Source of the DNA: an uncultured archaeon
GTDB taxonomy: Archaea > Asgardarchaeota > Lokiarchaeia > Sigyniarchaeales > SOKP01
Direction of reading: 5' to 3'
Assembly (NCBI GenBank): GCA_964632315.1
Contig: CAZWEM010000044.1
Coordinates: 1-41,750, forward strand
Length of the DNA: 41,750 nucleotides
In this document: piece after piece, positions 1 through 41,750 of the stretch
Layout of the letters: the number at the start of each line of letters is the position of its first letter
How positions within the stretch are numbered: the first letter of the stretch is position 1
The notes under the pieces: generated by a model
What the model was told of the DNA's origin: nothing
What the model saw: only the letters and a program-made list of their open reading frames with translations
Databases searched by the model: none
Translations under genes and position numbers: made by a program

Positions 1-262
1 TCGGCGAAGGATCCATTGACAATCCGTCCTTTACCTTTTCAGCTACAAAAGAAGTCGCTGCAGGCATGCTATTTGGCGAAGTAGAACTTGCTTAAAATCT
101 AAGCAGTGCTAAAACGCCACGAGTGCCTATATGGCAGGTGACATCACGGTCGAAGGTAACCTTCAAGACGCCATGGCCTTTCAAGAGATATGATCTGAGA
201 GTTTCTCTCGATTGACTCACATTGAACTGGCCTTGGAAGCTCTTGAAGACATGCTTGATTAA
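1..262 (+). CDS. SCP2 sterol-binding/lipid-transfer domain protein, copy A (5'-partial; spliced join(<1..84,114..190,221..262))
   Basis: Not in the ORF track. From nt 3, after removing 85..113 and 191..220, it reads GEGSIDNPSFTFSATKEVAAGMLFGEVDATSAYMAGDITVEGNLQDAMAFQEIIELALEALEDMLD*. This has the SCP2 C-terminal motif (G.vd...A.M.G.i.veG.l..A) and is collinear with copy B. Confidence 0.88.
85..113 (+). other. Putative BHB-type mRNA intron A1 (29 nt) in SCP2 copy A
   Basis: AACTTGCTTAAAATCTAAGCAGTGCTAAA is absent from copy B at the homologous codon and has an in-frame TAA at 93-95. Outer helix UGGCG(74-78)/CGCCA(115-119), central helix AAGU/GCUA (3 of 4 pairs), bulges AG|A and AA|A, internal hairpin UGCUUA-AAAUC-UAAGCA. 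Removal gives GTA G|AC GCC (V-D-A). Confidence 0.85.
131..258. repeat. 128-bp perfect inverted repeat, arm 1 (partner 1337..1464)
   Basis: 131..258 is the exact reverse complement of 1337..1464 (3' ends of the two SCP2 genes including the shared intron). Near-identity extends about 14 nt further, past the stop codon. Confidence 0.92.
191..220 (+). other. Putative BHB-type mRNA intron A2 (30 nt) in SCP2 copy A
   Basis: TGATCTGAGAGTTTCTCTCGATTGACTCAC begins with an in-frame TGA. Outer helix UUCAA(180-184)/UUGAA(222-226) extended by GGCC/GGCC, central helix GAGA/ACUC (3 of 4 pairs), bulges UA|U and AC|A, internal hairpin GAUC-U-GAGAG/CUCUC-GAUU. Removal gives QEI|IELALE. The junction could be shifted 1 nt (190..219) with the same protein. 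Confidence 0.8.
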
Positions 263-275
263 TTCAGTCTTTGAA

Positions 276-318
276 AAGAAAAGGATAAGATTTTAAACCT
301 TCTTTACATTTTTTTTTA
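276..318 (+). terminator. Probable terminator of SCP2 copy A
   Basis: Imperfect AAAGAAAAGG...CCTTCTTT hairpin followed by a 10-T run just after the stop codon. Confidence 0.45.
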
Positions 319-815
319 TCTCTACTATTTTTTAATATTATAATGAAATTAAAAAAGATTATAACTAACACAATATTAACTCGGAGGATACTCTTTCTAT
401 TAAATCTAATTTAACAACTTACTTCCTTAAACTGCGAAATATGCTGATGGATTTATTTGTAAAGATCATTTATTATTTAATTTGTTTAAACAGGATTTAT
501 TTAAATTAAAAAGGTGGGGGTTTATATATCCTCAGCAATAAAAAGTGGTAGCATAACATTATATCCAGCTCGTATCATTGTCCTCGATGCCATTTGCTTT
601 GGATCTATGAAAAACATTCCAGTATATATTGTAAGCTTAGTTTTGATTAAAAAATGATACATCTGCTGGAGAAAGAGGACATTATCGCAAATGAGGAATT
701 AAATGGCAATATTCAAACTCTGGACGATTATGGTGATGATTTCGTGTCTATGATACCCTTAATTATCGAATAGTAAAAAATTATAGTAAAAAGACATATA
801 GTAAAAAAACATTAA

Positions 816-1145
816 TTGGTATTGAAGATGGGTAAAAAAATATACAAAACCATATGGAGAAATAAATGGATTACTGCAGGAGCGAAATCCATAGATGATT
901 TCATAAACACTTTTGAGGGATTAGCAAATCATTTTCGAGAGTGGAAAGAATTAGGGATAACATTAGAAGAAGATGGCGGAGTTATAGATGATTATGCCAC
1001 ATTCTCTACTGATGATATGGATGTGGCTATTAAAGCAGGTTTTACCTTTTATTTTGGCGATAATAGAGAAAAGGAGTATCTCCTTACAATTGATGATGAA
1101 GAGATTGAAGTTCCCAAAGAAAAGCTAATGCAACACAAAAAATAA
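816..1145 (+). CDS. Hypothetical acidic protein (start may be ATG 828)
   Basis: 109-aa ORF with natural composition; no family recognised. Confidence 0.75.
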   Translation: MVLKMGKKIYKTIWRNKWITAGAKSIDDFINTFEGLANHFREWKELGITLEEDGGVIDDYATFSTDDMDVAIKAGFTFYFGDNREKEYLLTIDDEEIEVPKEKLMQHKK

Positions 1146-1332
1146 CGCTCTGAATATTTTATTCTCTTCTTTTAGTGCTCCTTTTGAAAAAGTGGATAAT
1201 TAAAATTTAACGCTTTATGCAAATCTCTGTAAATTGGTAATGATATTTGAAAATTTTAAAAAAAAATAAATTATTTCTTTTTTTCCAAGCGTATTAAGTA
1301 TTATTAGAAAAAAAAGAATTCGAAAGACTGAT

Positions 1333-1820
1333 TTAGTCAAGCATGTCTTCAAGAGCTTCCAAGGCCAGTTCAATGTGAGTCAATCGAGAGAAACTCTCAG
1401 ATCATATCTCTTGAAAGGCCATGGCGTCTTGAAGGTTACCTTCGACCGTGATGTCACCTGCCATTTACGCGATTAGCACGATTTGTTCTAATTATACGCA
1501 GAGGTGGCATCAACTTCACCGAAAAGCATTCCAGATCCAACTTCTTTCGTGGCAGAGAACGTGAAGGACGGATTGTCCACGTCGCCTTCACCGAATTCCA
1601 TGGTCCCATCATGTGCTTTAAGCCAGAACTTCTTATCGGCATCGGTGATAACCATTTGGATTACAATGTCCATGTCCTCTAACTCTTCTTTCAAGTCTTC
1701 ATTCTCTTCTGCGATCTGCTTGAAAAGCTCGAATACCTTTAAGGTATCCATTACATCAGATGCGGCAGCGCCGGCATCCATTTTTTCTTTCACTTCATTC
1801 ATTAATGCTTCGTCTACCAT
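1333..1820 (-). CDS. SCP2 sterol-binding/lipid-transfer domain protein, copy B (spliced complement(join(1333..1374,1405..1464,1494..1820)), 142 aa)
   Basis: The ORF track truncates it at ...DATSAYN* (1488). Removing 1465..1493 and 1375..1404 continues it as DATSAY-MAGDITVEGNLQDAMAFQEI-IELALEALEDMLD*, completing the SCP2 fold. Confidence 0.9.
1337..1464. repeat. 128-bp perfect inverted repeat, arm 2 (partner 131..258)
   Basis: Direct base-by-base comparison. Confidence 0.92.
1375..1404 (-). other. Putative BHB-type mRNA intron B2 (30 nt), identical to A2
   Basis: Same sequence, position and fold as 191..220; begins with an in-frame TGA. Confidence 0.8.
1465..1493 (-). other. Putative BHB-type mRNA intron B1 (29 nt) in SCP2 copy B
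   Basis: AATTAGAACAAATCGTGCTAATCGCGTAA sits between TAT and ATG, where copy A reads TAT ATG contiguously (128-133). In-frame TAG. Central helix GCGU/GCGU (2 G-C, 2 G-U), bulges AU|A and AA|A, internal hairpin AUUAG-a-AC-AAAUC-GU-g-CUAAU. The outer helix is relaxed (UGCCA/UGGCA or CACCU/AGGUG). Confidence 0.85.
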
Positions 1821-2320
1821 TTTGATTTATCGACCTTTTAATCTTATTTTGAAGTTTATAATGATTTGTAAGTATTCATCCCAAAGACAAATACTATTTA
1901 ATATAAGATATATCAATATAAAAAGGTTATATTTCTCATGCTCTTTATTTCCCGTTATGATGAGAGATTTTGCGAGGAATTGGGGTTTTTTGCCAAAAAA
2001 GTACGAAATTTAAGATTGAGAAAAGATTTTGTCGAGCTTTTAAAGATATTTGGTATAGTCTGTAGACTTAATCGTGATCTTCTAATTCACATTTGCACTA
2101 AGAAATTTTTTACATTATTTTATCATATAATTGTTAGTTTAAAAACAAAATGTTATCTACTTTTTCAAATGAGAGCACCATGGAGGAGGGATAAAAAATA
2201 AGGATGATATAACTAGATTTTTTTCCCACGCTTGCGACAAGAATGAATAAGAAAATTTTCTTTCAAATTTATTTTTAAATAAGAGTCATCTTTGAAAGCA
2301 TTTTCTTCGACTTTGAATAG

Positions 2321-3559
2321 TTATACTTGTACTTGGATGAATTTATAGACTTTATCATTTTTTTTCACGGGTTTGTCCACTAGAATACCCACAGCGAGGC
2401 GTTTATTCTTTCCAGTCATATTTGGAGTTTCGGTCAGGTTCTTTTTTTGTTTGATTTGAATGGAATTCACTTCTTGTCGTAAGTAGGTATCTGTTTTCGT
2501 GCCAATAATAAAAATTTCATCTTTTAACCGTAATCTATCCTTAGTAAGCAAGATTTTAGCGGCTTTTTTTTCTGGAAAGTAGTTTAATACCTTTCCTATT
2601 TCAACTTTTTTGAACTCCGAGACGTTTCCATCGATTTCTCGCTGAATTTCGCTTCCTTTAGGCATGCCAAAATAAAAACCCGTTGAAAATCCACGATTAT
2701 AAACTTTTGCTAAACGTTGCATCCATTCACTTGTTTTAAATTCGTCATAAGACCCATCATAATAGGAATCGATGGCTTCTCTATAGCAGCTCGTCACCTC
2801 TTCAATGTAAATTGGATCCCTCATTCTGCCTTCTATTTTAAATGCGTCAATATTCGCTTCAATCAGTTGAGGAATATGTTCAATCATGCATAAATCTTTA
2901 GTGTTAATGAAGAAAACGCCATCATAGAGCAGTTCATTATTTTCAGCATCAAAAACTCTCCAAGTTCGTCTACATGGTTGCACGCATTTACCTCTATTAG
3001 CAGAGTATCCTTGGTCACCACATAGTTCCGCAGAAAAATAGCATCTTCCCGAAATAGATGTACATTGAGCACCATGCACGAAACATTCGATTTCAACAGT
3101 CGACTTATTTTTTATTTCTTTGATTTGATTAAGAGACAATTCTCGAGCTAAAATTAATCTTTGAGCACCTAAATCTTGATAAAATCGAGCAGATTTGGAA
3201 TTTGAAATGCTTGCTTGGGTTGAAACGTGAAATTGTAATCCCTTTTCCTTTATTAATTCTATTGCTCCAATATCATGAACAATTATTCCGTCAATTTCTG
3301 CTTCAACGGCGCGATCAAGTATCTTGTTTAGCATATCGAATTCATTTTCATAAATGATGACATTTGTCGTAAGATAGGCTTTAATTCCATTATCGTGGCA
3401 AAATTTGCATATTCTTCCTAAATCTTCCTGCTTGAAATTATCGCTAAACATTCGCATGTTCAATCCTTCAAGACCGAAATAGACTGAATTTGCATTTCCT
3501 AAAATCGCATTTAATGATTTAAAATTTTTTAAAGGTGCAAGTAATTCTACTTTTTTCAT
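2321..3559 (-). CDS. Peptidase U32 family protein (Fe-S, TrhP/RlhA-like RNA hydroxylation family)
   Basis: ELLAP N-terminus, HVSTQAS, ILARELSL, E.FVHGAQC.S.SGRC, NRG.CVQPCR and FKIEGRMR motifs. Confidence 0.92.
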   Translation of the reverse strand: MKKVELLAPLKNFKSLNAILGNANSVYFGLEGLNMRMFSDNFKQEDLGRICKFCHDNGIKAYLTTNVIIYENEFDMLNKILDRAVEAEIDGIIVHDIGAIELIKEKGLQFHVSTQASISNSKSARFYQDLGAQRLILARELSLNQIKEIKNKSTVEIECFVHGAQCTSISGRCYFSAELCGDQGYSANRGKCVQPCRRTWRVFDAENNELLYDGVFFINTKDLCMIEHIPQLIEANIDAFKIEGRMRDPIYIEEVTSCYREAIDSYYDGSYDEFKTSEWMQRLAKVYNRGFSTGFYFGMPKGSEIQREIDGNVSEFKKVEIGKVLNYFPEKKAAKILLTKDRLRLKDEIFIIGTKTDTYLRQEVNSIQIKQKKNLTETPNMTGKNKRLAVGILVDKPVKKNDKVYKFIQVQV

Positions 3560-3656
3560 CTTAAATTAGATATGAGTATTGATTTGTGTTTCGATCATGA
3601 AGAGATCGTGTTATTAAGGAAAAATAAATAAAAAGAATAAAAAAAGATATTGGTTA

Positions 3657-5375
3657 TTAAAATGCTGTAAAGTATAGATAAAACAGTAATGCCCCAATAA
3701 CGAAAAATACCACTGCTAAGATATACGTGATATGCTTCGCATAATTCTTGTAAGTTTTACCCTTCATTGTTTCCAGTCTATCGATCTGAATATAAGGACT
3801 TGGACCACGACGGTACCAACCTTGTATCCTCACTCTTTGATTTATCAAGCGATTGACTTTGGTGATTGCCCAGAAGAAATCAACGATCCCTAATCCAAAC
3901 CGGTAATCGATGTACATTAGTCCGGTGTTATCTTGAAAGAATAAATCATCGCTGAAATAATAGCCGGGTGCTCCTTTTCCTATTATTGTTCCCTCAACTA
4001 TTGTCGGAATTGGTCTCACTGGAGAAACATTGATTTGAGTAACTAAATCCACGACGTTTTTTGGATCGAATCCACTACGATACATGAATCTTGTACGTGC
4101 GATTGCTGCAAATCCCATTACATAAAACCCAATTGCCCACATTAATGCTAGGTTACTAAGAGTAATGATCGTTCCTATTGGTAGCAATCCGATGAATGCA
4201 AAGAACCATACTATTGTGAATGCAACAAAAACCCAGAATACGATAGATGGAAGGTTTTTAATAATGATATCTGTGAGAAATTCTCCAGCCATTGATTTCC
4301 CAACTTGCTCTTCCTTTATTTTACGAGCTCCTGAAAAATCGATCTCAACAGGAACCTTATATAGAGCACACTGTTCATTTAATGCTTTTATTCTCTTTGC
4401 GGGAAGAGGATGCGTACTGAAAAATTGGAAATATCTTGCCCAGGGATTATACAAGTCCCATCCTGCAGCTGCTTGAATAACTTCTTTGGAATAATTTCCC
4501 TCACCATCAATACCTTGAACTGCTAGTTGTTGGGCTTTTTTAGGATCGAAAATTCCCAACCCCCGAAGTGCTCTTACTTTTGATTTATTTCTCTCTTTTA
4601 CATCAATACCAGGTTGTACTGCTACTAATCCATATGCTATTTTTACTAATGCTGTCGATAAATAATTTGGGTTTTCTAAGACTTCAGCAGAATGTTGGTC
4701 AGCATAATATTCCCTAATTCTACTTACAAACAAAGAGACTAAGTATCCTATGTAATATGAAATCCAAGAGATGAGTGAAATTACAATAAGTCCTAACCCG
4801 ATGTAACCACTAGAATTATTTTTGCTGGATTTTGAGAAACTTGAAAATCGAGCTGCATAATAGGACCATCTTGCAATCGTAAGAAGGATGAGAGGAATTG
4901 CGAATACAACTGTCATTAAAATAAAATCATTATGAACAACATGGCCTAATTCGTGAGCAACTACTGCAGATTGTTCCTTCTTATTGAGATGATCTAAGAT
5001 GCCTCTAGTGATTACAACTCGAGCGCTATTTTTTGTCCATCCAAAAGTAAACGCGTTAGGATTTCCATCGTCAATAATTCCAAAAGTTGGTGTTTTGATA
5101 TCTTGCACTTCAACCACTTTGTCGATCATGTTTCCTAAATGTGGGTATATAGAAGCAAATTCTTCATATGAAATCCACTCAATCCGATAAATCCATCGTA
5201 TAATGAATGGAGAAATTCCGTATTGAAAAAGTACGATAAGAATGGTGAAACCTATCATTAGAGTTAAACCAAGCCAACCACCCGGTAAGAACCATACTCC
5301 GATAGTAAAAACTACAGCATATATCAGAGCAAACAAGAATAATATAGCGAATGTAGATGCTAATCGCAAACCCAT
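3657..5375 (-). CDS. htpX: M48 family zinc metalloprotease (HtpX-like) with C-terminal membrane extension
   Basis: PNAFTFG, AHELGH, SR.REYYAD and FSTHP...RI motifs; transmembrane helices. Confidence 0.88.
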   Translation of the reverse strand: MGLRLASTFAILFLFALIYAVVFTIGVWFLPGGWLGLTLMIGFTILIVLFQYGISPFIIRWIYRIEWISYEEFASIYPHLGNMIDKVVEVQDIKTPTFGIIDDGNPNAFTFGWTKNSARVVITRGILDHLNKKEQSAVVAHELGHVVHNDFILMTVVFAIPLILLTIARWSYYAARFSSFSKSSKNNSSGYIGLGLIVISLISWISYYIGYLVSLFVSRIREYYADQHSAEVLENPNYLSTALVKIAYGLVAVQPGIDVKERNKSKVRALRGLGIFDPKKAQQLAVQGIDGEGNYSKEVIQAAAGWDLYNPWARYFQFFSTHPLPAKRIKALNEQCALYKVPVEIDFSGARKIKEEQVGKSMAGEFLTDIIIKNLPSIVFWVFVAFTIVWFFAFIGLLPIGTIITLSNLALMWAIGFYVMGFAAIARTRFMYRSGFDPKNVVDLVTQINVSPVRPIPTIVEGTIIGKGAPGYYFSDDLFFQDNTGLMYIDYRFGLGIVDFFWAITKVNRLINQRVRIQGWYRRGPSPYIQIDRLETMKGKTYKNYAKHITYILAVVFFVIGALLFYLYFTAF

Positions 5376-5591
5376 TATTTTTTATTGCCTCGTTTATGTT
5401 TTTTTTGAGATTGGATTATTTAAAATTATATTTATGAATTATGATATACATGTTAAACTCAGTAATTAATATTTTTATTATGTCTCTTTTGAAAATGTAA
5501 ATATCATGTGATATGATTTATTAAAGACAAAGAGTTAAAAGTTGAAATTTTTTTGGTACTATTGTAGTTTTTGATTGCTAAAGAGTGACAA

Positions 5592-6230
5592 ATGATTGAA
5601 TCGGGTGATAAAGATATGCAACTAAAATTGAAGAAATTATACAATGCTACAGATAACCTAATTGAGCAACAATTCTATTTACGCGGCACAGATACAATTA
5701 TTGGAAGAACACCCGAAATATCAATGAAGATAAAAAATTCTGGCTTGATCGTGAAAAAGTTTAAGGATCTTTTTAATAACAATCTTATATACTTCTTAGA
5801 GGGAAGTTACTTGAAGTTTTTTAAGCCTTTTACTCAAATCAAGGGAATGGATGAAAATTACATCAAGGAAATATATCAAGAGATTCAGATTAAACTTGCT
5901 GCATTACAGGATACAGAATACGATCTTGTTTTACTTTATACATTGGTATTAAGTTCTTTGATATCAAGAATAAGGGATATTCATTTTAACGACGCATTAT
6001 ATGAAATCATTGATAGAGTGAAAAATAAATTCAAGTATCTAAAAGAAAAAGAAATTCATTTAGAATTAGAAAAATTATTTATGAGAAATGATAAATACGT
6101 CTCGTTATTATACAACGTGGCATATCTTGATGCCCTAGCCGATTCTTTTCATTTCAAAAAAGTTGCTCGTACTTGTAAAATACAAAAAAGTAAGTTAATT
6201 AATCACATTGTAGATCTAATAACAGAATAA
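5592..6230 (+). CDS. Hypothetical alpha-helical protein
   Basis: 212-aa ORF; no family recognised. Confidence 0.75.
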   Translation: MIESGDKDMQLKLKKLYNATDNLIEQQFYLRGTDTIIGRTPEISMKIKNSGLIVKKFKDLFNNNLIYFLEGSYLKFFKPFTQIKGMDENYIKEIYQEIQIKLAALQDTEYDLVLLYTLVLSSLISRIRDIHFNDALYEIIDRVKNKFKYLKEKEIHLELEKLFMRNDKYVSLLYNVAYLDALADSFHFKKVARTCKIQKSKLINHIVDLITE

Positions 6231-6296
6231 ACTCAATAAGATTAATATCTACAATATTCTATTTTTAATTATAATAAAAAAAGTGATGGTGATCAC

Positions 6297-8207
6297 TTGA
6301 ACAATATTGATGATTTTCAAAAATTTGATGCAATCAAAAAGTATAGTAAGAAGAAGGTATCTACTGAGAAGGCGATAACTAAATACATCAATCCAGGAGA
6401 TAGAATTTTTATTGATTCGGGATGTGCTGAACCAATTGATCTTACTAAAAAGTTAATAGAACTTGGTCCTACACTTCCAGATGTGGAAATTTTGCATTTT
6501 CTAAGTTTGAGTGACTTGGATTATTATGAAACTGCGGGGGGAATTGAGGATTTATTTAGGCATAATGCATTCTTTATTGGCAAATCTTTACGCAAGTATA
6601 TTAAAAAGGGTCAGGCAGATTACACTCCAATGCTGTTGTCTGAAATTCCTTGGTTATTCAAGCTTGGAAAAATGCATTTAGATACTGCCCTTATTCAAGT
6701 GAGTCTCCCTGATAGATATGGATATTGCAGTTATGGGATAAATGTCGATATAGTTAAACCAATTGCCGAATCTGCTGAATTTGTAGTCGCAGAGATAAAC
6801 CCTAAGATGCCCCGAACACTGGGAGATTCATTCATTCACATGGATGATATTGATGCTTTTATAGTATCAGATCATGATGTAATAGAATTTGATTATGGAG
6901 AGCCCAATGATGAAGCTAAAAAGATAGCACAATTCGTTGCATCACTAGTGGAAGATGAATCTACCATCCAGATGGGAATCGGTGAGATTCCTAATGCAGT
7001 AACTGTTGAATTAGAAAATAAAAAAGACTTAGGAGTCCATAGTGAAGTTTTTTCTGATGGGATCGTAGATCTCGTGGAAAAAGGAGTCGTTACATGTAAA
7101 AAGAAAACCATCCATAAGGATAAAATCATTTGCTCCTTTGTTATGGGATCCAAGCGATTATACCACTTTGTTGATGATAATCCATTCGTTGAATTCCATG
7201 CTTGTGATTATACGAATGATCCTTACATTATAAGTCAAAATAAAAAGCAAGTGGCGATAAACGCAGCACTTTCCGTAGATCTTACGGGTCAAGTTAATTC
7301 TGATTCTATCGGTCACAGTTTTTATAGTGGTATTGGAGGACAAGTTGATTTTGTCCGGGGAGCTGCGAGAGCTATCGATGGGAAACCAATAATGGTCTTA
7401 CCTTCAACAGCAACTTTAGCAAACGGAGAGGTGATTTCCCGCATCGTACCTTACCTCCAACCCGGTACTGGAGTTGTTGTTACACGAGGAGATGTTCACT
7501 ATGTAGCAACCGAATGGGGAATTGCGTATTTATATGGAAAAAGTATAAGAGATCGAGTACTTGAAATGGTAAATATCGCCCATCCTGACTTTCGTGAAGA
7601 ACTTTTGGAGCATGCAAAGAAATGGAACTATGTATATTCAGATCAAAAGTTACCAGTGTCTATTGATGGAAGAATAAGTATCTACCCTGAAAAGTATGAA
7701 ACCTATTATAAAACAGAAACAGGGGAAAAGATTAAGATACGCCCTGTTAAACCTACGGATGAAAGAATGATCCAAGAACTTCACTATTCTCTTGATGAGA
7801 GAGATAGGTATCTTCGATTCTTCTCTCCAGTTCAAGATTTTCGACATAAAAAAATTCAACCAATGGTAAATATTGACTATATTAACGATATGATTCTAGT
7901 CGGCGAAGTCGAAGAGGGTAGTGAGAAAAGGATCATTGCTATAGGTGGCTTCTTTGCAACAAATAGACCTTCAGTAAGAGAATTAGCGTTTGTTGTTCAT
8001 GAAGATTGGCGTGGAAAAGGTATTACTAAATTTCTATTAAATAATTTAGTAAAAATTGGACGAGAACTGAATTATAAGAAATTTGGAGGCTCAATTCTTC
8101 TTGAAAATAAGGCCATGCTTCACATTATTGACAATGCCGGGTATAAATTAACACTCAAGAATATAGAAAGTGGTGTTTTTGAATTTATGTTTGATATAAC
8201 AAAGTAA
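6297..8207 (+). CDS. Acetyl-CoA hydrolase/4-hydroxybutyrate CoA-transferase fused to a C-terminal GNAT acetyltransferase
   Basis: QMGIGEIPNAV, LGVHSE, SGIGGQVDFVRGA and VTRGDVHYVATEWG motifs; GNAT motif ELAFVVHEDWRGKGI; GGTGA before the TTG start. Confidence 0.92.
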   Translation: MNNIDDFQKFDAIKKYSKKKVSTEKAITKYINPGDRIFIDSGCAEPIDLTKKLIELGPTLPDVEILHFLSLSDLDYYETAGGIEDLFRHNAFFIGKSLRKYIKKGQADYTPMLLSEIPWLFKLGKMHLDTALIQVSLPDRYGYCSYGINVDIVKPIAESAEFVVAEINPKMPRTLGDSFIHMDDIDAFIVSDHDVIEFDYGEPNDEAKKIAQFVASLVEDESTIQMGIGEIPNAVTVELENKKDLGVHSEVFSDGIVDLVEKGVVTCKKKTIHKDKIICSFVMGSKRLYHFVDDNPFVEFHACDYTNDPYIISQNKKQVAINAALSVDLTGQVNSDSIGHSFYSGIGGQVDFVRGAARAIDGKPIMVLPSTATLANGEVISRIVPYLQPGTGVVVTRGDVHYVATEWGIAYLYGKSIRDRVLEMVNIAHPDFREELLEHAKKWNYVYSDQKLPVSIDGRISIYPEKYETYYKTETGEKIKIRPVKPTDERMIQELHYSLDERDRYLRFFSPVQDFRHKKIQPMVNIDYINDMILVGEVEEGSEKRIIAIGGFFATNRPSVRELAFVVHEDWRGKGITKFLLNNLVKIGRELNYKKFGGSILLENKAMLHIIDNAGYKLTLKNIESGVFEFMFDITK

Positions 8208-8268
8208 ATCACTCTTTTTTAAACGTTAATTTGAATTAGGATAATTTATTGATTTAAACAGAATAAAT

Positions 8269-9138
8269 TTGAATGCTAAAATCACTTTAATTTCAGATTT
8301 TCATAAATTATATAAATCAAATGGCTTAACTAGAGATGTAATTAAAGCATTTCAAGATTACATATACTCATATTATCGTCGTAATAAAAGAGTTTTCCCT
8401 TTTAGAAAAAACTTGACTCCTTATAAAGTAGTCGTCTCTGAAATAATGCTCCAACAAACTCAAACCAATAGAGTATCTGAAAAATTCGTGGAGTTTATCA
8501 AAAAGTTTCCCGATTTCAATTCTTTAGCTAAAGCTTCAGTCGAAGAATTATTATCAGTGTGGCAGGGTTTGGGTTATAATCGGAGAGCATTGGCCCTAAA
8601 GAAGATAGCTAAGAAGATAATTAATGATTATGATGGAAAGGTACCCAATGATGTAAAATCATTAGAAGCTCTTCCTCAAATTGGATATAATACCGCTTGT
8701 TCGATATTAGCTTTTGCCTATAATATTCCTACCTATTTCGTTGAAACAAATATTAGGCGTGTATATATTTATTTTTTCTTTTCAGGTAAATCTAAGGTAA
8801 ATGATAAAGAGATTATGGATATCGTTGAAATTTCCGTAGATAAGGATAATCCAAGAGATTGGTATTATGCCTTAATGGATTTTGGAGTAATGCTAAAAAA
8901 ATCCCATCCGGAATTAAATAAAAGAAGTGTCCATTATAGAAAGCAATCAAAATTTGATGGATCAACAAGACAAGTTAGAGGTAAAGTCTTAAAGCTTCTC
9001 TTGAAAACTTCTCTTTCCAGAAAAGAAATTCTTGAGAAATTTGATTATGATGAAAAAAAGATCGTAAAAATTCTTAATTCATTAGTAAAAGAGGGTTTTA
9101 TTCAAGAGGAGGAAGATATGTTCACGATAAAGACATGA
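8269..9138 (+). CDS. mutY: MutY-like HhH-GPD DNA glycosylase without Fe-S cluster, C-terminal wHTH
   Basis: VSEIMLQQTQ, WQGLGYNRRA, LPQIG..TA, ETNIRRV and ALMDFG motifs; no Cys cluster. Confidence 0.85.
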   Translation: MNAKITLISDFHKLYKSNGLTRDVIKAFQDYIYSYYRRNKRVFPFRKNLTPYKVVVSEIMLQQTQTNRVSEKFVEFIKKFPDFNSLAKASVEELLSVWQGLGYNRRALALKKIAKKIINDYDGKVPNDVKSLEALPQIGYNTACSILAFAYNIPTYFVETNIRRVYIYFFFSGKSKVNDKEIMDIVEISVDKDNPRDWYYALMDFGVMLKKSHPELNKRSVHYRKQSKFDGSTRQVRGKVLKLLLKTSLSRKEILEKFDYDEKKIVKILNSLVKEGFIQEEEDMFTIKT

Positions 9139-9140
9139 GA

Positions 9141-10436
9141 TTATTCCAATTTATTTTGTTTTAGATAATTGGAGATTTTAATTGCCAATTTTTCCTGCTG
9201 TCTCCAACTTCCATAAAGAAATCCCTGTGAATTTAATAATTTTATTTGTTTTTTGAATCTATTGGTCAACTTTTTGATGGGCATATTTGAATATGGAGTG
9301 TTAGGAAGTGGCATAAAGGTGTGTGCATGTATTTTAGCTCCCATAGAAGATAATTCCTTCATAAATGCTAAAGACAAATCTATATCCGCATCAGTTTCAT
9401 GCGGTAAACCAAAAATGAAATCTACATTAATTTTCAAACCTGAGTTTATCGTTAATTGCACGGCATTTAAAACGTCTTTAGTAGTATGCCCTCGGTGACA
9501 AGATTCCAAAACTTCATTACTTCCTGACTGAGCTCCAATCACTATATTATCATTAGACGCATAATTTAAAATTAATTCGAGTGATTCCTTAGTCACATGC
9601 TCTGGTCTTACTTCTGATGGAAATGAACCTAAGAAAACTCTACCACTTGGTCCAATAACCTTTTTAGTCTGTTTTAGTAAATCCTCCAATTTATAAAGAT
9701 TTAGTTTCTTTCCGTCAGAAGAACCATAAGAAAATGCATTTGGAGTAATAAAACGAATATCAGTCTTCTTATGTGTTTTCATGAATTCTAATGCTTGGCA
9801 AATCGAATCAATGCTTCTATGCCTTGGTTGAGTTCCAAATAAAAAGGATGTTTGACAAAAATAGCACATGTATGGGCAACCTCGAGTTATTTCAATGGCT
9901 CCAAACTTAGGGCTGTTCATTGGCAAAGGAGGATAATCATTTAGATTAATAGGTTTACGTTTTCCAGTAAAAGAATAATTAATTTTGTTATTAATGTATC
10001 CAATTCCTTTGATCGAATAGACCTCCTCCTCCCCTTTAAATTTTAATAATAAATCAATAATAGTTTCCTCGCCTTCTCCAATAACCACTAGGTCAAATCC
10101 CATTTTAAGTGTACCCAAGGGATCCCCACTCGGATGAGGGCCTCCTCCTACGATTAAAAGATTGTCTTCATAAAGTTTTCTTAAGTTTTTAATGAGCTCT
10201 GAAATCTCCCAAATTTGGGTGGTGAAAAAAGAAATCCCTAAAATGACTTTTTTATGCATTAAAAGGATTTTGTTTAAACCAGGGATAAGATTCGACTTTC
10301 CTCTAAGAAAATAAATCTTGAGGGTAGATAATTTTTCTTCGGTTTCGATGGCTCCAATCAAAGCATTAAAACTGTAGATGTTATCCTTCTGATAATAAAC
10401 CACAAATGCGATATCGTTTTCCAAGCAATCAACCAC
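9141..10436 (-). CDS. B12-binding domain radical SAM protein
   Basis: GGGPHPS, V.GEGE and EITRGCPYMCYFC (CxxxCxxC) motifs; FPSEVRPE. Confidence 0.92.
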   Translation of the reverse strand: MVDCLENDIAFVVYYQKDNIYSFNALIGAIETEEKLSTLKIYFLRGKSNLIPGLNKILLMHKKVILGISFFTTQIWEISELIKNLRKLYEDNLLIVGGGPHPSGDPLGTLKMGFDLVVIGEGEETIIDLLLKFKGEEEVYSIKGIGYINNKINYSFTGKRKPINLNDYPPLPMNSPKFGAIEITRGCPYMCYFCQTSFLFGTQPRHRSIDSICQALEFMKTHKKTDIRFITPNAFSYGSSDGKKLNLYKLEDLLKQTKKVIGPSGRVFLGSFPSEVRPEHVTKESLELILNYASNDNIVIGAQSGSNEVLESCHRGHTTKDVLNAVQLTINSGLKINVDFIFGLPHETDADIDLSLAFMKELSSMGAKIHAHTFMPLPNTPYSNMPIKKLTNRFKKQIKLLNSQGFLYGSWRQQEKLAIKISNYLKQNKLE

Positions 10437-10534
10437 AATTATATATTTAAGAATAGCATTATATTAATAATAAGTTAAATGCTTTAGTAACTTCTTAAAA
10501 TTCCTTAATTAGCTATATAAAATGTGAATTAAAG

Positions 10535-10984
10535 ATGATTTTGAATTGGTTAATCGCTGAAAATAGTTCAGAGGTTGGATTGTCTTGGTTTGATTTCTTT
10601 TCAATTGGTCATATCTGCTTTGGCATTGGTGTCTTCTTGTTTTTCAGTCTCTTCTATACGATCCCTAAAAATAAAGGAAAAACACCATTATTATCTCTTT
10701 TAGCAGTTTTTATCATTTCAGTAATAATTTTTATCATATGGGAGGCATTGGAAAATTTATTATTCCCAATTTTAGGTTGGAAATTTGAAGGTCGCGTGGA
10801 CAGTTGGCCTAACTTACTTTGGGATATCGGTTTTGGGATGATAGGTGCTTTAGGCTCTTGGTTATTTTGTTATTTAATTTTCCAAAAGCAAAAGAGCATT
10901 TGGGGATATTATATCTTTGGACTCATTGGATTTGGCTTATGGCTTGGTGTGTTCATCATTTTACGGTCAATTTTATATCCATAA
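10535..10984 (+). CDS. Small integral membrane protein
   Basis: Several transmembrane segments; D.FSIGH, WEALEN and DSW.N...D pattern. Confidence 0.75.
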   Translation: MILNWLIAENSSEVGLSWFDFFSIGHICFGIGVFLFFSLFYTIPKNKGKTPLLSLLAVFIISVIIFIIWEALENLLFPILGWKFEGRVDSWPNLLWDIGFGMIGALGSWLFCYLIFQKQKSIWGYYIFGLIGFGLWLGVFIILRSILYP

Positions 10985-11032
10985 ACACAATATTTTTTTC
11001 TTATTTTTTATTTATGTTATCGATTCACGGTT

Positions 11033-11782
11033 ATGATTTGTAAAAACTATATCGAATTCTCAAAAGGAAATATCCCTCTAATTCTATCTGTTCCGCATGG
11101 TGGTACTTTGGAAATAGAAAAAATTCCAAATAGACAACAAGGAATCAAGGGTATTGACAAAAACACTATTGAAATTACACGTGAGATTATAGAATACATT
11201 CAGCATAAATCAAGCACTGATTTTAAAGATCCGTCTTATGTTTTTTGTAATGTGGCAAGAATCAAAATCGATATTAATCGTCCAAAATCTAAAGCCTTTA
11301 ATAAAGAATCTGATTTAGCAAGTTCTATTTATTTAGAATATCATCAAAGGTTAAAAGAACTTATTGATTTTAATCTGAAATCATATAATAAATCGATTTT
11401 AATAGATATTCATGGTTTTGAAACAGAAAAGCGTCCGCATGGTTTTAGAGACGTGGATATAATAATCGGAACAAATAATTTAGAATCTATTATTGGAAAT
11501 AAAATTCCTAAAAGAGATTGGGGAAAAAATATTCGCGGAAGGATGGTGAAGAATTTTATTCAAAAAGGTATCAATATTGCACCTGGTCATCATTTGAGGA
11601 GAGAATACGTGCTAAAAGGTGGTTTTATCACTCAAACTTATGGATTCAATCAAATTGAAAAAAGTCAAGCTCTTCAAATCGAATTATCTGATAGAGTTAG
11701 AATTCTTGATAAAAACTTGAGAACTGAAGTCGTCAGAATTCTTGGAGAAGTACTTTATCGAGAAATTAATGAACCTATTTAA
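11033..11782 (+). CDS. N-formylglutamate amidohydrolase family protein
   Basis: LILSVPHGG, R..IDINR, YH, LIDIHG and ALQIEL motifs. Confidence 0.8.
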   Translation: MICKNYIEFSKGNIPLILSVPHGGTLEIEKIPNRQQGIKGIDKNTIEITREIIEYIQHKSSTDFKDPSYVFCNVARIKIDINRPKSKAFNKESDLASSIYLEYHQRLKELIDFNLKSYNKSILIDIHGFETEKRPHGFRDVDIIIGTNNLESIIGNKIPKRDWGKNIRGRMVKNFIQKGINIAPGHHLRREYVLKGGFITQTYGFNQIEKSQALQIELSDRVRILDKNLRTEVVRILGEVLYREINEPI

Positions 11783-11858
11783 AGCCCAAAAGATTAATAT
11801 AATTCAACTCTCAAAATATCAAAATAAAAATTTATCTAAAAAAAAATAATTTTTTTTA

Positions 11859-12194
11859 ATGCCCCCCCAAAAAATAGATATCAGAGACCTAGAAGCATTT
11901 ATTGATGGTTTGAAGGTTTCCCTCGACATGCTAGATGGAGTAGAACCATCAAAATCGAAGGGATTTCAAGCACAGTTAGCTAAAGCAATTTCAGATCTGA
12001 GAGTAAAACGAGTTCAGCAATTTGAGCCCTTACCTAAACTTCTTGGAAATGTAACTGACGAGGATATCAAGAATTATTTATTAAAAGAGTTGGATCAACT
12101 AAAACAATATCTTAATACTCAAGAGTATCCTCATGGGAAATTTGAACTCGTCATGAAAATTGCAAAATTAAGAGCAGAAATAAATCAACTATAA
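11859..12194 (+). CDS. Hypothetical protein
   Basis: 111-aa helical ORF directly upstream of tatD. Confidence 0.7.
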   Translation: MPPQKIDIRDLEAFIDGLKVSLDMLDGVEPSKSKGFQAQLAKAISDLRVKRVQQFEPLPKLLGNVTDEDIKNYLLKELDQLKQYLNTQEYPHGKFELVMKIAKLRAEINQL

Positions 12195-12207
12195 AGGTAA
12201 ATTTAAA

Positions 12208-12969
12208 TTGTTAATTGATGTTCATTGTCATGCTAATCTATATTTAGCTATTGACCAAATCATTAGAGAAGCACGTTCAGCAGGAATTGAAAAGGTAATT
12301 GCGGTGGCAATGAGCGTAATAAGTCAAGAAAGAATAATGCAAATTTGTCGATCTTATGATCTTTTCTTTCCAGCATTAGGGATTCATCCGGAAGAGATAA
12401 GTGTAAATAAAGAAATTGATAAAATGATTGACAAAGTAATTGATGGAATCTTAAAAAATAAAGATTTAATTTGTGGTATAGGAGAAATAGGATTAGATCA
12501 CTATTTCGTTAAGGACAAAGAAAAATATCCACTTCAACTTAAAATTTTTAAGCAAATGTTATCTTTAGCAGAGCAACTTAATTTACCTGTTAATATTCAT
12601 TCAAAAGGGGCAGAACAAGAGGTTTATCAGACTCTAACATCCTTTAACCTTCCAAATGTTAATATTCACTGGTATTCTGGTCCAGAAAAGTTCTTAAAAG
12701 AGGGAATAGAGAGAGGATATTATTTTTCAATTACTCCAGCAGTGAACTATTCTCCTCCAGTGAAAAAAACAGTTAATTTAGTTGAAATTGACCATCTATT
12801 ATTGGAGAGCGATGGCCCCGTGAAATATTCTGGACAAACAGGAACGCCAAGTATGATAAGAGCAGTTTTGAATGAAATTTCTAAAATTAAAAATATACCA
12901 ACAGAAGATTTAGAACTTCAAATATATAACAATACGGAAAATGTCTTTCCAAAAATATTTTCTAATTAA
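12208..12969 (+). CDS. tatD: TatD family nuclease
   Basis: IDVHCH, LGIHP, IGEIGLD, NIHS, IHWYSG and LLESDGP motifs. Confidence 0.93.
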   Translation: MLIDVHCHANLYLAIDQIIREARSAGIEKVIAVAMSVISQERIMQICRSYDLFFPALGIHPEEISVNKEIDKMIDKVIDGILKNKDLICGIGEIGLDHYFVKDKEKYPLQLKIFKQMLSLAEQLNLPVNIHSKGAEQEVYQTLTSFNLPNVNIHWYSGPEKFLKEGIERGYYFSITPAVNYSPPVKKTVNLVEIDHLLLESDGPVKYSGQTGTPSMIRAVLNEISKIKNIPTEDLELQIYNNTENVFPKIFSN

Positions 12970-13982
12970 AGTTCTCCATACTTTTTCATTAACTCTATAG
13001 ATTCTTCAGGAAAATTTTCATTTCTAGTAATCATGCGTTTTAACATGTCTTTTACCTCTAAAATCGTGCTTCCATAAATATGTAATGAATTGCTAAAATC
13101 TAGGTAATGTCCCATCTCGATATTCAATGCATCTGCGACATATTTCTGGATTCTAATCATCCCATTGACGTTAGCTTCCCAAGCCCTGAATAAATCTCTA
13201 CTTCGCCAAGTTGTTTGCATTATGAGCTGCTCATCTTTCACTCGCATGTAGATTCTTTGAAGGCATGGAGGATCGACGTGGAAAGGATCAACCAATGGGC
13301 GCCACGTAATAGCTTGAGCTCTCCGGGAATAAGGTTTTTCCTTTAACTTACGGATTATATATTCAATCTGATTAATTCTTGGAAAATTTATAGCTCCCAT
13401 AGGGATTTTTTCAACACCAAGTTGTTCCGATATTTTTTCGTCTAAATCAAAATGAATATTTTCCCTTAAATTCCATGTCATCGTATTATCTTTTTTTATA
13501 ATCTTTTTATTCTCTATTAATTTTTGATGCTCCTTAACTAATTGATTGTTAACTGCTTCAACATCATAATTGACATGTATGGTATCTTCGAGCGAAAAGG
13601 GGGTGTAATTGTAAATTCTATCGTGATACGAATATGGAAAACTAGTACCGGATTCCCAAATAAAATGATCGTTTACTCCATCCATAATTTCTTCAATATA
13701 ACCGCTTTGTATTGATCCTATTAAATAGGTATCAGCAATACACCCATAAATTTCGTAGGAATTACCATATTTTGATTTAATCTGCAAAATTTTGTCCTTT
13801 CGCTTAATTGGAAAACTTGTAGGCTCTTTGACTTCTATCAATACAGTAGCATCTTTTGATGGAGGGTCTTTTGGCTTATCATACTCTGTTTTTATATCAT
13901 CACCATCATATAATACTTGTGTTAAAGCCGACAACCAAGCATCCCTCACGTTTTGCTTAGATACATAAATTACGCTTGCCAT
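12966..13982 (-). CDS. thyA: Thymidylate synthase, archaeal ThyA-type, with internal insertion
   Basis: YSYHDR, SRRAQAITW, DPPCLQ (catalytic Cys), RSRD...AWEAN and SLHIY motifs. Confidence 0.87.
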   Translation of the reverse strand: MASVIYVSKQNVRDAWLSALTQVLYDGDDIKTEYDKPKDPPSKDATVLIEVKEPTSFPIKRKDKILQIKSKYGNSYEIYGCIADTYLIGSIQSGYIEEIMDGVNDHFIWESGTSFPYSYHDRIYNYTPFSLEDTIHVNYDVEAVNNQLVKEHQKLIENKKIIKKDNTMTWNLRENIHFDLDEKISEQLGVEKIPMGAINFPRINQIEYIIRKLKEKPYSRRAQAITWRPLVDPFHVDPPCLQRIYMRVKDEQLIMQTTWRSRDLFRAWEANVNGMIRIQKYVADALNIEMGHYLDFSNSLHIYGSTILEVKDMLKRMITRNENFPEESIELMKKYGEL

Positions 13983-14173
13983 TTCTTTTTCCTCGAAGGA
14001 TCTAATGATCAGATATATATAATATTTTTATAAGGTTGTTGTTAAAACTTTAATAGCTTTTTGTAGAAATTTAGAGTTGGTTTATATTGAATTTTGAATT
14101 ATTACCGTCAAGAATTTATATTTTTAATACATATCTTTCTTAATTATTTGAAGTTTACGAGTGTTTTGGCGAA

Positions 14174-14467
14174 GTGATATCGTTAAAATTAAGATGGGAA
14201 CCTCCTTTTAATGAAATAACAAAAACTACAAATGATGTTATTACACTAGAGAAGGAGCTAACCTTAAAACAATTACTTGAATATTTTTATAGTAGATATG
14301 GGGAGGAATTTAAATCTCTAATATGGGATAAAAAAAATCCCGACCAGTTTAGCTCTTTTTTGTCAATTATAATAAATGGGATTAGTTATCGAGATGATAA
14401 TTTTTTAAATAGAATCATTAAAGATGATGATGATATTGCTTTTTTATACTTATACTTTGGAGGATAA
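14174..14467 (+). CDS. MoaD/ThiS/SAMP ubiquitin-like protein
   Basis: Beta-grasp pattern IIING...IKDDDDIAFL and a C-terminal GG. Confidence 0.85.
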   Translation: MISLKLRWEPPFNEITKTTNDVITLEKELTLKQLLEYFYSRYGEEFKSLIWDKKNPDQFSSFLSIIINGISYRDDNFLNRIIKDDDDIAFLYLYFGG

Positions 14468-14469
14468 TT

Positions 14470-15516
14470 TTACACTATAATATAAACGATCCACATCGCT
14501 AAACCGGTAAGGATGGGGTTCATTATATTATCTGATATCCGTTTTATAAATAAATCAACAATCATGAACATGAGAGTTGCCACCATAGCCATTATGAAAA
14601 TTCCAAAGAAATCCATTTCAATCCAAGAATCATAAAGAATCATTATAATGACCACTATAATAAAAGTTGAACTTGATCCTGCAATAAAACCCTCTATAGT
14701 CTTTTTAGAATTTTTTCGTAAAGGATGAGAACCATATTTTTTACCAATTATGCAAGCTAACCCGTCTGCTACCGTAGTTATTAAAGCTACTGCTGCAAAA
14801 ATTGGAAAAGGAGGGAATATGAATGGAACAAACGCAAGAACTAGAGGTGTAGATGCGATAAATGTTTCTAATTCTTTAGGTCTCATAGATAGATACCATT
14901 TTCGAGCCCAGTTTGGCAACATGTAAGCCCGATTTAATCGAGCAAGGTCAGCGATTTGAAACATGATCACAAATGCAAAACCGATAGTAATGATCCACCA
15001 ATATGAAAAGCTGTATACATCTAATTTGACAATTCTTAAAAATCCTACTTCATTGAGTAGGATACCTATCGTCCAACAAATAAATATTACAGAACCAGTA
15101 AAAATATGTAGAACTTTTCGTCCTAATTCACTTTTCAAATCATCTACCCATTTGTCTAGAACTTTCTTCTTATATTCATTATAATCTCTCTTTTTCATTA
15201 GTTCTGAATCTCTTTTAGAAATTCTTGTATTATATGTTAAAATACCAGCCCAAATTATCATTTCCAAAGAAAAAATTATTGAGCTCCAAAACCATAATAA
15301 ATTTAGCGTCTCTTGTGTTAATTCTGGGGAGTGAAATTGATATAGAAAAGGAAAAGATAAACCAGCGAATAGGAATAATGTAGCAATTGCTACTTCATTT
15401 ATAAAAACCTTATTTCTCTTTTTTTCCTTCATATTATTAACAGTATAGAATAGAGTTATAACGCAATATCCAACCATAATTATTGAAGTAGGTAGAAAGA
15501 ATAACATTAAGACCAC
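14470..15516 (-). CDS. CTP-dependent polyprenol/diacylglycerol kinase family (dolichol/phytol kinase-like) membrane protein
   Basis: RKVLHI, ADGLACIIGKKYG, KKTIEG and SDNIMNP motifs. Confidence 0.85.
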   Translation of the reverse strand: MVLMLFFLPTSIIMVGYCVITLFYTVNNMKEKKRNKVFINEVAIATLFLFAGLSFPFLYQFHSPELTQETLNLLWFWSSIIFSLEMIIWAGILTYNTRISKRDSELMKKRDYNEYKKKVLDKWVDDLKSELGRKVLHIFTGSVIFICWTIGILLNEVGFLRIVKLDVYSFSYWWIITIGFAFVIMFQIADLARLNRAYMLPNWARKWYLSMRPKELETFIASTPLVLAFVPFIFPPFPIFAAVALITTVADGLACIIGKKYGSHPLRKNSKKTIEGFIAGSSSTFIIVVIIMILYDSWIEMDFFGIFIMAMVATLMFMIVDLFIKRISDNIMNPILTGLAMWIVYIIV

Positions 15517-15590
15517 TGAATCATTAAAATCTATTTCAGTTTTTTTTTAAGTTTTATATTAACTTTAAATCTCTTGTCTAATAATAATTT

Positions 15591-16697
15591 CTAAATCCAA
15601 ATTAATAATAATGTAGTGTAGTCAATAGCTAAAAAATAGCGAATTAAAACATATACTAAGGCACATCCCATTGGAATTAAAAGATTATCTGAGATGTTTA
15701 CGGGCTTTTTTGTTATTATATCAATAGAGAAAAAAATGGTAGTAAAAATAGTTGCCCAAATAAACCCCAAAAAGAAAATACACATTATAAAACTAGTAAT
15801 ACATCCCGCAATCGTACCTTCCCATGATTTATTTGAATTAAATCTTATTTTATGTTTACCAATTCTTATTCCTACCTGACTCGTCATTAGATCTGCTATT
15901 GAACTCATGCCCAGTATTGCTAAAAAAACCATCGGAGGACACATAAAAGAAGCTATCATCTGTCCCAGTGTAAAATAAAGATAAGCACCATAACCTTCTT
16001 CTTCATCATCACATAAATAAATTGCGCAAATAAAATTAAACGGAGAACTAAAATATCTTGTTTTTCGCGTGAATTCGATTGAAAACATCAAAATGATAAA
16101 ACTGTAGAAAAAAAAGAAAAGTAAATAATAGAACCAACCAAGTGAAAACAATACTTCATTAAAACTATCGGGTTGGGTAAAAATTCTGATGTATAGATAT
16201 AACATATTGTTTTCATCAGGAATCATACCTTCAGTTGATCCGCTGTAATCCTGAACTATAATAGTGCCTATGGACCATAAAATAAATAATCCAATGAATA
16301 TTGATACGTGTGCTATCTTTCTATAAATATCATTCCTAAGTTTGCTTCTTTTAGCAAACCTAGCCATCATCTTTTCTTTATACCTAGTAAAAGTCTGAAT
16401 TTTAAAACCAAACTTGAGGATAATATAAACTAAGGATGAAATAGATATTATGATTAAGAATGAAAGAATAGGTAATCCTAGTGACAATGAGAATAGAGAT
16501 AAGCTCAAGGAATGTGAGGATACATCCTGAAACATTAAATTGAGAAAAAGTAAAATGTGAAATAGTACAAATGAGAGCCCAAGGAAGCCAACCAAATTTT
16601 CATAGAAAGCAAATTTAGATGAGAAATGCATGTAAAGAAACAATATTAAAAGATAAGAAATTAGCAAAACCAAATACCAAACTAAAAATTCAATCAT
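15591..16697 (-). CDS. CTP-dependent polyprenol/diacylglycerol kinase family membrane protein (tandem paralog)
   Basis: RKIAHV, ADLMTSQVG...G, KSWEG and SDNLLIP motifs. Confidence 0.85.
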   Translation of the reverse strand: MIEFLVWYLVLLISYLLILFLYMHFSSKFAFYENLVGFLGLSFVLFHILLFLNLMFQDVSSHSLSLSLFSLSLGLPILSFLIIISISSLVYIILKFGFKIQTFTRYKEKMMARFAKRSKLRNDIYRKIAHVSIFIGLFILWSIGTIIVQDYSGSTEGMIPDENNMLYLYIRIFTQPDSFNEVLFSLGWFYYLLFFFFYSFIILMFSIEFTRKTRYFSSPFNFICAIYLCDDEEEGYGAYLYFTLGQMIASFMCPPMVFLAILGMSSIADLMTSQVGIRIGKHKIRFNSNKSWEGTIAGCITSFIMCIFFLGFIWATIFTTIFFSIDIITKKPVNISDNLLIPMGCALVYVLIRYFLAIDYTTLLLIWI

Positions 16698-16797
16698 GAG
16701 TTCCTCAACAATTAAATCTTTCTATAAACTAAATTAATTGAAAATATGGTATTAAATCCTCGTATTTTATACAAATTAAATATCTTAGATTTTTAAA

Positions 16798-17400
16798 ATG
16801 ACTAAAATAATATTAGCTTCAAAATCAATCGATAGAAAAGAAATTTTAAGACGATGCAAGGTTTCTTTTGGAACTCTTACAACTGATATCGATGAAGAAC
16901 CCTATAAGACAAAAATTAAAGATGGATTCAAACTTGTTAAGGAATTAGCTAAACAAAAAGTACTGAAAGCAAAAGAAGAATTAATAGCTAAGGAAAAAAA
17001 GGCTATTATAATTGCGGCAGACACCATTGTTATGTTGCAAGGTCAAATCATAGGCAAAGCAAAGAATAATAACCAAGCATTCCAGATTCTTAAGAGTTTA
17101 CAAGCAGAAACTCATGATTTAATAACTGGAGTTGCTATAACTCATACATTTTTCCCTAAATTGATAATTGACTGTGATTCTACCTTAGTCGAATTCTCTC
17201 CTCTTTCTGATGATGAGATTCGAGAATATTTAAAAACTAATGAATGGAAGGGTAGGGCGGGAGCCTATTCCATAATGGATAAAGCAAGTTTTTTTATTAA
17301 ATCAATAAAGGGGTCTCCTTCAAATGTTATGGGGCTGCCCGTGCATAAATTGTATCAAATCCTTAAAAAGGAATTCAATATGAATCTATTCAAGTACTAA
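16798..17400 (+). CDS. maf: Maf family nucleotide pyrophosphatase
   Basis: IILASKS..R, DIDE, IIAADTIV..G.IIGK, AGAY.I and NVMGLP motifs. Confidence 0.93.
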   Translation: MTKIILASKSIDRKEILRRCKVSFGTLTTDIDEEPYKTKIKDGFKLVKELAKQKVLKAKEELIAKEKKAIIIAADTIVMLQGQIIGKAKNNNQAFQILKSLQAETHDLITGVAITHTFFPKLIIDCDSTLVEFSPLSDDEIREYLKTNEWKGRAGAYSIMDKASFFIKSIKGSPSNVMGLPVHKLYQILKKEFNMNLFKY

Positions 17401-17642
17401 ATATATCAAAATAGCTTTAATCCATGGTTTTTATGGTTTTTAAGGTTTCATAAAAAGTTAACATTTTTTTCATTTTAAATATAAGCTCTTGGTAATAAAG
17501 CTTATCAGCATAATCATGATCAATTAATTTTTGCGCTATTTCAATATTGTTCTTATACCTATTAATTTTGTCCTCAATCACAGATTCTTAGAAAAGGGCA
17601 CACTATTAAAAGGTGAAAAATATTGTGATATTACATTAGTTT

Positions 17643-18503
17643 TTAATCGTTCATTTTTTTTTCAATCAATCTAAACAAGGTTCCCCACATGTAATCGTCC
17701 TCTCTCTCCTTTACTTCAAAATTGTTCGTGCCCAGCCAATCTCTTAATGCTTTTCTCGTGTTATTATCATATTTATCGTCGATTTCTCCCTTGTAAAATC
17801 CATCTTTTTGAAGTAATTTTTTCACTAATTTTAGAGAACTTCCCTCAAGTTTAACTATATCTTCAGGATCATCTCTTTTGAGCAAGCACATATCATAAAT
17901 CTCGAAAATTTTTTTTAACTCTTTGATGGGTTCTGTATGTTCATCCACTCTAATATCAATATATCTATCGGTACCACCATCATATGCACCTTCTTTCTTT
18001 ACTATTAGAATCGCAGCAGATTCCTTTCCCCTCCTGTCACCTCCGTTCTTTTGTGCCATCTCTAAAGCAGCAAAAAACTTCTCAACTAAATCCCCAGAAG
18101 TATTCTCATAAGCATCGGCCATTCCTTGAATGACTTTTTCAGATGCTAAAATATTCCCTTGGCAAGCAAAATGTTTCCCAACGATATGACCTGCCCACTC
18201 TAAGCAATTTTTTCCAGTAAACGACGCAACATTTCCCTTCATATCGACGATGCCGACTTGTCTTTCTTGCATTAGATCATCATCCTTAAGTAGTCGCTCT
18301 AATACTTCGCTTGCTTTTAACCCCCTCTTTAATAAATCCAACCCTTTTGGCCCGTAACTGGTATTCGCTAATGCCTGAGTTGCAATAGCACCCACGTTTG
18401 CATTCGCAAAAGGAACTACCGATCCCACAGCAACAAACTTAGATTGGACTGCTACACCCCATTCTTGTTTTTTTGGATCGTATGCCACAATTGAAAATGT
18501 CAT
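17643..18503 (-). CDS. DUF1028 (Ntn-hydrolase-like) protein with C-terminal peptidoglycan-binding-like domain
   Basis: MTFSIVA, GVAVQS, GAIATQA, QGNIL, GGDRRG..SAA and DIRVD.H..PI.EL motifs. Confidence 0.9.
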   Translation of the reverse strand: MTFSIVAYDPKKQEWGVAVQSKFVAVGSVVPFANANVGAIATQALANTSYGPKGLDLLKRGLKASEVLERLLKDDDLMQERQVGIVDMKGNVASFTGKNCLEWAGHIVGKHFACQGNILASEKVIQGMADAYENTSGDLVEKFFAALEMAQKNGGDRRGKESAAILIVKKEGAYDGGTDRYIDIRVDEHTEPIKELKKIFEIYDMCLLKRDDPEDIVKLEGSSLKLVKKLLQKDGFYKGEIDDKYDNNTRKALRDWLGTNNFEVKEREDDYMWGTLFRLIEKKMND

Positions 18504-18622
18504 ATGGTATCATTTGTGTAATATTAAATAACTTTTACTTGAAATTGTCGTTTATTATATGAAAAACATTTTTCTATGATGAGATATAATAATACAAATA
18601 ATTTTCAAATTGGTGATAAAAA

Positions 18623-18964
18623 ATGACGAGACATTATAAGAATGAAGGGATCATGAAAGTTCTGACAATTCTTGGGGGAATTGTAGGTCTTTTAACCGTT
18701 ATTCTCAGCTTGACCGCTTATAGGTCATATACATATGGATTCGTTGGCCCCCTAACTGGACTTGATATCGTGATTAACGTAATTGTAGGAATAATAGTCA
18801 GCATCATAACTATTTGGGCAGGATTAAAACCAAACAATCCAATTCCTTTTCACTGGGTTATGTTGATAATTTTAGCAGTATTATTAGTCGTGTTTGGTGG
18901 GGGAATCTGGGCATGTGTATTGGTTATAATAGCTGCATTAATCGGGATTGTTGAAGATCTCTAA
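18623..18964 (+). CDS. Small membrane protein
   Basis: 3-4 hydrophobic helices; GGTGA ribosome-binding site upstream. Confidence 0.75.
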   Translation: MTRHYKNEGIMKVLTILGGIVGLLTVILSLTAYRSYTYGFVGPLTGLDIVINVIVGIIVSIITIWAGLKPNNPIPFHWVMLIILAVLLVVFGGGIWACVLVIIAALIGIVEDL

Positions 18965-18986
18965 TTAGTTTTTAAATCTTTATTTT

Positions 18987-19856
18987 TTATTTTTTTGTTT
19001 TTTCCAAGAAATAGGTTACTATTTCTTCAGCAAGGTTAACGTCTGTGACTTTTTGTAATGCGGTAAATCCAGGTATCGAATTCACTTCTAATACTTGAAG
19101 TCCGTGTTTGCTTTCTATAATATCTACTCCTGCTATTTCTGTTTTTGTGATCATTGCTGCTTTTTTTGCGAGATCTTCCAAATCTTTCGTAATTTCTAAC
19201 GTTTCAACATTCGCACCAGCATATACATTTGTTTTCCAATTATTGCTTTTTCGATACATTCCTGCTACGGCTTTATTTCCTAAAACTAATATTCTAATGT
19301 CTCGATTATAATGTTCTATGAATTCTTGAAGATAAAAAACTGTATTTAGTTGTGCTAAGGAATACATTACGTTTTCAGCAAATGCTTTGTCATTAATTCT
19401 TGTAATTCCTATCCCTTTCGAACCATAAAGTGGTTTTAAAACAATATCTTCCCCTAATTCTTCAAAAGCTTCTAAAGCATCGGAAGCTTCTTCACAAATT
19501 ATAGTTTTTGGAGTCGGTATATTATTGTGCTCTAAAAAAATGGAGGTAAGAAATTTATCACTTGCTATTTCAAGTGATTCACGAGAATTTATCAACTTAA
19601 TACCATATTCTTCAATTGCACTTAATAAGTCAAGTCTAAAAAAAATCTTCTGAGTTGGTGCTGCTCCAAATCCCCTAACTAATGCTGCTCTTGGCTTCAA
19701 ATGATCAAAAGTTTCTTTAAAGCTTTTAAGGTTTATCTTAACTCTCACTTTTGACGGAACAAAATAATCAAGCCTATACCCTCTTTTTTTAAATTCTTCT
19801 GATAAAATTTTTATCTCTGGATCACTCGGATTGGGTGTTATGATCATCGAATGCAT
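18987..19856 (-). CDS. RimK-family ATP-grasp alpha-L-glutamate ligase (possibly MptN-like)
   Basis: DKFLT, IPTPKT, VLKPLYGSKG.G, YLQEF, RDIR, WKTN, AGVD and LEVNS.PG motifs. Confidence 0.9.
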   Translation of the reverse strand: MHSMIITPNPSDPEIKILSEEFKKRGYRLDYFVPSKVRVKINLKSFKETFDHLKPRAALVRGFGAAPTQKIFFRLDLLSAIEEYGIKLINSRESLEIASDKFLTSIFLEHNNIPTPKTIICEEASDALEAFEELGEDIVLKPLYGSKGIGITRINDKAFAENVMYSLAQLNTVFYLQEFIEHYNRDIRILVLGNKAVAGMYRKSNNWKTNVYAGANVETLEITKDLEDLAKKAAMITKTEIAGVDIIESKHGLQVLEVNSIPGFTALQKVTDVNLAEEIVTYFLEKTKK

Positions 19857-19931
19857 GAATAATTCCTCTGATTATAATTAATTAATTCAATTACCACCGA
19901 ATAAATAAATTTAAGTTTTTTAAATTCATAT

Positions 19932-20555
19932 ATGAAGTCAATGCACTCCGATGATAAAGAAATTACAGCAGAAAAACTTACTCAAATACTCATTAAATTA
20001 CAAGATCTCTACCATCAAAAGAAAGAGCAACTGGAAGCCCTTCATTTAGAGATTAATGAATTACACTCAATTATAACTAAACTTACGGCATTAATTTCAA
20101 ATCAATCTTTCACGAGTGCGGACTTATTATATTCTAAATCAAATATAACAAGCGAAAAAACCTCAGATGATTACTTTAAAGAAAACGTTTCTGAGGAGGA
20201 ATTCAAGGGCACGCAAATAAAGAGGAAAATTTTTTCAAAGGAAGATGACGATCAAGAAGAATTACTTTGCATTTTAAATTTTAATGATTTTAAGAAACTT
20301 GATATTAAATTTATCGAACCTGACCAGAGAGAAATTAAAGAGACTTCAGAAGAATTTATTAATCTCTTTCTTAAAGAGGCTTTAGTAAAAATAAAAGAAA
20401 CTAATCCTGATTTAAGTATAGAATATGATTTTATAAAAAATTCTAACATCATTGAAAGTATCCATATCACTAATTTGACTAAAATAGATGATTATGATTT
20501 AATTACTGAAAAAGTTCAAGAGCTTTTGTCCTTTAATAAAGCGAAATTAGCTTAA
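19932..20555 (+). CDS. Hypothetical protein with N-terminal coiled coil
   Basis: 207-aa ORF with a heptad pattern near the N-terminus. Confidence 0.7.
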   Translation: MKSMHSDDKEITAEKLTQILIKLQDLYHQKKEQLEALHLEINELHSIITKLTALISNQSFTSADLLYSKSNITSEKTSDDYFKENVSEEEFKGTQIKRKIFSKEDDDQEELLCILNFNDFKKLDIKFIEPDQREIKETSEEFINLFLKEALVKIKETNPDLSIEYDFIKNSNIIESIHITNLTKIDDYDLITEKVQELLSFNKAKLA

Positions 20556-20683
20556 CATCTCTTGAACTAATTATTATATTCAAACTGATTTGAGAATTAT
20601 ATTCCGATATTATAACTATTAATTAAAATCCAAAAAATTAATTATTCAGACTTTTTTATTATATCTATCAAAAAGCTAAAAGT

Positions 20684-21505
20684 GTGCGAAAGTTGGCGAA
20701 GAAAAAGAAATGGCTTATTATGCCAGTGATTCATTCGAAATATAATGATCAAAATTTAGAAGATGCACTTGTTAATAAAGCAAGAGATCTTTTGAGCAAG
20801 GAACAAGGAGATGTACCGTCCTTTATTTTTCTTTCGGGAAGTTTTTTTGATATAAAGGGTTTTGCTTATACAGGTTTACGGGCATGGAAAGGAGCAGCAA
20901 AGCCCTCAAGTTCTGACGCTGGAAGGCGTCCTTTATTAGAAGCGACTTTTGCCTCACTTTCAGTATATTTAAGTTCATTACTTGCATTACAAGCAGACTT
21001 TTTCTTTGCTTATGATGAAATAAAGGATATTTTACTTAATAAGAAAAGAGAAGATTTATGGTCTATCGTATCTGAGAAGCTTCCATTTATATCATTACCT
21101 CCGAAGGAAATGTATGGAAATCAAGTATCACCGATATCCCCTTATTACGTGATAGAACAAGATGATGAACTTATTTTAGGCGAAATTTATCCATCAGCCT
21201 ATTTGACTAAGGTTATCGATTCAATTAAAACTAGATTTTTTGTATTTTTTCAATATCAAGGATATTCTGCATTTGGATTTTTTGACTCCCTTCCCGATAG
21301 GTCTAATTTTGGATTTGAAGAAAAAGCTAAAGATTTTAATGAGGAACCAACATCTAAAAACTTAATCAAATATGCAGAGAATGCTAAGAATCTAAAAGAA
21401 GTTCTAATTGCTTTAATTCACTCTCATAATAATGCATTTCTTGAACAATTCCTCATCACTGATTATGAATTATTATTAAATAAACTATTGGAGGGCGCAG
21501 TTTGA
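20684..21505 (+). CDS. Hypothetical protein translationally coupled to a small GTPase
   Basis: 273-aa ORF; its stop overlaps the next start (TTGA, 21502-21505). Confidence 0.75.
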   Translation: MRKLAKKKKWLIMPVIHSKYNDQNLEDALVNKARDLLSKEQGDVPSFIFLSGSFFDIKGFAYTGLRAWKGAAKPSSSDAGRRPLLEATFASLSVYLSSLLALQADFFFAYDEIKDILLNKKREDLWSIVSEKLPFISLPPKEMYGNQVSPISPYYVIEQDDELILGEIYPSAYLTKVIDSIKTRFFVFFQYQGYSAFGFFDSLPDRSNFGFEEKAKDFNEEPTSKNLIKYAENAKNLKEVLIALIHSHNNAFLEQFLITDYELLLNKLLEGAV

Positions 21506-22134
21506 CCAATATTGGGCTCTTAGGAGATATTTCTGTTGGAAAAACTTCAATATTGAGATTATTTGTTAGATACTTGAATAAGGGAGATATTGAAAAAGTC
21601 GAAGGGGGAAAGAAATGCACTCCTGTCAAAACTGATTTTAGTGGAGAAGCTACTGTACCAGGCGGAGAAAAAGAAGATGCATTAGATGAAAAAGAAACAA
21701 AGACCATACATCCTAATAGAGTAGTGTTTCGAGAAGACGAATCTGGCAGAGCACATACAATATTTGCCCCTGGTGGTGACAGACAGAGAGCAGTTGTAAA
21801 AATGGGGATCATTACAATCTCTCGTATAGCAACACAAATCATAGCTGTATTTTCATTAGATAGAGATATGGATAGACAATTTGAATTTTTCAACGATGTC
21901 AGATTTTTTCCAGATAAAATCTATGTATGTATTAATAAAATTGATTTACTTGAAGGAGATCGAGATAAACAGCTAGAAAATATTCAAAAACGAATCTCTG
22001 AATTCTTCCAGAAGAGAAAAATTAAAGTTGAGGATTATTTCATTACTTGTGGGGAAACAGTAGATAATTTTCAAGACGTTGAAGAATTTAATGATCATGT
22101 AGCTGAAATGATCTTAAAAATTACTACTCAATAA
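21502..22134 (+). CDS. Small GTPase-like P-loop protein (divergent G3)
   Basis: G1 GDISVGKT, G2 KTI, G4 NKID and G5 TCG; G3 reads APGG instead of DxxG. Confidence 0.82.
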   Translation: MTNIGLLGDISVGKTSILRLFVRYLNKGDIEKVEGGKKCTPVKTDFSGEATVPGGEKEDALDEKETKTIHPNRVVFREDESGRAHTIFAPGGDRQRAVVKMGIITISRIATQIIAVFSLDRDMDRQFEFFNDVRFFPDKIYVCINKIDLLEGDRDKQLENIQKRISEFFQKRKIKVEDYFITCGETVDNFQDVEEFNDHVAEMILKITTQ

Positions 22135-22135
22135 A

Positions 22136-22660
22136 TCATTTTATTTCATCCTTCATCATTAATACTATATTATTATATAATCTTTCAATGTCTATTTGAT
22201 ACCCTATTAAAGGAGTTAGTTCTACACTTCTATTTTTTGAATTAATTGAGATATAACCTTTAGTTTCTAACGCTTTTAAATCGCTAATTAAATTTTTCTT
22301 CTTCCTTATCTTTTTGATTTCTTGGATAGACGTTTTTCCTCTATTTTTTAAACAACGTGTCAAAGTACAAAATAAAGTTGCTGCTAAACTAGGATGTTCG
22401 TTAAAAGGATTAGCTCCAAAGAACTCTGTTATTTCATTTTTAATAGATAGATACCAATGAGAATTGAGTGGATTATAATTTATCTGGAATCCTAGGGGAT
22501 CTATATAATTTGAGAGTTTAGTCATTACGTTATTAAACACGAAATTCTCCGCCTTCTTTCCTGGATTTAATCGATCTATAATTTCTTCTCTTGTAGCCCC
22601 AAACTCGTGGTGACTCCCACGCTGGCTTAAGAGATACATCAATATTGATATTTCATTCAT
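22136..22660 (-). CDS. Tandem winged-helix KITE (ScpB/Nse1/Nse3-like) SMC subunit
   Basis: Two WH-like units (L..Y..PLGF.I.YN; L..LE.KGYI......V.LTP); last gene of the SMC operon. Confidence 0.68.
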   Translation of the reverse strand: MNEISILMYLLSQRGSHHEFGATREEIIDRLNPGKKAENFVFNNVMTKLSNYIDPLGFQINYNPLNSHWYLSIKNEITEFFGANPFNEHPSLAATLFCTLTRCLKNRGKTSIQEIKKIRKKKNLISDLKALETKGYISINSKNRSVELTPLIGYQIDIERLYNNIVLMMKDEIK

Positions 22661-22670
22661 TTAATTTTCC

Positions 22671-23318
22671 TCATTGATAAACGAGATTTTTTTCTTTATT
22701 ATATTTAATGATCCCTAATTGAATTAGATGCAATATATACACAAAATTCTCATAGATTTTAATTTGATCCCTTTCATGAGCAAATAAATCTTCAAATTTA
22801 CAAGGTAATAAGTAAGAAATTTGGTCAAAGTATATTTGCATTTTTTCAGTAAATTCATGCTCTGGAACATTTAGTAAAAAACTCCCTTTATGATCTTGAA
22901 TTTGGAGATGTTCTATTCTTTCAATTGATTTTCTTTCTTGACTATATCTATTATTACTATAATTCAAAAATTTTAGAGACATTGATTCAAGATAAAATAT
23001 TTTCGTCCAACTCTTCATTAATAAGGAAGCAATTAATTCATCTGATGGGTTTTTTTCAATAAATTTAGTGAAAATTTCATCATCTTGAAGTGCATTTAAT
23101 AATTTTTGAAGTTCTTCAAACTTTTGGGAGAGTAATCCACAAGCTCCCTCAAATGGCTTGGAATATTTAATAAGATTTACCATATTTAAAGTATTTTTTA
23201 GCTCTTGAAAAATTGGACTTAATTTTAAATCTATAAGAGATAATTTTCCAGAAAAAACATCATTTTTGATTTGTTCAATCTGATTAATTATATCCGTTGG
23301 ATTATCATCATTTACCAT
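22671..23318 (-). CDS. Kleisin (ScpA/Nse4-like) SMC subunit
   Basis: C-terminal F.DL.........F..ILHL...G.I cap motif; directly downstream of SMC. Confidence 0.75.
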   Translation of the reverse strand: MVNDDNPTDIINQIEQIKNDVFSGKLSLIDLKLSPIFQELKNTLNMVNLIKYSKPFEGACGLLSQKFEELQKLLNALQDDEIFTKFIEKNPSDELIASLLMKSWTKIFYLESMSLKFLNYSNNRYSQERKSIERIEHLQIQDHKGSFLLNVPEHEFTEKMQIYFDQISYLLPCKFEDLFAHERDQIKIYENFVYILHLIQLGIIKYNKEKNLVYQ

Positions 23319-23321
23319 GCG

Positions 23322-26300
23322 TTAATCTTCCTCCACGATGATTTTTGGATTGAAAATCGTGGAAATATCTTCTTTTCCTACCCTTGCAACACCTATGATC
23401 TTGTCTGCCAATGAAAATAGAGCTTTTGATGAGCTTGGCAAAAATAAAATTAGTTGGTTTTGCGATCCTTCAAGAGTAGACTGTATCATTTGATAACTAA
23501 TTTCGGTATTTTTTTCGTCTAAAAACATGGCGGCTTCATCGAACATGCATAAAGGGGAAGGTCTGATCTCTTGTAGTGATAAAATAAGACAGATTGAAAT
23601 CATTGAAATCTGCCCTCCACTTAAAGCAGTGCAAGATTTTAATTGATCCTTTGATACTGCGGCCTTAATATCTATTCCAAGGGTTTCAAAATCACCTTGC
23701 AAATTTAATGAACAATAGGTTTTAATCCCAGATGATTTGAATTTATTGTTTATACTAAGCTCTAAATTCTCCAATTCTGAGTTATATTTAGCAAAGTAAG
23801 TATCTTCCATTTTTTTTTCCAAGTTTAAAGCAGAATTTATATCTTCCTTGAGAATCTCTTGATTTTTATTTAATTCCTTTAAACTTGAAAGAATTTGCTC
23901 TTTTTCAATTAATAAAGTTTCATCAACATCTAGATATCCTAATAATTCTTTATCGATATTACGTAGCTCATTTTTAATCTCCTCGAGTGGTCTAATATTC
24001 TCTTCACCTTGAAGTTTTTTATTCCCGAGTTCTTCGTCAATTCTTTTCAAATCAAATTTAGTCGATTCAATTTTGTTTTCTAAATTTTCTAATGCAAAAT
24101 TTTCATGCCCTAGTTTTAACCTCAATTGATTCTGAGATTGTTCTATTTCGTTCTTCTCTTTTACTTGTAAGCTCTTAATCTCCTTTTTATGAGCTAGTTT
24201 CTCTTTAATTGAGTGAATTTCTTCTTTAACTTTCTCTAAGTCATTAAATATCGAAAAACTTTTTTTATCAGCTTTCTCAAAATCATCTTTTTTTAGCTTG
24301 AATTCATTCTCAAGGTTATTTTGTTCATTTTTACGTAATAGTATTTTTGTATTTAACTCATTTCTTAACTCTTCAATATCTTTTCTGTCAATTTCTAATT
24401 TTTTTAACCCTGTGCTTAAATTTTCTAATAATCCCGGAATTTCAACAATTCTAGTTTTCCATTTTTTATAATTAGGTTCAATTTGAGCATTTAATTCTTT
24501 CAATTTAACTTGATTTGCATCTAAATCGGTTAAAAGCCTTGATTTTTCATTTTCTAAAGAGAATATTTTTTCGTAAATCTCATTTCTTCTCTCATTTAAT
24601 CGCTTTTTTTGATTAAAATTATAAAGAAGATCGTTAAATATCTCTTTTTTATTAAAGATCTCTTTTAGCTCCTTATCTTGTTTAGCGATCATAGATCTTA
24701 ATTGTGCTATATTTTCATCTAAGCTTTTAATTTCTTTTCCAATTAAGTCAATATGTTCTTTTAAAGTTGCGGAACTTAGAAAGCCCTTTAATCTTTTAAG
24801 AAATGGAGCTTCAAAAACATGCTTATAAGAACTTATTTGCTCGCCCTTAACTGTAACACAACGTCCTCTAAAATTTGTATTTTTATAAATTTTTTGGGCA
24901 TCATCAAATTCTTGAATTACCAGACAATTTCCCACTTTGGAATACAATACTTTTCTAATATCTAAATCATTATTAATCACTTCAATTAATTCAGAAAGAT
25001 ATCCAATAATTCCTGGAAAATCAATTTCTCTTAAAGGAGAGATTAAATTCTTCTTTGGGAGATATAAATTACAGAATGCGTTTAATCTATCCTTTAAAAC
25101 TTTTAACTGGCTAAACGTCTGCCAATCTGAAGCGATAAATCCAAATAAGACTTTTTCTCCCATAATTGATTCAATAGCATAGCTGAGTTCATCATTATAC
25201 TTTAAATAGTCAATAATAGGCCCCTTGACCTTTAGATGTTGTTTTTGGATTTCTTCTTTTAAGATAATTATATTTGTTGGGATAATCACCTTACACTTGT
25301 CAAACGATTGTTGAGCTTTTCTTAAACTCTCTAACTTTTTAGATTTTCTATTTACAAGCTTATTCATTTTCGATTCTTTATCAAAAATTTCATCAGAGAT
25401 TATGGATATCTGCTTATCAAAACTTCTTAATAATTCTTTAGAGGGACTCTTTAGAAACCATTCATTCTTTTTAAATTTCTCTTCAATATCTTGTAAACTT
25501 TGAAAGATATCATTAGCATCGCTAGTTAGATCTTTGATTAACCCGTCTTTTTCTTCAATTTTTGATTTATAATGGCTCTCTTGTAAAAGTAATCTCTCGT
25601 AATTTTGATATTTCTCTTCATTCCTAATTATCTTACTACTAAGTAAATTTTGTTCTTGAATTAATTCATTGATCTGCTTTTTAATGTCAGTTTGTCTGGC
25701 CTCGAATTCTTCAAGTATCTTCTCTGATTCAATTTCTTCTGTGTTTAACTTTACGATTTCATTATCTTTTGCTTTTATTTGTTTTTTGATTGTCTCTATC
25801 TCTTGTTTCTTGGAAAGCTTTTCCGTCTCCCAAGTTTGAACTTTTTTTAATAAATCGCTTTCAAAATAAGATAATCTCCCAATTTCCTCAGAGTCAGAAT
25901 TAATTTCAGTTTCCAGACCATTTATATTGATTTGGATTTGATGAAGAAGGTTCTCACTGTCAATTATTTTTTTTTTAAAACCCTTAATTTTGGATTTAAG
26001 AGAACCCAATTGATTTTCAAACCTACTAATTATTAACAAAATTTCTTTTCTATTTGCCCATAAAAGTTCATCTTGTAATTGCTTTTTTGTTTTAATTAAA
26101 ATTTGTTTTTTATCTAATCGTTTAAGTTTTGGTAATATGTTTTCTAATGTTCGATTAAGTGCATTCCGCTTACTTATCATTGACCTAAAATTAAGCTCTA
26201 ATTGTTCTAATTTTGTTTTCTGTTTTAATATATCTTCTCTAAGGTTTTTAAGTCCAATTCCTTCCTCTAAAAATTTGCATAACTCATCAGGTTTAAGATT

Positions 26301-26801
26301 TTTTATCGCATCAATCTTTCCCTGACTAACAAAGGCAAAATGATTATCGGGATTAATGTTTAAATTAGAAAATATTTCTTGTACTTCTTCGGCTGAAACC
26401 TTCTTATAATCTGATTCAAAATCCTGTTTTAATTCATAATAGGGAGATCTCCCTTTAATCACAATCCTTCGAAATCTTATGATTTTATCATTGAGTTCTA
26501 AATGAAGTTCAACCATGGCATGTTCTTGACCATCTCTAATAAAATCAGACCACTTTTTATATCTATCATCTCTTTCATTACTTCCAAAAACAAATTTGAT
26601 AGCTTGATAAATAGATGTTTTTCCTGACCAATTAGGACCAATAATAAGAATTAACCGTGGATCTTGAGCAGTTGATAGACTTGATAAATCTACCTCGTCT
26701 TTTCTGAATGATAAAAAATTCTCTAAAATCACTTTTTTAATTTTAACCTTAAAAGGAGGGTTTAAATCTATTAAAGTTGATTTTTGTTCAATCGTTGTTA
26801 T
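23322..26801 (-). CDS. smc: SMC family ATPase (Smc5/6-like); true start probably upstream of the GTG at 26732
   Basis: IKKVILENFLSF, Walker A GPNWSGKT, Q-loop FVSQG, coiled coils, hinge (GPI...AIE..MG), signature LSGGQ, Walker B/D-loop FDEAAMFLD. The frame is open up to ATA at 26801. Confidence 0.9.
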   Translation of the reverse strand: MTTIEQKSTLIDLNPPFKVKIKKVILENFLSFRKDEVDLSSLSTAQDPRLILIIGPNWSGKTSIYQAIKFVFGSNERDDRYKKWSDFIRDGQEHAMVELHLELNDKIIRFRRIVIKGRSPYYELKQDFESDYKKVSAEEVQEIFSNLNINPDNHFAFVSQGKIDAIKNLKPDELCKFLEEGIGLKNLREDILKQKTKLEQLELNFRSMISKRNALNRTLENILPKLKRLDKKQILIKTKKQLQDELLWANRKEILLIISRFENQLGSLKSKIKGFKKKIIDSENLLHQIQININGLETEINSDSEEIGRLSYFESDLLKKVQTWETEKLSKKQEIETIKKQIKAKDNEIVKLNTEEIESEKILEEFEARQTDIKKQINELIQEQNLLSSKIIRNEEKYQNYERLLLQESHYKSKIEEKDGLIKDLTSDANDIFQSLQDIEEKFKKNEWFLKSPSKELLRSFDKQISIISDEIFDKESKMNKLVNRKSKKLESLRKAQQSFDKCKVIIPTNIIILKEEIQKQHLKVKGPIIDYLKYNDELSYAIESIMGEKVLFGFIASDWQTFSQLKVLKDRLNAFCNLYLPKKNLISPLREIDFPGIIGYLSELIEVINNDLDIRKVLYSKVGNCLVIQEFDDAQKIYKNTNFRGRCVTVKGEQISSYKHVFEAPFLKRLKGFLSSATLKEHIDLIGKEIKSLDENIAQLRSMIAKQDKELKEIFNKKEIFNDLLYNFNQKKRLNERRNEIYEKIFSLENEKSRLLTDLDANQVKLKELNAQIEPNYKKWKTRIVEIPGLLENLSTGLKKLEIDRKDIEELRNELNTKILLRKNEQNNLENEFKLKKDDFEKADKKSFSIFNDLEKVKEEIHSIKEKLAHKKEIKSLQVKEKNEIEQSQNQLRLKLGHENFALENLENKIESTKFDLKRIDEELGNKKLQGEENIRPLEEIKNELRNIDKELLGYLDVDETLLIEKEQILSSLKELNKNQEILKEDINSALNLEKKMEDTYFAKYNSELENLELSINNKFKSSGIKTYCSLNLQGDFETLGIDIKAAVSKDQLKSCTALSGGQISMISICLILSLQEIRPSPLCMFDEAAMFLDEKNTEISYQMIQSTLEGSQNQLILFLPSSSKALFSLADKIIGVARVGKEDISTIFNPKIIVEED

Positions 26802-26807
26802 TCATCT

Positions 26808-28028
26808 CTAAATTCCAAATGCTTGCTTTATTTGTTCAATCCTCTTTTTAGCTTTCTCTAAAGTGATTTGGGCTTTTTTAGGATCATCTTGTAGAATAAA
26901 ATTATACTTTGCAAGTAATTGTAATTCATTAGGTTCAAGAGTTTCTCTTTTTTTCAACTTCTCCAAAATAATCATTAATTCCGCATAATTTTGTGAAGCA
27001 GCATCCTCATAGAGTTGATTAAGTAGAAACTGAGAACCACTTTCTTTTTTCACTTTTAACATTAAATCATCAATGAGTTCGTTTACAAAAACTTGTTCAT
27101 TTTTGTCAGTTTTAGGTTTAGGAAGCTCATTTACTATTCTACTGTTCTCATTTGAATTTAATGATTTAGTAGTTGGGATAAATTCTTCTGAATCTATTAA
27201 ATCTCGAAGTATTTGAGTTATTTCATTAGACACATCATTTAAATCAGAATTAAGATACTGCTTAAATATAGCCAGGTTAAGAAGTTGTTTCAGATCTTTT
27301 ACTTCCCAATTATTGGTAATTTCGGCCAAATTCTTTATTTCAAATACAATTTTTGGATACTTCTCAGAAATAGTTGATAAGAATGATAGTCTTTCTTCTT
27401 TTTTTAACGTGGAAATTCGTATAAATAGATCAAATAATTCAAATATGTGAGTAGAATTATCATAAATTTCTGGTAGATTATGATTTATCCAAATAAAAAA
27501 TGAACCATGATCCAAAAAGGAATAATTAATTGGCTTTTTTAGGAAATGTGATAAAAAACCCTTCATTAAATTATGATTCTTTAAAGTTAAGTCTTCTGAT
27601 TGTTCAAATATTATTAAGTTTTTTATTTTATTTCGATCAGTCGAATCATTTTGTTTCCTATCATCAGAATTTCTTTCAATAAGAGTCCATTCGATGATCT
27701 CATTAAAATTGTCATAAAATTTATTCAAATCTCGGAGAATTATTTCATAATTAAAGTCCACAAAATTTATATTATAGTTTTTTGCTATAAGTCTGAAAAA
27801 ATCATTAATATCAGTTCCATATCCAATATTGATAAGTAATGCTCCTTTTGGATAAATATATTGTTTTACAATCTCATCATCATCGTTAATCATCATTATT
27901 TTTAAATAATTAATTATCTCTTGGTATTTTTCCCTAAAAAAGATTTGATCTTGAGAGATATCGATATCGCTTGGATCAGAAACACAAATGTATTGAGATA
28001 AATTTAATTGACTTTTATATTCGTCCAT
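26808..28028 (-). CDS. Degenerate AAA+ ATPase-like protein
   Basis: PKGALLINIGYGTD...FRLIAK mimics the PKG.LL.GPPGTGKT..A.AIA region but lacks GKT. LIIFEQ at the Walker B position, FDL.I.I......ER and a lid-like region follow. Confidence 0.6.
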   Translation of the reverse strand: MDEYKSQLNLSQYICVSDPSDIDISQDQIFFREKYQEIINYLKIMMINDDDEIVKQYIYPKGALLINIGYGTDINDFFRLIAKNYNINFVDFNYEIILRDLNKFYDNFNEIIEWTLIERNSDDRKQNDSTDRNKIKNLIIFEQSEDLTLKNHNLMKGFLSHFLKKPINYSFLDHGSFFIWINHNLPEIYDNSTHIFELFDLFIRISTLKKEERLSFLSTISEKYPKIVFEIKNLAEITNNWEVKDLKQLLNLAIFKQYLNSDLNDVSNEITQILRDLIDSEEFIPTTKSLNSNENSRIVNELPKPKTDKNEQVFVNELIDDLMLKVKKESGSQFLLNQLYEDAASQNYAELMIILEKLKKRETLEPNELQLLAKYNFILQDDPKKAQITLEKAKKRIEQIKQAFGI

Positions 28029-28124
28029 AATAATTTTATCACTTCTATATTTACATGATAACTTGAAAATAAATATTTAGTGGTTAAGACGGTACAATAA
28101 AATTGATTTAGCAAAATTAGGAGC

Positions 28125-28379
28125 CTAATTTATTTCTTCCTTGCTATGCATGCAAAAACTTTCCCCTTTTAACTTATAGGCGATAAATATGCTACATTCT
28201 GGACATCTACACCCATTATTTTGGAATTCTTCCAATGGTTTTGTAGTTTTTCCTCGAGAACAAAATAGTAGATGGGGTTCAAATTCATTTAGTCGGTTTG
28301 GTTTAAACGAAGGGCAAACAAAACAAAATTTTCTGCACTCATTAAGAATTTCTTCTAAATCGGGAACTTGGTTAGGCAT
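28125..28379 (-). CDS. Small Cys-rich protein (DUF2769-like)
   Basis: C...C..CPSF, LFCSRGK, GCRCPEC and FC pattern. Confidence 0.75.
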   Translation of the reverse strand: MPNQVPDLEEILNECRKFCFVCPSFKPNRLNEFEPHLLFCSRGKTTKPLEEFQNNGCRCPECSIFIAYKLKGESFCMHSKEEIN

Positions 28380-28509
28380 AAAAAAATGTATCTCTATTTG
28401 ACATAGGATAAATTAGAACTTGATATAAATTTGATATTTATAGTTTATTAGATCAAAGTTGTAGTAGGTAGCCATATAAGGTGGCTTGAATAGAATTTTA
28501 TCAAAACTC

Positions 28510-28869
28510 TTATTCAAAATTTAAAAATTTACAGGTTTGATTTAATAGTTTGTTTAACATATCTAAATTTAACGAATAATACGTATATTTCCCTTTTTTC
28601 CAACCTCGGATTAAGTCAAGTTTCTCCAATTCGCGCAAATGATGAGAAATTGATGGTTGAGATTTATCTAAAATAGCTTCTAATTCACAGACACATCTAT
28701 CTTTTTCTTTCAATACATTAATAATTATCAATCTTTCAATATTGCCCATTATACTAAGAAAATCGAGAGTTCGATTTAATCTATCACTATATCTTAAATC
28801 CTTTCCCAATTCCTGTAACTCTTTGAATAAATTATCAGTATCGGTACAAGTATCACATGAACATAACAT
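28510..28869 (-). CDS. arsR: ArsR/SmtB family transcriptional regulator (may start at ATT 28902)
   Basis: R..I...L...DRCVCEL......SQPSISHHL..L....LI..KKGK...YSL; N-terminal CxCxxC; divergent from acr3. Confidence 0.92.
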   Translation of the reverse strand: MLCSCDTCTDTDNLFKELQELGKDLRYSDRLNRTLDFLSIMGNIERLIIINVLKEKDRCVCELEAILDKSQPSISHHLRELEKLDLIRGWKKGKYTYYSLNLDMLNKLLNQTCKFLNFE

Positions 28870-29110
28870 GTCTTTAATCTTGGATTGCCTTTTCGCTTTA
28901 ATCTTAAAACACCATTATAAATATTGAAATATAGAGCGGTTAATATTAAGATAAAAGTTTTGAAATTATAAAAATTTTATTCAAATAAAATGAAGTTGAT
29001 TCAAATCGAAATGCTTTTATTTTACACTAAATTCTAATATATCAAGCTCTAAGATAAGGATTTTTATTTTAACAAAGTATGAAACAATTTAATAGCCTAA
29101 ATTGAGAATT

Positions 29111-30193
29111 ATGGTTGAAGAAGAATTTGAAAAAGAAGTATTCGATGAAATAGAAATTGATGAGCAAAAATCGCGTAAAATCAATTATTTTGAAAAATTT
29201 TTACCTCTTTGGGTCGGGATTTGTATAATAATAGGATTAGCTCTTTCTCAATTTATTCCTCGGATTAGCCAAGTGATTGATTCATTACAGATTGGAGGCA
29301 TCTCAATTCCTATCGGTATTTGTTTATTTTTAATGATGTATCCTGCCATGCTTAACATACAAGCATCTGAATTGAAAAAATTAGGAAAAAATCCAAAACC
29401 AATAATTTTGACTTTAGTTTCAAATTGGCTTGTAGCACCTTTCGTTGGTTTAGCCATGGCTTCTATATTTCTTCCGGGAAATTCTGGAGCGATGAGACAG
29501 TTAACAGTCGCTGTCATATTATTATCTAGTTCACCTTGTACTGCTATGGTTTTAGTCTGGGGTTGGATGGCAAAAGGTAATCAAGAACAAAATGTGGTAA
29601 ATACAAGTTTAAACACGGTTACTATAATCTTTGGTTATGTTGGAATGGTTTCGCTTTTAACGGGGATTAAAAATATTCCAATAGACATTTGGCTTTTATT
29701 AATTTCCTTAATCATCTTTATAGGACTTCCATTATTTCTAGGAATCATCTCTAAGAAGCTTATTGTTACGAAAAGGGGTATAAATTGGTTTAATGATTCA
29801 TATCGACCTGCTGTTGGTAAGATCTCAATATTTGCACTTCTCGTGACTTTGATTGTCTTATTTTCATTAAACGGAGATGCTTTACTTAATAATCCTGATT
29901 TACTAGTCTTAGTTTCCATCCCTCTCTTAGTTGGTTTTTTAATTGTTGTTGGATATAATGTTCTTGTGACCAAAATATTCAAATTGAAATACAAAGAAGC
30001 TGTAATCACAGTTATAATTGGTTCATCAAGTCATTTTGAAATTGCTATAGCAACAGCAATCACTATGTTTGGTATTGGTTCCGTGGCGGCATTAGGTACT
30101 ACGATGGGGCTTTTTTGGGAAGTCCCTGTAATGCTTTCAATAGTATATTTAGGTAGATACCTGGGCAAAACTGGTTTTTGGAAATCAGATTAA
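29111..30193 (+). CDS. acr3: Arsenite efflux transporter Acr3 (ATG 29111; ORF track uses TTG 29102)
   Basis: FEKFLPLWV, LMMYPAM, NWLVAP, PCTAMVLVW, S.HFE.AIA.AI..FG and EVPVML motifs. Confidence 0.93.
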   Translation: MVEEEFEKEVFDEIEIDEQKSRKINYFEKFLPLWVGICIIIGLALSQFIPRISQVIDSLQIGGISIPIGICLFLMMYPAMLNIQASELKKLGKNPKPIILTLVSNWLVAPFVGLAMASIFLPGNSGAMRQLTVAVILLSSSPCTAMVLVWGWMAKGNQEQNVVNTSLNTVTIIFGYVGMVSLLTGIKNIPIDIWLLLISLIIFIGLPLFLGIISKKLIVTKRGINWFNDSYRPAVGKISIFALLVTLIVLFSLNGDALLNNPDLLVLVSIPLLVGFLIVVGYNVLVTKIFKLKYKEAVITVIIGSSSHFEIAIATAITMFGIGSVAALGTTMGLFWEVPVMLSIVYLGRYLGKTGFWKSD

Positions 30194-30239
30194 AATACCA
30201 TTAGTACAGAACATAATTAAACATTAGAAGTGGAATGTA

Positions 30240-31892
30240 ATGGCAGTAACGTATATGAAAAGGTTAGAAGAAGAACCTGACACCTATGATGAAAAGTTTA
30301 CGAATTTAACTAAAGGCATAAATCTTGAAGTATTTGAATGGATTTTAGGAAATTTAGATGACGATGATAGCTCTATACTAGAGGTAGGATGTGGAACTGG
30401 AAAATTATCAGCAAATATCGCACATAGTTCGAAAAGAAATGTGATTGCAATAGATCAGAATATTGAAATGATTAATCATGCTATGAAAGAATATCCAACT
30501 GAAATTGAGGGAACACTCCTTTACCAATTAGGAAGTTTCAAAGATCTCCCAGTGAATGAGAATTCTCAAGATATGATAATAAGCACATTCATGATATCCG
30601 AGTTAAGACCATTAGAACAACAAATTTTCCTTCGAAACGCATGGCAAGTACTGAAACCTGGGGGGAAGCTAATTATTGCAGCAGAATTTGTTCCCATGAG
30701 TATTTGGCGGTTAGGTTTTAAAATCAAGCGCTGGAGATTTAAAAAGAAATTGAGAAGGTTAAAAATAAAATCAACTAAACTAGTTAAATACTTTTTGGAT
30801 TACATAGAACCAATCGGATTCAACATAATCAAGAAAAGAGAATGGAAACATGGTTCTATCCAAGTTCTCGAGTTGGTGAAGAATCATAAGATTTCTTCAA
30901 AACCTGGTTATTATAAACCTCTACAGAAAAAATATATGGGAATTTCATCACAATTGAGAATTTATAGGTGTACATTAACAGGACAAGTCGATAGAGTTCC
31001 CATTCAACCCGGTATATATCAATCTGGAAACCCTAACAGATCTTCACCTGTTTTGGTCACCGCTAATTATGATTTTACTTATATTAAATTAATGCGAGAC
31101 CTTAGGCGTATTGATGCTTGGATTCTAGTTTTAGATACTGATGGAATTAATGTATGGTGTGCCGCAAGAGGTGATGATTTTGGTAATAATCAACTCATTG
31201 AGGCTGTTGAAGCTACTGGAATTCAAAATTATGTTGATCATAAGACATTAATTTTACCTCAACTTTCTGCAGGTGGTATTTCAATACCAAAATTACCAAA
31301 ACAATTTCCGTTTAAAATAAAATATGGACCTGTTTGGTCAAAGTATTTACCTAATTATATTGACGAAAAACCATCCAAAAAGCCCGATTATATGAAATTA
31401 GCTAAGTTTAATTTGTATCATCGAATACGAGCTGGAACCACACACACGACCTTTTTGTTAAGAAAAATTTTCATTTATCCATTATTACTCGCATTTATAG
31501 GATTAATATCTTCTCTTTACTGGACTAATAAACTTACGTGGCTGGTTTACTTTTTATCTTGGATAATCATTTCAAATGGAATCATCGCAATACTATTTCC
31601 ATTATCTAATTTCACGAGAAAATTCATATTAAAGGGAACATTTTTTGGCATATTGAATTTGATCTTACTTGGAGCTATAACAATGCTTTTTCATCAATCA
31701 ATACTATTTACAATTCTTAATTTACCATTTATCTATTGGGTTTCATTCTTTTCAACAATGTCCTTTAGTGGGTATACTATGGCAACCGCTCCAAGAGAGA
31801 TCCAGGGAGAATACCCCACATTCAAGAAGATAGATAAGATCTTAATGATTATTGCGATAATTTGTACAATAATTGGTATATTAATTTATTAA
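30240..31892 (+). CDS. Class I SAM methyltransferase fused to an HgcA-like corrinoid domain and transmembrane domain
   Basis: N-terminal ILEVGCGTG...VLKPGGKL. Central PG.Y..G.P...SPVLVTANY..T, WILVLDT.GINVWCAARG, LILPQLSA.G and YGPV. C-terminal transmembrane helices with an F.G.T..T....I..E motif. Confidence 0.88.
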   Translation: MAVTYMKRLEEEPDTYDEKFTNLTKGINLEVFEWILGNLDDDDSSILEVGCGTGKLSANIAHSSKRNVIAIDQNIEMINHAMKEYPTEIEGTLLYQLGSFKDLPVNENSQDMIISTFMISELRPLEQQIFLRNAWQVLKPGGKLIIAAEFVPMSIWRLGFKIKRWRFKKKLRRLKIKSTKLVKYFLDYIEPIGFNIIKKREWKHGSIQVLELVKNHKISSKPGYYKPLQKKYMGISSQLRIYRCTLTGQVDRVPIQPGIYQSGNPNRSSPVLVTANYDFTYIKLMRDLRRIDAWILVLDTDGINVWCAARGDDFGNNQLIEAVEATGIQNYVDHKTLILPQLSAGGISIPKLPKQFPFKIKYGPVWSKYLPNYIDEKPSKKPDYMKLAKFNLYHRIRAGTTHTTFLLRKIFIYPLLLAFIGLISSLYWTNKLTWLVYFLSWIIISNGIIAILFPLSNFTRKFILKGTFFGILNLILLGAITMLFHQSILFTILNLPFIYWVSFFSTMSFSGYTMATAPREIQGEYPTFKKIDKILMIIAIICTIIGILIY

Positions 31893-31930
31893 ATCAAATA
31901 TTATAAAATTAGAAAAAAAGGTGGTAAATA

Positions 31931-32236
31931 ATGACAGAAATGAAAGAAAATACGTGCTGTACTCCCACTACAATCATTCAACTTCCAAAAATTTGGGTAA
32001 ACGAATCGATATGTACTGGTTGCGGATTATGTGCAGAAGTTTGTCCATTTGGGCTCCCTCAAATGAGAAAGAATGGAAAATATGGCATTTCTGACGTAAA
32101 TTCTTGCACCGAATGCAGTGCTTGTCAAAGAAATTGCCCAGTTGCTGCTATCACTTTATCTGAGCAAAAAGGATGTGGATGTCTTTGGGATGCCCGATAT
32201 CGAATAAAGAATAATAATAAATCCTGTTGTGGATAA
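31931..32236 (+). CDS. 2x[4Fe-4S] ferredoxin, HgcB-like, with extra terminal Cys pairs
   Basis: CTGCGLCAEVCP, CTECSACQRNCP, GCGC and C-terminal SCCG; directly after the hgcA-like gene. Confidence 0.88.
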   Translation: MTEMKENTCCTPTTIIQLPKIWVNESICTGCGLCAEVCPFGLPQMRKNGKYGISDVNSCTECSACQRNCPVAAITLSEQKGCGCLWDARYRIKNNNKSCCG

Positions 32237-32252
32237 AAGAGGCGAGTGAATT

Positions 32253-32582
32253 TTGGACGAACTAAATGAAATTAAACGAAAAAATGTATCTGCAGATACT
32301 CATACTGAAAATCTAGAGCCCTCAAAACTTCAAGTTGATATTTATGTGCCCCTAAATGCTTGTGCTTGTGAATGGTCACAGTTTATGAACTTGATTTTTT
32401 CTGCAATAACACCCTACATTAAGTGTATTAAACATGAAACGAAATCATTGGATTCCGAGGAAGCTAGGGAAATGGGATTATTCAATAAATGTGTATTAAT
32501 CGATAGAGAAAAAAGATATACCACATCATATGCTCTTAAACGAGATCTGCCAAATATATTGAAGGAAAAAGGATTACTATAA
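32253..32582 (+). CDS. Small CxC protein, possibly thioredoxin-like fold
   Basis: VDIYVPLNACACEW pattern; lies in the same operon. Confidence 0.65.
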   Translation: MDELNEIKRKNVSADTHTENLEPSKLQVDIYVPLNACACEWSQFMNLIFSAITPYIKCIKHETKSLDSEEAREMGLFNKCVLIDREKRYTTSYALKRDLPNILKEKGLL

Positions 32583-32605
32583 TCATTCAGAAAAGGGGTG
32601 AAATT

Positions 32606-32962
32606 ATTAAAAAAATTAATTTTGATATAAGCATTCCAATACAAGGTCTCCAAAAAGGCAAAAAATTCACGGTTCGAGTTAATGATGATGCAACAATTAT
32701 AGAAGCACTCGCACTGGTTGATAAAATGGATCATGAGAATCCAAGCAATTCGATTTTTCCCTTATATGATGGATATATCCATAATTATTTGCAGTTATTT
32801 ATAAATCTTGAAACCGAAGAATTTTATGATGATGTTGGAATATCTGCTTATGGACCCGATAAAAATGGATTCATGCGGAAGTTCAATCCTATCCGAGACA
32901 ACATTCATTTCATCTTATATCCAGATAGCTCAATCCAACTCCAACCAGATGTGGGATGTTGA
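32606..32962 (+). CDS. Putative beta-grasp (MoaD/ubiquitin-like) protein ending in Gly-Cys; probable ATT start
   Basis: The frame of ORF 32726..32962 is open upstream (IKKINFDISIP...KKFTVRVNDDATIIEALALVD) behind a GGGGTGA site; the C-terminus is ILYPDSSIQLQPDVGC*. Confidence 0.6.
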   Translation: MKKINFDISIPIQGLQKGKKFTVRVNDDATIIEALALVDKMDHENPSNSIFPLYDGYIHNYLQLFINLETEEFYDDVGISAYGPDKNGFMRKFNPIRDNIHFILYPDSSIQLQPDVGC

Positions 32963-33234
32963 TGAGAAAAAGTGAAAAGTCGACTGAATTTTAGCAAATT
33001 TAAAACATTAATACGAAAAAAATTCGGTAAAAACAATGAATACTTTGCTCATTATCTTAAAAAATCATGAAATTTAAGCTATCGAATGATCTCTTTCAGA
33101 AATTTTAGTGAATGAGTGACAAAAGGATTGCGTCCTTAATGCTTAAAAAAAATCCATTATGAAATTTAGTGTTCTTTGTATAAAAAATAATATTAATCTT
33201 AAAATAGGGTATTCATGCTTATATTTTTGTAAAG

Positions 33235-34188
33235 ATGGATTCTTTTACTCATTTTTTAATAGGCCTCTTAATAAGTAGCTTTGCACTCAATCGTTTTGGA
33301 ATCGGCATGGTGCTTTATTTGAGCATTATGGCCATAACTCCTGATTTTGATGTGATTTTTGAGTCGTTTAAGTTCATACGTCGACATGTAAATTTAGCAC
33401 ATAAGGGTATATCACATTCTTATGTATTCGCGGTCGCAATCACAGCGATGACGGGGGTTATATTCTCATTTTTTACACAAATACCTTTTTTATATGTTTG
33501 GCCACTTGGTTTTTTGTTTTACTCTCTGCATATTACCTTAGATTTCTTAGCAGCATCGAAAACACCGATATTTTATCCAATCTCCAAAAAAAGATATCGT
33601 TTTTTCATCGATCGGGCAATAAACTTTTACATGTTATTAATCTCCTTCAGTATTATGTTATCATACGTGATAATATTTTTTGTTTGGCCAACATTTAATC
33701 TTATTGTATTTTCCTATTATGTAAGTGGATTTTATATAGTTTACTTTGCATGGCGTATAGCAATGAAAGTATATTTTAAGATTAAGCTACCTGCTTCACA
33801 TAGTTTCATACCTGGAATTACTCCCTTTACATATTATATCTATTCCACTAACACGAAAAACGAGGAGAAACATTTTATACTTGTTAAAAAAAGGATTTTT
33901 TCATCCAATTCCAGAACACTATTCGATTCAAAACTCAAATTGAATTCAGTTCAAGCAATTTTTTATGAAAGATCATTAGACTTAGCTGGAGATTATGCTT
34001 TTTTTTCCAAATGGGAAGATAAGATACCTATTATCACTGAATATGATAGTACCATAAACGTTACGATTTTACTAGCCGAAAGCTATTTTCGAAATTCAGG
34101 TTATGGGTTTCAAGCAAATTTTGACCTCAAGTCAAATGCATTAGTTAACAAATCTGAAGGATTTAATCTTCATTTGAAAATGAGTTAG
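33235..34188 (+). CDS. Membrane-bound metal-dependent hydrolase (YdjM/DUF457-like)
   Basis: MDSFTH, PDFD, HKGISHS and SLH..LD.L motifs. Confidence 0.87.
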   Translation: MDSFTHFLIGLLISSFALNRFGIGMVLYLSIMAITPDFDVIFESFKFIRRHVNLAHKGISHSYVFAVAITAMTGVIFSFFTQIPFLYVWPLGFLFYSLHITLDFLAASKTPIFYPISKKRYRFFIDRAINFYMLLISFSIMLSYVIIFFVWPTFNLIVFSYYVSGFYIVYFAWRIAMKVYFKIKLPASHSFIPGITPFTYYIYSTNTKNEEKHFILVKKRIFSSNSRTLFDSKLKLNSVQAIFYERSLDLAGDYAFFSKWEDKIPIITEYDSTINVTILLAESYFRNSGYGFQANFDLKSNALVNKSEGFNLHLKMS

Positions 34189-34221
34189 ATAATTAAAATA
34201 AAAAAAATAATTTGTTTAAAA

Positions 34222-35613
34222 TTAAGGATTGAAATCCCAACCCGCCCAATCAGGATCTCCTTTTGGAGTTAAATAAAATCCTGTTGCGATCGAATCGGGA
34301 TAAACAGCACCGAAAGAAGGAACTACCGCTTTAGTTCCTCCAGCTTGCCACTGAACAAACAAGGTATATCCAAAAGGATATCCTTCGTAGACATCATGTT
34401 CTCGGGTAAAAGCAGCATTTCCTCCCGCTCCGACTAACGGATTATCTGGGGTAATCGTTTCTAATTGCGTGATAATCTCATCTACGTCAAACGATTGAGT
34501 TTTATTAATAGCGTCTGCATAGAGGTATATCGCATCATAACTCCCTACTGCTGTATATAGTGGTTCATGATCATATCGATCAACATATGCATCCCAGAAT
34601 GGTATTGATTTTGGTGTCTTTGCAGTTCTATAAAGAGCTTGTAATGTAGTTTCATACTCACACTTTTCACCAGAATCTTGCCAGAAGGTATCAAGTTGAG
34701 ATTGGACATCAATACCGATTACCACGAAACCTGGTTGATCTTTAGCGTAGGAGTTCATCATTAATATCCCTCCTTGGGCAGAGATAACCGGAATTAAGAT
34801 TTGGGCACCGTCTGATTGAACTTGGGCCATATATCCATTCATATCTGTTTGATCAGCGGTAATGGGATACGCTACATCTGATACTATCTGACCACCAAAT
34901 AATGGAAGGTTTTCTTTAAGTGCATCCACCAAAGGTGTTGTCCAATCTAAATCTTCGTAAAGAATACCATATTTATTAATGGTTCTATTGGCATAAGATT
35001 CACTTGATAGTGCAATTGAAGCATATCCTAAATAATAAATGATTTCTCCTCCTAATGCGGTTGAATTAATTGGCATGTCTCTGAACCAATACTTATACCT
35101 GTCGTAATTTTCACCGACATTCTCACAGAATGAATCTGTTGCTGCTCCTGATCCTATAAAGGGAATTTTGGCATCCATGACGGTTTCTAAATAAACGTCA
35201 AGAGATTCCGTTCGAAAACCGCCTGTAAGGAATTGAACTCTTTTATAATTAATGATTCTCTCAGCGGCAGCTACACCTTTCGTGGTGTCTAAATTCGGAT
35301 TAGATTCATCGGTGTCTTCTGCCGTGATTCCGATATAATATGTTTTCCCATTAACAACTAACCCACCAGCTTGATTTATTTCATATGCAGCTAATTGGGC
35401 TCCTTCTAATTGACCCGCTCCTTGAATATCATAAAGGCCTCCTAAAACACCCATCCTAATTATTTGATCTTCGGTAATATCTGATGGAGCACCTGGAGCA
35501 TCTTTTGCCCCCCAAGAATATGGTGCTACGAAGATCCATACAGTAATTCCAACACCTACACCAATAACCGCAATTAAAACGATCGCTAGAATTCTTTTTG
35601 TTAATCGTTCCAT
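34222..35613 (-). CDS. livK: Branched-chain amino acid-type ABC transporter substrate-binding protein
   Basis: N-terminal transmembrane anchor, GAQLAAYEINQAGG, GGFRTE, YWFR and YDAIY.YADAI; divergent from the permeases. Confidence 0.88.
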   Translation of the reverse strand: MERLTKRILAIVLIAVIGVGVGITVWIFVAPYSWGAKDAPGAPSDITEDQIIRMGVLGGLYDIQGAGQLEGAQLAAYEINQAGGLVVNGKTYYIGITAEDTDESNPNLDTTKGVAAAERIINYKRVQFLTGGFRTESLDVYLETVMDAKIPFIGSGAATDSFCENVGENYDRYKYWFRDMPINSTALGGEIIYYLGYASIALSSESYANRTINKYGILYEDLDWTTPLVDALKENLPLFGGQIVSDVAYPITADQTDMNGYMAQVQSDGAQILIPVISAQGGILMMNSYAKDQPGFVVIGIDVQSQLDTFWQDSGEKCEYETTLQALYRTAKTPKSIPFWDAYVDRYDHEPLYTAVGSYDAIYLYADAINKTQSFDVDEIITQLETITPDNPLVGAGGNAAFTREHDVYEGYPFGYTLFVQWQAGGTKAVVPSFGAVYPDSIATGFYLTPKGDPDWAGWDFNP

Positions 35614-35835
35614 TTTATTTCGTCACTTTTTTGTAGATTTAAGTTTAACAAGTACTATTTCGGATAAACATCTATTTAAAGCTTTAGATATTTTTTCCCA
35701 TTTTTCGATGCTATTTTACGTACGTATATAAGCTTATTATATAGGAGAAGCTTTTTATAGAATGAACTCCAAAATTATGCATTAAATGAGAAATTTTGGT
35801 AGTACAATTCCACTTACAAATGGTGAATATATAAA

Positions 35836-36705
35836 ATGATTGAGGATTTAGTAAGTTTTATTATTTTTGGCATTATACAAGGTTCCATTTATGCTTTATT
35901 AGCTATGGGATTTTCATTAGTATATGGAGTAGGTGGAATCTTAAATCAAGCTCATGGGGCGTTTTATGTAATTGCAATGTATATTTTTTATGCAAGCTTC
36001 ATAAATATTGCTGAATATGGCTTACTCGTTGGGATGATTTTAGCAATAATTTTTACTCCTCTGGTAGGTGGATTGATTTATCTTTTGTTGATAAAACCAC
36101 TTAAAGACAGCCATGTAGGTGTTGTGATTGTTACTTTTGCTTTTGCATTCTTTACTGAACAACTTGTAAGAATTATTGTAGATGCAAAATATCATGATAT
36201 GCCTCATCTTGTACCTGGACTTTTTACTTTTTTTGGAGTTAATATACCTTATCATTATCTCTTAATTATTATTGTCTCAATATCTTTACTTTTTATCATT
36301 ACCTTATTTATCAACAAATCCAAATTAGGAAAATCGATCAGGGCTGTCGCTCAAGATTCAGAGGCTGCTTCATTGATGGGAATTAATGTTAATAAAATTT
36401 TAGCCTATACTCTCATGATTTCTGCCTTTCTAGCAGCAGTTGCGGCCATTTTAAATGTTCCAGTTGCTACGGTAGCTCCACAAGTTGGATGGACCATTCT
36501 TCTTAATTCATTTGCAATCGTAGTGTTAGGTGGTCTTGGAAGCACCTCAGGAAGTGTAATAGGAGCGTACATAATTGCGTTTGCAAGAAGTTATACAAAT
36601 TATTTTCTAAGTCCAGTCTTAAGTGCATTAATTCCAATTATAATCATCGTATTAGTCCTCGTTTTGAGACCGAGAGGATTGTTAGGTAAAAAAGAGATAG
36701 TTTAA
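35836..36705 (+). CDS. livH: Liv-type ABC transporter permease
   Basis: GSIYALLAMGFSLVYGV.GILN.AHG, G..IRAVAQD.EAA.LMGIN and VVLGGLGS..G motifs. Confidence 0.92.
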   Translation: MIEDLVSFIIFGIIQGSIYALLAMGFSLVYGVGGILNQAHGAFYVIAMYIFYASFINIAEYGLLVGMILAIIFTPLVGGLIYLLLIKPLKDSHVGVVIVTFAFAFFTEQLVRIIVDAKYHDMPHLVPGLFTFFGVNIPYHYLLIIIVSISLLFIITLFINKSKLGKSIRAVAQDSEAASLMGINVNKILAYTLMISAFLAAVAAILNVPVATVAPQVGWTILLNSFAIVVLGGLGSTSGSVIGAYIIAFARSYTNYFLSPVLSALIPIIIIVLVLVLRPRGLLGKKEIV

Positions 36706-36726
36706 TCATCAAAAGAGGTAATTAAA

Positions 36727-37833
36727 TTGTTAGAAAAATTTGTCGAGAAAATAAATGGCGTTCCAGCGTATTTACGAGACTGGATTAATACATTTAGAGG
36801 AAAATTAACAATTATCTGCTTAATAGGGCTAATCTTGCTACCACTTGCCAATCCAGGCCCTTACATTTTAGGGATATTTGCTACTTTCATGATCTATACT
36901 ATTTTTGCCGCAAGTTGGGATTTTTTAGCTGGTTTTGTGGGACAAGTAAGTTTTGGTCAGGCCATATTCTTAGGCATTGCGGGATATGTCACCGCATATA
37001 TAATGAAATATATTCCACTAGCATATTGGGATTTTACTTCATTTAATTGGGTTGTACTTGCGGATCCAATGCCTTGGTGGATAGCGCTGCTTATAGGAGC
37101 CATAATTGCCGTACTTTTTGGATTGATTATTGGTGTTCCAGCGTTGAGGCTAAAGGGGCCCTATCTCGCATTGGGAACGCTCGCCATGAGTTTAATTCTT
37201 TATAACCTTTTCTTAATGGGGCAATTAGGAATACTATGGGAAAATGCTTTTGGGACTGAACTCTTTGGTACTGATGGTTTAGGACAAGTTCCTCCAATTT
37301 CTTCGAATTCTACAATCCAATATTTAATGATTTTTCTCATTATGTGCGCATCTATACTAGTTATGACTCATATTGTGAAGTCAAACACGGGAACTTTGTT
37401 TAAAGCAATAAGAGATGATGAGACTGGAGCAACAGCATCAGGAATTAATACAACTAAATATAAAATTTTAGCATTTATGATAAGCGGATTTTTTGCTGGA
37501 ATTGCAGGGGGATTATATGCTCTACGTTTTAGTGGAGTAAATCCCGGGTTATTTCAGCCCCTCTATTCATTTTATGCAATAATAATGGCTGCAATAGGGG
37601 GTCTTGCTACAATATCGGGGGCAGCTTTAGGGGCATTTCTTTTTGTATTTCTTGGTGAAATATTGAGATTACTAGGAGATATTCCTGCTCTCGATGTTTT
37701 TGGAGGTTTCACGGAACCAATTTTCATTTTTTCAATATTATTAATAGTAATTATAAGGTTTGCTGAGCATGGTTTATTACAACCTGTTTTAGAACGAATA
37801 CAGGACGTTTGGGATTTATTATTGGGGAGATAA
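36727..37833 (+). CDS. livM: Liv-type ABC transporter permease
   Basis: GFVGQVSFGQA.F.G, LRLKGPYLALGTL and AIRDDE..A..SGIN...YK motifs. Confidence 0.92.
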   Translation: MLEKFVEKINGVPAYLRDWINTFRGKLTIICLIGLILLPLANPGPYILGIFATFMIYTIFAASWDFLAGFVGQVSFGQAIFLGIAGYVTAYIMKYIPLAYWDFTSFNWVVLADPMPWWIALLIGAIIAVLFGLIIGVPALRLKGPYLALGTLAMSLILYNLFLMGQLGILWENAFGTELFGTDGLGQVPPISSNSTIQYLMIFLIMCASILVMTHIVKSNTGTLFKAIRDDETGATASGINTTKYKILAFMISGFFAGIAGGLYALRFSGVNPGLFQPLYSFYAIIMAAIGGLATISGAALGAFLFVFLGEILRLLGDIPALDVFGGFTEPIFIFSILLIVIIRFAEHGLLQPVLERIQDVWDLLLGR

Positions 37834-37868
37834 TTTAATAGAATAAAAATAAAATGAGATGAAGTAAT

Positions 37869-38609
37869 TTGGGTGTAATTTTAGAGGTTAAAAACATAAC
37901 CAAGAAATTTTCTGGTCTAACAGCTGTAAATGATATGAGTTTTGAAATTCATCGAGGAGAATTCGTTGGTTTGATTGGACCTAATGGAGCAGGTAAAACT
38001 ACTCTATTCAATCTTATTTCTGGGATGGACAAACCAACATCAGGAACAATTAGATTTGATGGAAGAGATATTACTGGATTTAGCATGAATAAAATAGTTA
38101 ATTTAGGTATCGCAAGAACCTTTCAATTAGTTAGATCATTTAAATTCATGTCAATATTGGATAATGTTGAAGTGTCCTGTTTATCTCCAAGAGGAAAGAA
38201 GTTAGCAAAGCAATATGGAATTGATGAGTATGCCAGTACCATTTTGGCAGCAACGGGTTTGGTTGATAAAGCAAGAATTCCTCCTGTAATTCTTCCTCAT
38301 GGCGATTTAAGAAAATTACAAATAGCAAAAGCTCTTGGTACCAATCCTCAGATGTTATTATTAGACGAGCCTTTCAGTGGATTGACTCATGAAGAACAAG
38401 AAGGTATAACAGATGTCATCAATAAACTACATGATGATGGAGTAACAATATTTATGACTGGTCATGTCTTACGAGAACTGATGCACTTAGTTCCGAGGGT
38501 TATAGCAATGGTTCAAGGTAAATTTGTGATGGAAGGCCCCCCAAGAGATGTAGCAAATAATAAAATAGTATTAGAAGCATATTTAGGAAAAGGTGAAGGA
38601 CTTGCTTGA
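37869..38609 (+). CDS. livG: Liv-type ABC transporter ATP-binding protein
   Basis: GPNGAGKTT, GIARTFQ, LLLDEP.SGL and V.EAYLG motifs. Confidence 0.93.
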   Translation: MGVILEVKNITKKFSGLTAVNDMSFEIHRGEFVGLIGPNGAGKTTLFNLISGMDKPTSGTIRFDGRDITGFSMNKIVNLGIARTFQLVRSFKFMSILDNVEVSCLSPRGKKLAKQYGIDEYASTILAATGLVDKARIPPVILPHGDLRKLQIAKALGTNPQMLLLDEPFSGLTHEEQEGITDVINKLHDDGVTIFMTGHVLRELMHLVPRVIAMVQGKFVMEGPPRDVANNKIVLEAYLGKGEGLA

Positions 38610-39306
38610 AATGAAAAAAGTGTATCATTATTATGAAAAAGCAAAAGCATTGGAAGAAATAAATTTAAAAATTGAAAAAGGTTCTCTTGATGCAGTAATT
38701 GGACCCAATGGTGCAGGAAAGACAACATTATTAAGGGTTATATCAGGATTAGAAGAACCCGATCGAGGAAAAATTGAGTTTTTAGGTGAACGGATTGATG
38801 AAATGAGCCCTCATAAAATAGCTAAACGAGGAATTGCTCATTGTCCAGAGCGGAGAAGACTATTTTATGATATGACCGTGATGGAAAATCTTGATTTAGG
38901 GGCTTATTCATTAAAAGATAAACATAAGATGGATGAACTCTTAGAATTTGTGTTTGATATTTTCCCAAGGTTGAAAGAACGTAAAAAGCAAAGAGCGGGA
39001 ACGTTAAGTGGTGGGGAACAACAGATGTTAGCAATTGCTCGAGCAATCATGGCAAATCCCAAATTACTGCTCTTAGACGAGCCCTCATTAGGGTTAGCTC
39101 CTAAAATAAAAGATAAGATCTTTGAGGCTATTGAAAAGATAAAGCAAGAGGGTACTACAACATTATTAGTTGAACAAGATGCTCATCTTGCAATGGAAGT
39201 GGGAGAAACTATTTACTTACTTGAGGAAGGAAAAATAGAAATGAGGGGTACCAAAGAACAACTCATGAGGGAACCACGAATTAAAAAAGTATATTTAGGG
39301 ATATAG
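38593..39306 (+). CDS. livF: Liv-type ABC transporter ATP-binding protein
   Basis: GPNGAGKTT, PE.RR.F, FPRL.ER..Q.AGTLSGGEQQMLA, DEPSLGLAP and LVEQ motifs. Confidence 0.93.
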   Translation: MKDLLEMKKVYHYYEKAKALEEINLKIEKGSLDAVIGPNGAGKTTLLRVISGLEEPDRGKIEFLGERIDEMSPHKIAKRGIAHCPERRRLFYDMTVMENLDLGAYSLKDKHKMDELLEFVFDIFPRLKERKKQRAGTLSGGEQQMLAIARAIMANPKLLLLDEPSLGLAPKIKDKIFEAIEKIKQEGTTTLLVEQDAHLAMEVGETIYLLEEGKIEMRGTKEQLMREPRIKKVYLGI

Positions 39307-39316
39307 GTGATATAAA

Positions 39317-40663
39317 ATGTCAGCTCCATTAGAACAGTTACTTAGAGACGCAAGAATTGATCTTATATTAGCTCGAATAGAAAAGAATGATTCAGTAATT
39401 GATGAGGTTATTGAAAATGTTGACAGTGACATTAGATCTATTAGATTTAACTCTATATTAGTATTAGGTGAAATCGGAGAAAAAGCTGGACAAAAAGCAG
39501 CCAATAAAGTTTCATACTATTTAAATGATGAAGATTGGAGTATTAGGCGTGAAGCTGTTAGAACATTAGGAAAAATTGGCAAATTAGCAGAAAATGCTGT
39601 AGATAATTTAGTTCAGCTAATAGAAGATCCAGAAAGATCGATAAGAACAGCTGTTACATCTTGTTTAGGGAAAGTTGGACAATCTTCTTCCGAAGCTCTA
39701 AACTGTTTAAGAGTTGCACTTACTGATAAGGATGAAGAAGTAAGGGCTGAAGCTGCTACTTCATTAGGGTTATTAGGATCTGAGGCTTACGAAGCAATTC
39801 CAGATCTTATGGAGGGATTGAAAGATCCTAATTGGATAGTTAGAACTGCTTCAGCGAAATCTATTAGTGAAATTGGTAGAGGAAGCATTAAAACGATCCC
39901 AACCTTAATTTATGCTCTCGGTGACAGGGATTGGAGAGTAAGATATCGTGTTGTAAATACTTTAGCTCAGATAGGGGAGCCTACTATATCAAGTCTCCTA
40001 GAAGTATTAGAAAGTAAAGATAGTATCGTAAGAAAAGAGGCTATTGAAGCATTAGGTGAAATAAAATTAGCTAAGCCAGAAGTTATAAATGCAATCGCTC
40101 AAAGACTTTTTGATAAAAATGAAGCAGTTAGAGGAAAAGCAGCTGATTCCCTAAGAAGTATCGGAAAGCAATCTGTCCCCGCTTTATTATCTGCACTTGA
40201 AAATGCTAAAAATAGTATAGCGGCAGTCATTATCTCTGCATTAGGAGGTATTGGAGAGGAATCAAGAGAAGCAATTCCTTATCTAGTTTCTTTGATTGAG
40301 AATAAACCAAAGAAAGTGAGAGTAGAAATAGCAAGAACACTAGGTAAGATTGGGTTTGATTCAAATCAAGCTGTCGAGGGCCTTATAATGCTTCTAAATG
40401 ATAAAAAACCCCGATTACGTAGGGAGGCAGCACTTTCACTTGGAAAATTAGGTTCAATAGCAGAAGCAGCTATTTCAGAATTATTGATTACATTAGAAGA
40501 TAATAATCCCGATGTAAGATGGCGTGCAACAGAAGCTTTAGGGAATATAGGAATCAATAAGCCCGAAATCATTTCAAGCTTAAAAACAATGATCAAGGAT
40601 GAATGTGATTATGTTTGCGAATCTGCTGATAATGCCATCGATAAAATTGTCGGGGAATATTAA
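39317..40663 (+). CDS. HEAT/PBS-lyase repeat protein
   Basis: About 13 repeats of L.D....VR..A...LG.IG; GGTGA ribosome-binding site. Confidence 0.92.
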   Translation: MSAPLEQLLRDARIDLILARIEKNDSVIDEVIENVDSDIRSIRFNSILVLGEIGEKAGQKAANKVSYYLNDEDWSIRREAVRTLGKIGKLAENAVDNLVQLIEDPERSIRTAVTSCLGKVGQSSSEALNCLRVALTDKDEEVRAEAATSLGLLGSEAYEAIPDLMEGLKDPNWIVRTASAKSISEIGRGSIKTIPTLIYALGDRDWRVRYRVVNTLAQIGEPTISSLLEVLESKDSIVRKEAIEALGEIKLAKPEVINAIAQRLFDKNEAVRGKAADSLRSIGKQSVPALLSALENAKNSIAAVIISALGGIGEESREAIPYLVSLIENKPKKVRVEIARTLGKIGFDSNQAVEGLIMLLNDKKPRLRREAALSLGKLGSIAEAAISELLITLEDNNPDVRWRATEALGNIGINKPEIISSLKTMIKDECDYVCESADNAIDKIVGEY

Positions 40664-40741
40664 ATTCCATTTTAAAATTTATCCTAAACTAAAAATATTA
40701 AGAATAATTAATAAAAAATTAAAAGATTAGGTTAGCAAAAT

Positions 40742-41750
40742 ATGTCAGAAGATCCATACGCAACCAAACCATGGTTGAAAAATTATGATCCAAAGGTACC
40801 ACCGAGCATTGATTATCCAAAGATTAACATTTATGAATTTCTTGATAATTCTGCCGACGATTTTGGGAGTAGAACTGCAATTTGGTTTATGAAAAACAAG
40901 ATATCGTATAAAAAGTTGAAAGAATTATCAGAACGATTAGCGACTGCACTTGTCGACCTAGGGGTTAAAAAGGGAGATGTAGTTGCAATTATGATTCCCA
41001 ATTTCCCACAATTTATCATCAGTTATTATGGAATATTGAAAGCTGGTGCTATCGTGACTGCTTGTAGTGTATTGCACACTGAACACGAATTAGCTTATCA
41101 AGTAAACGATGCTGGTGCGGAAATACTAATCGCTTGGGATAACCAAATTGAAAAAATCCAAAAAATTCAGGACAGAACTAGATTAAGACACGTTATTATC
41201 ACTAATGTGTTCGATTATTCACCAATGGCACCACGCAATCCTCCAGAGATCTCTGGAACAAAACAATTTCTAAATTTAGTGAACAATACAAAGCCAAATC
41301 CACCTAAATTTGAAACAGATGTCAATAGTGTTGCTTGTCTTCAATATACTGGTGGAACTACGGGTCTTCCTAAAGGAGCGATGCTTACCCACCGCAATAT
41401 AGTATCAAACTGCATAGCTGTAGGTACATGGGCTGGTGATGAATTTAGAAGAGGTAAGGAGACAATTCTAACAAACTTACCATTATTTCATATCTATGGC
41501 CAAACAGTTTGCATGAATCTCCACATCTATATGGGATCTACAATTGCTTTAAACCCAGATCCACGCGATCAGAAATCATTGTTTGAAATGATAAAACAAA
41601 CCAGTCCTACCATGTTCCCAGGAGTTCCAACAATGTACATGAGACTTCTTGAAAGAGATGATCTCGAGGATTATGCTAAGGATATGAGATCAATACGAGT
41701 TTGCAATACAGGCGCAGCTGCTATGCCTCCTGAAGTTTTAAAAGAATTTG
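40742..41750 (+). CDS. fadD: Long-chain acyl-CoA synthetase / AMP-binding enzyme (3'-partial)
   Basis: Not in the ORF track because it runs off the window. MSEDPYATKPWLKNYD..., AMP-binding motif LQYTGGTTGLPKGAMLTHRN, LPLFHIYG and FPGVPTMY. Confidence 0.9.
   Translation, partial: MSEDPYATKPWLKNYDPKVPPSIDYPKINIYEFLDNSADDFGSRTAIWFMKNKISYKKLKELSERLATALVDLGVKKGDVVAIMIPNFPQFIISYYGILKAGAIVTACSVLHTEHELAYQVNDAGAEILIAWDNQIEKIQKIQDRTRLRHVIITNVFDYSPMAPRNPPEISGTKQFLNLVNNTKPNPPKFETDVNSVACLQYTGGTTGLPKGAMLTHRNIVSNCIAVGTWAGDEFRRGKETILTNLPLFHIYGQTVCMNLHIYMGSTIALNPDPRDQKSLFEMIKQTSPTMFPGVPTMYMRLLERDDLEDYAKDMRSIRVCNTGAAAMPPEVLKEF

What the first reader, a model, noticed from the sequence alone, without database searches (positions are those of the whole stretch)
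1..1820. Protein-coding genes with multiple tiny BHB-type introns: two SCP2 lipid-carrier paralogs, two introns each
SEEN: both SCP2 genes look truncated, but each has two 29-30 nt inserts (85..113 and 191..220; 1465..1493 and 1375..1404). Each insert carries an in-frame stop and forms a hairpin, and precise removal restores a continuous SCP2 protein (142 aa for copy B). For all three distinct introns I can draw a 4-nt central helix flanked by two 3-nt bulges, and cutting after the second bulge nucleotide gives the frame-restoring junction (G|AC, TAT|ATG, ATA|ATT). The helices are relaxed, with an A-A mismatch or G-U pairs. Copy A lacks B1 and copy B lacks A1, so those two boundaries are also fixed by paralog alignment. 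The upstream exons differ mostly at synonymous sites, which argues against pseudogenes. KNOWN: the archaeal splicing endonuclease EndA cuts BHB motifs and RtcB ligates the products; the textbook mRNA case is the single crenarchaeal cbf5 intron. INFERENCE: multi-intron mRNAs are spliced by the tRNA machinery in a probable Asgard archaeon. That bears on the origin of eukaryotic mRNA introns, and gene callers would miss such genes.
Basis: partly seen in the sequence, partly recalled or inferred. Interest (0 to 1): 0.97.

Follow-up and report, generated by a model that had tools for sequence, protein, structure and literature searches.

The report
tRNA-type mini-introns in Asgard SCP2 genes
Two neighbouring lipid-carrier (SCP2) genes of an Asgard archaeon are each broken by two roughly 30-base inserts shaped like tRNA introns; comparison with many relatives shows the genes are still under selection, so their messages almost certainly have to be cut and re-joined, which in print is documented inside the coding sequence of only one archaeal gene (cbf5).

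Summary
Copy B (window 1820-1333, minus strand) and copy A (C67:17121-17401, then window 1-262) carry inserts at 1465-1493, 1375-1404, 85-113 and 191-220. Each puts a stop in frame.

- **Junctions:** removal gives two 142-aa SCP2 proteins, identical to P0001 and P0030 from an intron-less sister strain. About 45 uninterrupted genus orthologs read straight across all junctions.
- **Not pseudogenes:** copy B differs from the intron-less allele at 62 bases with 0 amino-acid changes. In the exons downstream of the stops, 18 of 19 differences are at third codon positions.
- **Not artefacts:** the same three sites are occupied in other assemblies (G057, G023, G053, L185), with compensatory stem changes.
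- **BHB fit:** the junctions fit relaxed BHB motifs far more often than chance.
- **Splicing machinery:** the genome encodes two EndA subunits and RtcB.
- **Genome-wide:** a motif-free census found five more interrupted genes, including TBP and uvrA.

Splicing is therefore a strong inference, not shown.

This scan has already reported the same phenomenon in at least 85 genomes, including other genes of this genome. In the papers I could search, only cbf5 and one Haloferax 5' UTR intron are documented. The proposed link to spliceosomal intron origin is not supported.

The parts
1..84 (+). SCP2 copy A, 3' end of exon 1 (the gene starts on C67:17121; the contigs overlap by 55 bases)
85..113 (+). 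Intron A1, 29 nt (85-113 and 86-114 give the same product). It carries an in-frame TAA. Outer helix 75-78:115-118. Central helix 79-82:108-111 (A.A, A-U, G-C, U.G). Bulges 83-85 and 112-114. Inner hairpin 86-88:105-107 plus 90-94:100-104.
   Evidence: The G057 homolog (L182:1355-1383) has two compensatory stem pairs.
114..190 (+). SCP2 copy A, exon 2
191..220 (+). Intron I2 in copy A, 30 nt, starts with an in-frame TGA. Outer helix 181-184:222-225. Central helix 185-188:215-218 (G-C, A-U, G-C, A.A). Bulges 189-191 and 219-221. Inner hairpin 197-201:205-209.
   Evidence: The same site is occupied in G023 (L088:1546-1575) and G057 (L182:1249-1278).
221..262 (+). SCP2 copy A, exon 3 with stop codon (260-262)
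1494..1820 (-). SCP2 copy B, exon 1 (109 codons)
1465..1493 (-). Intron B1, 29 nt, in-frame TAG. Central helix 1499-1496:1470-1467 (G.U, C-G, G-C, U.G). The 5' bulge is 1495-1493. The 3' bulge is 1466-1464 (4 nt in the MFE fold). Inner hairpin 1492-1488:1476-1472. The minimum-free-energy fold is itself the BHB.
   Evidence: Homologs: L185:1828-1856 (one compensatory pair); the same site is occupied in both G053 copies.
1405..1464 (-). SCP2 copy B, exon 2 (20 codons)
   Evidence: 12 of 12 differences from the intron-less allele are at third codon positions
1375..1404 (-). Intron I2 in copy B, identical to 191-220
1333..1374 (-). SCP2 copy B, exon 3 with stop codon (1333-1335)

Best explanation
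The four inserts (three distinct sequences) are bulge-helix-bulge mini-introns in the pre-mRNAs of two SCP2 paralogs.

Proposed mechanism: in the transcript, the last exon bases pair with the 3' end of the insert to form a roughly 4-bp central helix. A 3-nt bulge sits on each strand. An outer exon-exon helix and an inner intron hairpin flank the motif. The heterotetramer-type splicing endonuclease (two EndA paralogs in this genome) cuts after the second base of each bulge. RtcB joins the exons and probably circularises the 29-30-nt intron. Only the doubly spliced message encodes the complete 142-aa SCP2 fold.

Shown here: the inserts, the exact junctions, their BHB-compatible geometry, selection on the interrupted genes and on the intron stems, and the presence of the enzymes.

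Inferred: that cleavage and ligation actually take place, and by these enzymes.

Evolution: insert 2 was spread between the paralogs by gene conversion. The introns are gained, lost or moved by recombination quickly, because a sister strain with about 99% identical flanks has none.
For: 1. **Exact junctions.**
- About 45 uninterrupted orthologs in some 25 genomes of the genus read ...GEVDATSAYMAGDITVEGNLQDAMAFQEIIELALEA... across all three sites.
- P0001 and P0030, from the intron-less strain contig L184, are identical to the predicted spliced products.
- An intron-less paralog at C32:31504-31091 aligns gap-free across the junctions.

2. **The fold is restored.** The spliced sequence matches Pfam SCP2 over profile positions 1-100 of 101 at 52.9 bits. 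Exon 1 alone gives 28 bits.

3. **Selection on the interrupted genes.**
- Copy B differs from L184_B at 62 bases with 0 amino-acid changes. In exons 2 and 3, 18 of 19 differences are at third codon positions.
- Copy A against copy B gives omega 0.03-0.06.

4. **Independent assemblies carry introns at the same sites.**
- A1 site: G057.
- B1 site: L185, L186 and both G053 copies (29, 30 and 32 nt).
- I2 site: G023 and G057.
- A fourth site occurs in L190.

5. **Covariation.**
- A1 in G000 against G057: 6 changes, of which 4 form two compensatory pairs and 2 are unpaired.
- B1 in G000 against L185: one compensatory pair, the other two intron changes unpaired.
- I2 Cb changes ACUC to UCUU and keeps pairing with GAGA.

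6. **BHB at ortholog-defined junctions.** The central helix has at least 3 of 4 pairs at 8 of 8 sites, and 4 of 4 at four of them. Background rates are 0.27 and 0.04.

7. **Machinery.** Two EndA-domain genes and RtcB are present. Asgard EndA is reported to be the broad-specificity (alpha-beta)2 type (PMC5829648).

8. **Genomic context.** ARAGORN finds introns in 18 of 29 tRNA genes. A motif-free census found similar 29-38-nt inserts in five further genes.

9. **The cut rule is the published one.** Cleavage between the second and third bulge residues was used and confirmed for cbf5 (PMC2738675).
Against:
- The motifs are relaxed:
  - A1 and I2 need an A.A mismatch in the central helix, and their minimum-free-energy folds predict cuts that would break the frame.
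  - The B1 outer helix is offset by one base.
  - The outer helices are short (1-4 pairs).
- BHB-like patterns are frequent by chance in this AT-rich genome.
- One of the other inserts found (uvrA, C12:88273-88302) has no canonical BHB in the required register. Either the enzyme is very tolerant or not all inserts use this route.
- The intron-less alleles P0001 and P0002 come from a different strain (saturated synonymous differences), so they are not spliced RNA.
Confidence: 0.85

Rival explanations
1. The interrupted genes are recently inactivated pseudogenes, and the inserts are junk insertions that are never removed.
For: Every insert puts a stop in frame. A sister strain and most of the genus have intact genes. 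Other, more distant SCP2 paralogs exist in the genome.
Against: - There are 0 amino-acid changes against 62 base differences from the intron-less allele, and 18 of 19 differences in the exons behind the stops are at third codon positions.
- Interrupted alleles persist in at least five other assemblies and species.
- The intron stems show compensatory changes.
- Both copies would have to be dead at once.
- Essential genes such as TBP carry the same kind of insert.
Confidence: 0.03
2. The inserts are removed or skipped by another route. Candidates are translational bypassing (as in T4 gene 60 or the Magnusiomyces mitochondrial byps; from my own knowledge) or an RNA-processing enzyme other than EndA.
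For: The inserts have a hairpin and a stop codon at the 5' end, as bypass elements do. The size range (29-32 nt) is narrow. The uvrA insert lacks a canonical BHB.
Against: - Matching take-off and landing codons are absent for A1 (GTA) and B1 (TAT) in the sequence.
- For I2, a hop from ATA to ATT would lose one Ile that all orthologs have.
- The junctions coincide with the BHB cut rule far more often than chance.
Confidence: 0.06
3. The inserts stay in the mRNA and the cell uses the truncated proteins (104-129 aa). Alternatively, partial splicing acts as an on/off or isoform switch.
For: Stops lie 0-3 codons into each insert. Exon 1 alone still passes the Pfam SCP2 threshold at 28 bits.
Against: The downstream exons are under frame-specific purifying selection. 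The exact reading frame is restored by removal in every allele. A pure truncation model explains neither. A regulatory layer on top of splicing is not excluded.
Confidence: 0.04
4. The inserts are assembly or sequencing artefacts, or chimeras at a contig end.
For: Copy A lies on a contig break. The genome is a metagenome-assembled genome with 8.6% estimated contamination.
Against: Homologous inserts occur at the same sites in independent assemblies from ENA, JGI and NCBI. Copy B lies inside the contig. The break is a plain 55-base k-mer overlap.
Confidence: 0.01

Closest known systems
cbf5 pre-mRNA intron of Crenarchaeota (Watanabe 2002; Yoshinari 2006; Yokobori 2009, PMC2738675)
   Same: A short BHB intron inside a protein-coding sequence. 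The motif is relaxed. The cut falls between bulge residues 2 and 3. The host has a heteromeric EndA. The distribution among relatives is patchy, implying gain and loss.
   Different: cbf5 has a single intron at one conserved site, and its splicing was confirmed by cDNA and in-vitro cleavage. Here there are two introns per gene in two paralogs, four sites within about 80 bases of one gene family, presence/absence between strains, a different phylum, and no RNA proof.
BHB intron in the 5' UTR of Haloferax volcanii HVO_1309 (PMC7714728)
   Same: An mRNA substrate of the splicing endonuclease outside tRNA and rRNA.
   Different: That intron is 46 nt, lies in the untranslated leader, and was shown by circRNA-seq and in-vitro cleavage. 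It does not interrupt a reading frame.
Multi-intron tRNA genes of Asgard archaea and Thermoproteales (bioRxiv 10.64898/2026.10.13.758758; PMC5829648)
   Same: The same presumed enzymes, the same motif family, many non-canonical positions, and repeated recent gains. This genome also has many interrupted tRNA genes.
   Different: The host RNA here is a message. The cut must therefore be exact to the base to keep the frame, and unspliced RNA yields a truncated protein.
Unconventional HAC1/XBP1 mRNA splicing in eukaryotes (Ire1 cleavage, RtcB ligation in animals; from my own knowledge, and PMC8718801 for RtcB)
   Same: Protein-enzymatic removal of a short intron from an mRNA, with ligation by the tRNA ligase.
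   Different: A different nuclease (Ire1) and different stem-loop signals. It is a regulated stress response. There is no evidence of regulation here.
Translational bypass elements (T4 gene 60; Magnusiomyces byps; from my own knowledge)
   Same: Inserts of 27-55 nt with stops and hairpins in otherwise intact genes.
   Different: They need matched take-off and landing codons, which are absent here. They are not removed from the RNA.

Membership tests
Archaeal BHB (EndA-type) intron | A central helix of 4 bp flanked by two 3-nt bulges on opposite strands | tested here: met
   Met in relaxed form. At the ortholog-defined junctions the central helix has 3 of 4 pairs (A1, I2) or 4 of 4 pairs (B1). 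Homologs in G053, G057, G023 and L185 have 3-4 of 4. Only for B1 is the BHB also the minimum-free-energy fold.
Archaeal BHB (EndA-type) intron | Cutting after the second base of each bulge yields the true exon junction | tested here: met
   The junctions were fixed independently by about 45 intron-less orthologs and by a structure-blind search. They coincide with the rule at 8 of 8 independent sites, against 0.27 per site by chance. One further insert (uvrA) does not fit.
Archaeal BHB (EndA-type) intron | Flanking helices h and h' of at least 2 bp | tested here: met
   The inner hairpin has 3-4 of the first 4 pairs in all cases (up to 10 bp). The outer helix has 4 pairs (A1, I2) or 2 pairs, offset by one base (B1).
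Archaeal BHB (EndA-type) intron | The host encodes a splicing endonuclease able to cut relaxed motifs, and the RtcB ligase | tested here: met
   Two PF01974 genes (C28:34797-35420 and C8:40834-41469) and RtcB (C26:2315-3622) are present. The L1 loop that confers broad specificity (PMC5829648) was not examined.
Archaeal BHB (EndA-type) intron | The intron is absent from the mature RNA, and an excised linear or circular intron exists | not testable with these tools
The intron-less contigs L184 and L191 are another strain's DNA, not cDNA.
SCP2 sterol/lipid carrier (Pfam PF02036) | A full-length match to the domain profile | tested here: met
   P0001 and P0030, which are identical to the spliced products, match residues 33-130 to profile positions 1-100 of 101, with E-values of 5e-14 and 1.5e-13. 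The biochemical function was not tested.
Translational bypass element | Matching take-off and landing codons flanking the gap | tested here: not met
   From the sequence, there is no GTN landing codon in the right place for A1 and no TAY landing codon for B1. For I2 a hop would drop a conserved Ile.
Miniature transposon (MITE) or other repeated mobile insert | Multiple related copies in the genome | tested here: not met
   Each insert is single-copy in the 4.45-Mb genome, apart from I2 in the two paralogs.

The most novel reading that the evidence does not exclude
Loki-type Asgard archaea carry a sizeable, fast-turning-over population of EndA/RtcB-spliced mini-introns in protein-coding genes. 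The census here suggests about 1% of genes in this genome, several with two or more introns. These introns differ even between strains with 99% identical flanks, and they move between alleles and paralogs by recombination. On this reading, enzymatic mRNA splicing is a routine part of gene expression in the closest prokaryotic relatives of eukaryotes, and standard gene calling systematically mis-annotates these genes.
Probability: 0.7. Interest if true: 0.88.

Novelty: new variant of a known kind. Interest (0 to 1): 0.8.

Why it matters
In the papers I could search, splicing inside an archaeal coding sequence is documented only for cbf5 (PMC2738675; PMC7714728 says so explicitly).

This locus adds several things:
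- Two introns per gene, in two paralogs.
- Four intron sites within about 80 bases of one gene family.
- Introns shared across species, with compensatory changes in their stems.
- A sister strain without any of the introns.

That makes it a compact natural system for three questions. How are BHB introns gained, copied by gene conversion and lost? How relaxed a motif will the Asgard endonuclease accept? How much of Asgard proteomes is mis-annotated? Truncated 104-130-aa SCP2 entries are already in public databases.

It does not by itself inform the origin of spliceosomal introns.

Tried and rejected
- **P0001 and P0002 as possible cDNA:** they are identical to the spliced product, but their contigs (L184, L191) differ from the window at saturated synonymous sites and in gene order. 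They are therefore another strain's DNA, not spliced RNA.
- **Genome-wide BHB plus ORF-restoration scan:** 413,406 motif hits and 12,800 that restore an ORF. This was too noisy to use. I replaced it with a motif-free comparison against 1.3 Mb of relative G008.
- **Rfam and ARAGORN on the window:** nothing found.
- **Automatic MAFFT gap placement:** it put three introns in the wrong register. I replaced it with a protein-identity search.
- I reran it from coordinates.
- **Sequence relatedness of the inserts:** a search for similarity among the inserts, or to other places in the genome, found none.
- **A1 and B1 as one slid intron:** they match at only 13 of 29 positions by eye, so I treat them as separate introns.
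- **Literature:** searches for a published report of Asgard mRNA BHB introns found none in the held library.
Full report
**What is there**

The window is the start of contig C44 of a 4.45-Mb, 33% GC metagenome-assembled genome. Its closest relatives are Promethearchaeota (Loki-type Asgard) MAGs.

Copy B of the SCP2 gene lies on the minus strand at 1820-1333. Copy A runs off the contig start. Its first 281 bases are on C67:17121-17401, which overlaps the window by a 55-base k-mer join.

Removing 1465-1493 and 1375-1404 gives a 142-aa ORF, and copy A behaves the same way.

From ATGGCAGG to the stop, insert 2 included, the two copies are 100% identical. Upstream they are about 80% identical. The identical tract begins exactly at the 3' edge of B1. 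This is what a gene-conversion tract stopped by the heterology of an insert would look like. Insert 2 is therefore one intron in two copies.

**Are the junctions right?**

- An intron-less paralog in the same genome (C32:31504-31091, 48% identical) aligns without gaps across all three sites.
- About 45 orthologs in some 25 genomes of the genus are uninterrupted. They read ...GEVDATSAYMAGDITVEGNLQDAMAFQEIIELALEA..., which is exactly the predicted spliced sequence.
- The protein database holds P0001 and P0030, which are letter-for-letter the predicted spliced products of B and A.
- A structure-blind search over all removable 26-35-nt segments recovers the same junctions.
- The spliced sequence matches Pfam SCP2 over profile positions 1-100 of 101 at 52.9 bits. 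Exon 1 alone gives 28 bits.

**Are the genes alive?**

P0001 and P0030 sit on a JGI contig (L184; the same allele is in L191). Its flanks are 99.3% and 98.6% identical to C67 and C44. It has no inserts, has the two copies in tandem, and lacks window ~320-1250.

Against that allele, copy B shows 62 base differences and no amino-acid change. In exons 2 and 3, behind the in-frame stops, 18 of 19 differences are at third codon positions of the splice-predicted frame. Copy A against copy B gives omega 0.03-0.06. Decaying pseudogenes would not look like this.

These contigs are not spliced RNA, because the synonymous differences show they come from another allele.

**Are the inserts selected as RNA structures?**

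Other assemblies carry inserts at the same sites:

| Site | Where else it is occupied |
|---|---|
| A1 | G057 (L182:1355-1383; also in two JGI samples, L187 and L189) |
| B1 | L185 and L186 (29 nt); both copies of G053 (30 and 32 nt, unrelated hairpin sequences) |
| I2 | G023 (L088:1546-1575) and G057 (L182:1249-1278), both 30 nt and about half identical to the window's |
| Fourth site, between QDA and MAF | L190:1871-1900 |

- **A1 in G000 against G057:** six changes. Four make two compensatory pairs (A-U to G-C, C-G to U-A) and two are unpaired.
- **B1 in G000 against L185:** one compensatory pair (A-U to C-G), and the other two intron changes are unpaired.
- **I2:** the strand that pairs with the exon changes from ACUC to UCUU and still pairs with GAGA.

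**Does the BHB rule fit?**

A canonical motif reads: outer helix, then the 4-nt central strand, then a 3-nt bulge cut after base 2. The inner hairpin follows, then the complementary 4 nt, a second 3-nt bulge cut after base 2, and the outer helix again. This is the same rule used for cbf5 (PMC2738675).

At junctions fixed by orthologs, the central helix has at least 3 of 4 pairs at 8 of 8 independent sites. These are A1, B1, I2, two in a C11 gene, C38, TBP and L190. It has 4 of 4 pairs at four of them. The random expectation at the same lengths is 0.27 and 0.04. Adding the inner helix lowers the background to 0.17 per site, or about 1e-6 for all eight.

The motifs are relaxed:
- A1 and I2 need an A.A mismatch, and their minimum-free-energy folds would cut out of frame.
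- The B1 outer helix is offset by one base.
- A BHB-like pattern alone is weak evidence in this genome. The coincidence with independently known junctions is what carries the weight.

**Machinery and context**

The genome has two EndA-domain genes and RtcB. Asgard EndA is reported as the (alpha-beta)2 type with the loop that confers broad specificity (PMC5829648).

ARAGORN finds only 29 tRNA genes, 18 of them with introns. This agrees with a recent preprint on heavily interrupted Asgard tRNA genes (10.64898/2026.10.13.758758).

I ran a motif-free census with ORFs from 1.3 Mb of relative G008 against this genome, about 630 orthologs. It recovers the SCP2 inserts as a positive control and finds five more interrupted genes:
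- a CWGCHQSLL hydrogenase-like gene with two inserts (C11:40886-40916 and 40823-40851);
- C38:11558-11587;
- TBP (C18:19083-19112);
- C16:66180-66217 (38 nt);
- uvrA (C12:88273-88302).

The uvrA insert lacks a canonical BHB in register. The other 32 window genes that have orthologs carry no inserts. Each insert is single-copy in the genome, so they are not a repeated mobile family.

**Evolution**

On a quick gene tree (FastTree, midpoint-rooted, support not assessed), intron-bearing alleles fall in at least four separate places, next to intron-less sisters. Together with the intron-less sister strain, this means rapid gain, loss or transfer by recombination. I did not resolve which.

**Known or new?**

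The held literature documents coding-sequence BHB introns only for cbf5 (PMC2738675) and a 5' UTR intron in Haloferax (PMC7714728, which states that cbf5 is the only other example). Searches for Asgard mRNA introns found nothing.

This scan has reported the same phenomenon before. It appears in at least 85 genomes and in other genes of this genome: histone, gyrB, TBP, leuS, acetyl-CoA synthetase, E2, thiolase and a chelatase. I found the TBP insert independently.

**Verdict**

Splicing by EndA and RtcB is the best explanation (about 0.85) but has not been shown at the RNA level. The suggested link to the origin of eukaryotic introns is not supported by anything found here.

Noticed in passing
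G000 contigs outside the window: C11:40886-40916 and 40823-40851 (-), C38:11558-11587 (-), C18:19083-19112 (+), C16:66180-66217 (+), C12:88273-88302 (+): Five more genes carry 29-38-nt stop- or frameshift-bearing inserts that are absent from relative G008. They are a CWGCHQSLL hydrogenase-like gene (two inserts), an unnamed gene, TBP, a gene with a GAIFGQTEGLL motif, and uvrA. Four have a central helix with 3-4 of 4 pairs in register. The uvrA insert does not.
   Followed up: partly
window 263-2300, compared with L184 (JGI 3300076654, Ga0665409_0027221): There is a structural polymorphism between near-identical strains. In L184 the two SCP2 genes are in tandem and intron-less. In the window, the segment ~1252-2244 (copy B plus an 87-aa ORF) is inverted. 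About 900 bases (~320-1250), with an orphan 109-aa ORF (816-1145, no Pfam hit), have no counterpart in any fetched relative or elsewhere in the genome.
   Followed up: partly
window 131-262 and 1333-1464: A 130-base tract is 100% identical between the paralogs and starts exactly at the 3' edge of intron B1. It looks like a gene-conversion tract that carried intron I2 from one copy to the other and stopped at the heterology.
   Followed up: partly
L190:1871-1900 (GCA_019894755.1, JAGXNW010000490.1): A fourth intron site occurs in the same SCP2 family, between ...LQDA and MAFQ.... The insert is 30 nt with a 10-bp inner hairpin. The 3' 80 bases of this gene therefore hold four different intron positions across the genus.
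   Followed up: partly
L181 (G053:C29), 1641-1670 (+) and 2136-2167 (-): Both SCP2 copies of G053 have an insert at the B1 site. The two differ in length (30 and 32 nt) and have unrelated hairpin sequences. Only the strand pairing with the exon GCGU and the AA bulge are shared. This means either very fast divergence or repeated insertion at one site.
   Followed up: no
window 1494-1499 and 1465-1470: At B1, the last six exon bases (GCGTAT) are nearly repeated by the last six intron bases (GCGTAA). The central helix GCGU:GCGU is self-complementary. This resembles a short target-site duplication and may hint at how the insert arose.
   Followed up: no
protein database hits (P0006, P0017, P0032, P0041, P0073, P0077, P0079, P0081, P0083, P0084): Many public SCP2 entries from Promethearchaeota are 104-130 aa long rather than 142-144. 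These are the lengths expected if gene callers stop at an A1-, B1- or I2-site intron. The ones I fetched (P0006, P0081, P0084) did contain inserts.
   Followed up: partly
whole genome G000: ARAGORN reports only 29 tRNA genes in a 99.5%-complete genome. Of these, 18 have introns. Three calls have implausible introns of 281-1340 nt, and one is a 'stop' tRNA. Many tRNA genes are probably missed because of multiple or non-canonical introns.
   Followed up: no

Follow-up and report, generated by a model that had tools for sequence, protein, structure and literature searches.

Predicted bulge-helix-bulge mini-introns, two of them probably related, at neighbouring sites in paralogous SCP2 genes of a Promethearchaeota genome

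The window, that is, the whole 41,750-nt stretch of DNA analysed here, belongs to a metagenome-assembled genome (MAG) of the Promethearchaeota (Loki-type Asgard archaea), labelled G000 in comparisons. It holds two neighbouring SCP2 (lipid-carrier) paralogues, both interrupted by inserts of about 30 nt. Two of these inserts, A1 and B1, resemble each other and sit 17 coding nt apart.

Insert boundaries were defined by alignment to uninterrupted SCP2 orthologues, and the extraction was repeated by script. Gene A lies on the forward strand. Its 5′ part is on contig C67 (17121-17401), which shares 55 nt with the start of the window, and the end of its exon 1 occupies positions 1..84. This is followed by insert A1 (85..113, 29 nt), exon 2 (114..190), which encodes aCGCCACGAGTGCCTAT and MAGDITVEGNLQDAMAFQEI, insert A2 (191..220, 30 nt, in frame and starting with TGA), and exon 3 (221..262), which encodes IELALEALEDMLD and ends with the stop codon TAA at 260-262. 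Joined across the two contigs and spliced in silico, gene A yields a full-length SCP2 protein of 142 aa. Gene B lies on the reverse strand and consists of exon 1 (1494..1820, 109 codons; Pfam SCP2, E=3.8e-6), insert B1 (1465..1493, 29 nt), exon 2 (1405..1464), encoding MAGDITVEGNLQDAMAFQEI, insert B2 (1375..1404, 30 nt), an identical copy of A2, and exon 3 with the stop codon (1333..1374). The first-pass annotation of this DNA had placed A1 in the Asp codon of EVDATSAY in phase 1 and B1 after the Tyr codon in phase 0, 17 coding nt downstream. Both placements agree with the sequence, in which A1 splits the codon of ...GEVDATSAY as G|AC and B1 follows TAT. Removal of A1 or B1 gives GEVDATSAYMAGDITVEGN, as in a third, uninterrupted SCP2 paralogue on contig C32 and in about 50 uninterrupted orthologues, whereas each insert, if retained, introduces a stop codon within a few codons. 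A reading of the TGA at 191 as selenocysteine or as part of an alternative code was rejected because the standard code is used by long ORFs throughout the window, and because the 30 nt are missing from the orthologues, which run FQEI|IELALEA.

Splicing in silico gives perfect 142-aa proteins for six interrupted SCP2 genes in four genomes. Within the 17 nt between the A1 and B1 sites, genes A and B differ at five positions, all of them synonymous, including a Ser codon that is AGT in one gene and TCT in the other. Exons downstream of the frameshifting inserts remain under protein constraint.

Minimum free energy (MFE) folding showed that all three distinct SCP2 inserts (A1, B1 and A2) form bulge-helix-bulge (BHB)-like motifs. 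In A1, a 5-bp outer helix h (74-78/115-119) is followed by a central helix H (80-82/108-110, three of four pairs) with an A79.A111 mismatch, by the bulges AG|A and AA|A, and by an inner hairpin (88-94/100-106) with the loop AAAUC. The A2 motif has a 5-bp outer helix (180-184/222-226), a central helix of three of four pairs with one A.A mismatch, and the 3′ bulge AC|A. The central helix of B1 is GCGU/GCGU, with all four pairs formed, two of them G-U; its 5′ bulge is AU|A, its 3′ bulge is AA|A (4 nt in the MFE fold), and its inner helix AUUAG/CUAAU encloses AC[AAAUC]GU. The outer helix of B1 is weak, with no canonical form in the register preserving the conserved Met, so that B1, like A1 and A2 with their central mismatches, represents a relaxed form of the BHB. 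An alternative register 2 nt further on would provide a 5-bp outer helix, but would encode Lys instead of Met. The complementarity between the 3′ segment of each insert and its own upstream exon, which had been noticed on first inspection, was found in both cases, with three of four pairs in A1 (GCUA with exon AAGU) and four of four in B1. B1 also showed a repeat of exon end and intron end (GCGTAT/GCGTAA), and a target-site duplication was considered and rejected because the GCGU helix is self-complementary, which explains the repeat; no such repeat occurs at the other sites except at acs intron 4, whose helix is likewise partly self-complementary.

The geometry was scored in 13 introns, eight from SCP2 genes and five from the acs gene of the same genome, by placing the central helix at the boundary defined by the protein. 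All 13 have three or four of the four central pairs, and eight have all four, against chance probabilities of 0.15 for at least three pairs and 0.018 for four. In the eight SCP2 and five acs introns, the predicted cuts, which lie on each strand 2 nt beyond the central helix, coincide with the boundaries defined independently from the orthologues. The A1 and A2 sites lie in exon hairpins with a 5-bp stem and a 7-nt loop that are already present in most intron-less orthologues. Features of group I, group II or spliceosomal introns were not found in the inserts, which are 29-30 nt long and have no GT..AG at the frame-restoring boundaries, and no Rfam family matched anywhere in the window.

The genome encodes candidates for the processing machinery: two ORFs with an EndA splicing endonuclease domain (PF01974; E=2.5e-29 and 4.7e-19) on contigs C28 (region 34842-35066) and C8 (region 41146-41400), and the RNA ligase RtcB (E=1.3e-170) on contig C26. 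From sequence and predicted structure, A1, B1 and A2/B2 are predicted BHB (tRNA-type) mini-introns in SCP2 pre-mRNAs, and the SCP2 transcripts are presumably spliced. The last exon bases would pair with the 3′ tail of the intron to form a 4-bp central helix between two small bulges, EndA would cut 2 nt past this helix on each strand, and RtcB would join the exons, so that the complete SCP2 fold would be encoded by the spliced message alone. A precedent (Watanabe 2002; Yokobori et al. 2009, PMC2738675) is the cbf5 (pseudouridine synthase) pre-mRNA of Crenarchaeota, from which the tRNA splicing endonuclease removes a BHB intron. Both cases concern an archaeal protein gene with a short BHB intron that has been gained and lost patchily among related species. 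They differ in that the SCP2 genes belong to Promethearchaeota and carry several introns per gene, all of about 30 nt, with splicing predicted from sequence, and in that at least one more gene of the host genome (acs) carries such inserts.

If the inserts were instead retained, both SCP2 genes would be decaying pseudogenes hit by small insertions, a reading suggested by the early stop codons and by the existence of an uninterrupted third paralogue. This is improbable given the flawless proteins obtained from six genes in four genomes, the synonymous substitutions downstream of the frameshifts, the conservation of insert position and structure between species, and a BHB geometry that lies at the exact boundaries far beyond chance; moreover, the only acs gene of the acs-specific family that was found (a distant paralogue aside) bears six such inserts. 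Translational bypass elements, such as those of T4 gene 60 and the yeast mitochondrial 'byp' elements, are likewise short, hairpin-forming, stop-containing inserts inside ORFs, and the SCP2 inserts resemble them superficially. Skipping of the inserts by the ribosome through bypassing or programmed frameshifting is nevertheless very improbable, as matching take-off and landing codons are missing: the A1 take-off codon GUA lacks a usable GUN landing site from which ...DATSAY would be restored, A1 splits a codon in phase 1, and the B1 take-off codon UAU has no UAY ahead of AUG. Pairing of the exon end with the insert tail and symmetric bulges, that is, the BHB structure found instead, are features of an endonuclease substrate. 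An assembly artefact, with chimeric inserts or a chimeric arrangement of genes A and B, might be suspected from the 55-nt overlap on which gene A is joined, from the contamination of the MAG bin (8.6%, with GC-rich contigs among its members), and from contig breaks at SCP2 loci in other MAGs too. It is the least probable of these three readings, as homologous inserts occupy exactly the same sites in independent assemblies of other species and the inserts sit in unique sequence.

To place the predicted mini-introns among relatives, site occupancy was compared across 42 congeneric genomes. The A1 site is occupied in G057 by an intron identical at 22 of 29 positions (76%), with a compensatory double change from C-G to U-A. 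G053 has introns at the B1 site in both of its SCP2 genes, and the A2 site is occupied in G023 and G057. The A2-site introns of G023 and G057 are identical at 28 of 30 positions, and those of G000 and G023 at 17 of 30, with the stem retained. Metagenome contigs revealed further SCP2 intron sites after nt 349 and nt 370, giving five intron sites within 78 nt (CDS nt 310 to 387) across lineages. On the gene tree, which was built with FastTree on the 5′ region and is confounded by recombination, the patchy distribution requires a minimum of 2, 3 and 3 changes. Since A1 occurs in G057 and the B1 site is filled in both G053 genes, both introns predate this species. A1 and B1 are neither new nor private to this genome. 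The view that they are paralogue-specific thus holds inside this genome but not elsewhere, both sites being occupied in other species, and an independent gain of A1 and B1 here is not supported. Similarly, the proposed hotspot of ongoing gain is borne out as a cluster of five sites, but not as gain still under way in this genome.

The resemblance of A1 and B1 was tested by shuffles, with the five acs introns and three A2-site introns as controls. As the first-pass annotation had stated, the two introns share AA starts, AA(A) ends, the 7-mer GUGCUAA and the hairpin loop AAAUC, the last of which was reproduced by the MFE hairpins. However, the length of about 30 nt and the A-rich ends are class features that are also found in the five acs introns, and the 7-mer has a different context in each intron, namely the H-helix and bulge in A1 and a hairpin arm in B1. 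Within G000, the shared 7-mer alone was reached by 1247 of 20000 shuffles (p=0.06), whereas the ungapped-type local score gave p=0.035 and the gapped alignment of B1 to A1 with the A1 exon flanks gave p=0.003. The supposed A-type exon-flank remnants in B1 add just 3 to 6.5 score units. Taken within this genome alone, the resemblance of the two sequences is weak. The cross-site comparison covered two A1-site and three B1-site introns. The B1-site intron of G053 gene 2 matched the A1-site intron of G057 at 15 of 16 hairpin bases, a score reached in 0 of 2000 shuffles, and matched A1 of G000 with p=0.004; all controls were non-significant against the same targets. The A2-site, nt-349 and nt-370 introns showed no significant relation to A1 or B1, and two of the three B1-site introns lack significant similarity to one another. 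The cross-genome match between B1-site and A1-site introns implies that the introns of the two sites share descent. The earlier proposal of two related elements, A1 and B1, in different positions is thus upheld by the gapped and cross-genome alignments, which lie beyond chance, but not by the 7-mer, which does not.

The main competing reading accepts genuine BHB introns but assigns them independent origins in two neighbouring splice-permissive hairpin loops, the resemblance being due to class constraints (about 30 nt, A-rich bulges, an AU-rich hairpin, NWWUC loops) and chance. It is consistent with the marginal p value and the non-equivalent structural positions of the 7-mer, with the length and A-rich ends of the acs introns, with the several loops that end in UC (ACUUC, AUCUC, UAUUC), and with the repeated gain of Asgard tRNA introns without sequence families (10.64898/2026.10.13.758758). 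In addition, an unrelated pair, the G053 gene-1 intron and acs intron 1, scored almost as high (p ~5e-4 among 40 pairs), implying that shuffles may understate how much real introns resemble each other. The near-identity over stem, loop and stem between introns of the two sites in different genomes, together with the failure of every acs and A2 control against the same targets, makes independent origins rather unlikely, although they deserve more weight than any of the readings dismissed above.

Genes A and B also form a perfect inverted repeat with arms at 131..258 and 1337..1464. The 3′ 93 nt of the CDS and A2 are 100% identical between the two genes, compared with 80-82% for the first 306 nt of the CDS. 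The inverted repeat is a gene-conversion tract over exon 2, A2 and exon 3, and its upstream end is exactly the 3′ splice site of B1.

Taken together, the best explanation is probably that BHB mini-introns at the A1 and B1 sites come from one ancestral element that was copied or relocated and then spread by conversion. This element would have moved, by copying or relocation, from one hairpin loop to another 17 nt away, the relocated copy possibly taking along a few flanking exon bases. Both versions would then have been carried in different paralogues and species, gene conversion between paralogues would have erased or spread introns, as for A2 in the window, and the introns would have been trimmed back to the roughly 30 nt typical of the mini-introns of this genome. 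We infer both the direction of relocation, from A1 to B1, and its molecular route, which may have been the reverse splicing or sliding suggested in the first-pass annotation. In eukaryotic genes, introns are known to slide or relocate and to be gained by local duplication, and related intron sequences there likewise occupy neighbouring, non-identical positions in paralogues; the elements here are enzyme-cut BHBs rather than spliceosomal introns, and boundary drift alone cannot give a 17-nt shift.

More tentatively, and with the odds against it, local copy-and-paste might be the general way in which BHB mini-introns of Asgard protein genes multiply. In this scheme, the EndA/RtcB reaction would run backwards and insert an intron, correctly or incorrectly excised and still carrying a few exon bases, into an anticodon-loop-like hairpin nearby, either in the same mRNA or in that of a paralogue. 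Reverse transcription or recombination would fix the insertion in DNA, and gene conversion between paralogues would afterwards spread or erase it. If true, this would answer how Asgard BHB introns arrive, and the lineage closest to eukaryotes would offer a working model, in a prokaryote, of how introns are gained, slide and are lost.

A blastn-short search of the whole genome with A1, B1, A2 and the G023 intron gave only chance matches inside continuous ORFs. Related 29-mers, for which the first-pass annotation had proposed a search, were thus not found elsewhere in the genome, tRNA and rRNA regions included; the tRNA-intron comparison relied on BLAST only, as ARAGORN, which detected just 27 tRNAs in the genome, is unreliable here. 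Hairpins with an AAAUC loop, also proposed as a target, are not enriched genome-wide (ratio 0.93). Across the 42 genomes, counts of the hairpin core with up to two mismatches were at or below those of the reversed-pattern control, with no dispersed repeat in the genus. A de novo mini-intron census based on BHB geometry and ORF joining was noisy and showed no peak at about 30 nt, with thresholds that would miss known examples. The acs gene of the same genome carries six inserts of 30-42 nt that are absent from most orthologues; in G053, the length of the match, the only criterion used, suggests that acs lacks intron 1, and acs of G057, G023 and G016 was not found with a DNA query.

The analogy with intron transposition in Thermoproteales tRNA genes (Sugahara 2008; Fujishima 2010; summarised in 10.64898/2026.10.13.758758) therefore applies only in part. 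In both systems, as far as that summary describes the tRNA case, similar, related introns occur at different positions and a new site must allow a BHB motif. In contrast to the tRNA families there described over many genes, the SCP2 introns have an mRNA host and sites 17 nt apart in paralogues, show no members dispersed over many genes of the genome or the genus, and may include exon flanks in the copy. Asgard tRNA genes show repeated recent intron gains with almost no sequence families (10.64898/2026.10.13.758758; PMC11291895). The SCP2 introns are, like these, lineage-specific BHB-type inserts at splice-permissive sites in the same lineage, but they reside in a protein gene, with two sites that hold related introns and a third intron spread by gene conversion.

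In the literature searched, cbf5 is essentially the only archaeal protein gene with documented endonuclease-spliced introns, and how BHB introns arrive at new sites is called an open question even for Asgard tRNA genes. The SCP2 locus offers a compact, comparable series of five intron sites in 78 nt of one small gene, in which the site pair with related introns is a rare trace of intron movement and a visible conversion tract copied one intron between paralogues and stops at another. Together, these features allow tests of how introns relocate, spread and are precisely lost in relatives of the eukaryotic ancestor. For annotation, the locus matters in that genes of this kind will come out of standard gene callers as truncated or as pseudogenes.

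Contig C44, which the window spans entirely, is one of 119 contigs in a MAG (genome G000) of 4.45 Mb and 33% GC; relatives with the same SCP2 lipid-carrier gene are labelled Promethearchaeota (Loki-type Asgard archaea). Two SCP2 paralogues are present: gene A, whose 5′ start lies on contig C67 and which continues at 1..262 (+), and gene B at 1820..1333 (-). Gene A is interrupted by A1 (85..113, +; 29 nt, phase 1) and A2 (191..220, +; 30 nt, in frame, with TGA at its start), and gene B by B1 (1465..1493, -; 29 nt, phase 0) and B2 (1375..1404, -; 30 nt, identical to A2). Re-reading of the sequence agreed with the first-pass annotation: the A1 and B1 positions are 17 coding nt apart, both inserts begin and end with AA, share the hairpin loop AAAUC and the 7-mer GUGCUAA, and have 3′ tails complementary to their own upstream exons. 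The TGA of A2/B2 as a selenocysteine or recoding site was ruled out, as orthologues read FQEI/IELALEA without the insert. Between the two genes lies a 109-aa ORF (816..1145, +) with no Pfam match. The two contigs carrying gene A overlap by 55 nt, and contig breaks inside or beside SCP2 paralogues occur in several MAGs (the G054, G056 and G049 SCP2 loci also), presumably owing to near-identical stretches common to paralogues. The bin, rated 8.6% contaminated, includes the GC-rich contigs C74, C103, C105 and C113, which are probably contamination.

Comparison with an uninterrupted third paralogue on contig C32, and with about 50 orthologues lacking the inserts in 42 genomes of the genus, placed the exon junctions to within one base. 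Around the junctions the RNA is arranged like an archaeal bulge-helix-bulge (BHB) substrate: exon positions -6 to -3 pair with intron positions n-5 to n-2, with the two splice sites each two nucleotides 3′ of this central helix. The helix had 3-4 of four pairs in all introns tested (8/8 SCP2 and 5/5 from acs, another interrupted G000 gene) and all four pairs in 8 of those 13, against a background in the same coding sequences of 15% for at least three pairs and 1.8% for four. Both exons form a 5-bp outer helix at A1 (74-78/115-119) and A2 (180-184/222-226), and the BHB motif was present in minimum-free-energy folds (z-scores -2.8, -1.3 and -2.5). B1 has a relaxed BHB with the central helix GCGU/GCGU, and the canonical outer helix is absent in the register that retains a universally conserved Met; an alternative register two nucleotides on has a 5-bp outer helix but would encode Lys.

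Removing the inserts in silico from six genes in four genomes gave perfect 142-aa proteins, and all five A-versus-B differences in the 17 nt between the A1 and B1 sites are synonymous. Exons downstream of frameshifting inserts are thus under protein constraint. Readings of the interrupted genes as pseudogenes, or of the inserts as assembly errors, translationally bypassed segments, ribozyme introns or spliceosomal introns, all match the observations poorly. We infer that the SCP2 inserts are spliced. G000 encodes the ligase RtcB and two separate ORFs of about 210 aa each with a splicing-endonuclease (EndA) domain (C28:34842-35066 and C8:41146-41400), which would fit a two-subunit, broad-specificity endonuclease.

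The acs gene of G000 (C25:1-2000, locus L042, -) contains six inserts of 32, 42, 30, 30, 30 and 30 nt that are absent from most orthologues; three of them also occur in G019 and one in G007, and both of these genomes have an additional 32-nt insert at another site. No BHB helix was seen at the boundaries of the 42-nt insert as aligned. The length of about 30 nt and the A-rich ends are common to the acs introns as well.

The G000 sequence alone makes a weak case for kinship of A1 and B1: their common 7-mer was matched in 6% of shuffles and sits in different structural parts of the two introns, and the ungapped-type local score gave p=0.035. The proposed search of G000 for related inserts and AAAUC-loop hairpins revealed no further copies and no enrichment, and the hairpin core was not a repeat across the genus. 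Gapped alignment of B1 with A1 plus its exon flanks (AAGUAG/AAC .. AAAUC .. GUGCUAA, both A1 stem arms deleted) matched 21/22 aligned bases (6/2000 shuffles). The B1-site intron of G053 gene 2 shares the stem-loop-stem GUUUAA[A/U]UUCUAAACA with the A1-site intron of G057 (15/16; 0/2000 shuffles) and resembles G000 A1 (p=0.004). Because these matches cross sites in relatives, and none of the control introns (five from acs, three from the A2 site) scored significantly against the same targets, we conclude that the A1-site and B1-site introns probably have a common descent. The comparison covers few sequences, and among the three B1-site introns two show no significant similarity to each other. 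An unrelated pair, the G053 gene-1 SCP2 intron (L082, G053:C29) and acs intron 1 of G000, reached p about 5e-4 among 40 pairs, so the shuffles may set the background too low, or kinship among introns may extend more widely across genes. Both introns of this pair contain AUGGARUUG...CAAUWCCAGC, in which the top of the stem carries a compensatory change; the resemblance is either fortuitous or hints at intron families that span genes.

The same sites are occupied in congeneric genomes. G057 has a 29-nt A1-site intron with 22/29 identity to A1 and a compensatory C-G to U-A change, together with an A2-site intron; G023 has an A2-site intron; and both SCP2 genes of G053, which are convergent, are interrupted at the B1 site. 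The introns are therefore neither recent nor private to G000. The observation in the first-pass annotation thus stands and its interpretation does so in part: relatedness gains support from the G057 and G053 introns, although the 7-mer in G000 is near chance, whereas occupancy of the same sites in these relatives argues against ongoing independent gain in G000. Minimum changes on the gene tree were two for A1, three for B1 and three for A2, on a tree confounded by A-B kinship that differs between the 5′ and 3′ parts of the CDS. Because close relatives of intron-bearing genes lack introns (e.g. G016 next to G057), the patchy presence implies that introns were lost precisely, moved by recombination, or both. 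Two public records look mis-binned or mislabelled: L212 (DATKTW010000035.1), a contig labelled 'Candidatus Nanopelagicaceae bacterium' that carries a 92% identical Loki-type SCP2 gene, and G053, labelled Hodarchaeota.

In their first 306 nt, genes A and B share only 80-82% identity, no more than with other species' genes, whereas the final 93 nt together with A2 match at 100%. The 3′ parts of both genes, 30-nt intron included, form a perfect 128-bp inverted repeat (131..258 and 1337..1464) with a 1.08-kb spacer, and the 5′ two-thirds are about 81% identical. This repeat is a recent gene-conversion tract that copied the intron between paralogues. Its upstream end is the B1 splice site, exactly where B1 breaks homology. 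SCP2 pairs are in tandem in most congeners and convergent in G053 too.

In the mature mRNA, the A1 and A2 sites fall in hairpins with a 5-bp stem and a 7-nt loop; as in anticodon loops, the junction separates positions 6 and 7 of the loop. Among intron-less orthologues the A2 hairpin has 5 bp in 41/57 genes and the A1 hairpin at least 4 bp in 28/57 (background 2.4%). Because the hairpins are already in most intron-less orthologues, the sites were splice-permissive before intron arrival. Boundary drift was ruled out as the source of the 17-nt shift, as 17 exon bases would change sides. Instead, a copy of an A1-type element, possibly carrying a short piece of exon, could have landed in the next hairpin loop of a paralogue and been trimmed to about 30 nt, with different parts lost among B1-site introns. 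Possible routes are reverse splicing with reverse transcription, or illegitimate recombination in which the partner is a cDNA or a paralogue lacking the intron. The direction would be from A1 to B1, because the ends of B1 are exon-like. The closest known systems are the intron in cbf5 mRNA and the transposition of tRNA introns seen in Thermoproteales; this locus departs from them in combining an mRNA host, an Asgard lineage, several mini-introns per gene, probable local relocation and spread by gene conversion.

Metagenome SCP2 orthologues (L205-L207, L202 and L197) carry mini-introns at further sites: 31 nt after CDS nt 349, 30 nt after nt 370 (two contig groups) and 50 nt after nt 159. At nt 349 and nt 370 the central helix has 3-4 of four pairs when the insert boundary is taken as aligned; at nt 159, 3/4 pairs were reached only in shifted registers. 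Five intron sites thus fall within nt 310-387, which supports the proposal of a hotspot for the gene family as a whole. Hairpin loops ending in UC recur (UAUUC in the metagenome inserts; AAAUC, AAUUC, AUUUC and ACUUC in other introns), and a class-wide preference for such loops is possible.

Follow-up and report, generated by a model that had tools for sequence, protein, structure and literature searches.

A SAM methyltransferase::HgcA-like fusion and an HgcB-like ferredoxin in an arsR- and acr3-linked operon of an Asgard archaeon

The window analyzed here, a 41,750-nucleotide stretch of a Lokiarchaeia contig, carries an operon that begins with acr3, encoding an Acr3-family arsenite-efflux paralog (29102..30193, + strand; the likelier start is the ATG at 29111). 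It is followed by the single ORF of a 550-aa methyltransferase::HgcA-like fusion (30240..31892, +), the gene for a 101-aa HgcB-like 2x[4Fe-4S] ferredoxin (31931..32236, +), a gene for a small thioredoxin-fold protein with an invariant CxC (32253..32582, +) and, as the last gene, one encoding a Cys-Sec-Sec selenoprotein (32600..33070, +), with TGA TGA at 32960-32965 and the true stop at about 33068. The intergenic gaps are 46 nt (acr3/fusion), 38 nt (fusion/ferredoxin) and 16 nt (ferredoxin/CxC gene). The arsR gene (28510..28869, -), encoding an ArsR/SmtB metalloregulator with an N-terminal CxCxxC and an alpha-3 CVC (DRCVCEL), is divergently transcribed, separated from acr3 by an AT-rich intergenic region (28870..29101); the ORF coordinates thus confirm the arrangement described in an earlier note on this DNA, with the fusion and ferredoxin genes in one orientation after acr3 and divergent from arsR. 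Downstream of arsR on the same strand lies a gene for a Cys-rich small DUF2769 protein (28125..28379, -; PF10967, 41.6 bits), which adjoins arsR in 5 of 27 relatives. An operator search in the arsR/acr3 intergenic region detected weak AT-rich repeats only, Rfam matched no riboswitch in 27900-33300, and a sigma-70 promoter/terminator scan, a model not applicable to archaea, returned fewer sites than shuffled sequences.

The fusion consists of a class I SAM methyltransferase, an HgcA-type corrinoid domain and five transmembrane helices, a three-part reading proposed earlier from the ORF and now supported by the profiles and the AlphaFold2 model (mean pLDDT 92.8, pTM 0.89), whose closest structural counterpart is 9a0b_A, a published HgcA model, over 329 columns. 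The CpaM-like methyltransferase domain (30240..30930, +; aa 1-230) matches Methyltransf_25/11 at aa 46-146, class I methyltransferases in Foldseek and the CpaM profile NF043040 at aa 4-211 (125 bits, cut-off 180; the next-best methyltransferase family gives 50 bits), and its residues G50, G52, G54, D72, E121 and E149 are invariant in 60 fusions. The corrinoid-binding domain of the CFeSP/HgcA type (30987..31379, +; aa 250-380) was detected by CdhD/PF03599 at aa 254-344 (56 bits) and by matches to the CFeSP gamma subunits 2h9a and 4c1n (E 1e-10). It contains the cap helix NVWCAARG (31149..31172, +), within the GINVWCAARG previously noticed and confirmed at aa 302-311 (nt 31143-31172), where Cys307 (nt 31158-31160) is the counterpart of HgcA Cys93. 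Across 60 fusions with identities as low as 23%, N304, V305, C307 and A309 do not vary, and W306 hardly does. Cys307 is the sole invariant cysteine of the 550-aa protein across the aligned fusions, so the enzyme has no ArsM-like As(III) site of its own. The HgcA-homologous transmembrane domain (31413..31886, +), delimited by AlphaFold2 and the NF040863 alignment, has predicted helices at 392-424, 426-456, 462-485, 488-512 and 518-549; the HgcA profile NF040863 aligns at aa 254-545 and extends to position 321 of its 325.

In the ferredoxin, two CxxCxxCxxxCP motifs are accompanied by an N-terminal CC (C9, C10), GCGC (C82, C84) and a C-terminal SCCG (C98, C99), which bears out the early description of a 2x[4Fe-4S] protein with terminal Cys pairs at 31931-32236. 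Its score with the HgcB profile NF040864 is 55 bits, below the cut-off of 99, and its gene adjoins the fusion in 27/27 Loki-type and 6/6 distant loci. HgcB needs GCGC and the C-terminal CC (PMC11588087); the C-terminal CC is kept in the ferredoxin as in true HgcB and is absent from fused HgcAB-like proteins. The CxC protein, which has no Pfam or NCBIfam match, is present in 12/27 relatives, some orthologs having CC-rich N-terminal tails; its AlphaFold2 core (pLDDT of approximately 90) matches thioredoxins in Foldseek with TM 0.5-0.6 and weak E-values of at least 3e-3. For the selenoprotein, 12/12 distinct copies, among them that of the window, retain both the TGA TGA and the in-frame tail that follows. 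A SECIS-like 3'UTR element (33084..33140, +; ATGA, an 8-bp stem, GAC and then a second hairpin) recurs in 9 aligned loci, where 4 of 13 pairs show compensatory changes, and no Rfam family, SECIS included, matched the region 32900-33260. With this Cys-Sec-Sec protein in the operon, the association reported between selenoproteins and organometallic chemistry now includes Asgard archaea.

By profile and tree criteria, the window fusion is not a true HgcA, nor does it represent the CpaM + HgcAB-like pair already catalogued. All three NCBIfam cut-offs were missed: that of CpaM, as given above, that of HgcA (NF040863; about 190 bits, 191.7 in the genome search, cut-off 275) and that of HgcAB-like (NF043039; 189.6 bits, cut-off 285, the alignment ending at profile position 280 of 350). 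Other fusions exceed the CpaM cut-off (P0141, 231; P0148, 212; P0144, 265 bits), and the methyltransferase::HgcA-like::ferredoxin triple fusions P0144 and P0153 pass both NCBIfam cut-offs. The HMM search and HgcA phylogeny suggested in the earlier note gave sub-cut-off scores and placed the fusion in a separate Asgard clade (support 100/100), and its suspicion that related methyltransferases may already be catalogued was justified by the NCBIfam families CpaM (NF043040) and HgcAB-like (NF043039). The true HgcA clade (100/100) excludes the fusion, and so does the clade of HgcAB-like proteins and triple fusions (98/97); the base of the CdhE-rooted HgcA superfamily tree is a polytomy. A sister relationship of the Asgard clade to true HgcA, seen in a quick tree (SH-aLRT 89), was dropped since the careful tree gave no confirmation. 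The cap helix fits none of the six high-stringency HgcA motifs, N(V/I)WC(A/S)(A/G/S)GK (Capo 2022, PMC10087281), and keeps the N, W and Cys positions. Its ending is clade-specific (NVWCAARG in the fusion vs NVWCAAGK in true HgcA); the GK-to-RG change, previously taken as a hint of the substrate, marks the clade, and nothing ties it to substrate choice.

The window pair shares with HgcA/HgcB (NF040863/NF040864, Pseudodesulfovibrio mercurii ND132; Parks 2013, Zheng 2024) the N-V-W-C cap helix, a five-helix membrane domain homologous from end to end, a 2x[4Fe-4S] partner encoded by its own gene, in which Gly-Cys follows cluster 2 and a Cys-Cys lies at the C-terminus, and the frequent linkage to arsR, acr3 and arsM. 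Unlike HgcA, the window protein begins with a fused class I SAM methyltransferase and has a cap helix ending in RG rather than GK; in addition, both members of the pair score below the curated cut-offs, the fusion belongs to its own well-supported clade, the ferredoxin has the extra N-terminal CC, and the extra CxC and Cys-Sec-Sec genes lie downstream. With CpaM/HgcAB-like the common module is a CpaM-type SAM methyltransferase, an HgcA-like corrinoid membrane protein and a ferredoxin, but there the methyltransferase is separate and A is fused to B, whereas in the window the methyltransferase is fused to A, and B is separate and has retained the C-terminal CC tail, which is missing from fused HgcAB-like proteins. 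The same genome has a bona fide copy with separate CpaM and HgcAB-like genes (contig C14), without the ars context of the window locus. The CpaM and HgcAB-like NCBIfam families are probably described by Haft and Gwadz (J Bacteriol, 2023); our literature search found no paper on CpaM (corrinoid protein-associated methyltransferase) and none describing a methyltransferase::HgcA-like fusion. ArsM (NF008823) has the class I SAM methyltransferase fold and residence in ars operons in common with the fusion, but needs no corrinoid, ferredoxin or membrane domain for its direct methylation; the window protein was rejected as an ArsM-like direct arsenite methyltransferase (36-37 bits vs the NF008823 cut-off of 263, no Cys triad). 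TsrM/class B radical SAM enzymes and MetH reactivation follow the same logic, from SAM to Co(I) to methyl-Co(III) with Fe-S or flavin electrons (comparison in PMC11588087), with unrelated folds and domain order; the window fusion has no radical SAM CxxxCxxC, and only the HgcA family has a membrane anchor in this comparison.

The fusion is widespread in Asgard archaea. More than 1100 database homologs have its length and architecture, full-length orthologs come from 27 distinct genomes at species level, and the fusion is present in 11 of the 12 host-genus genomes sampled; the homologs and the species-level orthologs rule out a chance or assembly artefact. Both the fusion and its ars linkage, on whose conservation the earlier reading depended, are conserved in relatives. 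The methyltransferase, HgcA-like and ferredoxin modules were found in every fusion permutation, and no CpaM-like gene was detected within approximately 8 kb of 42 true hgcA loci, consistent with the paralog lineages having a dedicated SAM-loading domain.

The ArsR protein scores 67 bits with NF033788 (above the cut-off of 55), and its CVC and N-terminal CxCxxC are conserved in the fusion neighbors, both Loki-type and Thor-type. The ArsR linkage was detected in 17/27 Loki-type and 5/6 distant loci, on deep tree branches, and looks ancestral on this distribution; in one derived subclade MarR replaces ArsR and no ars genes are nearby. The Acr3 paralog (TIGR00832, 271 bits, cut-off 282.8; PF01758, 130 bits) is 31% identical to the canonical Acr3 of the genome (on C23; 440 bits), with the aligned Cys and Glu kept, and Acr3 lies upstream of the fusion in 14/27 relatives, with 69-80% identity to the window protein. 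With the canonical arsR-acr3 pair elsewhere in the genome, the fusion operon is a specialized module and not the only arsenite defence of the cell. A bona fide ArsM is in the same operon as the fusion in 2/27 relatives; the 99.5%-complete genome has no ArsM over the cut-off and, by profile search, no true HgcA. The co-occurrence of ArsM and the fusion methyltransferase followed no clear pattern among non-independent kin (methyltransferase without ArsM 6-8, both 4, ArsM only 3, neither 2).

We propose, with a probability of roughly 0.6, that the fusion and the ferredoxin form a membrane-bound, self-charging HgcAB-type corrinoid methyltransferase system with a thiophilic metal(loid) as the acceptor. 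The HgcB-like ferredoxin would reduce the cobalt of the corrinoid in the HgcA-like domain to Co(I), a role as reductant borrowed from the true HgcAB literature. The fused class I methyltransferase domain would use SAM to methylate Co(I), producing Cys307-ligated methyl-Co(III) and SAH, and from there the methyl group would move to a thiophilic metal(loid) that the vicinal tail cysteines of the ferredoxin, and possibly also the CxC and Cys-Sec-Sec proteins, would present. The thiolate-type ArsR would set the expression, coupled to the Acr3-family exporter. Purified HgcAB was shown to use SAM as the methyl donor via methylcob(III)alamin with Co-S(Cys) ligation (Zheng 2024, PMC11588087), so the best reading is a transfer from SAM to the Co(I)-corrinoid and on to a thiol-bound metal(loid), the ferredoxin re-reducing the cobalt. 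The SAM-to-cobalamin part of the relay suggested in the earlier note is the natural reading of the invariant SAM-binding residues and Cys307, the fusion permutations and the purified HgcAB precedent; its metal(loid) part we infer, as we do the assignment of the SAM-to-Co step to the fused domain and the identity of the acceptor.

A soft metal or metalloid is probably what the system methylates, as judged from sequence. As(III)/Sb(III) is a plausible physiological acceptor at somewhat short of even odds, Hg(II) or another soft metal seems unlikely in that role, and a non-metal seems less likely still. The ars context had been thought to favor As, Sb or another metal(loid) over Hg. However, true Hg-methylating hgcAB is likewise flanked by arsR/acr3/arsC/arsM and regulated by As- and SAH-responsive ArsR (PMC7438021; bioRxiv 10.1101/2022.10.17.512643). 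Arsenic is therefore favored but unproven, and since ArsR-family regulators of hgcAB also answer to SAH, an ars-type regulator is no proof of a metalloid substrate. A functional mercury methylase, with HgcAB chemistry and Hg(II) as the acceptor, is supported by the cap-helix N, W and Cys, the five-helix domain, the separate HgcB-like partner with GCGC and C-terminal CC, and the fact that SAM is the donor for HgcAB (PMC11588087). We consider it rather improbable: the NF040863 score is 190 vs 275, all six high-stringency motifs failed (PMC10087281), the fusion is outside the true HgcA clade (100/100), and the operon begins with an arsenite-type pump and has no mer genes in the ORF list or the Pfam profile search. 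Cultures of organisms that have the related fused HgcAB failed to methylate Hg (PMC4646819, PMC10087281), and resemblance to the HgcA family is therefore no guarantee of metal methylation; the window fusion lies outside the clade of those proteins, a point in favor of mercury. The dehalogenation reported for HgcAB, in a recent claim that it dechlorinated CCl4 in E. coli (bioRxiv 10.64898/2026.04.26.720869), is a precedent for a non-metal(loid) acceptor, in which a lipid, quinone or thiol would be methylated or the corrinoid would reductively dehalogenate halomethanes. The conserved membrane domain, the subclade under MarR instead of ArsR, and the phospholipid N-methyltransferases among the structural neighbors of the methyltransferase domain are in line with such an acceptor. 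But dehalogenation requires no SAM domain, those neighbors are generic class I Foldseek matches with 14-27% identity, and the thiolate-type ArsR, Acr3, CC-tailed ferredoxin and CxC and Cys-Sec-Sec proteins suggest soft metal(loid) handling, which makes this explanation quite improbable.

The fused domain might alternatively be a repair module only, as in methionine synthase, where SAM and a reduced carrier re-methylate Co(II), with another turnover donor such as the Wood-Ljungdahl methyl-pterin; CdhE and a corrinoid protein of the Wood-Ljungdahl type are encoded in the genome. The ferredoxin with the SAM domain parallels the MetH flavodoxin with the activation domain, but the fold of the MetH activation domain differs from that of a class I methyltransferase. 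True HgcAB is active with SAM and without any class I methyltransferase domain, so the fused domain could serve a second methylation or reactivation only; yet SAM sufficed as the turnover donor in the same work (PMC11588087). ORFs and the profile search detected no methyl-pterin-binding (MeTr/TIM-barrel) partner in or near the operon, and a repair-only role appears very unlikely.

The more specific form of the self-charging corrinoid system that we favor is tentative, with the odds clearly against it: the Asgard methyltransferase::HgcA-like/HgcB-like pair may be an ArsM-independent cobalamin arsenite/antimonite methylase with its own SAM domain and with the CxC and Cys-Sec-Sec proteins as helpers. 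If so, the wider HgcA family would natively serve metalloid rather than mercury methylation, with Hg methylation by true HgcAB as a side reaction. The purpose of microbial methylmercury formation and of HgcAB has been a question since 2013, and the 2024 finding of SAM as the HgcAB donor was called unexpected (PMC11588087). Natural SAM methyltransferase::HgcA-like fusions provide independent genomic support for SAM-charged corrinoids family-wide. With the metal-binding tail of HgcB retained and with its links to a thiolate ArsR and an arsenite-type pump, the Asgard version offers a specific candidate for B12-dependent metalloid methylation that can be assayed. If Hg were methylated by the fusion, abundant sediment archaea would be methylators discarded by motif-filtered hgcA surveys. 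Among the sequencing runs listed for 28500-32600 of the window there was no RNA run; the DNA runs are salt-marsh and marsh metagenomes.

The window genome is a Loki-type Asgard genome (4.45 Mb, 99.5% complete), of which the window is contig C44. ORF calling gave two minus-strand genes, one for a DUF2769 protein (28125-28379) and arsR (28510-28869), and placed acr3 (29102-30193), a 550-aa fusion ORF (30240-31892), a 101-aa ferredoxin ORF (31931-32236) and a 109-aa ORF for a CxC protein (32253-32582) on the plus strand, with one more gene after the latter. The plus-strand gaps from acr3 onward are 46, 38 and 16 nt, which fits one operon, divergent from arsR. Many genomes of the same family keep arsR, the DUF2769 gene and, on the same strand, an AAA-like gene (the latter two at 26808-28379) in synteny with the operon, the AAA-like gene in 11/27 of the compared loci; the SMC operon through YdjM is a conserved neighbourhood as a whole block.

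The N-terminal part of the fusion is a class I SAM methyltransferase (Pfam and NCBIfam); its top family is CpaM (NF043040, 125 bits vs cut-off 180), the runner-up methyltransferase family reaching 50 bits. A CFeSP-type corrinoid domain follows (PF03599, aa 254-344), and aa 254-545 match HgcA (NF040863, 190 bits vs cut-off 275) and HgcAB-like (NF043039, 189.6 bits vs cut-off 285) near-equally. The AlphaFold2 model (60-sequence alignment, mean pLDDT 92.8, pTM 0.89) has five helices at the C-terminus, and Foldseek ranks the deposited HgcA model 9a0b_A first (E 4.6e-13, 329 columns) and class I methyltransferases next; the fusion matched no experimentally solved HgcA structure, and sequence matches to structures were CFeSP gamma subunits only. 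ORF calls, domain families, predicted fold and Foldseek thus bear out in every detail the architecture and gene arrangement described in the earlier note.

With nine CdhE corrinoid domains as the root, a careful maximum-likelihood tree built from the HgcA-like part supported true HgcA (100/100), HgcAB-like with the triple fusions (98/97) and the Asgard fusions (100/100; 98/93 with one further sequence added), and does not resolve the branching order among these three groups. This makes the window protein a third lineage, outside both named families. The cap-helix motifs sort cleanly: NVWCAAGKGTFG in true HgcA, NVWCAARGxxFG in Asgard fusions, and NVWCAAGGG and similar in other paralogs. Neither a methyltransferase::HgcA-like fusion nor CpaM was described in the literature searched; NCBIfam curates the sister families CpaM and HgcAB-like as 'hypoth_equivalog', and Lin et al. 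2023, who trimmed the first 327 alignment columns, assigned some Asgard sequences to the fused-HgcAB clade (PMC10083202).

A word-indexed search detected 1139 homologs. Each of the top 120 has a length of about 550 aa (58-85% identity); their source MAGs are of Loki, Hermod, Hod and Odin type, and they carry the sole name 'methyltransferase domain-containing protein'. Some match occurs in 50/151 sampled genomes of the phylum, among them 11 of the 12 sampled from the window's genus. Among 50%-identity representatives, an exhaustive search detected full-length fusions down to 25% identity and triple fusions, methyltransferase::HgcA-like::ferredoxin (580-644 aa), two of which exceed the CpaM and HgcAB-like cut-offs alike. 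On contig C14 of the window genome (L013:8528-10294, minus strand), a CpaM gene (249 bits) and an HgcAB-like fusion gene (363 bits), both bona fide, lie side by side without ars context; a small GTPase gene adjoins this pair. The three modules thus occur in every permutation, strong evidence that methyltransferase, HgcA-like protein and ferredoxin work together.

Gene context was compared across 27 distinct Loki-type loci from species-representative genomes, window excluded. The HgcB-like ferredoxin adjoins the fusion in all 27, a Cys-rich ArsR is near it in 17, window-type Acr3 lies upstream in 14, the CxC protein is nearby in 12 and the last operon gene in 11; MarR is near in five, and a bona fide ArsM sits in the operon in two, one copy scoring 347 bits (cut-off 263). 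Among six loci with Thor-type fusions or the one bacterial fusion (all at 28-32% identity), none has Acr3 and five have a co-directional CVC-type ArsR directly upstream. The earlier note's proposal would have been refuted if relatives lacked the fusion and the ars linkage; both are conserved, ArsR in most Loki-type and distant loci. ArsR linkage looks ancestral to the Asgard fusion clade, because ArsR and ArsR+Acr3 contexts occupy all deep branches of the protein tree and the MarR/no-ars context is restricted to one derived subclade (99% support). Accessory genes differ among relatives (L027:5948-8681, L025:5921-7681, L119): they encode a bona fide ArsM, a DUF166 protein that weakly matches the DfsP selenoprotein family and, between acr3 and the fusion gene, a TlpA-like thioredoxin together with a membrane protein of the CcdA/DsbD type. 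In one relative (L016:3300-7940) about 3.5 kb separates acr3 from the fusion gene; this stretch holds minus-strand ORFs of 852 and 202 aa, is bordered by a duplicate of the 3' end of acr3 (88% over the last 24 codons) and looks like an inserted element.

The last operon gene (32600-33140, plus strand) was considered as a 78-aa ORF ending in Gly-Cys, which is ruled out by TGA TGA and a conserved in-frame tail. After '...QPDVGC' come TGA TGA (32960-32965) and a tail of about 35 aa, EKVKxRLxxxxFKTxIRKKxGKNxxYFAHY, kept in the window as in each of the 11 distinct orthologs. The 3'UTR holds a conserved SECIS-like element (~33084-33140) made up of ATGA, an 8-bp stem with compensatory changes and GAC, which matched no Rfam family. 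Together these indicate a predicted Cys-Sec-Sec selenoprotein. In the window its frame is open from 32561, yet no ATG/GTG/TTG start precedes 32726. The CxC protein has an invariant core, VDIYVPLxxCxCxW, and is predicted to adopt a thioredoxin fold; vicinal cysteines are plentiful in the N-terminal tails of several orthologs, e.g. NSCCTQSTSCCGS and DSCGCGCTC, and the protein may be a metal(loid) chaperone.

Purified HgcAB takes its methyl group from SAM, not methyl-tetrahydrofolate: SAM methylates Co(I) to methylcob(III)alamin with Co-S(Cys) ligation, and the methyl passes to Hg(II) with electrons from ferredoxin (Zheng et al. 2024, PMC11588087, where methyltransferase fusions go unmentioned). 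SAM-binding G50, G52, G54, D72, E121 and E149 and cap-helix N304, V305, C307 and A309 are invariant in 60 fusions (W306 nearly so). On this basis the fused domain most plausibly hands the methyl group of SAM to Co(I) in the adjoining corrinoid domain, and the remaining steps would run as in the HgcAB cycle. Reactivation in the manner of MetH is a less probable role for the SAM domain.

The thiolate sensor, arsenite-type carrier, CC-tailed ferredoxin, CxC protein and Cys-Sec-Sec protein argue for a soft metal or metalloid as methyl acceptor, as judged from gene context, and leave dehalogenation (Wang 2026 preprint) or an acceptor other than a metal less probable. Context does not decide between arsenic and mercury, because true hgcAB is likewise bordered by arsR, acr3, arsC and arsM (McDaniel 2020, PMC7438021). 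True mercury methylation by the fusion is also rated the less probable reading. Two features of its ferredoxin tie the window protein more closely to true HgcAB than to fused HgcAB-like proteins: it is encoded separately, and it retains a C-terminal Cys-Cys and, behind cluster 2, a Gly-Cys, the HgcB residues reported crucial for methylation (PMC11588087), whereas HgcAB-like fused and triple-fusion proteins stop directly after the second cluster without a Cys tail. Conversely, a CpaM-like gene was near none of 42 true hgcA loci (~8 kb around each). Capo et al. 2022 (PMC10087281) list six 'high-stringency' HgcA motifs, and the fusion cap helix matches none of them. No true HgcA, and no ArsM over cut-off, was detected in the window genome.

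The window ArsR has the alpha-3 CVC and N-terminal CxCxxC, both kept in relatives. A second, canonical divergent arsR-acr3 pair on contig C23 (L121:1-3718; Acr3 440 bits) adjoins Asgard-type GTPase genes, with matching GC content; the window Acr3 is a paralog of the C23 Acr3 (31% identity) and retains the aligned Cys and Glu. The C23 ArsR has CVS in place of CVC, and this pair is neighboured by a gene for a SLAC1/TehA-type anion channel and by two DGC-domain genes.
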